Assembly: GCF_025526975.1 (NCBI RefSeq)
Contig: NW_026515674.1
Coordinates: forward strand, 620,001 to 684,000
Length of the DNA stretch: 64,000 nucleotides
Reading direction: 5' to 3'
From: Fimicolochytrium jonesii
Lineage: Eukaryota
Shown here: positions 1 through 64,000 of the stretch, one piece after another
How positions within the stretch are numbered: position 1 is the stretch's first letter
Layout of the letters: every line of letters begins with the position of its first letter
Notes under the pieces: generated by a model
Databases searched by the model: none
The model's input: the letters and a program-made list of their open reading frames with translations, nothing else
What the model was told of the DNA's origin: nothing
Translations under genes and position numbers: made by a program

Positions 1-192
1 GGGAAAGGTGAAATGTGCTAGCGCCGTTGCATATCGTGGACAGCATTCCAACCAAATCATCTCAAGATTCTGTGGTCGTTTTCATCTGTAGTGCTTCCAG
101 AATATGATTGAAAACGTCCGTCTGCCACCATGACAATGATGACAATGCAACAACACGAGGACCCACAAAACACTCTGCCATCATCGTCATGA

Positions 193-1075
193 TCATCCAT
201 TCCTAAGCTTTGCCAGCCTCTCCGTAAGATTATCCTGCTCCTTATCCGCAGGCTCCGCCTTATTCGCCAACGTCCCCGTCGCGGCACCTGGCATCTCCAT
301 CTGGAGCTCCAACCCGTTTTCATCGGCCACCTGCTGCATCAAGTCCTCGACCTGGTCCTGTGGTGTTGACATGGCGGTTGTTTGTCCCATCGAGGACTCC
401 ATGTATTGTGTTTGCACGTCGAGGTCTTCGAATTGTTGCTCGAATTTGTCCATTACCATCGATATCTATATTGAGAAGCGAGATTGGGTTAGGCCAATGA
501 CTCTTTTACGCGATACGGAAAGTGGTGTCCCAGGGGCATCCCACAGTGCCTAGGAGAACCTCCTCCTTACCTGCTCAAGGTTCATGCTCGACATAGCCTT
601 CTCCATCCCCTTAACCACCCCAGCCATCGACGTCGACACTTTCCGCATCGTCACCGCAGTCTGCACGCGCGCGGCGACTCCATCTATCCGGGAACCTAGC
701 CGCAAGAGGTTGAGGGACTCATTCTTCTTCCGTATGGCGTTCGCGGCGTAGATTCGTGCCCCTTCCATATTTCCTTGCTGAATTGCCTGTGGGGCGTAGA
801 AGGGATCCGTTAAAAACGTCGCTCCGGAAATTCGAGCATCGAAACCACCCACCTTCTTTAGCTTTGCTTTTTCAGCCGCCTCATCTTTGCTGGATTTCTT
901 GGCTTGTCTCTGCAGCTGTTTTGCGGTGAACTTCAAATTGAAGAGGTGCTCTAAGAGTGGGAGGATAGAAGAACCCAGTCAGTCTCCGTCCTGGACCAAC
1001 CCTGGGATTGAAACTGTCTGCAGTGTATGCCCTCCAACGGCTTCAAGCCTACTTACTGTCCATGCCGCTACTCAT
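193..1075 (-). CDS. DID2: ESCRT-III protein Did2/CHMP1 (Vps46), 4 exons
   Basis: Spliced translation [25 protein letters not shown]...[38 protein letters not shown]...[15 protein letters not shown]...[13 protein letters not shown] introns join the ORF pieces. Confidence 0.93.
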
Positions 1076-1452
1076 CTTGGCGTGCGACTTTCGTTCGTAA
1101 TTCGCTAATAATATTGTTTGCGATGACACCTATACGACTGCTGGCGAACGGGGCTCTAAGCAGCTGGGCTTCGTAGGTCTTCTAAGCGTTGGAAGGTTTC
1201 CAAGATGGCTTTCAGTCTGCGATACTGTACGTGGGTAAGTGAAGGCGTGACGTAAAACGCAAGTCTGAGAAAGCAATCTGTCGGTTGCAAAGGCTTGGCG
1301 CAGCGTCGCATTTCGTGCCCATTTTGTCCCATTTTTCTCGTTGGATTTGGGAACTCAATCGTCAACTGGTTTGACCAATACAAGCCCGAACGAAGGTGCT
1401 ACATACAGTATATATATACAGTATACAGGAGCCCCCAAAAACACCTCTTAAT

Positions 1453-2353
1453 ATGAGCTATGCGGCTGCATCGCTACGAACAGGGTGCCGTATGGCATAC
1501 CTCCCCACCCTCCTTCGCCCCCACGTCCGCTCCGCAACCTCCTCCTCCCGCCCATCAAAACCCTTTCCCCGCCCGGGAGCAAGACCACCACCCGCAAGAG
1601 TCGTCCACAAATCCCAAAAGTCGTCTCAACCGCCCGCCGACAACCTCGGCAACTCATTTTTTGGCAACGCCGGACCGACCCTCGTTGACGGGAAACTATT
1701 GATATATACCGGCGCGTTGACGGATTACCTGAATACAGTCCGGAAAGCCACGATGGCGCTGCCGGCGTTGGGGTTGATTGTCACGCCGGTGTTGATGAAT
1801 GCTAGCCTGGCGGTTCAGAATGGGATTGCGGTGGAGACTTTTGCGCCGCTTGGTGAGTCTGTTTCTCCATTGTCAAAACCGTGTATCTGTGCTTGTATTC
1901 ATCACCCTTTTTTTTCCATCAGTGGGCGGGATCCTAGCCATCCCGTTCCTGGCCTCAACCTACGTCTCCCGCAACTACGTAACCCACCTCTACCAATCCC
2001 CTCTGCGGCCAACATCAAACCCCGAATCATCCCCCCAAACCCTCACATTCCAAACCGCCTCCATCTTCGGCAAGCCCATCCACACGACCGTCGCCGTCAC
2101 CGACCTGCGATACAAACCCAAACACATCCGGCGGACATGGACGACCGTGCCTGACGCCAGTGGGAAGGGGAACAGCTTCTTTGTGGAGCCGAAGGTGTTT
2201 AGGGATGACCCGGTGTTGGAGCGGATATGGACGCAGGTGGTGAGGCAGACGGAGACGGTGGAGGCGTCATTTGGACATTGGCATACCGGAGTGGATGGGG
2301 ATGTGTCGGATAGGGAGATGAAGATGGGTGCGGGTCCGACGAAGCGAGGCTAG
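1453..2353 (+). CDS. TMEM70-family mitochondrial membrane protein (ATP synthase assembly-like)
   Basis: Arg/Ser-rich N-terminal presequence, LIYTG motif, two hydrophobic helices, YVTHLY and SFFVEPKVF segments resembling TMEM70; intron 1853-1922 joins the two ORFs. Confidence 0.65.
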
Positions 2354-2649
2354 CTTTGGGTAGTGACGGCGTAGGAGATAAGTGCCGGCCGGCCATGCGC
2401 TGGATCCAATAAAATGACAAGAGGATGCCAATTTCCTGATTCCACATAGAGCAGATGGGTGTTTGGCCATCAGTAGCCTGGCGTAGATGACATAGGATCT
2501 AGCGTTCTCCGAGGACGCCAGACGGGATCAACAGATTCACTACCGATGCCTCCTTCAATCAAAGTATTTGGCTCGCGGCTTTTGGTCTAAAAATCACCTA
2601 TTCACACCAAAAAAAAAAAGTCACTCTAGCTATATAAGTCTAGCGTTCA

Positions 2650-4893
2650 TCACTTCGCAACACTCTTCTTCTTCTTCCCCAGCATCTTCACATACTCATC
2701 AACCCCCTTCTCCAACCGCCTAAGCTTCCCGTCGCCGACAAGGAACACATCATGGGGCTCTACCACACTCTTCACAAAATGCTGGTCGTGCGAAACCACG
2801 ATAAACGCGCCCGTGAACTCATTCAGCGCTTCCACAAGAGCGTTGGCGGTCAGGAAGTCAAGGTGATTGGTCGGCTCGTCGAAAATGAGGAGGTGCGGAG
2901 GGGAGAGGGATCTGTCGGGTACGAAAGTGCATGCGGCTAATGCCACTCTGACGAGCTGCCCACCGCTGAGTGACCGTAGGGGTGCGGTGGCTTGCGGACC
3001 TACGCCGTAGGAGCCGAGATGGCCGCGGATGTGCTGCATGAGGGGTTGAGAGATGGGCAGGTCGTGTGCGGCGGAGAGCGGATCGTCGAGGAGGAGGGAT
3101 GCGGATTTTTCCTTGTACAGAGCAAAGAGAGCGTCGATGGGTGTTGCTTCTGGTGGGTGGTTGTTGCGCAGTTCCTCGACGTGGTGTTGAGAGAAGTAGG
3201 AGACTTTGGCGGTAGGATGGCGGGTAACGGAGCCCCGCGTGGGTGGAAGATCACCGACGAGGAGTTTGATTAGAGTTGACTTGCCGCCTCCGTTTCCACC
3301 GATGATGGCGATACGCGATGTCGGCTCGATGCTGAGGGTGCAATCGGACAATACGGGTGGCAAGGCCTTTCCGTAAGAAATTGTAGCCTTCTCCACCTGA
3401 ATCAGCGGACCGGCCTGTCTCAAAGGAGCCGGGTCGCTGAACCGCCACTCATGGACCCAGTCGGGTGCTTGCTCGGCGAGTTTCTGGTATATGGAAACGT
3501 TCGAAACTCAAATGAATGCTTGAATGAAAGAGAAGACATGTCATGGTGTCCATACCGTAGCATATTCATCCCGAACACCTTCGTAATAACCTTGCCGGTC
3601 CTTCGAGATTCTGAACCGATGCCCTTTGTCGTTCACTTCTACCCCTACGCGCTCAATTTTCTTTGCCTTCGATGCCATCGCCGCCATTTTCTTGTCGTCG
3701 CCAGATTTTTTTGCTTGGGCCATCCCAACCTGGACGGATTTTGCTAAAGCAGTCTTTTTGCGTTCCTCTGCGTCAGCCCTCTTCACGGTGTTCAGGTACT
3801 TCTCTTCCGTATTTTGAAGGTAGTCCTCGAAATTTCCCACATGGTAGGAGAGGGTTTGGCGCCGAAAAATTATGATTTCGGTACAAACCGCATCGAGGAA
3901 GGCTCGGTCGTGCGAGACGGTCACCACCGTCACGTCCTCGAGAGATGCGACATAGGATTGGACCCAGAGGATGGCGGGCAGGTCCAAGTGATTCGTGGGT
4001 TCGTCCAACAGTAAAATATCTGGCTCGTACAGTAACCCGCAAGCGAGGGCCACCCGGATCTGCCACCCGCCGGAGAGCTGCCCCAAGGGACCTTCCTGCC
4101 ACTCCGGCGGGAATCGAAGACCATTGAGAATCTTCCTCGCCTTGCCTTCTACGGCGCCGTCATCATGCAGCTCAAGCGTTGTGATGAAGTCTGCGAGGTA
4201 CACGGATGCGTTCGTCTGATAGTCAAACAACTCCGCATCCTCATAAGGTGCATCGCCATCGTCCAGCTTTCTTCTCTTGGCGTCCTCAATCGCCTTCTCA
4301 GCCTTTTTGAGAGCTTCCCGGGCAGCCGCACCTCGCGCTCCACTCCTGTGAGTGGCAGTTTTATCTGCCTCTCTCAGCTCGTCTTCCAGCTGTTCGTATT
4401 TCAAACGTCGCATAGCTCTGACGAGTTGAGCTGGGTCGTGTGACTCCAGGGCTTGCTGAAGATCGCGAGCGTTCCGTCGAGCTCTCACGACTTCTTTGTT
4501 TGCGTCCATCACAATCTGAAGGACCGATTTGGGTTTTCCGTTGACCACTAAAGCGCCGTCGTCTTCGATCTGCTCGACGTATAATACTTTGAGGTTTGCA
4601 GGAATGCCAATCAAAGATTTGTCGGCGATGCAACGCAATAGGGTTGACTTTCCGACGCCGTTCTGGCCCACCAGCCCATAGTGAACACCCGAGAACAGCC
4701 TAAGCTCCGCGCCGACAAGAAGGGGGTGATCATCGACGGTTAGGTTGATCCCTTTGAGATGGAGGTCGTTCGAAAGCGTCTCGACCGTTTCTGTGTGGAA
4801 TCGGGATACTTGCGAGGTGGCGACGATTTTAGGGGTCGAAGATATTGTAGCTTTGGACCGCTCTTTCTGGCGGGAGGAGGTCGTTTTCACCAT
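2650..4893 (-). CDS. ABC-F family ATPase (GCN20/ABCF3-like), two nucleotide-binding domains, no TM domain
   Basis: GQNGVGKST / LSGGW / LLLDEPTNHLD / VSHDRAFL and GGNGGGKST / LSGGQ / FDEPTNHLD; intron 3484-3555. Confidence 0.92.
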
Positions 4894-5412
4894 GATCGGC
4901 GGTGTTCAAGCATCCGCCGTACCAGTCAATTTGCAAGTGGTGGATGTCTTCTGAAGGTGACTGACTGGGAAAGCTCAGACAGGGGAGCGACTTTATATAG
5001 ACTGCAGCTGACAGCCGACGCTTCTAATAGCTTCACATTATTAGTATGCTGCATCCACCTGGGATTGGAGTGGGATGGACGAGGTGGACAAGCTGCTCAT
5101 CCAAGATTCCACGCCCACCAAAATATAACTCTGCCGAAAGCACGTGAGCCACGTTCGATTATATGTACAGTATGTAAGGTATGGGGAGCGCCAAGCAGAT
5201 TGCCCCAGATGACGCAGCAAGGACGAGCTGGTGTTCTCCGCATTCCGCGCACCCTTATCATCACACATTCTCCAATCCTACCCATCAACACAGTCTGCTC
5301 ACCCTCATCCATCCTCATCGCATTAAGCGTCGCACCGTCTCGAATCTTATCGCCGCGTTCACATCGTCCACACCCAACAAACACCTGGGGTTCTGTTCCA
5401 CATCCAACAACG

Positions 5413-6001
5413 ATGAAGCTGCTCTCTACACTCACCCTCCTCTTTGGAGCCGTCGCTTCTATCGCCTCGGCCGCCTCTATCCCCAACTCACAGTACATTC
5501 TTCAACTCCAACAACCTTTGACCGACAACAACGCCCTCCTCGGTCCATCGGACGGCATTGAGAATTGTGGCGACGACTCCGACGTGTTCCACATCAAGTC
5601 TGTGGAGCTGACACCTAACCCCCCGAAGCGAGGACAGCCATTGAACATCCGTGTGCGGGGCACGTTGGACGAGGCGATTGATGCGGGAGCATACGCGGAT
5701 GCTATCGTGAAATTGGGCATCATCAAGCTTGTGGACACAAGGTTGAACCTCTGTGACGAGACGGCAAAGATCGACCACCCTTGTCCTATTGAGAAGGGAC
5801 CGGTTGATATTGAACACACCGTGGATATTCCTAATGAGATCCCTCCAGTATGTCTTGTGCATTCAATAAAGGCTCATTCCTCTCATATATGCTGACAGTG
5901 AATTCCTCTACTCCTCTCAGGGACGGTACACAATCCTGATTGATGCGACCAACTTTGATGATGCGCATCTCGCTTGCATCAAGGCCACATTCCAAGTATA
6001 A
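5413..6001 (+). CDS. NPC2: ML-domain lipid-transfer protein (NPC2 / PG-PI transfer protein)
   Basis: Signal peptide MKLLSTLTLLFGAVAS, PNPPKRGQPL, NLCDE..CPIEKG, IPNEIPPGRYTI; intron 5848-5920. Confidence 0.85.
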
Positions 6002-6580
6002 AACCGAAAATGATGTAGCTTAGGGTCATGTGGCCAAACAGCCCGGCCTTCCGTCTCCCGTCCGACGAGCGACCCGTGGACTTTCAATGAGGTCCTCGCG
6101 CTCAGACTTGGACTTTCTCTAGTAGGCTGTTACCCATTTGATGAGGCTTTCTAGCGTCGGTGTGCGGCGGCCTTGCATATGTACTTAATGGCATTGAACG
6201 GGGTGATTCGTTCGCATAGTTTCTTGCATCCCGAGCTTACATATGTGAGCGTAGGACATCGTTGACTCTCACTCAGACGTTGGTTGCCCTGCTGCATACC
6301 TTTGGAACAGGGGTATTACACATGGCGTGCAGAATATGAGTTTTTTGGACGTTCACGAATCAGCACGTTCTCGAGATGAGACCCGTGAGCTACCTTGGGT
6401 GGGAGACGTTATAATCGCAATACGCGTTTACCGTGACCCAGACCTCGTTTTCTGCTTGTTGGTTTTCCCTGTACGGAAGTCCAGCAGAACCAGCTCTTTA
6501 TCGGCTATATCGACCGGAGTCCAAACGGCACGCATAGTCTCCTAGTAGTCTCAGAGCAGCGGGCTATTGATTGCTGAGGA

Positions 6581-8602
6581 ATGTCCTACCCAAGGCAACA
6601 AGTTCCTGCCTCTACTTTCCAGCCGGGCAACGACGCCACAGGAACCTCCTTCGCACAACTTCCTCTCGATGACCTCTTTCCCGCAGAATTCGATCCTTTG
6701 CTCCTCTACCCACCTTATCAAGAGAGCGCCATTCCCTATGGCGGGTACCAACCCAGCTTCGGTGGGGTTCACGACCCCACCAACGGTGTAATACACCAGC
6801 CGCCGACCCCAGAAAGGTCGCCCGCATTCATGTATTCGCGCATGCCCGACATTGCCTTAGCACCTACGATGATGAGTTATCCACCAACGCATGCTCAACC
6901 GTATTTGGTGTGGCTGCCTCCACCGGCGCACTACCAGCATGTGCCTTACCCACGCGCGGGTCCGGGATGGGCTGCGGCGGGTGGATGGAGAATGGTGCCG
7001 CGGTTCCCGCAGCACCAGCTTGCGTTTTTGAGGCCGGATTATGGTGGCCGGCCGCATGGTGTCGGCCCGCAATCGGGAGATGGAGCCGTGGCAGGGATCA
7101 GTCTACTGCATCGGGGGATGAATGGGTTTGACGGAGGGATTCGAGAGATGTCGCCTGTTGGGTATGATGCATTCCAAGGGCAGGCGTTGCGGGCGCAGGC
7201 AGGAGCAATGGTTCCTGTGGGATACATGGGGATGCACCCAGCGTATCCTGCCAGCTTTCATCAGCGCGTACCCGGGGATGCTTCCCTGAATCTCGATATC
7301 GACCACTTGGTGCAGCCTTCAAATTCGGGGCAGGAAGACCCCCAGCAGCTGCTAGACTACCTATCGCGACCGCAGCACAACAAAGCAGATCTGCCGTCCC
7401 CAGAATCGGAGAACCAGGCAGCGCTGGCAAATCCCATGTCTCCGGAAATGGACAACGAGATGCTCGAGATCCTCTCGGCCGTCTTGGGAGCTTCACCGAC
7501 GAAGTCTCCCGAGACGGAGGACACTTTCTTTGGGGCGGACTTGTTGATAGGTCAAGCAGAAAGCTCGGTGGCCGAGCCTGAGATCTCGTCCTTTGCGGCG
7601 GAGTTGTCGATGGGCCAAGTAGAACGTTCGGTGGCCGAGACTGAGACCCCGTTCGCTGCGACGGAGTCGTTCATACGCGAAGCAGAAACTTCGGCGAGTC
7701 AATCCGGCGGAGCAGCACCGAATGAGGATCAGACCGACGGTTCCGAGGAAGAACAGGGTGACACCTCCACAGGCGTCTCAGACACGGACGACACCGTGGA
7801 TGAGATGTTGATTTACGCAGGCGTCTCTGACCTGCACGAGAACCTGAACAACCTGGACGACCTGTTCGCAGACCCTTCAGGAGCAGAAGAGGACATCGAC
7901 CACGCATCAATCGGCGTCTCAGAAGCGCCCGAAAACAGCTCATCCAAACCGATCTCCAATTGGCATCAGAAGGAATATGGCAACGCCGAACTCCAAGTTC
8001 TCAAAAAGATGAAGGGTAAAACCAAAGCCGCGCTGGCGCAGATAATCAGGCAGGACCCGGACCCCGAAGACCACTCCGTCTGGAAAAAGAAGCTCCCAAC
8101 ATCCATCGGAGAGGTTCAGATGGTATACGTCGAGACGGGCGATCGATGCATCGACACGCTCAGCCGGGTTATGAGGCACGGCGAGAAGCACGCGGTGGAT
8201 ATACTCTCGGCTGCGTTGAACAGTTTGAAGTTTGATCTGGATAAGATGGGGATGGAGGAACGGAGGGTTGGGTTTGAGAGGTGGGATGCGATTTATGGGG
8301 GACAGTATTGGCGCCTGGTTGAGACGTATGAGGGTGATGATGAGGACGGCGGTGGTGATTCGTCCCGCAAGAAACCGAGATTGCAGAACCAGCCACCCTC
8401 CACAACCCAATCGGCGCATCCGTCCCCGCACAACAACTCCCACCGCGCACAAACTCGACATCCCGTCTCACACGCCTTATCCTCCCAGCACCAGCGCCCG
8501 AAAGCAACGCGCGCACAGCCCAAGACGTACTTCGACTTCGAGGGGTACCTCGCCAAAATGGCAAATGACCTGTTGTTCAAGGCCCCATTTACGCAGGCGT
8601 AA
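6581..8602 (+). CDS. Hypothetical 673-aa low-complexity protein, intronless, with three internal 21-aa repeats
   Basis: Long uninterrupted ATG-initiated ORF; Pro-rich N-terminus, acidic middle, RKKPR NLS-like motif; no recognised domain. Confidence 0.6.
   Translation: MSYPRQQVPASTFQPGNDATGTSFAQLPLDDLFPAEFDPLLLYPPYQESAIPYGGYQPSFGGVHDPTNGVIHQPPTPERSPAFMYSRMPDIALAPTMMSYPPTHAQPYLVWLPPPAHYQHVPYPRAGPGWAAAGGWRMVPRFPQHQLAFLRPDYGGRPHGVGPQSGDGAVAGISLLHRGMNGFDGGIREMSPVGYDAFQGQALRAQAGAMVPVGYMGMHPAYPASFHQRVPGDASLNLDIDHLVQPSNSGQEDPQQLLDYLSRPQHNKADLPSPESENQAALANPMSPEMDNEMLEILSAVLGASPTKSPETEDTFFGADLLIGQAESSVAEPEISSFAAELSMGQVERSVAETETPFAATESFIREAETSASQSGGAAPNEDQTDGSEEEQGDTSTGVSDTDDTVDEMLIYAGVSDLHENLNNLDDLFADPSGAEEDIDHASIGVSEAPENSSSKPISNWHQKEYGNAELQVLKKMKGKTKAALAQIIRQDPDPEDHSVWKKKLPTSIGEVQMVYVETGDRCIDTLSRVMRHGEKHAVDILSAALNSLKFDLDKMGMEERRVGFERWDAIYGGQYWRLVETYEGDDEDGGGDSSRKKPRLQNQPPSTTQSAHPSPHNNSHRAQTRHPVSHALSSQHQRPKATRAQPKTYFDFEGYLAKMANDLLFKAPFTQA
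7511..7699 (+). repeat. Three degenerate 63-bp tandem repeats (in frame)
   Basis: ETEDTFFGADLLIGQAESSVA / EPEISSFAAELSMGQVERSVA / ETETPFAATESFIREAETSAS; DNA tcggtggccgag recurs at 63-nt spacing. Confidence 0.8.
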
Positions 8603-8709
8603 ACATCGGCACTGGATCTGGAGGACGAGGAGAAATGACCCTCGTCCATGTTGTTGACGAGGTCGGGAAGTCTCGGAAAACCTGGCTTTAAGGTGAAGAA
8701 TGAATGCGT

Positions 8710-8764
8710 CCCTTACCCCGCTCCCCCTTCCCGCCCGGCCGCCCCCCCCCCCCCCCCCCCCCCC
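8710..8764. repeat. C-rich tract ending in a C23 homopolymer (G-quadruplex-capable on the minus strand)
   Basis: cccttaccccgctcccccttcccgcccggccg followed by C run 8742-8764. Confidence 0.85.
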
Positions 8765-9199
8765 ACTCCAATATACCGGTGATAACCTGTATGGTGGGCA
8801 TGCCGACCGGTACTTACTCCGGTGGTAGTAAGGTTGATCGGTTACCACCACATGGACACCTACATGTATACGTATCCGGACGATACCGACGTAGTAATAT
8901 GTATTACTAACCTATACGGTATCGTACCAATAATCCTATATGCCATCCCAATGTCTATAGGATGGCATACCGGGACCCATACAGAATGGGTAGCACTATT
9001 TACCAAGGTTACTATATATGCATATACCGTCCATATTACTATGTTTATCGTACCGTACTACCCAATTGTATACATCAAATCAGGTATATCATGTGATATT
9101 TATATGTGTGATGTAAGCATACCTAGTAATACATCAGTGCCGGGGAACATAACAAGATAACCGTTAGTTTGCAATGAAGTAAACGAACCAAAGAAGAAA

Positions 9200-10652
9200 C
9201 ATAATTAAGGAAACGGCGGCCCTTCAAGCGGTCCTGTCGAACGGATGTTCAGGTCAAAATGTAACCAAAGCTCGAGCTTATGTTACCATGAGGGAAATAT
9301 CATCTTTATCGACGTGGGGCCCTCGTCACCTTCATCGTTTTGGATATCATTTGCGGGCGAAGTATGGAGGACAACCGTGCTTGTAAATATTAGACTTTCA
9401 ATGCCCGTCATACTCATAGGAACAGATAGCAGGACTTAATAGGATGATGCGACTCCTATTACCTACGAGCGTGATTCTAAGGACTAGGTTGTTCAGAACG
9501 GCCATCCATTCCAGCACAAGAACGTCGGTCCGGCACGCGAGGCACCATTACAAGACGAATCGGGGGCGCAGTCCTTTCCGGGGTCGGTGGTTGGAGGTTT
9601 TGGGCTTGGCAGCATCTATGAACGCTGGATGCTTTCCTAACGCCCGGGAAAATCGTGTCGCTGGGGAGGAGCCTAAGATGACTCGTGATTGGAACGCTTT
9701 CCACATTCATGATCTCCTCTTATGGAAAACACGTATCAGTGCTGTGCATGCATTTTCGGTATACCACGGGCAGTGCTCACCGAACACTCTTTCCACCTCA
9801 ATTGGTGCGACGAATCGTTTCTCAATTGCCAAGTTCTCCGCCACCTGCAAATAGAGTGCGACAGGCTGGCAACAGGACCTGAGTTAGTGCATCACCCTCG
9901 GCCAAGGAGCGACGGCAATGAGCACCAGATTCACCTGCGTACCTTCATCATATTATCCTCTCTGGCGGCAAACCACAAAATCCCTCCCAAGTTCTTAAAC
10001 TCCCATGCCGCGCCTGACTCCGGCTGGTTCAATGGAGACGGCATGGCAGCCACCGTACTGGGAATCTTTAAATGATAGTGCAATAGGTGATTGACCTCAT
10101 GGGCTAGCGTGATCCAAGCAAAGACTTGCTGAGATTTGTTGATGGGCGCTTGGAAGTACTACGAAAAAAGGGCAGGATTCAGCACTTCCATTCTCACATG
10201 CGAACATTCCACACCAAAGAGGCTCTGAAGCAACGACATCAGGTGTCGGCTGGAAACTATCCATTGCACAAGGTGCTCTTGTCATGGCCGCAATGAACTG
10301 TCCATTTGCTCGTCTCAATCCCGGTCTCTGTGCACTCCTCCCGTACCTGGTCGTTGACAAAAATGGTCATCGGATCAATCCTGGGGTCAAAAAAGCCTGC
10401 GCTATCATCCATTTCCCAGTCGGGTAGGTGGGAATAGAACGGTTCGTAGGCCTCACGAAAGGCAGTCGGGTTGGTGAAGTATATACCTATGCGGTTGCTG
10501 GAGAAAACGGACGCAATGACATTGTGGCTTTTGCCCACGGTAAGCCGAGCTGTCCAGGCGGGGACGTCAAGGAGACGGTTGATGGAGTCGAAGGCCTGGA
10601 CGATGCGCGGGTCAATGCCATTAGAAGATACGACGGTGAAGTTCGGAGCCAT
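9200..10652 (-). CDS. Multi-exon hypothetical protein with HEXXH zincin-like motif; 3' end approximate
   Basis: Exon 1 MAPNFTVV...IFVNDQ|gt; later exon QVFAWITLAHEVNHLLHYH...QPESGAAWEFKNLGG (HEVNH at 10087-10101) ending at a gtacg donor. Confidence 0.55.
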
Positions 10653-11072
10653 TGGGATCGGCGGCTCGGCGGGTAGTGAGAAGACGAAGTATGCAGTGCA
10701 GGACCGATATGGGAATGAGGACTGGAGAAAGGAGGGGCTGAGGTTTGATTTGTGTGCGATTACGGTAAAAGTTTCACTAGGAAAATACCGTTCAATGTGA
10801 CCAGTTCTGTCCGAAACGCGGCATGTCCGAATCATGGTTGCTCTCGTTTCCCAACTTTCCCGAGCCTGGGTCTCACCCATTTTCCCAGTCTGCGCTTTGC
10901 AATTGAATTGAACTTGTCCCGCCCCAAGCCGCAAATTACCGTGACCTCCAGATCTCGAGGAAAAAAGAACAGCCTCCGGCCTCTGCTTCCTCTAATTCTG
11001 CTCCACTGCGACTGTGGAGAAGCAGTCTCCCCGACGACTAGTCTTGCCTTTTCCCACGCGTCGGATCACGAG

Positions 11073-14000
11073 ATGTCCACCATGTCTACTCGAGCGGCCA
11101 ACAGCCGGCCAAACTCCAGCATCGGTTCCCACCGGGACGTGCAGGAGACGAATATAGCTGTCGTAGTCCGTGTCCGGTAATTTGAAACTGGACTGTTTAG
11201 CTACGTTCCGTTCTATCCCCGCTTATGCAAACGGGACTACTCCACAGCCCAAGAAATCAGAAGGAGATTAGGGAGAACAGTCCAGTAGTCATAACGACCA
11301 ACGGCTCGCGAGGGAAAGAGCTGATCGTAAAATCAACACTGGGAGACTCGACGACGAAGACGTACAGCTTCGATAGAGTCTTTGGGCCGGAAGCGGACCA
11401 GGAAATGGTGTTCAACGACGTGCTGGCGCCGATGTTGAAGGAGGTGCGGAGGGGTCGCGGTGTTTGGAAGAGGAGCTGCCGTTTTGCTAAGAGGGCGAGT
11501 TTCGATAGGTTTTGATGGGATATAATTGCACGATCTTCGCTTACGGTGAGTTCGGAGTTTCGGGTGATGGGGTTTCCCTTTGACGCGTGGCTAACTTTCT
11601 CTGATTTTCAGGTCAGGTATGAGGTCGGCAAATTGCTTGTTGCAAATTCGATTTTGAGGGCTGATTGGACGTGTTCGGCTTGTAGACTGGAACGGGGAAA
11701 ACCTACACGATGGAAGGCGACCTCACGACGGTCAAAGGGGAACATGCCGGAATAATCCCACGCACGCTGCATCAGCTGTTCACTACTCTGGAAGCGGGAG
11801 ATAATGCTGAGTACTCTGTCCGCGTCTCGGTATAACCATCGAAGACTGTAATCTTGACCGTGAACGAGAGATTGCGGAGACTAAGGGACATATTTTCAGT
11901 TCACGGAGTTGTACAACGAAGAGCTCAAAGATCTCCTCTCGCCGGACGAAGACTCCCGCAAACTCCGGATATTCGATGATTACGCCAAGAAAGGGTCTAT
12001 CGTCATCCAAAATCTGGAAGAGACGCCGGTGAAATGCGCGGACGATGTCATTGCAGTGCTGCAGAAAGGATCGAATAGGAAGCAAATCGCTGCGACGAAG
12101 ATGAACGAAGTTTCGAGGTACGTTTTTGATTCCGGGAAAGGTTTGGGAAGGTTAGAAGGCTGACCTCGGGTGTAGTCGATCGCACTCGATTTTCTGCATT
12201 ACGGTCAACACGAAGGAGACGACGCCAGAAGGAGAGGAATTATTGAGGGTAGGCGGTGCGTCACTTTTGGGAGATTGGAGCACATTGGTGCTAACGCCGG
12301 ATCGAAAGGTGGGGAAACTGAACTTGGTGGATCTGGCTGGATCCGAGAATATTGGGCGGTCCGGAGCGGAGAACAGAAGAGCCAAGGAAGCGGGCATGAT
12401 CAACCAAGTGCGTAGCTTTTCTTTTGCCGTGGAGCTGTGAAGAACGGCGTGGGGCTGAAGCGTGTCTCCCGTAGAGTCTATTGACGTTGGGCAGGGTGAT
12501 CAACGCCCTCTTGGATCGAAATCTGCACATTCCGTATCGGGAGAGTAAATTGACGCGGATTTTGCAGGATTCCCTCGGTAAGTTCGTTTGCTCCTTCGGA
12601 TTAGTCCAACATTTCGCCTAACCCTTTCTTTCCAGGTGGAACTACGAAAACGTGCATCATCGCTGCAGGTACGTCCCTTGCCCGCACAATTCGACTGCAG
12701 TCTGGGAGAGGACGACGACATTGACATATCTCTCAGTCTCACCTGCCAGATGCAACATAGAGGAAACTCTCTCGACAGTGGATTACGCGCACAGAGCAAA
12801 GAATATCAGAAATAAACCGGAAGTTAATCAGAAGATGACCAAAAGAGCTTTGCTGAAAGACTACGAGGTGGAGATCCAGCGTTTGCGGACGTTGATCGAG
12901 GTGAGTGACGTTCGTGACCATTATATTACACAAGTAGGAAGCTGACCTCTTCCCTTCCGTCATAGGCAGCGCATAAGAAAGACGGTGTTTTCATGCCCAA
13001 GGAGGTGAGTACAGTGATATCGTCGGTCATTCAGGTTGTGCGTTCGCTGAATTCCAGTGTATCGTAGATGTATGACAGTATGATGGCGGATACGAGCGGG
13101 AGCAAGGAAGAAGCCGAGGCTCTTTCCAAAGCAATCAAAGCCGCAGAGGAGAAATACTTGCAGCTGAACACCCAGCACAACAAGAATATGGAACTGCTAT
13201 GTAAAACGAAGGAAGAGCGAGACGATTTCATGGTAGATCCTAATCCCCTGAGGCTCCGGAATGATTTTTCGCGGTGATTAACACTCTTGCAGGCGGAATC
13301 CGCGTCCAAAGCTCAACAGCTTGAGGAAACATTCCAGCGCCTGAAAGACCTCGAGAATAGCTTGAACGAGCAGAAGCTTCTGACTGGGTAGGTGACATCG
13401 ATGCTGGGAGTAGGGACGGTCAATGACGCTGACAGGCCCCAACAGGGCACATGCCGCGAGTGAAAGAAAGTTAGATCGGCTCGCCGCCGGCCTAGTGGTG
13501 ACGCTGAAGTCCAGCATATCTGATGTGGAGGGTCTGCATGATAAGATTGGTAAACCTCACGCTCGTGCTCCAAATTCCTCACTACATAGACTATCTTCTA
13601 AGTGAAACTCAACAGGACGGAAGACGGCGCGGGAAACGGAGAACCGGCGAATTTTCGGAGAGTTCCAGTCCGGTCTTCTCGATCAGATGCAAACTATCGA
13701 CTCGCAGATAGGGAACCTCACGTCTGCATCGACCAATTTCTGCCGAGAAATGGAGGGGACGATATCTCGGGGGTCAGAGACCCTGCTGAAGGTACCGCTT
13801 TTGGAACTTGACTTTATATGCAACTCAAATGCCGAACCTCAACATTTTGGTACGAATAAAGGACCTGACCTGCGAAATCGAAAATATCGGCGGGCATCTG
13901 GTAGACGCCGCACAACGAAGCCAAAACTTCCTGACCCAGAGTAATACGCACGATCAAGACATTGGGCAGCAACTAGAGCATGTTTCTACCATTGTGCGAG

Positions 14001-15739
14001 AACTTCGGGCCTCGCTTTCGGAAAGCCAGAAGCGGTACCAGGAGACGAATACCAGCCTTTTTGGGAGTCATAAGGATCTGGTTCTGCAGCATCAGAAACA
14101 GGTATTATTTTGCGGATGTGTACTCGAGCGCAATTGACTGGAAGTTGACGGTCATGCGCAGATGCAAGAATGGAGCCTTGCTCTGAAGGAAAGCGTGAGT
14201 AACGTCAACAAATCCGTAATGGCGTTCATTGAAGACGAACGATCGACAGCGGAAGCCGTTCACGTGGAGAATGATCGTCAGCTTAGGCGTGAGGTAAGTC
14301 ATCGTAGCAATTTTTTCGAGCGCTCCATTGTGGAGTTATCTTAGGGTTCGTGGATTGATGGTCATAAACGATGCACAGATCGAGAAGCTGCGAGAACAAA
14401 ATCTGCTTCTTCAACAGCAACTGGCAACCAACAAGCAAAAGTCAGACGCAGGAGCTGAAGCGCTCTTGGCGGGCATCGCAAGCTTAGTGGCAAACTATCG
14501 CAGTCAATGTGACGACGGCTTCACAGCGATTGGGCAACTGTCGAGTGATGTCACCGAAACCCACGCTGCCCAATTGTCTTCACTGGTTGACCACAATGCT
14601 GCTGCATCTGCTGAAGCGAGAAGCTCCAGGGAACAGTTCTCCGCTCGGTTCACTCGAGATACGGATAAGTTGACGGAGGAGATCCAGACAGAAGTGCAGG
14701 TAACTCAAATTGTTCCGAAAATCCTATGCAATACAGGACCTCAACCGAAACGTCATAGGGCTTGGAAGTGACGGTGCAAGGCTTTGTCGAGCAGTGTGGT
14801 ATCATTGAGAATGCGGTGCAGGAAAGCATAGGGAGCACAGGGACAGCCATTACCACGGGTTTGGACCAGATTGTGCAGGGCCACGCAACGGGTATGAGCC
14901 CTGCGACTGTTCCCAGACCAAGATTACTGGCTGCAGGAATGCTGACCTTTGCTGTAGGCAAGCAATTGCTCACACAACGGAGCGAGAAGACCAGGGAGAT
15001 GGTGATGGATCTGCAATCGAGCACTTCAGACTCGTTCGATGCGGTGCAGAAGGGGTTATCCACCGTACGAAAGACGGCGAAGAATGAGCATCAGTCTTGG
15101 ACGCAAATGGTATGAGTTCCTGTTGTGGACAGCGCGCTGTATTGTGTGAAATCTGACTCGACGAAAATCTTCCGCAGCTTACGAGACAATCAGGCGTCAT
15201 CAACGACCATCGCGGAAACCTTGGTTCGCACATCAAGCGGGCGCGGGACGAAATTGAATGCAATAAGCTAGTGGAGGACCAGCCAACGGGCCAAACACCG
15301 CAGAAGAAGGCATTCCGGTAAGCTTTTGCTTCAGTCTTCCCCACTGTTCCAGTGAGTCCTTCCTCTCACCTTGTCTGGGTGGTAAATCCTTCATAGCTAC
15401 GCAACATCATGGCAAATAACGCGTAACCACGACGAGATCTTGCGAGAGTACCGCCAAAATGGGCGCATGGTCAGCCCGACCTTTACCGCCCGCTCCTTCG
15501 AAGACGCGTTGGTGGATGCGCCTATCGACGAGAACGAGGAAAACTTCCTTCCTTCCGCCGCCGAAGATGACCGGGCGACCGACCCATTCAGCGACGGGAA
15601 ACGCGGCGACGGCCCTCCTATCGGAGTCGGCACACCGCGGGGCGCGAGCAAGCTGCCAATGATGATGAAATTAAGGCAGAATAGTAGGAAGGCTTCCGAG
15701 AGCCCCGTACCGTTCCGGGGGTTGGAAAGTGGGCAATGA
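11073..15739 (+). CDS. Kinesin-5 (BimC/Cin8/KIF11 family), many introns
   Basis: [72 protein letters not shown], coiled coil, BimC box PTGQTPQKK. Confidence 0.95.
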
Positions 15740-15972
15740 CATGACATGGGATGCTTTTGGTGGAGCGACGGCTTGCGATACGTCAGACGTTCGGAAAGGG
15801 GACTTCCCTGTATAATTAGAGGACCATCGTGTAAAATGTGTTCGAGGGTATCTATTAATGTTGGACAATAGGACTTTCCCAAGAAGGGACCTATGCAAGA
15901 TGCGCTCGCAGCAGGAAGCTATGCGAAGGAACAACACATGAAGACTACGTACTGTATATTCAATGATTCGCA

Positions 15973-16938
15973 TTACTCCACCCCAATCTTTCCGGCACTA
16001 CCAAACTTAAAGATTTTTCCAAACCGGAAATCCGTTTTCTTTAGCGCTTGCGTGATGTCTGCCACGGCAACATTCTGATAAAGAAACACAGTGTCAGTGA
16101 AGGCCATCAATCGAGAAGCAAGAACAGTGCCGTCGTCCCTTACCGCAGCTTCTTTCATGCCCAATTTCCCTAATGACGGCCGTTTTTCGTTCTTCCCGGC
16201 CCCAAGTTCCGCTAAACACCACAACTCCACCACCCCACTCGGCCCCAGCTGCTGCATATCACCAGTGCACGCAACAACTTCGTCCGAGACGCCCGCCCAC
16301 ACGTCAGGTGTCCCGGCTATCATCCAACGGTCACACTCGTCGAGATTCCGTCGGGATTTCGTGATGCTGAACGTGAGCGTATGCCGTTTCTCTAGAGCAT
16401 TTAGATAGGGTCTGAATTGTGGGCATCGTCTGATCAGATTGCAAAGTTCCGCGATAGGCGTGTGGTGCGGCCCTTGCGTAAGCGTTATGTAGGCTTGTGG
16501 TGGCTCGGTGGCGGCACGGTGGCCTGGGAGGTCGTCCGGGAAGACCAGCAGCTCAACGTATACTACGGTTGGTGTTGGCGGTGGATGGATAGTATTTGAC
16601 GAAATGCTGGTTGCGTGAGGCAATGAGGTCCGTCGAGGCTGGGGTTCGGATGCGAATCCTGCTGGCGGCGGGGTAGGCAATGAGGATTTGTGGGCGGACC
16701 GGCGTGACCGTGGTCGCTCGGTAGATGGCGGCATCTGCGACGATGGAGGCCTCGGTAATGGCTGGACGGCGCGACCCTCAGGAGGTCTTTGATCGCTTTG
16801 CTTTGCCGCTTCCGGAGCTCGATATGCCGGGGTGGAATTATATCTTGAGGTATCTTCGTTAGTTGCGATCATGTTTGTGCATGGGATGATGGGTAAGCCA
16901 GCGAATGCGCAAACATAGGAGCCTAACTGCTGGGTCAT
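15973..16938 (-). CDS. Hypothetical intronless protein (~320 aa), Pro-rich N-half and globular C-half
   Basis: 336-aa ORF; start codon uncertain; no recognised motif. Confidence 0.5.
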   Translation of the reverse strand: MTQQLGSYVCAFAGLPIIPCTNMIATNEDTSRYNSTPAYRAPEAAKQSDQRPPEGRAVQPLPRPPSSQMPPSTERPRSRRSAHKSSLPTPPPAGFASEPQPRRTSLPHATSISSNTIHPPPTPTVVYVELLVFPDDLPGHRAATEPPQAYITLTQGPHHTPIAELCNLIRRCPQFRPYLNALEKRHTLTFSITKSRRNLDECDRWMIAGTPDVWAGVSDEVVACTGDMQQLGPSGVVELWCLAELGAGKNEKRPSLGKLGMKEAAVRDDGTVLASRLMAFTDTVFLYQNVAVADITQALKKTDFRFGKIFKFGSAGKIGVE

Positions 16939-17579
16939 TTGTTCTGGGAGCACCATGTGAGGGATCTTCGTTCCTCTTTCCAAATGTCGGAGTTGTTGTC
17001 GGATCTTGTTTGCCGTGCGAGGTGAGATCGTCGAGAGCAGGAGTCACGAATTTGAATTCAGTGACGAAAGTGCGTAGCCCTGCTCTTCACTGCCCCTCTT
17101 CTCTCGAACAGGGGATGTCTTCTAATCATGGACTTCCTCTTCCTATTGCAAGTGTATTTTAGTTTAGCGCATTCCTAAAACGGAAGGCTAGAACGGTTTG
17201 GCGGTAAAAGGTGTGTGTTCTCAGAATGGAGCCTGTCAAACAAAGAGAAAGCGACAGCGCGAATAGCAATGACATAGAGAGCATAGGGATCCACCAAACA
17301 GAAAAACACGGTGCTCTGAGTCTTTTTGCATGTGGGGCGGCGATGAGGAATCTCTTTCCCAAGTGAACAGTCGTGCTCTCCGGATCTATGGATTCTCTCT
17401 TGAAGAGCACCGCCAACGAGGAAAAAAACACAGCAATCCGTCACTCAACGGCTTCTGGCCTGGTAGCCATAATCTGATCTCTTACTGAGAGGAAAATATC
17501 AATAGACTGTTGACTACCTCAATATCTAGGAGACCTGCGGACAACTGCTGAGCACTTTCACCACCGAACACTTACGAAG

Positions 17580-19401
17580 ATGCTTCCGATCTTCAGGCCT
17601 CGTGTCGCCCTGCGCCGCGGCGTAAGTGCCTGCACATCCACCAGGCCATCGTCCACTCAGGGTTTCTCCAATAGGAGGTCCACCTCAACTACTCTTTCCG
17701 AGACTGTCTCCCTTCGCGCGAAGAACTCCACGCGAGCGTGCACCGCCGCGGCTTTTATCACCTCTCGAAGCCTAATACCTATCGGTCGTCGATACCTCGA
17801 CTCAACAAAGGCAGCTGGTTCGATAACACCGGCTTATACTCGCAGCAAGCACACAACAGTCTCTCCCGCATTTGCAGCTCAATTCCGATCATTTTCCGCC
17901 CCTTCGTCCGTTCCAAAACCCCCATCCGCTGGAGATGCCGAGTTCCTAGACTCTCGGGCACGCGAGGTCATCCACGCGGACGAAAATGCGCATCCATCCA
18001 CTGCCGCTCGTCTGAAACAGGATGCCCGATATCTCCTACAGCTTTACGGCCGACCGGATGTTATATTTACCCACGGAAAGGGTTGTTATTTATACGACCA
18101 GGCCGGGCGAAGTTTCTTGGATCTCGCAGGGGGAATCGCGGTGAATGCGTTGGGGCACGCGGATAAGGAGATCACCTCAGTGATTGCGGATCAGGCTGGA
18201 AAGCTCATACATCTCAGCAACTTATATCATAACGAATACGCTGGGCCATTTGCGAAGGCAATTATCGAGTCCTTACCGAAAGTGTCCGAGGGAGGGTTGG
18301 CACAGCCGGGATCCAAGGTGTTCTTCTGCAATTCTGGAACGGAGGCAAATGAAGGTGAGTTTGTTCTCGAGTGAAAGTCGGAAAATTTGCGAAACTAATC
18401 ATCCGGACTCCTGTAAACTCAGCTGCATTGAAATTTGGGCGAAAGTTCGGTCGACAAAATCTAAAGGCTGGTGAGGTACACACCAAATCCACCATCGTAT
18501 CATTTACCAACGCATTCCATGGCCGCTCTATGGGGTCGCTTTCCGCAACACCATCAATCAAATATCAAACGCCATTCATGCCTCTGATTCCGTCATTCGT
18601 TCATGCGCCACTGAACGATATTGAGAAGGCGAAACAGATCATAGACGATAATGTTTGCGCCGTCATTGTGGAACCTGTTCAAGGGGAGGGTGGAATCAAC
18701 CTCAGTTCGAAAGAGTTTCTGCAAGTGCTAAGGAAGCGTTGTGATGAAGTAAACGCGGTCTTGATTTTTGATGAGATCCAGGTGGGTCATTCTCAGTTTT
18801 TGCTTTCCAAACCTCCCATTTTTCAGTCCTAACCGAGCGAAAATAGTGCGGATTGGGCCGGACAGGATCCCTGTTCGCTTATGAGCAATTCGACATTGCA
18901 CCAGACATACTCACCATGGCGAAACCACTTGCGAACGGAATCCCCATCGGTGCCGTCATTGTGAGCCCTGAAGTCGCCAAACACATTCACCCAGGCGACC
19001 ACGGCACAACCTTTGGCGGGTCCCCATTCGCCACACGGGTCGGCCACACTGTTTACAACCGAATCAACAACCCGTCCTTCCTCGCCCACGTTCGCGAAAT
19101 GGGCGAATACCTCCGACGACAATGTGAGGAACTCGCAAGTAGTTCTCCTCTCATCTCCGAAGTTCGTGGAGCAGGTCTCATGGTTGGCCTGCAGATGCGG
19201 GCGTCCGTTGATCCCAACCTGTTTGTTGACATGGCTCGTGAGCAAGGAGTGCTGGTTATCAGCGCTGGAAACAACACCGTGCGTCTCGTGCCGCCACTGA
19301 TCATCACCAAAAAGGAGATCGATGAGGCCGTGAGGGTCTTTGAGGATGTCATTACGGATATGGAGAGTTATATCGCCTCTGGGAAAGATCTCAAAGGATG
19401 A
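17580..19401 (+). CDS. ARG8: Acetylornithine aminotransferase, mitochondrial
   Basis: DLAGGIAVNALGH, FCNSGTEANE, FHGRSMGSLS, VEPVQGEGG, IFDEIQCGLGRTG, PDILTMAKPLANG, HGTTFGG; two introns. Confidence 0.95.
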
Positions 19402-20639
19402 CGGAGAGGATTATGCGTCTTGCTACCCGTCGTCTTCACGAGCCCGTCTGTGGGTCTCGCCGTCTCACTTCCCGCTTTGCGCGTAGTTTCTGTAGTTTTG
19501 GTAGGTCAGAGCAGGATGGGGGATTTTGACGCTCTTGTATCGTTCGTATGTTCTCTCGGCTTGCCCGCTTGATCACCGAGGGAAACTCCTTAAGGAATCA
19601 TAACATTCTTTCTCGCTGTCCCTGTGTACCATTCAGAATCGACAGACTAAGGCGGACCGTTCCGGTGATCGGAATCGGTCATGACGCGATCCTGCGCCCA
19701 CCCAATAGTACCTGTTGTCCGCATTTGTCCGCTATGGATGTTGTCTAGCGGGTAACTGAGCGGGTAATGGGTTTTGCGGATTCCTATCGACGTGACGACG
19801 AGTTCCAGTTCGGCTCCCGTGTTGAAAACCCGAGGGTGTGGCCCAGGTGTGGCCCTCACCACCGTTAAGAGGACTATCACTGATCAGAGTTTACAGGCCA
19901 GCAGGCTCCTGGCAACTCCAACTCAGACTACAAGTCGAAGAAACCATCTGGCCGACCAGCTAAGTATCAGCCTTCCGAGGATGACTTGGAGCGTTTTCGC
20001 AGCTTAGCCCTTGCAAGCAGCGAGACACGAGCCAAATCACTCACAGTTCTTACAACTGAATTCACAGAACTCACAGGTGTCAATCAGACTTATTTAAGCC
20101 TGCGCGGAATGGGTGGACAAGCGTTGGCGTGTCAAATAAGTGCCAGGAGTTGCTTTGGCAGGAAGGGTCGTAGGGATTCGCTCGCTAATGAGTCGTCGTC
20201 CTGCAGGCTGTTCTGCGGTAATGCACTGGAAAGGAATCGCAGCGAGGAATGGGTAACTGCATGTGCCTGCGTATGTCAAATGCGAGAGGGCGACAGAGGA
20301 GACGAGGACGCTGCTGCATGCATAGCGAGTTCATGATGGCTCCAAGTCCGACGCTCGAAGACGCTCGAATTGTGCATACAAGTTGCTTTGCGAGTCAAGA
20401 TTATTGCTTTGAGCGGTGTCATCCCAATTTACGTACCAACGGCACATGCACACACTGTAACGGAACTGTTGACACGATGAAACTGTTATTTATCGGGTTT
20501 TGCCTCTTCCATCCTGAAAGAGGCTGACCAAACCGCACTCGTCACCACTTCGGCTCTGGACATCACGGCGCAATCTCGGACTCCCATCGACCTATAACTC
20601 AAGCTGAAAGATATATTAGGCACACGAGCTTCCAAACTA

Positions 20640-22260
20640 ATGGTGTGTTCCAGTTTCAACGGGCCCTCTCCACACTATCAAGAGGTTCAGCACCACATGC
20701 CGCTTGACTTCCGGGCAATGACGATTTGAAACGGGGATGTATGAGCTAACCGAACTGCCTCGTTTTCACACGCCAGTCGTTTTTTGGGAACGGAACGAAT
20801 GCAACCGCTGGTGGCAGCAAAGCCGAGCAGCGAGAGAAAGCCAAGCAGTTTATCTCTTTCACGAACGCCAGGTACTTTTTCGTGAAACCTCAATTCTCCG
20901 TCCCACTTTGCATGCGGAGAAGCTAAAACCAAACTCATCTCTTCTCTCGGCTAGTGAAAAATCCGCACAAAAGTACCTAAGAGATAATAGTGAGTTGTCA
21001 CTGCATAATTCCAGCCAGGGTCGCACGCACGCCGTCATATTTTCGGGGGTCTTATTCACTCAGCCACCCACGACCGATGTAGGTTGGAACATTGAAGTCG
21101 CGGTAAATAGCTACTTTGCGACGGATGGGGCGAAAAGTGCGCGGCCGGGGTCGAACGTAGATCCGAGGAGATTGGCGGCGTTGTTTGATAAGTATAAGGG
21201 TGAGTGCGGTCTTTGGGTGGTATGAGGAGCAGGCTCAGTGGTGCGGTAGGGACCATGGGGTCCGGTCTCTCAGCAAGCGGACTGATCCTCTTTCTGATTA
21301 GATCCAGAAGAAGACGCAATCCTGCTCGAGGGGACGGAAGAGTTGTGCGGTATGTCGGAAACCTTCTGTGATTCTGCACATCCGTCAAACTCACATCCTC
21401 CCCTCCTCTAGGAGATCTCAACATCGACCCAACGGATGTAGTAACACTCGTCCTGGCATGGCATCTACAATGCCCACATATGTGCGAATTCCGGAGGGCG
21501 GGATGGCTAAGCGGGTGGACGAGTCTAGGGTACGCGAAACAGCATTTGCGGCCAACCGCTGCTCGTTCCACGTATGATGGGAATGTGACGTCGGATGTTA
21601 TTGCAGATGCGATACGATTGAGTCCATGCGGGAAAGTGTGGCGACCATGCGGGCCGAACTGGAAGATCCGGGTACATTCAAGGACGTGTATCAGTTCACA
21701 TTTGCCTTCGCGAGAGGGGAGGGACAGAAGAGTTTAGGTGTGTACAGGGGATGGGTTGCGTCGGATGTCTGCGTACGTCGAACGTAAGGGCCAGCGAATG
21801 TTGATTCCTGCGTCCGCGCAACCCTCTCTTGCAGGACTGGATACGGCGGTAGCATTCTGGGAACTGTTGTTGCACGACAATTTTCCACAGCTGCCATTGT
21901 GGATACAGTTCCTGCGGGTATGTTGTGGAGGATTCGCCGACTTTGAGGGAGCCCCGCAAGAGGCAGCGCTGACGAAGCCGTATTTATGCAGGAAAAGCAC
22001 AACAAGGCGATCAGCAAGGATACGTGGAATCTCGTACGTACTGTTTTTGTGATGGGTTCTACACTGAGGGGTGCATATGCTAACGTTCAGGCGTCTTTAC
22101 CTCCACTACTCCCCACCAGCTGCTTGACTTCATAAGAACGATCGACGAGAACTTTAGTAATCACGATGCGGAGAGCGCATGGCCAGTGCTGATTGATTCG
22201 TTCGTCGATTACGCGAGGGAGAAAAAGGTAGCCCCTGACGCCGGGGGAAACCCCGGGTAA
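20640..22260 (+). CDS. DCN1: DCN1-like cullin neddylation E3 (UBA-like plus PONY domain); start approximate
   Basis: Spliced [80 protein letters not shown]. Confidence 0.9.
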
Positions 22261-22387
22261 AAGAGCGAAAAATCAAAGGGAAGGGCAATGAGGGGACGGG
22301 CGTTTTTGACATCTAATACGGTGAACTATAAGCAAATCCACGCCCCTTCCAAAACTCTTTTCATTACTATTCAAAGTACACTACTAT

Positions 22388-24114
22388 CTACACCTGCACC
22401 TTCTTCACAATCTCGATCTTGAGGGCTTCAGCTGCTTTCCGGCCTTCCATCATGGCTTTCAGTTGCTCGACTTTGCCTCTTAGTGTCTCGATTTGGTCCT
22501 TCACGTCGCCGCGGACGTAGCCAACTCGACGCCAGGAGCTTCGGACTAGTTTGACGTTGTGCCGGAATTGGCCAAGTTCGACGCCCAGGCCAGCTAGATC
22601 TTGGGTCAGGCCTTTCATCTCCGAATTGCATTCCTGGGAGAATCAAATCAATATTTGCGACGATGAGCACACGCAAATCGTGCGTAGCGGGCATGCGAAT
22701 ACTCGCTAACTCACATCATAAACGACCAAATCCTGCTTCAACTGCCTCTTCTGAGCCTTGCTCAAGCAATCGGCGCAGAATAGATCCAGTATCGGCGGTG
22801 CGATCTTTTCACTCTGTTGGTCTACATCCCGCTTCTGTATGGAAAGGACCCTCCTCACTTGCTCAACCTCGGACTTTGTCTTCTTCGCCAGCTGGCTGGT
22901 GTTGACCGCATCGACCTGTAACCGGCCCAACATATCGTCCGTACTCTTCAACGAATCGTCGAACGTATCTTCCAGATCTTTCAGCGACTTCCGGCCAAGG
23001 AGAGTAGCGTCCAAGGCGCGTTCAATTCTCTCAAACTGGTCGACCATATCCCGAAGCGCGTATTCGGCGTCACCTTTGAGCTCGATGAGGGCGTCGACGG
23101 TGCCTTCGAGGGCGTGTGAAGCTGCGCGGAGTCCGTCGGCGACTTTGACTCGGTCGGTGAAGTTTGTGTGGTAGAGGACGGCCCATTGGAGGCTATGCAG
23201 GTTGGTGGACCGCAACGCGAGGGATTTGGGCTCGGGCAGGCCGTGGGTTCGGATGACCAGCTGGTTGCGAACGAACCAAGTGTGTCGTTAGACACGCACG
23301 TTTATGATACCTTGCCGACAAGCCGGCATTTAGTCCTTTACCTGTTGCCCTTGGTCCACCGTCTCGTAAGTAGATTTTGTGATCAACTCCACGGTATCTT
23401 GTAGGTTCTGCTGTTCCTCAGCAGCAAGCGTAGCACACAACTTTGGGGATAGATAGGCACCTCCATGCCTGCACCATGAGCGCGTGGTATCAGTCCGCCC
23501 ACATGCCAAAGCCAATGGCGGGAGCTTATCGATCCAGACGGAGTCGCATGCAGGTATGAGTGACCCAAACATTCGCATTGGAGTTCCAAACAGTAGCACG
23601 GCGATATAGCTTGCTCATGGAATCAATGTGCTAGTCAGACTTCCACATTTTGTAGACGCTTTCCTGGCCTTTTACTCACCCGACGACGGCAGCGGCGATG
23701 ATATATGGCACAAACGCACTGAGCGTCCCCAATGCCACTTGCAGCGCAACGGAGAACACAGGTCCCAAGATTCCCCTCACTATTCCGAAGACTTTGCCGA
23801 GTGTGCCCTCAACTAAGCCAAAGAACCCTGTCACTTGGCGATAGGTGGCGTCGGACTTCATGCGTTTGTCTCCCCGGCCGCTCGCACTCTTATGTGGAGC
23901 GTTTGATGGGTCGGGTAGGTCATCGAAGGAGTCCTCGCTGCGATCAGCGAGGGGAAAGAATGCTTAGCCGGTGAACAGGGAAAGACCATTGACGTTTAGT
24001 GTGTTACCTCTCTGCGGCGATCGGGGTGCTTTTCCGGGGAGAGCGCTGGACACCTTCTGGTCTGTGGGCCTTTCTCCTTTGCTTTGCTTCTTTGAGCGAG
24101 AACTGTGTTGGCAT
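22388..24114 (-). CDS. Hypothetical multi-exon membrane-anchored coiled-coil protein
   Basis: Hydrophobic segment FGIVRGILGPVFSVALQVALGTLSAFVPYIIAAAVVG then long heptad-rich exons with GT-AG boundaries. Confidence 0.55.
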
Positions 24115-24973
24115 GTTGGCAATGGTGAAGTGAAAGATGAAAGGAAGAAAGGAGTGATGCTTTTACAGTACAGCGATTCTCACTGACCTCACTGATGACA
24201 ATACAGTACAGTATGGCGATGACATCGTTTCCGTACACGCGCCAAGCTTCATGTGGCTGTGTCGTCCATAACAAGTCCTCGTCTTCACAGGTCTCGTTTC
24301 CGTCGACTATCGCAAAGAGATCCAAGGTTCTGAAAGTTTTCACCGACGAGGACTCGACCTCGGACTCGGACGAGGGCAAGGATGTGGTGGAAAATGAGCG
24401 TGTGTACCCGTACAGTACTTGCTCGGCATAACGGCCGTAGTTGAAGTTGAAGTGATACAAGTGATCATTGGCGAACCGATTTGTATAGCCCCGCATTGTG
24501 GCTAACCCTAGCCTCAGCAGATAGAGATATGGCAGGCGTTTACTGAGCCTCTAGGGGTGCAGTGTAATAGGACCTTGCAAAAACATCACGGAAGATTCTC
24601 TGGGAGGTTGTTGGGCTGGATGCTGGGCTGGATGGTATGGGACGCGTTAGCGGCTGTGTATTTCATGTCGCTGTCCGAACCTCCCTCATGCCGCCGAGAA
24701 ATGTCATGTTCGGAATGTGGAAACACACAGCACGCCGGAGGGGGAGCTTCCCGCAAGCACACGCAAACAGCCACTTGCGCTTATCCTTAGAGCCACTTTC
24801 GTTTTCAGTCTCGGTTGAAGTGGGGAGGACGCAAAGTGGAAAGGGCTGGCTGAGCGGGATCACCAAGTCAACGACACACTGCCACTAGTCGCGTCGGAAT
24901 CTTATCCGGACGAACGGCCTTCTCCCAGCAATATTTGTAGGACGTGGCAGACTGAGCGAAGAGAAGGGCGGTC

Positions 24974-27900
24974 ATGACCCAAAACACAGCAGGCGGTCCG
25001 GAAGTCCGGCGGCAATCCCGTCTCTCGACATCCCAACCACGGACGAGTATCATTTCACGCGGGAACAGAGAAAACCAGAACACCGACGTTCAGAACCCCG
25101 ACTCGACGATACGGCGGACGTCCAATGTTGCGCCCGATGCAAGGATCGGAACAGGGGCCAGATCGAAAGATCCTGGTGTAGATGAGCCCAATTCAACTCG
25201 GACCACAAGGACATCGATGACTGCACAAATCTACGCGACAGGCTCCGAACGACCTTCGAAGGTAGTCAGTCGTCAGCCGTCCCGCGCATCCATTATTGAG
25301 GACACAGAGGTATGCGCTTGCTTTCTCTATGGGCAAGCAGATTAGACGATCCAACCGCTTGCCACGCAGGGTATTTCCCGATATAGCACCCGAGGAGCAT
25401 CTCATCTAGACGCATCAAATGTGACATCTTCCAGAACAGACGGCTCAACCTTCGTTCGAACACCTCTCAACACGAACAATCACGATTCATTTATGAGTTC
25501 AGCGAAGCCTGGAAAGACCGACGGAGGTATCTGGACCAGCGGCTCTTGCCGATCGCCAGAAGATATGCCGTTTCTGACGACTTAATTCCGTAGACAGAGG
25601 TCGCCAGGAGGCCACCAAACAGCCATTATCGGCTTCTACTGCATCTTACAAGTCCTCATTGGAGGTACAGGTCGCTTGCCTTTCTTTATGCTTGCCTGAA
25701 GCTGATGAGGATCGGTTTTTGTTACAGCCGTTAGGTAGCCTGTCGAGCATTGAGCAAGAAAGGTTGATCATCAACGACCTCCTTTACATCCTGATGGTAC
25801 GTCTCTGACCAAATCAACTGAACCGTTCATGAGGCTGAACCCAGTTCAGGGGATAGATGGGTTGTATATCCCTCGCCGTCGAAAGTATTTGGAGAAGGAA
25901 AAAGGTGACCGAGAACGTCGAGAAACCATTGAATTTACGCTGGATCCCACAATGGGTATGTTCAGATCATGCCTCCAATGGTTAGTCGACGAAAAAATTG
26001 ACATACCGGTCTCTCCTCAGATCCATCTTTGGCGGAACTGGTGAAGCGGATGCTGCCGATAGCTGTATACCTTCACAAGATTGACAACTACATCGAAACT
26101 CAAACGAGATTCCGCAGCGGACGCGTGCAGCACGCTCTGGCGGCCACAACGAGGGCATTACTCAAGGTATGTCTGTCGTCCGTTTTGCGCTAACAACGAA
26201 AGACGCTGATGGTTCGGTGTAGAACTACTTCATGCTGATAGCACAACTAGAAAACCAGACACTGGGCACGCCAGATTTTGGTTTGCAACAGCTCTGGTTC
26301 TATATCCACCCATCGCTACTGAGCATGTCGGCAATCGCGTCTTTGATTGATGCGCTGTTAGATGCTGAGACGAAGAGCATTCAGGCACATCGGAAAAGCG
26401 CAAAGAGCGCCGCCGCGAAGGTGGGGGCGTCCAGTGCGGCGAACAGCTATATTGACGAGAGCAATCTGGAAGGACTGAGTCCAGGTGGTGGGCTCATCCT
26501 CAGTGTGATTTGTGATCGCTTACTTTCATTTAGCGGGTATGATGAGAAACATGGAGTTTTGTCCGTGACCCTCTTTTGACCTCTAAGTACCGCAGGGATC
26601 CCGTCATGAAAAGGCTCTATGGACAGCTACTCTCAGCGGCAGCAGTGCCCTACAACATCATGCTCTCCAAATGGATCCACTCCGGCTTCATCATAGATCC
26701 GCACGCCGAGTTCATGGTCCGCGAGATCCTATCATTCGATTCGGAACAACTCCGGCAGGCGTACAGCGACGTCTATTGGGAAGCCCGCTACGAGCTGCGG
26801 GCGGATCATGTACCCACATTCTTTTCAACCTATCAGAATCGGATCTTTCTCGCTGGCAAATACCTGAATGTGTTGCGAGAATGTAAGGTGAATGTGTCTG
26901 AGGTTGACGATCCGGAGGCGATGTCGCGCGCAATCATATCTGGCGGGTCATCGACAGCCCTATCGCCGATGGGAGACATTGTCGAGGTCATTGGCGCTGA
27001 GAGACTGATCAACGACATCGAGAACGCCTATGCGTATGCAAATCGCGATTTCTTGAAGCTGCTGTGGAAGGACTGCAGTCTTCTAGACAGACTCCGATCA
27101 GTAAAGCACTATTTCCTCTTGGACAAGTCCGATTTTTTTGTCCACTTTTTGGATGTCTCGCACGAACACTTGCTCAAGCCCGCGAAAGACGTTGGCATCG
27201 AGCAAGTGAAGTTGCTACTCGAACTAGTTCTGCGCGATCCTGCAGCGGGTCATGGACTCAACACCTTCAAGGAGGACGTAGAAGTGCAACTTTGCCCGAA
27301 ACTGTTCATTCCGCGCCTTGCGCAGATCAGCAAGGGGGCTCTGGAGATTCCCAAGTCCTTTGGCAAGCGGAAAGCTCGGTCTGGGAGACCCGCTGTGGAT
27401 TATATGAATGACTTGGATCTTAGGTTCCAGGCGAGCATCTATCCGGGAGTCGATGGCACTCAGACTGGTGAGCCGAAGTGATTGAACCAGCCTCTCCTGT
27501 GGGCTCAAGCTGATGCTGATCCCGGTGCGTGATTGTCGTTCTTCTTCAGGTCTTGAAGCGCTCCAATTACAATACTGCGTGCCATTCCCCACCTCGCTCA
27601 TCATCACGAAGAGAACCCTCGAAAAATATCAAGTGCTCTTCCGACACCTGTTCCATTGCAAGTACGTCGAACGGCAACTGGCCGACGCCTGGCGTGATGA
27701 AGCCAAGACGAAACTATACAACCGAAGCAGGCGGTTCCGAAAGCAAAAGTCCCAAATGCTTTTGGAAGATGTGGGGGAGGAAGATGCAGACGTTGAGAGA
27801 GAGGCGATGTTTATGGCGAGGATTTGCGCTTTGAGGACAAAGATGTTGCATTTGATGCAGCAGTACTTGTACCATGTCTGTTATGAGGTTATAGAGCCGT

Positions 27901-28658
27901 TGTGGAATAGATTTGAAGAGCAAATCCAGAAGGTATGCCCCGTTTTGTGGAATGGATACGGTTTACGGCGAAAATCCAACGGTCTGATACCATCCCTTTT
28001 GATCACAGGTGGACACTGTTGAGGAAGTGCAAAGCGTTCAAACAGAGTTCCAAGACCGGCTGTTCAAGGAGTGTATGCTATGGGATTACGAGATGCTGAA
28101 GGTTTGGGTCCTTGCCTCAACAACATCAAGACTTGTGAGTTCCGCAACTAACAACTTCATTGTTAGGGCTTCCGAATTCTGCTCATGATCTGCATGGACT
28201 TCAGCCACTTCTCCCACTCTTATTGTCATTACAAGACTCTCAATCCCTCCGGCGACACATACACTTCATCTTCCATGCCAGCAGGCATGAGCCACGATAG
28301 CCATCCCTCCGCATTCCCGGAACAAGCGCACATCTCCGACTCCTATGTCTCCGCAGTCCTCAACCCAGCAGAAGCCGACCGCGTCCTGTCCAATTTCGAG
28401 GTTTCCTTCCTGCATCACATGCGACGACTGATCGACACGCTGAAATACAACGGGGTGACGGAAACGGGCCTTTTCTCGGGTCTGGCGGCGCGGTTGGACT
28501 ACAATCTCTTCTTTGCTAGGTTGCCACCGGATTTGTCGATGGTGGTGCAGGCTGGAGTCGGTTCTGCGGTCGGGTCGGCTGCATCGCTGGTAGGGGAGGG
28601 CGATGATGAGAAGTGGGCCGCAAGGGATGGACGAGTGCCAGAGGCTCTGATTCGATAA
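24974..28658 (+). CDS. SPC97: Gamma-tubulin complex component GCP2 (Spc97/Alp4)
   Basis: QERLIINDLLYILMGIDGLYI, LQQLWFYIHP, DPHAEFMV, AGKYLNVLREC, SVKHYFLLDKSDFF, KYQVLFRHLF, YEVIEPLW, RLDYN. Confidence 0.9.
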
Positions 28659-29264
28659 TGGAATGAGATGCATTCAGATTGGGGTCACCTCAGTAAGATA
28701 GTACTTCCAAGGCACGGCGTCGATTCGCAGATAGCTCAGGGACCGATCATTGATGATTTGTATTTTGTACATGTTGCAACGCCCGGAGCGTCATATCTCC
28801 ATTGCTTCATTGTCATCCTTCTATGTCGATGCCGCGAAACTCCCTCAGTGGTTCTCAGAGACTGGTTTCTTTTCGCCAGCGACCCCGTGAACTGGGGCTG
28901 GCAGACTTGCATGTTCGTGGACAAGAAGTACAAAGCAGCGTTGTGGGTTCAGTTGTAATTATGGTAACCACGCGGACGTTTCCATTCTGGGTCGCCTTCA
29001 ATTCCTCAGCATTCATCCATTGTCCCTGGGCATCGACATGCAGCTTACTGCACTTAAGATTCACCCAATTTGAACTCCATTCCGTCACAGGGTCACTGCC
29101 TGAGGACCCGCAATATGGAGTGCCCTTTGCCCAAAATGCCCACGGTATATATTGAGGGAGGTATGACCCACTCCTTTTCCGTTCAAAAAGAGCGGCATCA
29201 CCAGCAGTGAAGTCTAACGCCTCGGCAACTTATAACCTCACAACTGTCGCCTTATAGCACGAGC

Positions 29265-31130
29265 ATGGCGGGCATAGCAGATGGCGATACTTCAGCGCCT
29301 CCTGCTTCGGGCGACAGGTATGATGACACCACCAGTGCCGACGATGCGAGACTTGTTATGTTAGCCGAAGCTGGCGTAAGTGATTTTTGTCTCCTGCTGG
29401 ATATCTTACGAAGGCTCGTGAAAAGCTCATACCGTCATCTTCGGTTTGCCTCTAACTACGTCCACTTCTGACGTCGCTCGATTTGATGAAAACGCAGGCT
29501 GGATTGTCCATCATTTTGGGTTCAGCGGTGGTTGTGACCTTCTTACTGATCAGGAAATATCAGCCCGCTTTGGTATGTCATCTTAAATGGGAGCGGACAT
29601 GTGATCTAAGTACGCAAGTCCAGCAGGAATGGAGTATCGTGTTCTCACGAGACGCCAGTGAATATGTACGCCATGGCATCGATGGCTCTCCTGCGAAGGG
29701 AAGCCATCCTCGCATCCGAGAACGGCGGTGCTCTCAGTCAGGAGTCATCTTCTAACCGACTCTCTCTCGTCACCGTGGTCTAGGCTTCCCGAGTGTCGCT
29801 GCGTTTGGCAGTCGTCGGCGTCTCATGCGACATCTGCTACGGGATCGCGTATCTCATCTCCTGCCTGCCGACAGGCCCATCAAAGCTCTGTGATTGGTCC
29901 ATGTTTTTCACCGTTCTTTTCCTCCTCTGCTCGCTTTTCCTCACCGCCTCGATCGGCTTGAATCTCCTCCTCGTCTTCGTACTCAAAGTGCAAAAGGACC
30001 GTCACATCGAACGAACTTGCTACTTTGCATGCGGCGTTATGGCTGTCCTTGTGCCATCCATCGGACAGGGAATGGGTGTCTTTGGATGGGACGGGTCGGA
30101 ATGCTGGTACGCGTACGATAAGGAAGTCGACCCAAGTTACGACAAGGTGTTTGCCTGGCAATGGGGAACGTACTACTTTTGGATTCTCTCCGTGTCGATC
30201 TTTTGCACGACCTGCCTAATCCTATTTGCTCTGGCCGCGCGGAATCCCCACAAGGCTCAAAAAAGCGATGCCGCCATTTTGTCATCGAAGGACGCTTCGG
30301 TGCAAAAGCAATTCGCTAAAACGGATAAATTGGTGCGTAAAGCGGTTGGCAGGATCAAGTGGTACTGCGTGGTGCCGCTGGTGGCCCATTTCTTCTCTTT
30401 CTTTTCGGACATGTATTATCGTGCGTACGGAATCAACGTCATGTGGGCCATGGATGTCGCCAATTTCATGAGTGCGGCTATGGTGAGTTGTCATCATTTG
30501 ATTACAGTTACGGGGAAAGCGTGCAAGCACTGACGACCGACCTCATCTTGCGCCCAGGGAGCACTCAGTGCCACCATCTTCTTCACGCTTGATCCCTCCG
30601 TCGCACACGCGTTCAAGAAGCTTCGCACGTCCTTCTTCCAAGCCTATTACTTCCGATTTCACGTCCTCAGCGATGCCCCCGGCGGCCTGTCACGTTCAAA
30701 TACCGCCCCTCGCACGCTTATCTCTACCGATCACAGCGTCACCCGATTACAATCAGTTTCAGGAGCACGGTTACACTTCGGCGGCTCGAAGAAAGGCTCC
30801 GACGAGGAAAACAACCCGGGCCCTTCCCCGGCGCCGCATGCCTTGACCACAACACCGACGCTCATCCTCCGCCACCCACTTCCCCACACCCTCCCCTGCT
30901 ACCTCGCTCGTATCCTTGTCAGAGACACCGACCGCGCGAAGTACATCAAAATGCAGTTGGACGCGCGGAAACGTGCGTCGGCGAATATGCTTGGGCGGAC
31001 TTCGGCTATGCCAACCTCGAGGCCGAGGGTGGGCCCGCCTGTGGAAGACAAGCACGCCGAATCGTCCACAGGCCTTACGTCGAGTTTCGCAGAGGTGAAT
31101 GTGGCGGCTGGAGCGTTAGAGCATTTGTGA
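29265..31130 (+). CDS. Seven-transmembrane GPCR-like receptor (cAMP-receptor/Git3-like)
   Basis: Successive hydrophobic helices, Cys before TM3 (KLCDWSMFF), ECL2 GWDGSECWY, basic loop before RIKWYCVVPLV, TM7 followed by DP; multi-exon. Confidence 0.7.
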
Positions 31131-31548
31131 TTGGACACACTGGCGGGGTTTGAATTTTTAATTACGGATTAGGGAACTCTCAGGTGGTGAAATGCGCTGC
31201 GCCGCTCGAGCTAGGACATAGAGAGAATTGATGCTGCGACCGGCTCTCCGAAGCGCAACAATATGAATTGAATTTAGACTTCTGCAAGGTCCTCGTTGCT
31301 GTGGGGTACTGGAGGATTCCCGTTTGCGACCTCTTCCGAGCAACCGACATTTGACGTGTTTCCCATAAACTTCGTGACGGCGAAATCAGCACCATGAGCC
31401 GTCACGTGAGGGAAATTCAATGCCATTTTTGGCAGGAGGCACAGAATTTGACAGCGCGTCCCCTTTCTGGAGGCCCGTCAGCGTCTGACATAAGCTTTTC
31501 CCCCACAAACCCGCTCTGTGAATCCCCATAGCGAGTCTCCACGGAAGG

Positions 31549-32724
31549 GTGAGACACCAAATAAGGGTAAAGCTTATGGACCCCCACAGGGAATGTCCGG
31601 GATTTCGAAAAGGAAGACGTATGAAACACGAACCACTTGGAGGTGACAGCAACCAAGTTTCCTCAAAAGCCGCAAACTCGTCGCGGCGTTCTGAGCACGG
31701 GAAAAGCCCAACTTCTGTGCCCTGCGAAATCAACTTTGCAGGCATAATGAGCACCTTGACTGAACCGGCCACAATGTTGAGCGTAGATCAATCGGCTACG
31801 ATCTCACCTTTTGTCAGATCGCATACACCACCTCTCGTCGATTTGCCTATGCAACCAACAACGAAGTCACCATCAACAAGGATATCCGCAGTGCCACATA
31901 CGCATTCCACCACTACGAACCCCAAAATCGCCACACTCCTCAGCCTCCCGCCCGAAACCCTCACCCAAATCGCGCTCCTCACCTCTATCCCAACCCTCTC
32001 GGCACTCCGTCTCACCCACCGCTACCTCGCTCGTGCCCTCCCAACACCGCAACACCTCCTCAACATCGAGCTCACGCACCTGCTCACGACCTACACCCCC
32101 GACGAAGCGCTGGGCCGCGCCGTCATCCGCGGGAGCTATCTGGCCAACATCAAGTGGGGCGCGGTAGCGGATATCGGTCACGAAGCACATGTGAGGCTCG
32201 TTGCGGGCGTGTTGAGGCGCGGGGCGAGGTGGACTAGGGCTTTCGTGTATGTCTGGGGTCGTGGGGCCAGGGAGGTTGGAGGCGAAAGTGAGGAAACAGC
32301 GAATGAGTATGGTGTCGGGACCGCTCAGCTGGCGCCTGCGGTCGAGGGAAACGTGTTGGCGGGCATTCTGGGCGTAGATTTCGAGGCCGAAGCGGAGGGT
32401 CGTGGCGGCGGCATCACGGAGGTACTCGATGCGGCGGGGGTTGCGGACCGGCATCTACTGTGGCAGATCGCGAGGGAGTCGTCGCCCTGCAGTGGCTCTA
32501 TCGCGCGACCGATCCCACCAAGTGATCCGACGCTGTATGGATTGTGGTTGTGGGAGGTGCAGGTGGTTGTGATTAGGCGCTGGTGCAAGATCTTTGGTGA
32601 GAGGGGCGATGCCGAGATGGTTCGCACTTTCATTCCTGCGCTTGGCTTGTTCGAAGTTGCCGCGTTGAGCAGATGTGCCGAGGTGGTGGGTGAGGCGCAT
32701 CGGATGTGGTCGAAAGCTAGGTGA
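31549..32724 (+). CDS. F-box-like protein, intronless; true start may be ATG 31747
   Basis: TLLSLPPETLTQIALLTSIPTLSALRLTHRYL fits the F-box pattern. Confidence 0.6.
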   Translation: MRHQIRVKLMDPHRECPGFRKGRRMKHEPLGGDSNQVSSKAANSSRRSEHGKSPTSVPCEINFAGIMSTLTEPATMLSVDQSATISPFVRSHTPPLVDLPMQPTTKSPSTRISAVPHTHSTTTNPKIATLLSLPPETLTQIALLTSIPTLSALRLTHRYLARALPTPQHLLNIELTHLLTTYTPDEALGRAVIRGSYLANIKWGAVADIGHEAHVRLVAGVLRRGARWTRAFVYVWGRGAREVGGESEETANEYGVGTAQLAPAVEGNVLAGILGVDFEAEAEGRGGGITEVLDAAGVADRHLLWQIARESSPCSGSIARPIPPSDPTLYGLWLWEVQVVVIRRWCKIFGERGDAEMVRTFIPALGLFEVAALSRCAEVVGEAHRMWSKAR

Positions 32725-32977
32725 AGCAAAGTTCCCACGACACATATTCTGTAAAATACCTGGTCCCTTCCTGCTCTCCATGAGAGTGTTGTGTTCATGT
32801 AATGGCCATATCAAATGTACATGTACGAAAACAAGTCTTGTCTAAAAAAAGTAAAAGTGACAGAAAGATCGCTACAAGAGATGAAAATGGAGGACTATAT
32901 ATACAAGTGGCCGTAATCACGCTCTCTTTCCCCATATCCAGATCAAGGGGGCCGAAATCAGCGACTATACTGCTCTA

Positions 32978-35900
32978 TCATCTCTTCCAAATGACACTCA
33001 ACCGACTCTTGACTTTGTTCCCCACCGACGCACTCCTCGGTCTCCCGGCGGTGCCCATCTGCGACCCCAAATCCCCACCCACCATCGGGTACGCATCAAA
33101 GTCATCCGGAATAGGCGGAGGCGTCGGTGGAACCATCAACGAATCCGATGACCCGCGAAACTCGCCCAACGTATCTCGGCGGACGCGATGGGCGAATGTC
33201 CATGTTCCTGACGGGGCGGTAGGTGTGCGGCCCTCGCCGCCGAGGGTATATTGCTGCTGATCCGACGCCGAGGACGTTTCTGCCGCTGAACCTGACGGGA
33301 ACAGTTCGCGGTCGAGGTGGAACATGGATCGGTCGTCCTCTGATTCCCTGCCACCGATCACTGATACGGACTCACTTGAGTTGTTGGAGTTCAGACTGGA
33401 TCCGAAGGAGCTGACGCTGCCCAGTCGTTTGCGGTCGCTGTAGTTTGCATCCTTCGAGGAGGCTTCCCGGTCTGCGCCACCCTGGTGGTGGTGGTGCTGG
33501 CTATGCAGCGGTGAAGAAACGGTGCTACTTGAATGCATAAGCGACTTGAAGAACTGTTTCGCATTGTTGCCCGTTTTCCGATGCGTATGAGACGAGTGGT
33601 GATGATTCGCTCCTCGAATCCGCCGTTCCATCTCCTGCGTAAACGTCCCGCCCGACAGGGACGATTCGCTGCGCGACAGCCCCGAAAACTCTGTAAGCTG
33701 CTTCGAGGTCCCGTGTGGAAATTTCGAACCTTTCCGCTGCGGAGGGACGGGTGACGAGATGGTGCTTCGGCTGAAATCCCGTTGCAAGGCGTCCCAGTCT
33801 GTTATCAGCGTCTCGGGCGGTTTGATGTCCATCAGCAGATCTACGCTCGGTGCGGCTGCAAGTGGAGCGACGGGCAGTAGCTCCGACGAGGATTGCAGTA
33901 CGTCCTCCGTGCTTCTAGAGGCGGTGCCATACGCTTGTATCGACGACCGAGATGACATTTCCGACGATCGTCCCACCGGATCCGACTCTGCTCGCGGGCG
34001 CGGCGACAGGGTGATTTTCGGGTTAAAGCTGTACTCGTTCAGTTCGTCTCCGATCAAGGCAGCGAGGTACTCCTCGCTCTCTGCATGCAACGACGGTTTC
34101 CGCAGTAGCGTTTCGTGCGGCGTGTTCATGAACTCCGCGTGGCGGGCTTTCAGTGTTCGACATTCATCGACCAACCCAGCCAGCAGCGGTATCCGCGGCG
34201 CTTGCTCCAGCAACGCATCCATGTTGCCGTCGAAAAACTGGTACAGGCATTCAACGTCCTTTCTCGGTAAAGGATGCAACCGCGTAACGTCAGATGGTGA
34301 GAGCTCCAGAGGCTCTGGGGGTATCGTAGATATTCTATCAATGAAGCCTCTCATTGACGTAATGTTTTGTGCAATGAATGCGTTACATTGCACCATGTAT
34401 GGTTCCTTCGATCCAAAATCGGTCAGGTTGGCCAGGTTCTGAAGGATCTTGGCGACGAGGGTGAACGTGCGTGATGTGGGCGGGTCCGGGTGGTCGGGTA
34501 TCAAGTTGAACAACTTTGGGTGTAAAATGGCGGGACAGAAGAAGCGGAGGAAGATGAAGCCGCTGATTGCTGCGTATGGGATCGATTGGTTGCTTTCCAC
34601 GTCTTGTGGCCATTTTCGATCTACCTCCATCCGGATGTGTGCGAAGACTTCGCGGAGGACTGATGGACATTGCTCGTATGAACTGGATATTGCGACCCAG
34701 AAGTCATCTGTCACGCCCAACAGTCGGTCCCAGTTCTCGGCTAGTAGTTCGGGGCGAGCGATGCGAGTCGCGTCAACTTCACAGTGCATGTTGGTGGAGT
34801 AGACATGTTTCACAAGAATCCCAATGGTGGACGACAGGTAATCCATTCCGACCATCTTCATGAACTGGTCCACAGCCTTGGTGGCCAAAGTATTGCCTCG
34901 GAACACTATGTTTGGATTCTCCGTCTGCCTGATCTCATCGCTCAACAGATTCTTGAGAGCAGCTACTCCATCTCCTCTCGCCGTCATGATGTTCATAAAC
35001 ACCTTGGCGACGGACTCTCGTTGCATCCCGCATACTGCACCCAGCGCCTTGACGCATGTCAGCGACTTCTCCGTCACCAGATCGACGAACCGCAAGTACT
35101 GCGAGCGCGGCAACAGCTGTTGAGTGTTGGAGTGGAATCCTATCCGAATCGAACCAGAAGAGGGCGCTTCCGGCTTACTAATTTGCGGGAGCTGCTTTAT
35201 CGGGTACCACTGTTCCGTCCGCGAAGAAGCCTTCGGATTGAATAGGTTGATACTGACGTAGCCAATATCCTGGCTGCCGTTGAAGATGACCACCCGTAAC
35301 CGATTGTAGTGTGGGCACACATTGACGAACTCGAACTCCTCTCCCCAGAATGGTGCAGTTGCGCCCTTCTTCGTTGTACGTGCTTGCTTCACATCGTCCA
35401 GCAATGCGATGCAATACACGCTCATGTCGGAGTTGGGCGCTGGGCTGTGCAGATCTTTCGCCTCCATCACTGATAGCTGGAAAGACCTGATCACCGCATA
35501 GTCTTCTTCCTCGTTTTCTGAGACTTGCGATCTCACACCATCCTTCTCTCGGAGCAATATTCCTTTTATGCAACAGGACGCGAATGCACGAAGATCGCTC
35601 ATCCAATTCTGCTTTTCCACCGCCGATTCGGCGATGAGATTGTACGTCTCTTTCCCGCGTTGTGTTAGACATATTATCTGAAAACAGTGCGGCCGCGCAA
35701 AATAGCTGTTATCCAGATCATGGATCGCACTGTGACGCAGGGGTAGAATCTCGATGGGTGGCGTGTCTGTGTTCGGGCTGTCAAAGCCCAACAGAGTCTG
35801 CGCCTCTCTCAGAAAGACAAAATAGCGCGGCTGCCACCCCCTCGTGAAATCTCCTCGTTTCAGCAACATTCTCCCCGTCCTCGCCGGTTGTGGTATGCTA

Positions 35901-37140
35901 GATGGGAAGACGCCTTCGAAAGCGTGCGCGTCCTCGTCGATTGTGTGGCACTGCGTGAAAGCATCCATATCCCCTTCGATATCGATTGCTTTGTAGTCCG
36001 CGATGCAGTTATCGAACGATTCTAAGATTGTGCCCTGATATGTTCGTTCCATGTGTAAGGTGTCGCCCAAGATCTTTTTCACGGCCTGAAAGCGGCCTTG
36101 CTCGTTCTGTCGTAGATCCTTGTACATCGTCGGAAGCACGTGGCCGTAATACTGCTCCTGGCAGTTTTTGCAGATGTCTCCGAAAACTAGAAGGACTTCA
36201 TTGGCCGCATCAGCTTTCTCAGAGGCTTCCACGGCTCGGGTGGTGAGCTAGGTTCTATTGATTAGAGGCGAGCAGTCTGGAGGCATATACTTGTTCGACC
36301 ATGTGTGACATACTTTTTCCATCTCTCGATCCTTCACCCCTCGAGCTGATCCGGCTTTGCATTTGTTGTTGGCCTCAATAGCCTGTGTCTGTAAATTACG
36401 ATATTCGCTTCTAGCCTGGGCCGAGGTACTGCGTCAGGAAGCTTTCCAGTTCAGTAAGTCCTGAGCTGGTGTTGTACCTGTTTGAAAGCCGCTCCCGCTT
36501 GATCCCATCGTTTCATAAAGTCCGCATTCCGGTTGACATGCACCTTATGCGCGACCTCCATGTCCCTGATTAACATCAGGAACGGGTCCAATATTGTGTT
36601 TTGCAGAGACAGCGCAAGATTTCTCTGTGGAACGCCGAAAAGTGAGCCGCGAGATCCCTCTTCCTTCGAGAAACGAAAGATTACCCACATGAGTTTCCGC
36701 AGACTTCCGGATCTGATCCACGTAGTCGTAGAATGTTTGCCACAACGACCTGAGCGAACGATCGCGGTGAGCAGAGGGCATAGTGGCGCCTGCCGAACAT
36801 CCCAGATCATCCAAAATTGACATACGTTCCAGTGACATCCCCTCTATTTAACTCGCGCATCGACTGCCCCACGCCTTTCATGCCGCCATCGAGGTCAGGC
36901 ACCTGTGCCCCGTGCTGGGAGGGTCTTTGAGCGCCTTGTGCTAGTTTGTCTACGACGGGAGAAAGTTTAGCATCGCCGTCTACGAAAGCGGAATCTCGGA
37001 TTATAGCAGTTCTGGAAGGCCATACATAGACCCTTGGCATATTCCATCTCGAGCTGCGACCTCTTCTTCAGGAGAAGGGCCAATTCCTTGCATTGTCGCA
37101 CCGAGTCCTCACTATACTGTAAGGCGCTCTCGCATGTCAT
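32978..37140 (-). CDS. Ras GTPase-activating protein with N-terminal FCH/F-BAR-like region, PH, C2 and RasGAP domains
   Basis: CKELALLLKKRSQLEMEYAKGL (FCH), GWQPRYFVFL (PH), LSVMEAKDL..APFWGEEFEF (C2), FRGNTLATKA and FLRFFCPAI (RasGAP). Confidence 0.85.
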
Positions 37141-38025
37141 CGTCGACGGGAGTGTCGTCGAGCACAGATGGCGGCCGGTACAGACTTCACTCAAACGATA
37201 CGCCCGCCGAACGTGGCCGTGTGCGTGACCGCCTAAATGTGAGTCGATGGAGCCTGAATTTGGCGTACTTGACGTGTAAGTTGCCTGACTCAGAGGTGGG
37301 CGGCGCAGGAGTAGGGCTTGCCGGTCGAAGCCTGAGAAGGGCAGTTGGGCCGCACAGCGACTTGGCGGCGGCGAGTGGGCGCTTTACGAGGAATTTCCAA
37401 AGTCCAGCTCTTTCGTCGCCGGTCGGTCTAGGTATCCACCTTCCGTCCTTCCTGCCAGCGAGTTCTGTTTGCCAAGTTGCCAACGGTGTCAGGTTTGAAC
37501 TTTTCGAGTACACTATGACCCCTGCGCTCGCAGTTCCATGACAAGGCGCTTGCTTATTCCTAGTAGTTGCCTTATTGCAATCACACAGTATATACTCTGC
37601 CTGGGTGCGTGGGTTGGCTCAGGTGGCTGCTGCACTAAACCAGCAAGCCCCGAGACCGTGGATCCGGCCGGCGCTCAATGCAATTAAATATCAACTTGTG
37701 ATTCGTGACAATACCCGAAAACAAAAGGATTTCAACAGCTTCCGCCGATCATTCCTTGACTAGGGCAATTTTTACAGCAACGCACACAACACAGCGCCAA
37801 GTCTGTGAACTGCTCAACAGCGGCAACGCCCCCCCAGTTCGGACATGCATGCGGCCCTCGAATGCGCGCATATAAATTTGGGCGAGGCCGGCGTGTCCGG
37901 TGCTATGCGTTCCATAGTTTCCCAGCTGTCTCATAATACCGGTGGACTCCCATAAATCCAAGTTCCCCCAGTTATCAAATCCACCAATCGAGTTAGTACA
38001 GTTAGTTCGTACAGCATAGCGAAGG

Positions 38026-39400
38026 ATGAAGACCTCAGAGGCCCACATTTTGAGGGCAAGCGTGCCGTCGGAGTTTGCCCGTTTTGGTGCGTACTGTCAA
38101 TTTCTACATCGTCCGAGAAGAAAGTGTCATAGAAAGTGTTATCTCTATATAGAGAGAAAGTGACACGAATCGCTGTTTTGTCATTATAGAAATCGAGTTG
38201 ACACATGAGCCTCAGCTCGCCCACTACATCGACCCAGCAACCGGTGCCGAGAAACCCACCAAATCGCACCCCCTGCAAAGTCTTTGCGTGGCCGGCCGCG
38301 TTCATGTCCACTTGAAGAAGCAAGTTAAAGCACAAGCATTAGGCATCCGCTTCTTCGGAATCGAAGAGGATGAAGCTCATTTCAACGATGAAACATACAT
38401 GGGCGGGTACAACACAAACCGAAGTGCCCTTCCGGACGAATCCAAGACGTTCTGGGAGGGAAAGGTCCTCGATCCGGGCGAATACGTCTACGATTTTGAA
38501 TTTGCTTTCAAGCCACAAGCTCCCGCGACCTTCAGAGCGTCCTACTGTCGCCTGTTGTACAAGCTGCACGCTGTTGTCACTCCAGGCAAGAACTGGATGG
38601 GCATCCGACCTCCGAACATAGTCTGCGAAAAGATCGTCTGGCTGAAGAAACTCATGATCGCCCCTCCGCCCGCCGCGTTCCCAAAGGTGTTCCCGGACGA
38701 ACCGCACAACGTTGAAACACTTCCCGGCCTGACGAACGAGCAGACCACGGTCGCCGATATCGGTGCCGCACATCTGACCTTGACGACCGCGAAACGGATC
38801 ATATTCGACAAGGAGGGCGACACCAAGCCCGGCCACCTCGAGCTGCAACTCAACGTCGTTCCGAAGCCTGGCATCGCCACACCGCCCACCGTTGCCATGC
38901 AATCGGTAGAATTCGGCTTCCGCGAGTTCCTGGCGTCGAACTACACCATGACCAAAACAGAGGCCATGGTTTCATTTGCCTTGTCTTTGGGCCTCCCAGG
39001 GCCGGGCTCAACCATATCCTCCACCGCTGGGGTAGGTGCTGGGTTAGGCGGCGATGCTGGCGGCGACCTGAGATACATCTCCGGGCCACAAAAGTACCAA
39101 CTGGGAACCCAAGCACGGGTCACCGAACCCAGCGTTTTCCTCCTTCAATTCGTGAAGCCGCAGCAGTGGCACGATGATGTCCTAGGGCGAAGAACCTCGT
39201 GCATGCACTATGTAGAGGGCAAAGTGTCGTTGACCATTGACGGGAAGAAGGAAAAGGTCAAATTTCGCATGCCTATCAGCGTGCATGGGAGTCCGTCAGT
39301 ATGGCAAGACTTTGGCGCAGACTTTACCGGCTTGGCGTTGGACGAAGGAGCTCCCAGCCCCAAGAGTTCCCGCACTGATGCTCCGGCATATTCTCCTTAA
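38026..39400 (+). CDS. Alpha-arrestin-like protein (arrestin N domain)
   Basis: VAGRVHVHLKK, LDPGEYVYDFEF..PATF..CRLLYKLHAVV; short first exon joined by an intron; APAY near the C-terminus. Confidence 0.65.
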
Positions 39401-39578
39401 GGACCAGTCCTTTGTGAAGAAGTTGTACTGTACATGGGAATTGTTTAGCTGTTTTGAATCTGGCTGTTTGTATATACATAGGAGGGCATCCCTGATCCCG
39501 CTATATAGTTCTTTAGTTTCTTGGGAAGAGCAGCAACTACCTCTTACTCGCGATTGTTGTGCGATATCTACTACGTAA

Positions 39579-41175
39579 TCAGACTTTCATAAGCCGTTCC
39601 ATCATAAGCCTCGTTATCGTCGTTTGATCTCCCGGCGCCATGTGCCCAGCTCTCGTTAACACTACCCGTCTTAACTGCCTATACTCTGTAACATACCCTA
39701 CCACTTCGTCTCCAACATTCCACACAACACGCTCAGCGTCACGGTACCCAGCGGCTCCATCCCAATCCAGGTTTTCGATCCACTCTGTTTGGCCAAGCGG
39801 GCCGTCACGAAAATCGAACTGGCCTTGAAAGAGGAGGACGCGGCAGGAGTCGGAGTTGAGAATGTTGAGAATGGCCGGGACGGCGGACTTCATGACGTCG
39901 GCTGTGAGCAGGGTTTTGATGAAGGGAGAGCGGGCGTGGAATGCGGGTGGGCACCCTTCGTCGCCAACCCGCCTCACTCCATCCTGGATTTGCGTCGCAG
40001 CGCGACAGACATTGATAGCCCTCCGCACATCCTCACGGGACAAGAACCGATCCAGCGTCGAATGGTCCGTCTGCGTCGAACCTTTCCGCACATCGTACGC
40101 GTTCACACCTCCAGTGACATTGGCTACATACTCAAACAGCCGCGTCCGCGCCACCGTCGCGTCCACCCACCGCTTGCTTCCCGCGAGAGCTGTGGCATCC
40201 TGGGCAAACGTGTCCACCACCCGCGCTTGAGATCCAGTTAGGAGTCCTAACGCGAGTCCTAATGGCGCGTGGGCTTTGATTTGGGTGGTTGGGTCGGTGA
40301 GGCCGTCCCCGATAGCAATGCCCTCCAACGGTAGTTTGCGCTCATTCGAAGTCGACGCAGCCGCGTTCCGCGCCAGAATGGCGGCTGCGAGCTCCGGGAC
40401 GTATTTGCCCGCGTACGATTCACCGGCGAGGTAGAGCGGTCGGGAGGATTGTTCCGGAAACACCGCGTAGAACTTGTCGAGAAACGATATGAGGTCCCTG
40501 CTGATCGCCGGCTGGTTGGTCGGGTAGCCTTCATGGTACGCCGGTAGCGCTTCGTCGTCTTCCAGTCTCCTAGTGAGAGGGACATTTCCTTCCTTGCCCG
40601 CGCCTACGAAACTGTAACCCGTGCCGACCGGATTATCAACAAACAGCAAGGACATGCCCCGACTCCACGTTTCCTTTCGTCGCCTCAGCGCTCCCGTTGC
40701 ATTGTTGATCTCAAACGGTCCCATCTCCTCAAGCAACCCAATCATGGAACTTGACCCGGGTCCGCCCTGCAACCATAGCACCAGTGACGCGTTAGGGGAC
40801 GCGGGTGGGAGGGCAGGGACAAACCAGAAGAATGTGTTGGCGACGTGCTGCTTCCCCTGGTTTTCAGGGGCGGTGGAGTTCGGCCATCCGTCTGGGTATG
40901 TCCTTCCAGTCGAAAAAGTACATCCATCAATCAACGATATCGAGCAAGGCGCCGGAATACCCCCCGATATATCTTTACCTGATGTTGATATGACCTGCAT
41001 ACATCTCTGCTACCGCTTTCTCCCCCGCATCCCATAGTAGTCCGTGAACCAGATACTGCGTGCGTTTCGTCAGACGATGACTGCTCTTCGTCGGCGTGTC
41101 CAATACAGGGCACCCGCCCGCGACTAAGACAGAGCCGAGATATACAAGAGCCGTAACTATCGCAAGTGCTGACAT
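39579..41175 (-). CDS. Secreted serine carboxypeptidase, family S10 (CPVL-like)
   Basis: Signal peptide, WLQGGPGSSS, DNPVGTGYS, GESYAGKY, GQFD, AGHM; one intron ~40903-40978. Confidence 0.92.
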
Positions 41176-41791
41176 CCTAAGTTATTTCGAGACGCGATTC
41201 AGGTTAGAGTGCTCGTTGATGAGAGGTTGAGGAATAATCATGGCGAACCTGGCTCTCCAATCGGTCTGCTGGAAGTGTCCATCTTCGACGCGATGCTTCC
41301 GTTGCCATGCATATCGCCCGCGGCCCAGTTGAGGCAGCGTCATAGGGTTTGCTCTCTGACGCCGGTTCGCAAGTACTACGTAGGGATAGCTTTCAGGACT
41401 ATATTATATATCTGGACACGGACAGGCAGCGAAAGGGTTTTGGGCGAGGACTTGACGGGGTGAGGGAATTGACGGCAGGCGTGAGTGACTCAGAGTCCGC
41501 GCGATGACGGCCTGACTCTTAACTTACGCCTAACCCGCATCATCCCGGCTAATCACAACTTGGCGTCTCACCCCTCTCAGCCACTTCCTTCCCAGGAGCT
41601 TACTCCCACCCGTCGCTCATCCCGCCTACAGTATCTGGCTCTCGTCCCTCCTCCAGCCGCAACCGACAGTAACCCAATCCCTCAGCTGTCTCTCCCAGTA
41701 ACGCCCTGCGCCCACCTCCATCTAGTCACAAAAACGGACGTTCCTCCTCGTTCTTGCGCGAAACACGATTGGTAGCGTCGGAAGAGCCATC

Positions 41792-44679
41792 ATGAGCAAG
41801 CAAATGGGAAAGACGCTTCTGCGTTCTGCGTAAGTACTTACCAACTCAGGTTGAGCAGAACGTCGGGGCCTCCCTCTCACATTTGCTCACTGCGAGACGT
41901 TTCCGTACAGCAAGAACTATACGAAAGGATATTCCGATATCCAAATCAAAGTTAGGTAGGTTACGTGCTCATCAATGCCCATCTCGACTGCGATAGTAGA
42001 CTTACATCCCTTGTCTGTAGGCAGGCGACGTCAAATGATCCGGTAGGGATTCACCACTTCTTCCGGCATTCAGGCTTCGTTGGCCACCCCGTAACCCCGC
42101 GTATTCAACATATTCAATTGCGTACTTTTACTTGTTCGAACATAGTGGGGACCGTCGGGGTCTTTGATGGCCGATATTTCCCAATCGACATACAATCAGT
42201 ATGTGCAGAAATGCCCTCATTCTCTTAGCCGACTCGCAACTTACCGAGAATATTCCCTATCTCCACTTTTCTCAGCCGAGATTTCCTTGAAATCATGGAA
42301 ATGGTTGATAAGCGATTGAACGATTCGGGAAAGAACTGGAGACATGTCTTCAAGGTTTGCGATTCATTTCGCGATCACGATTGTCTGCAGTTCATCTCTG
42401 ATTCTCTTCCCTTTGCAAAAGGCCCTGACTCTACTGGATTACTTGCTACACACCGGAGCGGAGGCTGTCATCGCATACGCAAGGGAAAACATACATGTCA
42501 TCAAAACGTTGAAAGAGTTTCAATACATTGATGATGATGGAAAAGACCAGGGAGCGAATGGTAAAAGGATGCGAATTTCATGAAGCGAGAACAGCCTCTC
42601 TGACCGATGTGTGTTGTCCTTTGGCAGTGCGTCAGAAGTGCAAGGACATAGTAGCCTTACTGGCAGACGAGACACGATTACGCGAAGCACGCCAGACACG
42701 GGCAGATATGCGGGGTCGCATGGGTGGCAGCGGATCAAGGCCAGAAAATGACGGTTCGGGTTCAGGCGCATACTATAATGAGGATTTTGAATTACAAAAA
42801 GCGCTTGAAGAAAGTAAGAAGACAGCGCAACAAGATCAGAAACGTAGAGCCGGAGAGGACAAGGAGTAAGCTTCAGATATTGCTTTTCGCAAACTGTTTC
42901 TGCTCCATCGGAAATCCTGATGTTCAAATGTTCTCAGGGAAGAAGAACTCCGACGAGCGTTGGAGCTTAGTGAGAAAGAGGCGATCGAAAGGCGTATGCG
43001 GGAAAGGGACGAAGCAGCGGCGAAAGCTGCTGCCGAACCAGCCAAGGACAACATCATCGATTTCTTTGGCGGTCTCGAAGACACCACTCCAGCAAACCCT
43101 TACGCCCAACAACCGCAACAAACACAAACCTCGTATGATCCATTCTCTGGATTTGGCGGGGCGGATCCCTTTGCTGCTCAGCAGCAGCAGCAATTGCAGC
43201 AGCAGTATGCATTGCAGCAGCAACAACAGCTGGCTCTCCAACAGCAGCTTGCTCAACAACAATTCCAGCAGAACCAAATGTTGCAAAATCAAATGCAAAA
43301 CTCCAACCCATTCGGTACGGCCCCGGCAAACCCTATGCAGGATCAACTCACCGGAAACAACGACGCACTGGCTCGTGGAAGGTAATTATAGCAAGTTGTG
43401 AAGCGCCGTACGCTTTTGGCGCAGACTCTCAAACATATCCCAACACAGTGGCCCGATCGATCCATTCGCGAGTCTTGCCGCTAGCCGCACAGGCGGGTAA
43501 GCATCCTCAATACTCGGTTGACCTCTCTGTCATGTGCTCTAAACTTATCCTCCCTTGCTGTAGCGCAAGCGGAGCAACGCAGTCGAATCCGTTCGGGGTA
43601 GCACAAGGGGCCGGGAACGACATTTTTGGGGGCGGCAATCAGCAGGTACTCCGAAATTTCCTTCAGAATGTTGTATCTTCACCCGTAACTAATGTCAAGG
43701 ATGGTGTATAGAGCCTCGCAAACCAGTCGACAGGTGGAGGATTTGGCAATGCCGCTCAAGTGTCCGCACACAACACTGGCAGTGGGTTTGGCGGATTCAA
43801 TCAGGGTCAGGCGCAGAACCTTGGAGGAGGCTTTGGAGGCTTTGGTCAGGGCGGACAAGCAATCCAGCAGCATAATACGGGCGGTAACTTGGGAAGCAAC
43901 TTGGGAGGTTTTGGTACCCAACCGCTCCAAGCCCACAACACAGGTGGACCATTTGGCAACAGGGGGGGTATTCCTGCACATCTGACTGGAGGAGGATTAG
44001 GCGGCTTTGGCGGCGCTGGATCCCAGGTAACAATGCCATTAGGCTTTTTTCATTCGAAAGGCATATGCTAACCATCTGATCCCGCGAGCAGCCTATTTCC
44101 CAGCACAACACAGGGAGTGGCTTCGGAACGCCCGCTCAAGGCACTGGTGGCTTCAACACACCAAACAAATCCGCCAACGACCTTGTCAACTTGGACGCCT
44201 CCAGTTTGATGAAGGGAAGCGGCTCAGGGGCCGCCAACAACTTTGGCCTCCCCGCCGCAAAGAATCCCTTCGCCACAGCCGGAACCAGTGCTGGTGGAAA
44301 ATTCCAATGGGAGGCGCCAAAACCCTCCCAGCCCACCCTCGCTCAACTTGCCACCCAAAACACCACTCAAAGCACATTCGGCGGTGGTGGCTTCAACGGT
44401 GCAGGCGGCAACAACAACAACGCTTTCGGTGGCATGCAGACCGGATTCGGCGGCGCTTTCCCACAACAACAGCAGCAACAGCAACAGCAGCAACCATTCT
44501 TCGGCGGCGGGGTTCAAGGCGGCCAAGGCTTCGGAAACCCCCAGCAAGGCGCCACATCTTTCGGTGGCCAACAACAGCAAGGGTTCCAGCAACAGCAAAA
44601 CGCGTTCGGCCAGAACCCATTTGGCGCTCAGCAAAACCAGCATAATCAGCAGCAAATGGGAGGTGGATCCTTCTTCTGA
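41792..44679 (+). CDS. ENT1: Epsin (ENTH domain, UIMs, NPF/DPF motifs, Q/G-rich tail)
   Basis: ATSNDPWGPSG, KRLNDSGKNWRHVFKAL, KTLKEFQYIDDDGKDQG, ELQKALEESKK, repeated NPF. Confidence 0.92.
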
Positions 44680-45128
44680 TTCTGAAAGCGGTTAAATATG
44701 CCGAAGTGAGATGCAGTATCTCCTCCGAAAACCCAATCGTTTTTGTGGTCATCCCCTCCTTCATCGACGTTGATATCCCACCCCTTTTCCTTTACTTCCA
44801 CGAGAACCTCAGCGGAGGTTTCTTACACCAGCCTCCAACAACCTCATTGTCCTTTACGTCCCTCTTCTAATACACTTGAACGCATCGAGACTCTTTCAAT
44901 CGGTCGCACGAAACGCTTGATGCCGTTTGGCCCACTGTCAAAGACGCGTAGCATTTGATTTCTCACCCAGGCGCATTGAAGGTAAACCTTCTCCTCGCCC
45001 TCCAAATACATTCTCTTGGCCAATGATTTGAGGTTGATTCTACGATGACAATTGCTGCTATGTACATTCTAGACTGCGATGTGATGTAATGCATGATGGA
45101 TGATGAATGAGGTAGATGAGTGTGATTT

Positions 45129-47056
45129 TTAAGGCTCCATCTGCTCAGTTTGCTGCTGGTTTTTCGTTTCGAAGAAATCCTTCTGAACGATGTACCGAAC
45201 GCACTGCAGGATCGTGTTTTGTTCCTTCCTGATGTCCGCTTCCAGGAGCTGTGAGGAATTAGTGAAACGGAACAGACACCGTCAGCCTCCACCTCGGAAC
45301 CCCAAGGCACCATAATCCTGCTGCTACTGTCCAACAAGAAGGCTGCACAAGCAAAACGCACCATCTTCAACAAAGGCCGTCTACTCCCCGCTGCAGCCGC
45401 ACTACTCGCCGCCGCCCGACGAGCGTTGGCGGCCTCCTTCTGTTCGGCAGTCTTTGGCGGCGGCCGCTCATGCCGGAAAGCACAGCTATCGCCTTTTGTG
45501 CATCGGTTGCGGAGGAAGTATTTGCAGATTGGCATGCTGCGCGGTTGGCGTTGCGGGGTTGGGTGCGCGGCGTCGGGTGTGGGTGCCGTCGCTTCCTCTT
45601 CGTCATCGTCGGAGGAATCTGATGAGGAGAGGGAGGATGCGTCGGATGTTGGGTCAGGTTTGGGAGTTGTTGATAAGGGGTCTGCGCCCTCGGTCGGGGC
45701 GAGTTCTTCGGCGTCGGAAGAGATGTCGGAGGCGTATGCAGTGAGCAGCCCGAGACCGTTTTTGATCGGTTCCTGTATTTGTTATCCATTAGCCATCTGC
45801 AGCAGAGGTGACAGGATTGCCACCGTGACAGCCAGCTTCGCTCGATGACCTACCTCGCGCTTGACCTCAACCACTGGCGTGGAAGCCACGTGCATCTGCC
45901 GCAACGGTCCGCGCTCTTTCCGATTGCCCTTAAGCCCTTTCGGTTCACGTATCACATCTCCTCGATTGTGTCGCTCTTGTTCCGCCAATGTCTGATGCAC
46001 ACGAAGCAAATATATAGCGTGAGCAACCACGGTCCAACAGAGAATGGTGAAGGAGTACTTTCCCATTCATACCTTTGCACGGATGTTCGCTTCCGTTGGG
46101 TATTTTTTCTTCCGCTCCTGAATCCATTGAGCTATCTCTTCTGGGGTATCTTTGCTCACAAACGTCCTCCTAATGATATAAAAGTTCCATCAGAACCCCG
46201 TCGCTGACATCCGTCCACGCAAACACCTCCAGGGGGCTTACTTGACTCCATCGACAATGGCATGCACTTCCTCCTCATGCCCTCGCACAACCTTCTTAGA
46301 TGCTTCGAACTCGCATTCAGAGCACTTCACATGCTGTTTGCAGTGCGTTCGATACTGCGATTCGACTTCAAACGTCTTCTCGCAGTTTTCGCATGAAAAC
46401 GGCGCCGGTGGCTTCGTTTGCGCTGCTGCTGTGTATGGTTCCATGGCCGCGCTTCCCAATAATGCAATAGATGATGGGTCTGCATAACCATATGACCCTG
46501 ATTGTTGCTGCATCGGCAGCTGCTGCTGCTGCTGTTGGTGCGTCAGGAACGTGCCTAGCTGCCCTGCCATCGCTAACAACGTCGGCAGCATAGCCAGGTT
46601 CCTCTGCTGAACTTGTTGTTGCTGCTGCTGCAAAAGTAACTGCTGCTGTTGATGAAGCGTTTGCTGAGGTGGTATTGACCCTGACTGGTCCATTTGCAGA
46701 GGCTGGTAATACGCCTGTTGTGGCTGCTGCCATGGATACGCAGCATTCTGTGGGTCCTGTCCAGCCAAGTATTGCTGTTGGAGCAGCTGCGGCTGCTGAT
46801 ATTGCTGAGCCTGCTGTGCTGCACTAACACCGTCACCTCCCGAGAACTGCTGCTGTTGTTGTCTTTGGTAGTGTTGGGCCGGATATGGCTGGTGCCTATT
46901 GTTTTGTCGGTCCCCTCCACCACGTCCGCGAAATGGCCTGGAGCCTCCGCGTCGACCCTGATTTTGTGCTGCTCCTCCGCCTCCACCTTCTCGCTCTCCC
47001 CCTCCCCTCCAGGCGGGGGGCGGGCGATAGTTGAAGCCCGAGTTATTGCCCTGCAT
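45129..47056 (-). CDS. NUFIP1/Rsa1-like box C/D snoRNP assembly factor with C2H2 and CCCH zinc fingers
   Basis: CENCEKTF..HCKQHVKCSECEFEAS..HEEEVH, CKYFLRNRCTKGDSCAFRH, C-terminal LLEADIRKEQNTILQCVRYIVQKDFF. Confidence 0.85.
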
Positions 47057-47390
47057 TTCGGGTAGTGCCTTGAGTAGTGATAGAGAAAAGAAACAAAAAC
47101 GACGGAATGTGGGAAGAGGGAGCGCGTTGGCTGCGAGCGATGACTGCGCGTACCGAAGTCTGACCGGGAAGAGGGGTTTGCAACTTTGCATCAAGCGACT
47201 TGTCCAGAAAACACCCTTCAGTCCGTTGCCAGACTGCTGTACGGCAAATACACAGTCCATTTGGTCCATATACAGAGGCTGCAAGAGAGAGCACTGCCAG
47301 GCTCGTTCATATATAAATATATATATAGTCTCAGGTCTTTTGAACGCGCAGGCCCATTTTCGCAGGACGGAGAACCCTTGATACGATACC

Positions 47391-48791
47391 ATGTCCTCAC
47401 GAAAAGCCAAGTCGGGGAACGCCCTGACCGCCAAAGAGCAGACGGTACTCGATCGAATCAGGCAGCATCCTAAGGTACGTGGTCCAGAGGTGGCTGGTTA
47501 GTGTTTGCTGGTCTTTTCAACAGGCGAAAACTAACGTTTCGTGACTCGGTCTGTGGTTAGGGTATCGACCAAGATGCTCTGAGGAACGAACTTGAAGGGT
47601 GGGAGGCCAACGAAATCTTGGAGCACTTGAACTCACTCAGCTCGAAGGTGTGTTATCCTGCGCAAGAAACGGTGAAGTGCGGTGAAGAGAGCACACAGCT
47701 AAAAGTGTTCTCCACTTGTCTCAGCAATATGTCGACTTCATGGCGATGACAAAGACTGGAAAGCTTGCTGTGAAAGCTCGCTCAAATGAAGAGGCTACAA
47801 TGTAGGAGGCGCTCCGCCCTCTCCGAGCTGCAGGATTCCGCTAAATTTCTTCTCTTCTGCTCGCCATGCAGAGCGGGCGGTATGAAAGACGAGGAACGCA
47901 TCATCTACCGACTCGTTAAAGATGCAAAGAACAATGGAATATGGCTCAAACAGCTCAAGGATCGCTCCGGATTGCACACACAACTTGCCAATACGGTGAT
48001 CAAGAATCTGGAGAAAAAGAATATCATTAAATGGGTCAAACCGGTTAAGGTCTGTTGTCTAAGTGCTTCCTTTTGATTCTGATGGCTCTATTGATAAATC
48101 CATCCCGGCGCAGACTCCACATAAGAAGGTTTATATGCTATACGAGCTGGAACCTTCAACGGAACTGACAGGAGGAGCGTGGTATACAGACAACGAGATG
48201 GATATGGACTTCATCGAACAACTGTCCAAGCAGGTTCATAAATATATCGTTATGAAGGTATGCCTCCCAGTGCATTGTCGATCACCTTCCTATCCACTCA
48301 GATTAACGTCGCCCGTAATGCCTTCACAGAGCTATCCACCAAAAAACAAAGACGCCGTATACCCAGCAAGTCATTCCAACTACCCCACCGCATCCGCCAT
48401 CCACAAGTTCATCACGCAATCCGGGCTTACAACCGTTCCTCTTTCCGTCGCCGACGTCCAGGCCCTCCTCGACCGACTCTACTACGACGGCAAAGTGACG
48501 CGCCTGCAGAAAACTGGATATGCCACCAGCGAAGAGGAGGAATCCGCAGGCGAAGAAGAAGAGGTGATGGATCTTGATGATGATGACGATTTCAGGGGCG
48601 GCAAGGAGACGGTCCGTGATCTGCAGCATCATGCGTGGATGTATAAGGCTATTGGCGGAGCGGCCATCGAGGAGCGGAATGCGTGGACGGATATGCCTTG
48701 TGGGCGGTGCCCTGTGTTTGATTTCTGCACTGAGTCGGGGCCGGTCAATCCTTCGAAGTGTGTGTACTTCAAGGATTGGTTGGCCTTATGA
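47391..48791 (+). CDS. RPC34: RNA polymerase III subunit C34 (RPC6/POLR3F)
   Basis: NNGIWLKQLK, KKVYMLYELEPSTELTGGAWY, LLDRLYYDGKV, PCGRCPVFDFC..NPSKC Fe-S motif. Confidence 0.93.
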
Positions 48792-49031
48792 CGAAAGCGT
48801 ATTCGAGTAGGTACTGTAGGTCAGATCGGAAGTGTGCCCGATGGTACCCCGCGAGCTTGAGGCAGCTCCATTGTCACAACTGCGGGGTCGATTCCTTCAT
48901 AATTTAAGTGATCGCATTTTGTATATACGAAAGCATTAGATGGTCTTAGATACCCCAGATTCTCCAAGACTGTGGCTCGAGTGCAAGTGTGACAGACTGA
49001 CAGTGCAAATCTTGCGAATGTCAAATGCGGG

Positions 49032-49894
49032 GTGAGCATCTTGGGTGAGCTGACGATTCCCGAGGACAAGTGCAAGGGTTACCAGCAGCTAATTGGTGAT
49101 GTTGACGAGCTGACCGTGCAAAACACTGCAAACCCCGCGGCCGAGCTGAACACTCCCTTGCCGTTCTTCTTTTGCCAGTCGTGGGGCCAGGCGCTCCCCA
49201 TCGTCTCGCTCATGTTCCACGAGGTGCGTATCAACTTCCAGCTTGCCACCTTCAACGAGCTCGTCATTACTGGAAACGGTATTCCGATTGCCAACCCGCC
49301 TAGCCTTGTGAATGTTGACCTGTTCATGACCTACGTCTACCTCGACGGTGTTGAGCGCAAGGTCTTTGCCCAATCGAGCCACGAGTACCTCGTGCAGCTG
49401 TGGCAGTACACTGGCACCGAGTCTGTTGCCTCTAGCAACCCCAAGATCAAGCTGACGTTCGCTCACCCGGCCAAGGAGATTATTTACCCGGCCAGTAAAG
49501 TGGCCAATGTTGACAACTATGCGAACAGACACTTTGACTACACTGATTCGGGAACTTCCGGAGACCACTACAACGGCAACGACCCGGTTGTTTCCGCCAA
49601 GCTCCTACTGAACACCACCGAGCGTCTGTCGGAACGCAGCTCGGCCTTCTTCTCGACGCTGCAGCCGTACTGGCACCACACCCGCTGCCCCGCACGTGGA
49701 ATCGGGCTGTACTCCTTTGCGCTCAACCCTGAGGCCCTGCAGCCCAGTGGCAGTTGTAACTTTTCGCGCCTGGAGAACGTCTCTCGCTCAACTTTTCTCT
49801 CGGCACTGGTACCGCCGCTGTCACCTTCTATATCATGGCCCGAGTGTACAACGTATTACGTGTGTCGGGCTTGGGTGGTTTGGCCTACGCCTCA
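49032..49894 (+). pseudogene. NCLDV double-jelly-roll major capsid protein, 5'-truncated and frameshifted
   Basis: ELT..K..GYQQLIG, PLPFFFCQSWGQALPIVSLMFHEVRINF, YVYLDGVERKVFAQSSHEYLVQLWQYTG, FAHPAKEI, YSFALNPEALQPSGSCNFSRLEN; after a frameshift at ~49782: SLNFSLG..YNVLRVSGLGGLAYAS. Confidence 0.93.
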
Positions 49895-49941
49895 ACCAGG
49901 GATGTGGGCAACCATCCCTACGCCTCAACCAGGGATGTGGG
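49884..49941. repeat. 25-bp direct repeat (cctacgcctcaaccagggatgtggg) x2 with an 8-bp spacer
   Basis: Exact copies at 49884-49908 and 49917-49941. Confidence 0.95.
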
Positions 49942-50142
49942 ATTTGGTGAGGGAGACAAGAGCTTCCTGGATCTCAGCGGATTCGACAGCGCCATCGAGG
50001 TGTGCTAGATTGTTTGAAGGAATAAGGGACATGGCGTGTACATATGGGGTTGTAAGGGTAGTTTGGGCCCACCCGGTTGCGTTACTATGCTTCACTGATT
50101 AACGAAATTATTCATTGATGCAAAGTTTCTATTAACATCATA

Positions 50143-52013
50143 CTAAATCAGGGAGTATGCGGGGTCAAGCTCATCATGCTCGGCAAAGCGGCTCTTGGGA
50201 CATTCAACGATACGCAAGATGCGACCGTCTGCGAGCTTTGCGTTTCCGCCCGCCTTCATTCGGTCCTTAATGTACTTGCGATTCTTTTCCTTGCCCATGC
50301 GTTTCCTCAAGTCTGTAGCTGTGCTGGCTTTGGCTACGAGCTTCTCGCCATGGTAGACGAGATAGGCGGGCTTTGCGTTGTTGTACATGGCCGGGAACTG
50401 GTCGTGCGCCGTGCTTTCTAGCTGATCAGCCGCGTCCGCCTCCACAAACTCGACAGGCCAGCGACTCTGTAATGTTTTTTTGACGACTTGTTCCCTAATG
50501 GCCTCGCAATTTCGCTGAAGACATTCTGCAAGCACAGCTACACTCGCATATTTCGCGAGCACCGTGCGGTCTGCTCGCGAGTCCGCTGGCGAGTCAGAAT
50601 ATACGACTAGCACCGGAGGGCCTGGGCGCTTCAGCACGACTGGTCCAGGGTCATCATCGAGCACAATACGCTTGATAGAGGCTAACTTCAAGTCAACAAG
50701 GGCATCAAACTCCTCTGACGCGGTTACCTCGCCTGAATATATGTTGAACTCTGATGCCACCAGCTTCTGTATGACCCATCGCTCATTCAGACAGTAGCGG
50801 CTCCCCGCAAAGCTCTGCAGCTTGGTGTGAAGGGCCGCCTTTGGTATTCCTAGACCAATCGCTAGCTCCTTGAAGCCGGCAAAAGTGCGGACGACTCGAC
50901 GAGAAAACCATACCACTGCGCATGATGTCGAAGCCGACCGGTGCTAGGCTCGCGGGCTTTATCAATGCCGTTTTCGCGGGCGGTATCACGCGGCTCTGGT
51001 GTAGGCTGTCGAGTAGATACAAGAGCGCCGTCTAGATTCTCGTTAAAAACCGATGAGACTTTCCATGCGTGTGCATACAGCGCTGGCAGCTGCATGTCCA
51101 GCTCAATACGGTTGCATTTCCAGCAGCACAGTTTCACGTTCTCTTCGTCGTTGTACAATAGTGTAGGGTTAACTCGGTCCGAACCACACATGCCGACCGC
51201 CTCGCACAGGTAGCATTCACCGGTCTGTTTTTGGAACGACTCGACGCCCGCCTTGCGCCCGCCAACCGATGGTCGTCCAGCGTTCACAAAGTTGCTGTTG
51301 ATCACAGCATCCATATCGAGCTCGGCGTCAGGCGTGTGCCTCCTTCGCACCGCATTAATCTGACACATCTGCCACACGTACTCCTCGGGTAATAACGTCC
51401 CCTTGAGAATGTTATCGAGATGGCACGCCGGTACGACATTGTTTTCAGAGTAACCCAGCCTGCTGTTCAGACGGTCGAGCCCGTTGAGTCAATCGCCCGC
51501 GTCTGGGAGAGCATCGCAGTAATGACACGCCTGTCCGATGAGCGTAAGCAGCGTGGCATCGTCTGTGAATGAGATGCGGCGGCTATCCGCTGATCGCTTG
51601 ATAGCTTTGAATCTATCGGCGACGGTGGTGCGCCGTTTGGTGTTGTACTGCGCGACGGCTTCAGGGTGCATTAACCGAAATCGCGCCTGGTCAAGCGCGT
51701 ACGTTTCGAGATATCCAGTCGGATCGAGCTCACGCTTGCGTTGGCGAAACGTCTCGTAATACTTTCGCGCGTTGAAGCAAACCTTACACTCGCTGGCCCA
51801 TCTATACTCGCTCCATCGAAATGCACCTCGTTCAAACGGCTTGTCGCACGTGCTGCACGGCTTTCCAGGGGTCTCGTTTCGATCCGCTGTGAGAGCCCGC
51901 TCAGCGTTTTGTGCGCGCCGTTGCGTGTTGTACGCGGTTTTGCACATATCTTGATTCTTTACGCGCTGATCGGCATCGTGCTCAACGTCACAGGCGACGC
52001 AGAGAAAACCCAT
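50143..52013 (-). pseudogene. Viral-type endonuclease-like gene: Zn fingers, two CxxC/HNH-like modules and three NUMOD1-like HTH repeats; one in-frame stop and one frameshift
   Basis: CHYCD..*LNGLDRLNSRLGYSENNVVPACHLDNILKG (TGA at 51491-51489; both flanking ORFs share a frame) and CYLCE..GSDRVNP..YNDEENVKLCCWKCN; frameshift ~50925-50945 into ORF 50143-50916. Confidence 0.75.
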
Positions 52014-52185
52014 CGGACCGCACCCGTTATATGCCCAATCCACAGCCCGCGAGGATATGTGATGATATCACTTGTCCGAATACCCAACCGCCCATCGAGC
52101 AGTCCCGCGAAACGATGTCGTTCAGTCGGCGTTAAGGGCGAATCCGCATCGGCAACAAAGTCGGTCGGTCCATTCTGCACGCAAC

Positions 52186-52635
52186 TCATCCGGCCAGAGG
52201 CACAGGTAGCGAGACGGTGGATCTGGTGCCGGCCGTTCTGTCATGAGTGTCGTTCAAAGCTTTGCGAAGCGTTTCCCAATCTTCATCGGTCAGGGTCTTT
52301 CGAAACTGAGCCAGCCGCTGAAGGCTCCGTTCTTGGAAGTAGGTTTTGGGACGACCGCTACTGTAGGTGCAGATCTTGACCTCGCTCGAAGCCTCACCCC
52401 AGGTATCACGGGAGGCCTGCACCACGCTCAGAGCTCTGATCAACTCCCTCGCGTCGAGAGAGACCCTGATATTTTCTTCGGCAATATCGTGGTCGGAGGA
52501 AGTGGCTACGTCGTCAGCGTTTTGCTGCGGCAATCGCCTTTGATTGTCGGGAGTGTTGAGGTCGAAAGAGAGATTCTGAGTGTTGATATGGAACGTTGAG
52601 TGGTTGCGTTCCGCAAACATTTCGTTGCTTTCCAT
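52186..52635 (-). CDS. Hypothetical 149-aa intronless ORF, viral or host origin unclear
   Basis: ATG-initiated ORF with a TATAAA-like element ~50 nt upstream; no motif recognised. Confidence 0.35.
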   Translation of the reverse strand: MESNEMFAERNHSTFHINTQNLSFDLNTPDNQRRLPQQNADDVATSSDHDIAEENIRVSLDARELIRALSVVQASRDTWGEASSEVKICTYSSGRPKTYFQERSLQRLAQFRKTLTDEDWETLRKALNDTHDRTAGTRSTVSLPVPLAG

Positions 52636-53052
52636 GCAAAAGGTTGAATTTGAGACAAGCGCAGTGTTGCCGAGTCCCGCGCTTTATAGCCGTCAAACAG
52701 ATTAAAAATTTCAGGGACACGTGAAACAATAGCACGTGGTCAGTGGAGCAACCGCACCTTTGACAGGTGACAAATTTGCGTTGCTTCAAATGATAAGGCC
52801 CTCCCCACCCGTTCTTCCTGTCAATTGGCATCCGCATAGGATCGCGGTTATCAGATCTGTGGGTCCTAGAATGTCATCATCGACTTGGGAGGTAAGACTT
52901 GGAAGGTAAGTGGGACCTAAAGGGATATCGAGCAGCAGGTGAAGATGAAGCCCCGGATCAGCTCAGAAGCGAGTAACGAATCAGCTACTCCGAGTAGCTT
53001 GTAGATAGGGTATTTGAGTGATTCGTCCGCCCCGTCCCATCCGGAAACGAAA

Positions 53053-54236
53053 ATGGAAGCACCAGACAGAGGCCACCTCAAAGCGGTCGTCCTCCAAGCC
53101 ATCGCAAAGGACTCTCAGAGCGAGCAGAGCGACGATATCTCGTTCCAACGAGCCATTCCCGCTGCTAGCTCCGAAGAAACCGCCGCGTCCTTAGAGCGCT
53201 TGTTGCAGTCCGATTTGAGTGTATTTTTGGGTGAGTTGTTCACATGCGCATGTTGGGCAGGCATAGTACGGCAGCAGCAACAAGACTACAGGGCGACCGC
53301 TTCTAACGTAGTCTGGGGCTCGTTCCACAGAAAAATATGGGAGATATCTCAGCAAGCAGGATTTAGCTCTTTTCGACCCATTTTCAGGTATGAGCCCCAG
53401 ATGCACATTGCTAATAACCATCGCAAAACTCATAGAGTTGTCCCCTTACAGAGAAGTACGAAGTCGCTCACTACCTCAGCCTCTACCGCACGCCCCTGCC
53501 CGCCATTACAACTACGCAACTACGCAACCGCCGCCTTGCTTACCTCACATCCCATCTTTCCCACACCGACTACTTTTCCCCCTCCAACCTGCGCACTCGG
53601 GCGCCGGAGCTCTACCACACCTACATTGGCCAGTATGAGGACGACTCGGGAGCCGCGTTCCCGGAGAGTATGGGGCTTGTGGATCGCATATATGAGAGCT
53701 GGGAGAAGGAGGTGGCGGGCGAGAGGGTGAGGAGGGAGCGGGAGGAGACGTTTGAGGAGTTTGATACGGAGAGCGAGGAGGATGGTGATGAGAGCGTCGA
53801 GGATGAGATGGAACCCGGGGGAGCCGATCCGTTACCACCGCCGGAACCAAGTGGGCCTGACGTCCCATCGAATCCGATGGCAGCGTCCACATTCACATCT
53901 ACGTCAGATTCAACAACGCCGCAAATATCCGAAGCTGAGAGGGAAGCCCTCGCGGCTGAGTTTACGGAAATTATGCGGCGGCGCTTCATTGACGGCAAAG
54001 ATGTGGGTTTTCTGTTCATCTGTACGGGCTTCTGCTATCTGCGCTAATGATCTTGTCGGTTGCAGTCGGATCACTTTGATTATTCGCCCGTAGACAGTAA
54101 TCCGGACTATGGCATGTTCTCAGCGGAAGCACGGCATGACCGCGACGAGGCGTATTTTGACGCCGACGATGACGACGGGGACGGGAATTCGATGGACCCC
54201 TTCCAATGCTTGAAGGAGGGGGAGTACGACTATTAA
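53053..54236 (+). CDS. CCDC97-like protein (DUF2052)
   Basis: LLQSDLSVFL..YG, LRNRRLAYL..DYFS..RAPELYHTYIGQY, EFTEIMRRRFIDGKD..FDYSPVDSNPDY; several introns. Confidence 0.85.
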
Positions 54237-54434
54237 GTTTCCAGAAGTTAGCACAAGTCGAAGCAGTTTTTGGTGTTTTGGTAGCTTCATGAGAGCAGCG
54301 GTGTATGTGTATGTGTCATGTACGGAGTCGATCCCACAAACGTCCTCCGTCATCTGAAGCAGTAGGGCCGTGATCTAGACTATGCTAGTCGAAAACGCCG
54401 CGATGATCGTCTCACATAGGTTTATGGATAAACC

Positions 54435-57081
54435 TCAACCGCCACACTTGGTTGACTCTTCTTGCGTCCAATGGACCACGAAGACGGGAAAATGCGGATG
54501 ATATTTGCACTCCCCCAGGGAGACTTTTGTTTTCTGTCCGGCGGACGAGCTGCCTTCCCTTTTTATGACTAAGGAGTTGGCGATGCACACGCGGGTCATG
54601 GATTGTAGCTCCTGGGAATGAGACAGAGAATTTGAGCAAACGACTGAACGGCAACGACGCGATCCGAAACGAAATATCCAACCTTCATCCGGTCCTCCTT
54701 TGCATAATCTGAACTTTCGCTCGCCTGTGCGTCGTGCTTGGCGGATAGTATCAACTCCTGGAGCGCTGTTTTGGATTTTGCCAAACACTCTTCTGCTGCC
54801 GCAAACACCTATTGGTTCCAAGTACGTATCGTGCGGTCTATAAGCGAGAAGCACAAGGAATGCGCGGGGCTAACATAAAGGAGCTTTGGTCACAAGTAAA
54901 CCGACCTTCGTCGCATCCACCCGTTCGTCTCTCCAAGCCGTAAAATCCTGAAACTTTGCTCTCGCCGGACTGGACAACGTCGCGAAGGCTCTAAACCGAT
55001 GCTCAAAATGCGTGTCCTCGCGATACGCTTTATGCCTGGGAGGGGCCAGGAACCCTTGCTGGTAGTAGTGCCGGCCCAAGTATAGTAAGCCATCTAGAAT
55101 CTTTGTCTTTGCCTCCGTCTCTATCCGTAAAAGCGTGACGTGCCAATGCCGGTCCTTGTCGGGGATTGATGCGCCGCCTTGCGATACCCTCATCAGCACG
55201 ACAGACAGCTCATGCAGTAGAGCTCTGATGTGCCATAGAACCATCAGATGCTCATAGCTCGCGTAGAGATCTAGCTCGTACCCGAGCTGTAGGTACAGGA
55301 TCATCAGTAATAGCTTCTGATGGTATACCCATAATGATAGCGCGAACGAGGGGTATGGCGGAGATAGCTTTCGAGAGAACATTGTGGTGGTTCTCGCCGG
55401 CGATTCGCTTTTGGATGACTGTGCCTCCAGTGTCTGGATCGCTACCTGCAGCTGATCCCACGAAAGAATGACTTTCCGCAACCCCCGGTGCTGTCTTGAC
55501 CGATTTTTGCAGTATAATTTCAAAGTCGCGTCCACCGGTCCTTGTGCAATTCCCAGGAACTGATGCAGCATTTCAGCCGAGTAAGCTGCGTCTCTGTGCT
55601 CGAAAAAGTCCTTGAGAGCAAGTTTGATCAGGTTTAGTGCTCCAAGCATTGTGCTAGGACTCGTTGGATTCAGCACGATGTTATGCAAACACGCCCGAGC
55701 CAGCACACTCGGGGCGGGCTTACGAGCCGAAAAGGACTCGAGGAACGATAATTGCGTGGTGAGGGTAGCCCCTGCCGGCTGTGAGCAAACATCGTGTACG
55801 TGCGACAACAACGTGGCCATATCGTCCATTGCTTGCTTTTTGGGCATCACGCTGATAGGTTTTGGCGGCGCGGTAGTGAAAAGCTTCCGTGTGATAAAAG
55901 GATCGAAGAAGTTGTCGACATCACAACCAATGTCCATCGTACGTTCGATAAGTTCGAGGTGCCGCATTCCGTCCGCCGCGCATTTTTGAGCGCGTAAACG
56001 ATCACGGTTGTTGATGCTTTCTATCATTGAGTAAAATGCTCGCCGGAAGCGAACTCTGCACAGAAGAGCATCGAGGATTTCCGGCTTCTCTCTGGGTGAA
56101 ACGCCAAGCTGCGCCCAATCCTCGGATGAGATGGCTTCGATGTCGGTATCACCGGCCGACGCGAAGGCAAGGTTCTCTTCCACGTCAAGCAATGCTGCAA
56201 CGGCGTCTCCTTGGGGTACTTCCTCGCACAGTGAGAATCCCATCGTCTCCGGAGCAAAGTCCTCTTCATCGGCGATCTTCGAGTCTGACACCATTCGTAT
56301 GATCCCATCCGCGGTTCGGAGGATCGCCACGGCGCAGGCATACAGCACTGGATGTGGAATCTTGTGTGGATCATGCAGATATATACAAGTAAAGAGTGTC
56401 TGACAAAGAAAGTTTCCTGCTATCCATGACATTTCGCGACTTAGGAGTTCGTCGAGAATGCCGATGATCTCCACACTCGATAGAAACTGCTCCGCGATGT
56501 CGGCGACTTTGAGTTGATTTTTCGGTTGATACTGTGCGAGTTCCATACCGGGATCCATTTTCGGGTCCATCATCTGTGGCAACTTCGTGTGAGCAGGACG
56601 AATGGAGTCTTGGCAACCAGCCCAATCTGACCTCTATGGCCGACATTGAATCCCACAACGTGAAGCCTTCCGGATGCAACAAATGCCCAACGTCCAACTC
56701 TTAAATCAAGAACAGTCGACCTTTCATGAGCTTTTCGTGAGTTGCGCAGACAAAAAGGTGGTCTCTACAGACATCCAAGCCGTACCGTCCGTGGCCTCCA
56801 GAAAGAACTCCGTCACATCTGTCCATGAGTTTTGTGATTCCCAGTGGTGAGATGGGGGAACGTCGAAGTGCTCGGCTATATAGGTTTTCGAAGTTCAGGA
56901 AGCGGTAAATGGTTTGCTGCGCAATTCATGCCGCTTAAGTCTTCGTACCTTCACCTAGCGCTGGAGCGCTCGCTACAGCACCCTCCTCGATTCTGAGGCA
57001 CGGCAAACGTCAGATTGTTACCTTGCTCGTGCGTCTCGTCTCTCTCTCTCTCACGCCAATTGCCTACCTTTGCAAGGTCAT
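54435..57081 (-). CDS. MAK10: NatC auxiliary subunit Mak10/NAA35
   Basis: WTDVTEFF, GFTLWDSMSAIEMMDPKMDPGM, LCQTLFTCIYLH, NRSRQHR, GYELDLYASYE, FEHRFRAF, HPHFPV. Confidence 0.92.
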
Positions 57082-58583
57082 ATTCCCAGTCCTCGGACAG
57101 CCTGCAGGAACAGTGCCTGTGTCGATGCGGACTCGTGCTCTGAACGTAGCGTCCCACTATGATGCTACAGAGTTCGTCCTTCCGAACGAGATTGGACTGA
57201 CAAAAGGGTAAGATCCCGCAAATGTCGTCCGGAGCCGTGGCGGATGACGTCACGTGATGTTCTTGTCGGAGCCGAACAAGTGTCAATGCAACTGACGGGA
57301 CCGTCTAGGGGACCGAAGGCGAGTATTACAGTATTACGCTCCATCAGCGGTACAGAAGGCTAAGACATGTCAGTCAGTCCATGCATCGGGTCCCTTCAGT
57401 AGAGCTTCCAACCCCACATAGTCAAAACACACTCCACCGTGGTAATGGAGTGAGGGGCACCACGGTTTCCGAGCCTTCCCTTGCTCCACAGGGACCCCAG
57501 TTTTCCGATATAACACTCAGTTGGAGCTCCTCCGAAAACCTTATATTCCTAGGATTCTTGAACATTCCGGTGCGGATATTCTTCCATCAGCACCGCGAAC
57601 AGAGTGATCCTCCTTGTAGAGACCACATATGCTACTCGTTGAAGTACCGTCAGAGCAGCATTATCCATGAAAGATTTGGCTCTCGCAAGACAGATCCCAC
57701 GTTTTGCTAGTTTGGTGCTATACGTAGATGAACCGGCGATGACGGCTACCGTACATGTTGGCATGCAGCGTCAGGTTGACGTGGCGCTGAATAGAATTCT
57801 CCATGAACCCCCAACTTGCCAGGAATCTCCACAACCTGCCCCATCGTGCAATCGGTTCCAGGGCCCCCCGCGTTCTTTGCATTGAGACGATCCGAGTGAC
57901 ATCAAGCTCCCCACAGCAAAGGCAAAAGTTGTGTGTCTCTACGAAGCATCATCGCACGTGCTGCCTCCACAAAAACAGAAACGTGGCGTGGACGGCAGCC
58001 TCCACGATGGTTTCAAAGTATCTATAAAGCGCAGGAAGACGGGCAAGGTCCCTCCAATGTAACGTTTTGGAGTTCCACCTCCGGCAATACCTGTCATCTG
58101 GTGTCAGTCTTGCATCGCATCATTCTTCGACGCCTTCAGGAGGAGGAAATCGTTCGGTGCGTATGGCCGACCGCCATTTTTTCATCGTTCAAGGTGCAGA
58201 TGCGCAACTTTGCTTATCGTCCCTTGCCATTTGGAAACTTGGGAAGTTCGAGCACTGAACACGATTGCACAGTATCAGCCGTCGAAAAAACGAATATCTT
58301 TTACATTTCAAACCTCTCTCTGCTACGGAGTCGATATTTGTGTGGGATTGACGTGCTACTATTTCTGCTGACGGAGGGATAAGACGTCCACCACGATCCC
58401 GATTTGATTGTATAGCCCCTTCGCAAACTGTAGGTGGATGCTGGCATTGCAGTGAATCAATTCCGCCTGTATGTGATTGTGCCGGCTTCACGGTTGCCCT
58501 TACCTGCATCATTTATTCGCTTGGTTTTCCTTTCACTGCTCGCTGACTAGCAGACCCGGTGACTACGTAATTGATACCGAATC

Positions 58584-59408
58584 ATGTGAGTGCCGTCCAA
58601 GTCATTTCTCTTCTCCGTGCAGTAATCAACGGCCCACGCTTATACTGTCTCACAATATCATAGGGTTGCTTTTAGCAGTTGGCGATACCAAGCATGGATT
58701 GCCACGGTGAGTAGGACTCGCAGTGACGCGCTGTAACGCAGCGGCGCCAAGCATACACATACGGTGTGCGCTGCACCCAATCACTTACCGGGGACCGCAT
58801 CCGCTCACTAATCCTCATGTCTACCTATGTATGTTTGCTTCTGATCTGGTATAGTATACACTCCTGGCGCTTTGGGGCTTTCTATGGCTCCTCGCTCATA
58901 CTTTCCGCGGCTTGGGTCGTCCTCTAATGGGCGGCGCGACCGGCGCTGGATTGGGCGGCGCGGCCGGTGGTGGACCTGGTGCGCTTGAAGGCGGAACGGC
59001 GGGGACTGCTGCTGGTGCCGCAACGGGTGGCAAGCATCCGCATGTAAGTTTTTCCGTCCACACCCACTTTGGCTTTTTTGTAATTTTGTGCGTAGTTCCT
59101 CGTACTGACTCCCCTCTCCTTCTGCTGCAATTTGCACATGCCTTACGTACACCCAGGGCTGGCGCGTCCAAAATGCAGCTCGAATTGCCCGGAACTCCTT
59201 CCTCATGTCTCTCGCCGCCACTGTCATCAACGAGCTCGGGTTCGGCATCACACGTACGGTTGCGGCGCTTATCTGGACCTTCTTCGCGCTGTCCATCCTC
59301 CACATCTTTGCTGCCATGGCCACCCGTCACTATGCTCTGCCTTGGTTAGTCGGCTTCCCGCAGTATGTGATCATCATGATTGCGGTTGGGTTGGCGTTCC
59401 GGGGATGA
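58584..59408 (+). CDS. Small multi-pass membrane protein of unknown function with a Gly/Ala-rich loop
   Basis: Spliced MVAFSSWRYQAWIATYTLLALWGFLWLLAH..GWRVQNAARIARNSFLMSL..ALIWTFFALSILH..YVIIMIAVGLAFRG. Confidence 0.65.
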
Positions 59409-60309
59409 GCGAGTCGTCACCGGATGGCGCGGTGGGCCTTCCCCGCCGAATTCAGTCTAGGTTCCCAGTGCATAGCTCAAATTGATACCACCATGTCATT
59501 CTTTACCCCTTTCCTTTTACTGTTCGTTTTTCTTTCGTCAATTCCCAATTCCCGAGGTTGTTAATATCCAGCGTAAAAAAATATGTACAAAATCGATGCT
59601 CGGTCGTTGCCGAGTAATTGTTTGCTCGCATGCGACCAAGGGGAATGGGCCCTCGACGCTGGATGGGGATGTGCACTGATTGAGGATGATACCAATGCCG
59701 TATATATATACTCATCCGAGGGAGAGAGGACGCACTGCTTCCACCTGGCAAGTGGGAATCGTCAAAAAAACGGGCTGTCAAATGCGCTCAAGTTGACAGT
59801 AACGGCATGCATGACTCAACGAGTTGGATCGCCGATCTGCTTTTCCTGGTTCCACCTTCGGGTTTGACTTGGAACACACCCATTAAATCGCATTGCCCAA
59901 TCTGCGGGCCTTCGGCTACGTTGTTCCATACATCCGTTTGGTCCTCAGAGCCATATACTCCCTTCAACTGGGACAAACCTGCACTTGGAGGAGAACGGGT
60001 TCGCTTACATATAATTCGTCTAATCCGGACACGAGGATTTTCCGGGGCATCGACAAGAAAGTTGGGCCCAAGTTTTCAAAGTCCTGTTTCGAACGTACGC
60101 CTTAAGAAGTCCTCACAATCCTATTCCTGGAGCCTGCTTTTTCATCCAGGAAAGGTTTTGGAGGCTCCGTACGGTTGCCGTTCTCGCGCCGCGTGATCTT
60201 TACCCATCGTGTGACGACGCAGGGCTTAGTTGCGTGGTGCGGGCTGGCCAGCCTGTGACGTAGAATCATTGAGAAGCGTTGTCCAGCTGCGACCGAGAGA
60301 TTTCCGACG

Positions 60310-61092
60310 ATGGTCAAACCACCGCTATGCACGCTGTCATCGGCCTTGCGAGCCGCAGAGTCGTTTTCGGGTTCAGCACCGCCTTTTTGCAGCGCTCAAT
60401 CCATATCAATCCCACGCCATCCATCGAAAACTCGCTCATCACCGCTCCTCCACACCCGCACGCTACACACCACCATCTCTCACAATGCCCAGTGGGCGCC
60501 GCGAAAACCCACGCCGCATGAAATCCTTTCCCTGCCACCGACGGCTACGAAACAACACATCAAATCCCAATACTACCGCCTCAGCATGCAGTATCATCCC
60601 GATCGGGCGATGCAGCGCGGCGAACAGGACGCCGAGGCCGCCGCCGCGTGCGCGAAACGATATCAGGAGGTGCAGGAAGCGTACCGGATCCTGACGGGCA
60701 GAGACGTGAATGCAAGTTGTGTGCACGAGGAGTCCCAGACGGCAGGGGCATATAGACATCCGCACGACCCGCACGCGTCCGAATATGACGCCGAGTACTT
60801 CTACCAGCATCACCAGCATCACCCACATTACGGATACACGGCGTACTACGATACGCCCCAGCACGGGTTCGGGGAGTCGCATTGGAGCGTGTTCCTGTGC
60901 ATTGGGATAACGGTGCTAGGGTTCTATTTTGGGAGTAGTTATTATTATGCGAGGGAGGAGAGAGAGCAGATTGATCGCGCGTGGGTTGCGCATATGCGGG
61001 CGAAGGAGAAAGAGGGACTGGCGGAGGCGTTGGGGTATGTGAGGCCGCAGAGGAGGAGGAAAGTTGTCGAGAAGGCGCCGGAGGAAGCCTGA
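60310..61092 (+). CDS. J-domain (DnaJ) protein with a C-terminal TM helix, probably mitochondrial
   Basis: TPHEILSL..IKSQYYRLSMQYHPD..YQEVQEAYRILT; hydrophobic VFLCIGITVLGFYF; start uncertain. Confidence 0.85.
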   Translation: MVKPPLCTLSSALRAAESFSGSAPPFCSAQSISIPRHPSKTRSSPLLHTRTLHTTISHNAQWAPRKPTPHEILSLPPTATKQHIKSQYYRLSMQYHPDRAMQRGEQDAEAAAACAKRYQEVQEAYRILTGRDVNASCVHEESQTAGAYRHPHDPHASEYDAEYFYQHHQHHPHYGYTAYYDTPQHGFGESHWSVFLCIGITVLGFYFGSSYYYAREEREQIDRAWVAHMRAKEKEGLAEALGYVRPQRRRKVVEKAPEEA

Positions 61093-61552
61093 CTTATGCG
61101 GGGATGGTTGGACGTCTGGGGTTCGGGTGTCTATCTTCTGCCCATTTTTGGAAGTCGTCTCTGCGACACTGTGTGTGAAGGTTGCCTACGTCTATCACTG
61201 TACATAGTTCATGACCCTCCGTTGTTTGGAGTCATTATCGCTCGCTGGAAGGGCTTTCTTATCATCTTGGCGCGTCTTCCCATACTTCTGTTCTATTACC
61301 GATCCTCCACGCCGGGTGCGGAAGGAGCCGAGACCGAACGTACATCCACATCAGAATACAGGTGCCTCGCACCTGGGAGACTGAAATACCATCCCTCGCT
61401 TTGGAACAAGGGCACATTTCCGCTTAGATTATATCACGGGTATTAAACAAAAAACTATTTACAATCAACGCGAGCCCCGAACGTTGCGAAGAAGAACCGG
61501 CGCCCAGGTCTCTCCTCATGATAGCGCAAGGACGGCGCTAGCTCCTGAGAAG

Positions 61553-62765
61553 TTACTCTGGTATGTCCAGGAGATCATGCAGCGCGTCGGCCAGCCCGTA
61601 GTCCGCAGCAACCTCGCGGGCCCGATATAACGGAATCCTGGAAACAACAGTCCACTTAGCCTCGGATCCGAACCCCGACAGCGCGAATTTGAAAAATTCA
61701 AACATACCAAGTTCCTTGATATTTCCCGTACCCGCCCTGAATCTTCTCATGTTCACCCTGATGCACCTCCCGTTCCAAAACCTTCGTCCTCCGGCTCTTT
61801 TCCATTCCCGCCGCTTTCAATATATGCGTAGCGTTAATCCACGAATCTGATTTCCGCCGCATTACTCCTACGCCATTCGGGGCCTCGAGTTCATAGACTC
61901 GGGTATTCGAGTAGGTCGCTTCGTATATCCCTTCGCGGGGGGGGTTGAAAGACGCGAGCTGGCGGGCCGGTAGCGACGGTGCGCCGCGACGGCTAGGGGT
62001 GGGGTTACTGCCAAACGTGCCGAAATTGCCTGGACTGTTGCCGCCGGTTGTGTAGTTATTGGAATTGCCGCGTGAGTATCCTCGCCGAATTGGGATAGGG
62101 AAGTTAGAGGGATTGAATGCTGGGACAGAGACGGCTGGATGCATGAACTGCTGCTGTGCGTATGGTGTTTGTGTTGTATATGGCATCGACGTATAAGCGT
62201 GGAGTTGGGGATTCGCATGTTGTGGGTGACCGGCCAACGTAGTTGGGTAGAAAGGTGCCTGCTGTAGCGCTGGCTGCTGATGCAGCTGATACTGAGTGGG
62301 AGGTACCGATATTGGATTGGCAGTTGAGTAATAGTTTTGCTGCAGCGGTGGCATCGTCAGTCCCCCAAGGTGGCTCAAGGCTAGCGCTGGGTAGTTAAGC
62401 TGTTGTGCCAATGAGGTCCCAGTCATCATCTGCGTCATTTCATGCGCTGCGCCTGACCGGACTGCGGGCGTCTGCGCTGAAAACGATGGCGCATTGACCG
62501 AGGACGTGCCTGCAGAAGGGACCTGCGTAACGTGTGGTGCAGCTGTCGGCATCGGAGCAAGCGCATATCGCGGATCTTTCCATGGCTCATATGGTGGGTG
62601 GGGCAGTGGAGGAACAAGGGCGGTTGGGTATACTGTCGGTGGTGTCGGTGGTCGTGCTGGAAGGAGAAGGAAGTCTTCCGAGGAACCGTCGTCGTTTTCG
62701 TCTCGCAAGATGTTGAGGTGAGGTTGAGGGGGTGGCAAAGGAAGGGAGACAGTTGCGGTAGCCAT
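61553..62765 (-). CDS. APSES/KilA-N DNA-binding protein (Mbp1/Swi4-type domain) at the C-terminus, no ankyrin repeats
   Basis: IYEATYSNTRVYE..VMRRKSDSWINATHILKAAG..RTKVLEREV..HEKIQGGYGKYQGTW|IPLYRAREVA; one intron ~61639-61705. Confidence 0.9.
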
Positions 62766-63331
62766 TTTGAAGAGTCCGAACTCTCCGCTGCGTTTTCAAC
62801 CGTCTCTAAGCTTGGAGCCACTGAAGCGGCGATCGATAACTCTGCTGTAATTGGGTAGCGGGATGTCCGCCGCTAAGCCAATTATCGTTTTGTAGTGAGG
62901 AGCCTATCAGTGAGAAAAGCCGACACGCATATGTAAGAGCGAAAGTGGTTTCTACCGAGTTCTCATGTTGGTCAGCAATGCGGCGGATTTTAAGAGTGCT
63001 GGTTCGATTCCCGACACTAGCAAAAACCCTCACGAAGGTGCAGCATCAACTTCAGCACAGCAGTAAAAAGGTCGGATTCTAGAGATTTCATAATAAAGTC
63101 ACTTTCTTCTGAAGCAAACCTCCTCCATCGCCGGTCGCACAATTGACGTTTGTGAAGCTCTGATGTTTTTGCAACATGATATGCTTTATTATTTTTCGTA
63201 TGTATATACAAAATTGTTGGCGACATGAAGTTGCTTCGTTGCCATACCCCAAAGGACCTTCCCAATGCTCCCACATGCGATCGAATCATTCCATATTGTT
63301 AAGCTAACTCTCCAGATTTTGGGACAGCGAT

Positions 63332-64000
63332 TCACTTGGGGGTGTCAGCGATCCTGTACGCCAGCTTCTTTCCGCTGACCTTGTCCTTCCTCAACAAATC
63401 CAAGCCGTCGATGATACCCTTCAATCCCTTCTCCTTAACCTCAAGAGGGTGGGGCTTCAGCTTCCCGCCCGCGAGCAGCTTTTCCGAAATCTCCCAGAAC
63501 TTGGTAGCGTAGGCGTAGTCCTCTGGGATCGCATCCTTGGTGACGCCGAAGGTGGAGAAGGGCTCGCCGAAAGCGGTGTAGGCGAGGGTGGAGGTCCAGC
63601 TGACGTCGTCGCGTGGCGCTTTGGTGGGCAGGAGGCCAGAGTACTTTCCTTTGGGCGCAAGCACGCCGGCGGAGATTTTGGCCGAGCCTTCGAGGGAGAT
63701 GGTGTCGAAGACGTGGGTGAGGCTGTTGTTGGTGGCGGCTTTGATCTTGTTGATCACCTCAGGGTCGTTCTGTGCGGTGGAGAATCGTGCGTGAGTTCGA
63801 CGTGGTGCTTCATCTATAGTTCTTCCATATACAGCAGTGACGCATCCGAAAACTTACGTAGTCAAAGACCTCATCGGCACCCAATGACTTTACCAAGTCA
63901 AAGTTCCTCGGCGAGCAGGTAGTGATGACCTTCCATCCCACCAGCTTCGCATACTGAATCGCAAGAGTACCCGTAGCAGTGGATCCACCATACACCAAGA
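63332..64000 (-). CDS. MDR-superfamily enoyl-reductase-like oxidoreductase (TOXD-like), 5' part outside the window
   Basis: [54 protein letters not shown]. Confidence 0.88.

What the first reader, a model, noticed from the sequence alone, without database searches (positions are those of the whole stretch)
49032..52700. Endogenous giant-virus (NCLDV) relic inserted between RPC34 and CCDC97 in a fungal chromosome
Seen: an intronless island in an otherwise intron-rich region, carrying capsid motifs plus a convergent viral-type HNH gene, with an AT-rich spacer at ~50095-50145. Established: these motifs are diagnostic of the Nucleocytoviricota major capsid protein, and NCLDV relics have been reported in zoosporic fungi (proposed Mycodnaviridae), a group known essentially from host-genome relics. 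Inference: this is a fossil of a giant virus that infected this lineage, possibly an undescribed viral clade, integrated in a gene-dense housekeeping region.
Basis: partly seen in the sequence, partly recalled or inferred. Interest (0 to 1): 0.92.

Follow-up and report, generated by a model that had tools for sequence, protein, structure and literature searches.

The report
Fungal giant-virus fossil with capsid nuclease
Between two intact fungal housekeeping genes lies a broken half of a giant-virus capsid gene facing a broken DNA-cutting gene, likely the fossil of an already described fungus-infecting virus family, and the cutter belongs to a family that sits right behind capsid genes in many giant viruses and likely spreads there as a selfish element.

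Summary
Confirmed: 49032-49894 (+) is a Nucleocytoviricota major capsid protein (MCP) fragment. It lacks about 115 N-terminal codons, changes frame near 49785 and has no stop. Facing it is a broken zinc-ribbon/double His-Me nuclease gene with three in-frame stops. RPC34 and CCDC97 are intact. The MCP groups with Gonapodya MCPs and a Mycodnaviridae (former IM_02) genome in 2 of 3 trees and shares two signature residues, so an undescribed clade is not supported. Lone MCPs on chytrid host contigs are already published. Of the 80 viral loci most like this nuclease, 66 have it within 1 kb of an MCP 3' end. It is optional (8 of 75 MCP loci), its tree conflicts with the MCP tree (p-AU 1e-9), and group I introns occupy the same last codons. 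This fits a free-standing homing endonuclease aimed at the capsid gene end; cleavage is untested. Five searches found no paper on it, but this scan has noted it repeatedly. Integration could not be checked with reads.

The parts
47391..48791 (+). Host RPC34 (RNA polymerase III subunit), 6 exons, 343 aa, intact; left flank
   Evidence: Pfam PF05158 E 1.6e-49; spliced frame open
49032..49784 (+). NCLDV major capsid protein fragment, main frame; about 115 N-terminal codons missing, no start codon of its own
   Evidence: no capsid similarity left of 49032 in three frames
49784..49894 (+). Last 37 codons of the MCP in another frame (frame change in a TC run at about 49780-49790); no stop codon after the capsid end
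49884..49941 (+). Exact 25-nt direct repeat (49884-49908, 49917-49941; period 33) that includes the last four MCP codons; likely a repair scar
   Evidence: the only exact repeat of 20 nt or more within 100 nt of its copy in the whole window
49895..50008 (+). 37-codon read-through tail in the MCP end frame (GC3 0.73, MCP 0.75); origin unknown; the opposite register also reads open for 35 codons
   Evidence: no match in the fetched loci
50095..50150 (.). AT-rich spacer between the convergent viral genes
50143..50943 (-). 266-codon open frame, predicted NUMOD1-like DNA-binding repeats; likely the C-terminal part of the nuclease gene after a frame change near 50950-50915
   Evidence: ESM Atlas NUMOD1 clusters at 0.87-0.89, lead only; model low overall (pLDDT 42) with a strand-strand-helix-helix-strand-strand unit at residues 191-250; no significant hit
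50862..52259 (-). Broken nuclease gene: N-terminal zinc ribbons plus two PacI-like His-Me (D-R...Y...N...CxxCN) motifs; in-frame TGA at 52122-52124, 52068-52070 and 51489-51491; one zinc-ligand Cys of motif 1 is replaced
52186..52635 (-). 149-codon orphan ORF; N-terminal part of the nuclease gene, another viral gene or host remnant: unassigned
   Evidence: No usable hit in Pfam, PHROGs, ESM Atlas or fetched loci
53053..54236 (+). Host CCDC97-like gene, 4 exons, 318 aa, intact; right flank
   Evidence: Pfam PF09747 E 1.4e-27; spliced frame open

Best explanation
The island is a broken capsid gene fragment plus a broken nuclease gene of a giant virus, likely of the Mycodnaviridae lineage, that likely entered this fungal chromosome as one contiguous piece of viral DNA and has since decayed into a likely non-functional fossil. 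Shown: the two genes, their lesions, the intact host flanks, the affinity of the MCP, and that relatives of the nuclease sit directly behind MCP genes in free viruses, mostly facing them as here. Inferred: (1) the DNA was captured by break repair or left behind when a larger provirus was deleted, since there are no terminal repeats, target duplication or integrase; (2) in the living virus the nuclease acted as a free-standing homing endonuclease that would cut the conserved last codons of capsid genes lacking it and be copied in during repair, sometimes alongside ORF-less group I introns at the same site; (3) the 25-nt duplication at the capsid end is a repair scar whose cause is open.
For: MCP identity. 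Nearest proteins among 1.84 billion representatives: an environmental protein at 55% and a Gonapodya prolifera MCP at 46%. Clade with the IM_02 genome L314, SH-aLRT 98; two signature residues in 7 of 7 clade rows and 0 of 44 others. Decay: truncation, frame change, lost stop, three TGA. Native layout: nuclease family in 8 of 75 MCP-anchored viral loci, all 87-449 nt behind the MCP match and none elsewhere in 748 kb of flank; 10 of 80 MCP-anchored metagenome loci; 79 of 80 nuclease-anchored loci hold an MCP; ranked by likeness to the window's protein, 66 of 80 loci, 38 of 50 clusters and 39 of the best 40 lie within 1 kb of an MCP 3' end, 34 of those 39 convergent. Mobility: the nuclease tree rejects a 16-row MCP clade, p-AU 1e-9; both orientations occur. 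Group I introns at the capsid end in 6 of 14 hand-picked loci, with the nuclease outside the intron, after the last exon. PacI is the nearest solved structure. No junction repeat beyond chance.
Against: No reads or genome were available, so integration is not shown directly. The careful 51-row tree left the window's MCP outside the supported IM_02/Gonapodya clade, in a polytomy, and its bootstrap had not settled. Only one marker gene exists here, whereas the family is defined on seven. The window's nuclease is at most 28% identical to any relative in the alignment and unplaced in the tree. Structural relatives occur in pandoraviruses and pithoviruses, and 14 of 80 loci lack an adjacent MCP end, so the wider family is not capsid-bound. 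The L314 Mycodnaviridae locus has the intron but no such nuclease behind it. MCP and nuclease identities still correlate (Spearman 0.36), and one clade of about 32 loci keeps the gene throughout, as a vertically kept gene would. No leftover capsid end flanks the nuclease in the six MCP-nuclease loci listed. Cleavage is untested.
Confidence: 0.72

Rival explanations
1. Same relic, but the nuclease is an ordinary conserved viral gene (packaging, DNA processing or DNA binding) kept beside the capsid gene by synteny, not a homing element.
For: About 32 related loci keep it in the same place; MCP and nuclease identities correlate; the motif has D-R instead of D-H, so activity is not guaranteed; HNH proteins with packaging roles are cited in PMC12220804 (passages).
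Against: Present in only 8 of 75 and 10 of 80 MCP loci; both orientations; tree conflict p-AU 1e-9; introns in the same codons. PacI has the same D-R...Y pattern and is described as using a tyrosine in place of the histidine (PMC3384342, passages).
Confidence: 0.15
2. Assembly chimera: DNA of a virus in the culture was joined to host contigs.
For: No reads could be laid on the junctions; such viruses do occur in chytrid cultures (PMC13533422).
Against: A truncated, frame-shifted capsid gene without a stop is not compatible with a replicating virus; both host genes are complete; the window has no N; no shared repeat at the junctions beyond chance; GC matches the host.
Confidence: 0.05
3. The relic comes from a separate, undescribed virus family near but outside Mycodnaviridae.
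For: The window's MCP and P0102 form their own pair (100/99) and are 45-51% identical to IM_02-clade MCPs; not joined to them in the careful tree.
Against: Joined in two other trees at support 98; two private signature residues shared; NCLDV paralogous capsids diverge this much within one genome (established knowledge; two Gonapodya MCPs differ in placement).
Confidence: 0.06
4. The host has domesticated the fragment and expresses a capsid-derived protein, as the public gene model P0101 implies.
For: A 371-aa model exists in the protein library; the main frame stays open for 251 codons.
Against: The model starts mid-domain, runs through the frame change into unrelated sequence and ends in the antisense strand of the nuclease gene; no promoter or start for the fragment is evident.
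Confidence: 0.02

Closest known systems
Mycodnaviridae and lone-MCP endogenous elements of zoosporic fungi (Myers et al. 2026, PMC13533422; parts 1-4 of 8, the supporting-information legends and passages read)
   Same: NCLDV MCP on a contig of fungal genes with host-like GC; MCP related to an IM_02/MY_02 genome and to Gonapodya MCPs.
   Different: Only about 3.6 kb, broken, no polymerase, ATPase, integrase or terminal repeats in the window; carries a second viral gene, whereas the paper's three lone cases list MCP as the only viral gene; the paper's text does not contain 'endonuclease'. I did not establish whether this window is one of the paper's cases; its S1 Figure and S1 Table are pictures I could not read.
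Gonapodya prolifera viral islands (PMC5294986, passages)
   Same: Small NCLDV gene islands with an MCP amid eukaryotic genes in a zoosporic fungus.
   Different: Those MCPs are annotated as long frames and one lies beside chitinase genes; this one is truncated and lies beside a nuclease.
F-CphI and the psbA group I intron of cyanophage S-PM2, collaborative homing; intronless homing by free-standing phage endonucleases (PMC6083498, passages)
   Same: Optional, free-standing His-Me finger nuclease next to a conserved gene whose target region can carry a group I intron.
   Different: Eukaryotic giant virus and capsid 3' end as site; two tandem nuclease motifs with D-R and Tyr instead of the Endo VII His motif; no cleavage data; no intron in the window itself.
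PacI restriction endonuclease (PDB 3ldy)
   Same: Same D-R...Y...N...CxxCN motif and nearest solved fold (profile E 9e-4, Foldseek E 7.5e-3).
   Different: PacI is a 142-aa bacterial homodimer; this family has two motifs in one chain plus zinc ribbons.
Intron- and intein-encoded homing endonucleases of Bodo saltans virus (PMC5871332, passages)
   Same: Homing nucleases aimed at essential genes of giant viruses, proposed to act in competition between viruses.
   Different: Those sit inside introns of RNA polymerase genes; this family stands outside, behind the capsid gene.

Membership tests
Nucleocytoviricota major capsid protein | Capsid_N plus Capsid_NCLDV domains above curated cut-offs | tested here: met
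   58 and 133 bits against cut-offs 24 and 34.8
Nucleocytoviricota major capsid protein | Complete double jelly-roll reading frame | tested here: not met
   N-terminus missing, frame change, no stop; a fossil of the gene, not a working one
Mycodnaviridae (MY_02, former IM_02) | Placement in the concatenated GVOG7 tree (3 or more of 7 markers) | not testable with these tools
   No other viral marker among 104 further ORFs scanned with Pfam (the 104 are the window's frames of 125 aa or more outside 44-58 kb plus three inside); no genome held
Mycodnaviridae (MY_02, former IM_02) | MCP groups with a known member | tested here: inconclusive
   One clade with L314 (IM_02) at SH-aLRT 98 in the 32-row tree and two shared signature residues; polytomy in the 51-row tree; no Allomyces MCP was identified among my hits
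Mycodnaviridae (MY_02, former IM_02) | Zoosporic fungal host | tested here: inconclusive
   Fungal host supported by spliceosomal introns and a KilA-N/APSES exon (the SBF/MBF label is recalled); lineage within fungi not determined
Mycodnaviridae provirus | Large integrated genome with inverted terminal repeats and integrase | tested here: not met
   3.6 kb only; no terminal repeats; no integrase in the frames scanned
Endogenous viral element | Physical linkage to host DNA shown by reads | not testable with these tools
   No sequencing run was listed; indirect signs only
Free-standing homing endonuclease | Nuclease motif of a homing-type fold | tested here: met
   His-Me finger twice; the window's copy is broken by stops
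Free-standing homing endonuclease | Optional presence at a fixed site beside a conserved gene | tested here: met
   8 of 75 and 10 of 80 MCP loci; 66 of 80 nuclease loci at an MCP 3' end
Free-standing homing endonuclease | Lateral movement between lineages | tested here: met
   AU test p 1e-9 on 28 of 30 rows, window and L159 left out as long branches; LG+G4, quick search; the group came from the MCP tree but I had seen a first nuclease tree. Holds for the family, not shown for the window's copy
Free-standing homing endonuclease | Site-specific cleavage of the empty allele and immunity of its own | not testable with these tools
   Needs a bench assay
Collaborative homing (F-CphI type) | Group I intron in the target site of the same allele | tested here: not met
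   No intron in the window; present in relatives, 6 of 14 picked loci

The most novel reading that the evidence does not exclude
Giant viruses, including the fungal Mycodnaviridae, carry an undescribed family of free-standing, PacI-like double His-Me homing endonucleases that attack the last codons of the major capsid gene, with ORF-less group I introns sheltering that site. This relic is a frozen copy of that cassette from a fungal virus, and the 25-nt duplication, which begins 3 nt from the intron site of the Mycodnaviridae relative L314, is the scar of a cut at that target.
Probability: 0.45. Interest if true: 0.62.

Novelty: new member of a known kind. Interest (0 to 1): 0.4.

Why it matters
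As a viral fossil it adds one more chytrid-type case to a group described in 2026, and it shows that a 'lone capsid' relic can hold a second viral gene that profile screens miss (no Pfam hit for the window's copy). The wider value lies in the nuclease family: if it homes to the capsid gene end, giant viruses fight over their most conserved structural gene as T4-like phages do over theirs, which is directly testable with intact environmental copies and would add a new nuclease architecture. That pattern is better studied in intact viral genomes than in this dead copy.

Tried and rejected
No genome held, so no genome-wide scan for PolB, A32, VLTF3 or D5 and no synteny check. Sequencing runs: none was listed, no RNA holder listed. 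Single-protein locus scans with the MCP fragment found nothing. Terminal repeats or a target duplication at the island ends: longest shared word 7 nt, as in random pairs. RNA families in the island: none at the curated threshold. CpG loss in the island: none, observed/expected 0.91-1.38 in the coding parts. A separate minus-strand gene start at 50032-49928 was considered; the plus frame fits MCP codon use better and neither has a match, left open. The 266-codon frame: no homolog among 1243 candidates of 146-466 aa, single-sequence model too poor for a significant fold match. The 149-codon orphan: nothing usable. Leftover capsid ends flanking the nuclease, as in earlier scan notes: not seen in six MCP-nuclease loci nor on the far side of the window's nuclease. 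A first IQ-TREE run on 182 rows did not finish. The wide VIA fold search was not run. Literature on a capsid-end homing nuclease in giant viruses: five full-text searches, judged from listings and abstract starts plus passages of PMC5871332 and PMC12220804, found no description; subscription papers are not covered.
Full report
Observation. The island lies between two intact host genes. RPC34 (47391-48791) splices to an open 343-aa frame with five GT-AG introns and CCDC97 (53053-54236) to 318 aa with three; both pass Pfam cut-offs. A KilA-N/APSES exon at 61701-62795 supports a fungal host (the SBF/MBF reading is recalled). Among 104 further frames scanned with Pfam, no viral marker turned up. 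The window has no N. I did not determine the host lineage.

The capsid gene. 49032-49784 (+) matches Capsid_N (E 1e-15) and Capsid_NCLDV (E 1.3e-38) and PBCV-1 capsid chains. It aligns from about residue 120 of full-length relatives, and nothing left of 49032 resembles a capsid in any plus frame. The last 37 codons lie in another frame after a TC run near 49785 and match viral MCP ends. No stop follows; the frame runs on for 37 codons through an exact 25-nt repeat (49884-49908, 49917-49941), the only such close repeat of 20 nt or more in the window. The library holds a 371-aa gene model of this locus (P0101) that reads through the break and ends antisense to the nuclease gene; I take it as an artefact of automatic annotation.

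Affinity. Of 5232 hits among 1.84 billion representatives, the best after the window itself are an environmental protein (P0102, 55%) and a Gonapodya prolifera MCP (P0103, 46%). Two more Gonapodya proteins are among the 30 hits I looked up (P0115, P0133). The supplement of PMC8575486 lists three IM_02 genomes, which PMC13533422 now treats as Mycodnaviridae. One of them, GVMAG-M-3300015360-128, came in as L314. Trees on the unbroken 251 residues: FastTree, 182 of 194 rows, joins window, P0102, P0103 and P0104 at 98 (L314 not yet in the set). IQ-TREE quick, 32 rows, joins these with L156, L157 and L314 at 98. IQ-TREE careful, 51 rows, keeps window plus P0102 (100/99) apart from the five others (100/99) in a polytomy, with an unsettled bootstrap. 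Two residues are shared by all 7 rows of the group and 0 of 44 others. The best reading is Mycodnaviridae or its immediate neighbourhood; formal membership needs markers that are not here.

The second gene. The minus strand from 52259 to 50862 holds one frame with three TGA stops. Read with X, it matches PHROG endonucleases, one library protein (P0100, 1 of 4824 candidates) and a profile of viral relatives at E 5e-38. It has zinc ribbons and two copies of a C-x-Y-C, G-x-D-R, Y, N, C-x-x-C-N motif; one zinc-ligand Cys of the first copy is replaced. A model on a 33-row alignment is confident (pLDDT 81); its nearest viral structures are unnamed or 'divergent HNH' proteins of many NCLDVs (46 at E 0.001 or better), and its nearest solved structure is PacI by sequence profile (E 9e-4) and by fold (E 7.5e-3, below significance). 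PMC3384342 (passages) describes PacI as using a tyrosine in place of the histidine base. A further 266 open codons (50943-50146) follow in another frame with the first ATG far in; they resemble NUMOD1 clusters as a lead only. A 149-codon ORF upstream is unassigned.

The pairing is native to the virus. The window's frame finds relatives in 8 of 75 MCP-anchored IMG/VR loci. All 8 lie 87-449 nt behind the MCP match, and a profile built from six of them plus P0100 finds none elsewhere in 748 kb of flank. It finds 10 of 80 MCP-anchored metagenome loci. In the reverse test, 79 of 80 nuclease-anchored loci hold an MCP; the miss has 98 nt of flank, two lie 3.6 kb away, and about 30 rows are close kin of one seed; the 80 form 16 clusters at 60% identity, each beside an MCP end. 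Now 66 of 80 loci and 38 of 50 clusters lie within 1 kb of an MCP 3' end; 3 have an MCP further off, 5 have none and 6 have none with short flanks. Of the best 40, 39 are adjacent and 34 of these face the MCP, as in the window. Against a strict tie: structural relatives exist in pandoraviruses and pithoviruses, and the window's copy is at most 28% identical to the aligned relatives and unplaced.

Mechanism in the virus (inferred). The gene is optional, occurs in both orientations, and its tree conflicts with that of the neighbouring MCP: nucleases beside a 16-row MCP clade are rejected as one clade (p-AU 1e-9; 28 of 30 rows, window and L159 left out), although identities still correlate (Spearman 0.36). 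Group I introns lie at the capsid end in 6 of 14 loci picked for having gaps. A split restoring the capsid end was found in 8 of 9 loci, ambiguous in one, and the nuclease starts after the last exon. This is the layout of intronless and collaborative homing as described for F-CphI and psbA (PMC6083498, passages). In L314 the intron is ORF-less, no nuclease follows, and it sits in the Tyr codon near the end; the window's duplication begins 3 nt before the matching position. That is compatible with a cut-and-repair scar but equally with ordinary repair during decay, and the repeat extends 13-14 nt past the capsid end. The window has no intron.

How it got into the host (inferred). No terminal repeat, target duplication or integrase is present. 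A truncated capsid gene cannot belong to a replicating virus, the host genes are whole, and GC matches the host, so a real, old insertion is more likely than a chimera. It could be captured DNA or the residue of a deleted provirus; PMC13533422 shows integrated viruses of about 350 kb that can be lost. Reads were not available.

What is known. PMC13533422 found MCPs in 17 of 141 fungi, three of them as the only viral gene on host-like contigs; PMC5294986 had reported Gonapodya islands. The relic is therefore a new member of a known kind, and may be one of the published cases, which I did not try to establish. Five searches found no paper on a capsid-end homing nuclease in giant viruses. Earlier AI notes of this scan report the same idea in 57 findings from at least 55 genomes (first seen, after my own positional result); they are leads, not support.

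Verdict. Real feature, first reading partly right. Interest 0.40: the fossil is ordinary, while its nuclease links fungal giant viruses to a likely selfish system that seems unpublished but is better studied elsewhere.

Noticed in passing
window 61701-62795 (-): Exon with a KilA-N/APSES domain (Pfam E 3.6e-6), resembling fungal SBF/MBF factors (label recalled); host gene, not part of the island.
   Followed up: partly
window 52718-52738: Two CACGTG motifs 15 nt apart upstream of CCDC97 (11 in the whole window); may mark the host promoter and so the right limit of the island.
   Followed up: no
window 49465-49473 and 49486-49494: A 9-nt direct repeat inside the MCP fragment at a place where conserved residues of relatives are replaced; possibly another small repair scar.
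   Followed up: no
P0101: A public gene model reads the capsid fragment through its frame change and splices into the antisense strand of the nuclease gene; likely spurious.
   Followed up: partly
L314/L158 1623-2036 and about 2780-2890: The IM_02 (Mycodnaviridae) genome has an ORF-less 413-nt group I intron in the last codons of its MCP, and a short tandem-repeat array further downstream.
   Followed up: partly
L156 1884-2187: The closest metagenomic MCP locus (49%) has a zinc-finger ORF behind the MCP, cut by the contig end; no significant match to the nuclease family.
   Followed up: partly
L025 7803 and 10940: Extra short copies of the capsid end about 57 nt behind two tandem MCP genes, without this nuclease.
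   Followed up: no
L267: A 1.26-Mb giant-virus record also carries the nuclease 89 nt from an MCP end, convergent, so the layout occurs in very large genomes.
   Followed up: no
window 43712-44679 (+): Gly/Phe/Gln-rich frames with repeated short Q-H-N-T-G words; host low-complexity gene, no Pfam hit.
   Followed up: no

What the first reader, a model, noticed from the sequence alone, without database searches (positions are those of the whole stretch)
49032..50008. The capsid C-terminus is hidden in another frame by a 2-nt TC slippage, so the MCP can be reconstructed
The ORF track shows an unrelated tail after NFSRLENVS. Removing 2 nt from gtc-tc-tcg-ctc-aac (~49782-49783) restores ENVSLNFSLGTGTAAVTFYIMARVYNVLRVSGLGGLAYAS, matching the usual NCLDV MCP ending (YNVLRIMSGMGGLAYS). 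About 250 codons upstream have no stop, while the MCP N-terminal part (MxGGL..QL.AxG start) is absent. The few lesions suggest a young integration with a breakpoint inside the gene (inference).
Basis: partly seen in the sequence, partly recalled or inferred. Interest (0 to 1): 0.7.

Follow-up and report, generated by a model that had tools for sequence, protein, structure and literature searches.

The report
Dead giant-virus fragment in chytrid chromosome
This is a broken 3-kb scrap of giant-virus DNA (the back ends of a capsid gene and of a predicted nuclease gene) lodged among ordinary genes of what is likely a chytrid fungus; the frameshift is in the sequence, but the capsid cannot be rebuilt from it, and a capsid gene in this fungal species is already in print.

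Summary
In detail: the capsid (MCP) frame changes at a TC run (49780-49785) that is one unit longer than in a close intact relative, and the downstream frame matches intact relatives to their stop codon. 'Can be reconstructed' is overstated: residues 1-118 of ~433 are absent from the window, including six predicted strand elements. The insert is thus ~3 kb, cut inside a gene at the left end and probably at the right, with no duplicated target site. A public protein from this DNA is labelled Fimicolochytrium jonesii, and PMC13533422 already lists that species' MCP as a lone viral gene on a fungal contig. New here: it is a pseudogene, it is not alone, the public gene model is a chimera, and it sits in a tight clade of unnamed environmental MCPs with a C-terminal tail. 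Reads were unavailable, so assembly error at the TC is untested. Ordinary decayed endogenous viral element.

The parts
49032..49781 (+). MCP pseudogene, piece 1 (residues 119-~369 of intact relative P0001); no 5' end, first in-frame ATG only at 49212
   Evidence: 83% identity over 257 aa to P0001; Pfam Capsid_N and Capsid_NCLDV above cut-off; left boundary at about 49032-49038
49488..49505 (+). Six-codon altered patch in frame (PASKVA) where relatives keep a conserved Pro
   Evidence: three of the 16 private changes fall here
49780..49785 (+). TC run one unit longer than in the relative; the reading frame changes here
49784..50008 (+). MCP piece 2 in frame +2: last two predicted strands, LAYAS, clade-specific tail (FLDLS motif) and the native-position stop
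   Evidence: model of P0001
49852..49861 (+). One codon fewer than in all 8 intact proteins aligned (between R and VSG)
   Evidence: anchor distance 18 vs 21 nt
49884..49941 (+). Exact 25-nt direct repeat at 33-nt spacing (11 extra residues, in frame) in the tail
   Evidence: the only exact repeat of 18 nt or more at 20-60 nt spacing in the 64 kb
50009..50142 (.). AT-rich spacer (GC 39.6%) between the two convergent stop codons
50143..52013 (-). HNH/endonuclease-VII-like pseudogene in three pieces, matching residues ~349-900 of 965-981-aa relatives P0123/P0124
   Evidence: PHROG endonuclease VII E 1.6e-7; 50% identity over 376 aa to P0123; profile E 6e-61, 9e-57, 3e-17 for the three pieces
51489..51491 (-). 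In-frame TGA where P0123 has Arg
50885..50910 (-). Frame change with loss of a few codons in the nuclease-like gene
47786..48791 (+). Left flank: host RNA polymerase III subunit Rpc34 (intron-containing), ending 240 bp before the insert
   Evidence: Pfam
52186..52683 (-). Right flank: unassigned 165-aa frame; makes the right boundary uncertain
   Evidence: no hit; best PHROG E 0.037
53436..54047 (+). First clearly host gene on the right (CCDC97-like)
   Evidence: Pfam E 1.3e-27

Best explanation
The region is a non-coding ~3-kb relic of giant-virus-type DNA, holding the 3' parts of two tail-to-tail genes, that was likely captured as a fragment in a chytrid chromosome and has likely decayed neutrally since. 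Shown: the MCP lacks residues 1-118 and changes frame at the TC run; the neighbour has a stop and a frame change; the flanks are fungal housekeeping genes. Inferred: the piece was joined in at a chromosome break (no integrase, no duplicated target site, left end inside a gene), had no promoter or start for the capsid from the outset, and the extra TC arose later by replication slippage because nothing selected against it. It makes no capsid.
For: Lesion placed at DNA level against L001. N-terminal 118 residues absent from all six frames of the window and the 240 bp upstream no more similar to the relative's 5' part than shuffles (246 of 300 shuffles score as high). In the model of intact P0001 (pLDDT 79.8; best solved matches PBCV-1 capsid) six strand elements lie in the missing part and the last two lie at or after the frame change. 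Independent lesions in the neighbour. The best intact relatives of the two genes, P0121 and P0123, each occur on one NCBI contig of 88,155 bp, which suggests a common viral source. Only 1 of 133 long frames in the window hits a viral hallmark family; the other 20 with hits are cellular families. No shared direct word of 5 nt or more between the two junction zones. End branch 0.15 versus 0.035 for its sister P0001 in a quick tree; relative-rate counts against P0001 31:5, 24:10, 23:10.
Against: No reads, so the TC gain could be an assembly error. The rate excess is not seen against P0004 (23:23, 27:17, 22:18) and in only 1 of 3 tests against P0003, so part of the branch length may be viral history. 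No CpG-decay signature (CG to TG/CA 9 of 61 one way, 8 of 53 the other). The two relatives being on the same contig rests on equal contig length, not on seeing the contig. More distant nuclease relatives have only 56-162 residues before the matched part, so the neighbour's 5' truncation is less sure. The 33-nt duplication lies in a tail that is also repetitive in P0001 and P0122 and could predate capture. Route of capture is not distinguishable from erosion of a larger provirus.
Confidence: 0.82

Rival explanations
1. Same dead relic, other route: a larger provirus integrated here and host deletions later cut it down to 3 kb, so both ends are deletion breakpoints.
For: Chytrid and Allomyces genomes carry large integrated giant-virus regions (PMC13533422 Results); stepwise erosion by mutation and recombination is proposed for Acanthamoeba (10.1101/2024.10.31.621330 abstract).
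Against: No other viral hallmark among 133 long frames; decay is shallow (about 1% per site), leaving little time for large deletions on both sides; the host Rpc34 gene ends 240 bp away.
Confidence: 0.3
2. The extra TC is an assembly or polishing error and the genomic MCP piece is open to its native stop; the element is still 5'-truncated.
For: Dinucleotide runs are a known site of sequencing error (general knowledge); no reads could be laid.
Against: Other lesions that are not of that type (in-frame TGA, codon loss, multi-codon loss with frame change) show the DNA is decaying; seven long host frames with Pfam hits total 10,572 nt without a break (a selected set, weak evidence).
Confidence: 0.1
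3. The fungus has domesticated the piece and expresses the annotated 371-aa protein (P0005), a capsid half-domain with a new tail.
For: A public gene model exists; pairwise dN/dS to L001 is 0.14.
Against: The model starts at an internal Met (49212), runs on in the wrong frame past the TC run, and its second exon (50149-50418) is the antisense strand of the neighbour gene; the dN/dS sums mostly viral history (dS 1.1); 16 private changes at 187 otherwise invariant columns, more than any intact relative (0-13).
Confidence: 0.03
4. Programmed -1 ribosomal frameshifting or editing joins the two frames in a working gene.
For: The two frames are offset by -1/+2 and overlap.
Against: No X XXY YYZ slippery heptamer in 49700-49830; intact relatives have one continuous frame; a -1 shift would add a residue that 6 of 6 close relatives lack; the 5' third of the gene is missing.
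Confidence: 0.01

Closest known systems
Lone MCP genes on fungal contigs of Fimicolochytrium jonesii, Podochytrium sp. and Gaertneriomyces semiglobifer (PMC13533422, Results)
   Same: The public protein P0005, labelled F. jonesii, matches this DNA letter for letter over about 282 aa; fungal gene context and host-like GC as the paper describes.
   Different: The paper calls MCP the only viral gene and leaves HGT or remnant open; here the MCP is truncated and frameshifted and has a second, broken virus-like neighbour. 'Frameshift' and 'pseudogen' occur 0 times in its main text.
Mycodnaviridae (Nucleocytoviricota of zoosporic fungi)
   Same: NCLDV-type MCP in a zoosporic fungus; 44% identity to a Gonapodya prolifera MCP.
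   Different: No polymerase, ATPase or integrase; 3 kb rather than 80-350 kb; the MCP falls in a separate tight clade (support 100, long stem) that does not include the Gonapodya protein.
PBCV-1 Vp54 double jelly-roll capsid protein
   Same: Sequence E 4e-32 for piece 1; fold of intact relative P0001, TM about 0.7.
   Different: About 30% identity; relatives carry an extra ~25-residue C-terminal tail of low model confidence; the window copy lacks the first part of the first barrel.

Membership tests
NCLDV major capsid protein | Capsid_N and Capsid_NCLDV profiles above cut-off | tested here: met
   58.3 bits (cut-off 24) and 133.1 bits (cut-off 34.8)
NCLDV major capsid protein | Double jelly-roll fold | tested here: met
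   On intact relative P0001, not on the window copy: Foldseek best hits PBCV-1 capsid, probability 1.0
NCLDV major capsid protein | Complete, continuous coding sequence | tested here: not met
   Residues 1-118 absent, frame change at 49780-49785
Endogenous viral element | Viral DNA contiguous with host genes | tested here: met
   Rpc34, CCDC97-like, Mak10 flanks; junction not checked with reads
Giant endogenous viral element / intact provirus | Many viral core genes over tens to hundreds of kb | tested here: not met
   1 viral hallmark hit among 133 long frames
Mycodnaviridae | Monophyly in a concatenated GVOG7 tree (3 or more of 7 markers) | not testable with these tools
   Only a partial MCP is present and no labelled Mycodnaviridae reference was held
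Mycodnaviridae | MCP grouping with fungal-virus MCPs | tested here: inconclusive
   Quick tree of 65 rows: window piece in a clade of five unnamed proteins, then P0006; Gonapodya MCP outside; no Allomyces reference identified
Integrase-mediated provirus or Polinton-like element | Integrase gene, terminal repeats, target-site duplication | tested here: not met
   No such Pfam hit, no matching terminal repeat, no shared direct word of 5 nt or more at the junction zones; right boundary uncertain
HNH / endonuclease VII-like nuclease (neighbour) | His-Me motif profile match | tested here: met
   PHROG endonuclease VII E 1.6e-7, two stretches; no Pfam family; activity untested
Programmed -1 frameshift | Slippery heptamer at the shift site | tested here: not met

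The most novel reading that the evidence does not exclude
The scrap is the only host label for an unnamed lineage of giant viruses (MCPs P0001-P0004, P0121, P0122; 78-84% identical to the window copy, marked by a C-terminal tail and a ~970-aa double-HNH gene) that infects spizellomycete chytrids today and lies outside the described Mycodnaviridae.
Probability: 0.35. Interest if true: 0.45.

Novelty: already known. Interest (0 to 1): 0.22.

Why it matters
Modestly. It settles an open remark in PMC13533422 for one species (remnant, not a functional transferred gene), shows that the public protein record is a chimera that can mislead MCP surveys, and ties a tight clade of environmental MCPs to a likely chytrid host. 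The frameshift itself is ordinary decay.

Tried and rejected
No whole genome was held, so paralogues and the missing 5' part elsewhere in the genome were not searched directly; among the best 120 protein hits only P0005 carried this species' name. No sequencing run was listed: no read or RNA test. Scans for related loci found nothing in viral contigs or genome contigs; metagenome contigs gave one close locus, L001, too short (1531 bp) for synteny, and 79 distant ones. Word-based protein searches for the neighbour (longer lengths) and for the 52186-52683 frame found nothing. The protein atlas gave no answer. Three look-ups of earlier findings were empty. The careful tree did not finish; the quick tree was used (P0005 and homologues under 340 aa left out). 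CpG-decay test negative. Composition does not mark the insert: GC 56.7% and 55.0% versus 52-58% in host exons, and 56.1% in L001, so similarity is native and not amelioration. A Mriyavirus or Polinton-like source was considered (passages) and not favoured: standard NCLDV profiles score high and no such gene is present. The KilA-N gene nearby does not contradict the paper, whose search covered viral genomes only. Supplements of PMC13533422: 6 of 10 files unreadable, 0 hits for the species in the rest; they may hold more on this locus.

Full report
Observation. Frame +3 is open from 48993 to 50102 and frame +2 from 49760 to 50008. The first matches Pfam Capsid_N (profile 102-207 of 207) and Capsid_NCLDV (1-147 of 196) and stops matching at NFSRLENV; PBCV-1 capsid chains are its best solved relatives. 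A protein search returned four intact relatives at 79-84% identity (P0001-P0004, 423-433 aa), then a drop to 54%. P0001 aligns to the window in two frames: residues 119-375 in +3 and 362-433 in +2. One relative was available as DNA (L001); the alignment shows a 2-nt gap exactly at the TC run 49780-49785, 30 versus 28 nt between anchors. All 6 of the 6 closest relatives aligned read ENVSLN without an extra residue, so a 2-nt gain is more parsimonious than a 1-nt loss. No slippery heptamer is present. The two pieces were compared with relatives separately.

The frame +2 piece continues past LAYAS into a tail with an FLDLS motif that 6 of 6 close relatives share and the two more distant ones (P0006, Gonapodya P0022) lack, so the stop at 50008 is at the native position. 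The piece has one codon fewer than all 8 intact rows before VSG, an exact 25-nt repeat at 33-nt spacing, the only such repeat in the window, and a six-codon altered patch at 49488-49505. Residues 1-118 are absent from all six frames; identity to L001 falls to background upstream of about 49035, and the 240 bp between Rpc34 and the capsid piece score no better than 246 of 300 shuffles. In a model of intact P0001 (mean pLDDT 79.8), whose best solved matches are PBCV-1 capsid chains and best predicted match a Terrestrivirus MCP, six strand elements lie in the missing part. The capsid cannot be recovered from this locus.

The second gene. On the minus strand, three frames (51492-52067, 50865-51488, 50146-50943) belong to one gene. 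The middle one matches phage endonuclease VII and HNH profiles. A search of 1.84 billion representatives gave 337 relatives at E up to 0.001, the best two of 981 and 965 aa. P0123 aligns at 50% over 376 residues from its residue 349, across an in-frame TGA at 51489-51491 where it has Arg; the third frame matches residues ~715-900 after a frame change near 50900. No piece matching the N-terminal ~340 residues was found, though more distant relatives have only 56-162 residues there. P0123 and the intact capsid relative P0121 each occur on one NCBI contig of 88,155 bp; I infer, without having seen the contig, that both genes come from one virus. The insert is therefore about 49032-52013, two genes tail to tail around an AT-rich spacer. 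The frame at 52186-52683 is unassigned, so the right edge is less sure.

Host and context. A public protein labelled Fimicolochytrium jonesii (P0005) matches this DNA letter for letter over about 282 residues and 89 of 90 in a second exon, so the window is likely from that chytrid species. That model starts at an internal Met, reads past the TC run in the wrong frame and splices to the antisense strand of the neighbour: a chimera. Of 133 frames of 125 aa or more, 21 have Pfam hits and only the capsid is a viral hallmark. No integrase, terminal repeat or target-site duplication was found.

Age and decay. One stop in 945 codons implies about 1% substitutions per site under neutrality (95% range 0.02-5.3%). 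In a quick tree of 65 rows the piece is sister to P0001 (support 84) with an end branch of 0.15 against 0.035, within a six-row clade of support 100. Relative-rate counts show an excess against P0001 and P0002 (6 of 6 tests p<0.05) but in only 1 of 6 tests against P0003 and P0004. It has 16 private changes at 187 otherwise invariant columns, versus 0-13 for intact relatives (P0002 and P0122 are identical there, so their zeros are by construction). No CpG-decay signal. 'Young' is compatible with this, but cannot be put in years.

Mechanism. Shown: broken coding frames, missing capsid 5' end, host flanks. Inferred: capture of a viral fragment at a chromosome break, then neutral decay including slippage at the TC run. 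Erosion of a larger provirus is the main alternative route; assembly error at the TC cannot be excluded because no run was listed, but it would not revive the gene.

Literature. PMC13533422 (seen: abstract, passages, first half of Results, Discussion; supplements 6 of 10 unreadable) names F. jonesii as one of three fungi where MCP was the only viral gene on a fungal contig, and leaves HGT or remnant open. 'Frameshift' and 'pseudogen' occur 0 times in its main text; in the preprint PMC12247965 (passages) 'truncat' and 'HNH' also occur 0 times. Three paper searches listed no paper on this locus's structure; the library lacks most subscription journals. 10.64898/2026.06.19.733378 (passages) notes Polinton-like viruses in chytrids; 10.1101/2024.10.31.621330 (abstract and outline) proposes integration, silencing and decay in Acanthamoeba; PMC10640383 was seen only as a listing.

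Verdict. A real but ordinary decayed endogenous viral fragment whose capsid gene is already reported for this species. Added value: pseudogene status, a second viral-type gene, a faulty public model, and a likely host for an unnamed MCP clade. Interest 0.22.

Noticed in passing
window 61698-62795 (-): KilA-N domain gene (27.3 bits, cut-off 23.8) 10 kb from the viral fragment; looks like the host Mbp1/Swi4-type factor (recalled label). Proximity is probably chance.
   Followed up: partly
window 49884-49941 and 49475-49505: The 8-nt spacer of the 33-nt duplication and the altered patch both contain short words that repeat nearby sequence directly or as reverse complement, as template-switch repair would leave; no chance test was run.
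   Followed up: no
window 52186-52873 (-): Unassigned frames (165 aa, and a Cys-containing 119-aa frame upstream) head to head with the CCDC97-like gene; no homologue or family found.
   Followed up: partly
P0005 vs window 49212-50418: The public gene model is a chimera of a capsid piece, a wrong-frame tail and the antisense strand of the neighbour gene.
   Followed up: yes
P0001-P0004, P0121, P0122: These MCPs carry a ~25-residue C-terminal tail with a predicted low-confidence helix (residues 424-432) absent from the Gonapodya MCP; role unknown.
   Followed up: partly
window 6578-8602 (+), 15973-17043 (-), 31522-32724 (+): Long open frames (674, 356, 400 aa) with no Pfam hit; not examined for origin.
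   Followed up: no
window 52882-52910: Short 14-nt tandem repeat, 2.1 copies, between the unassigned frame and the CCDC97-like gene.
   Followed up: no
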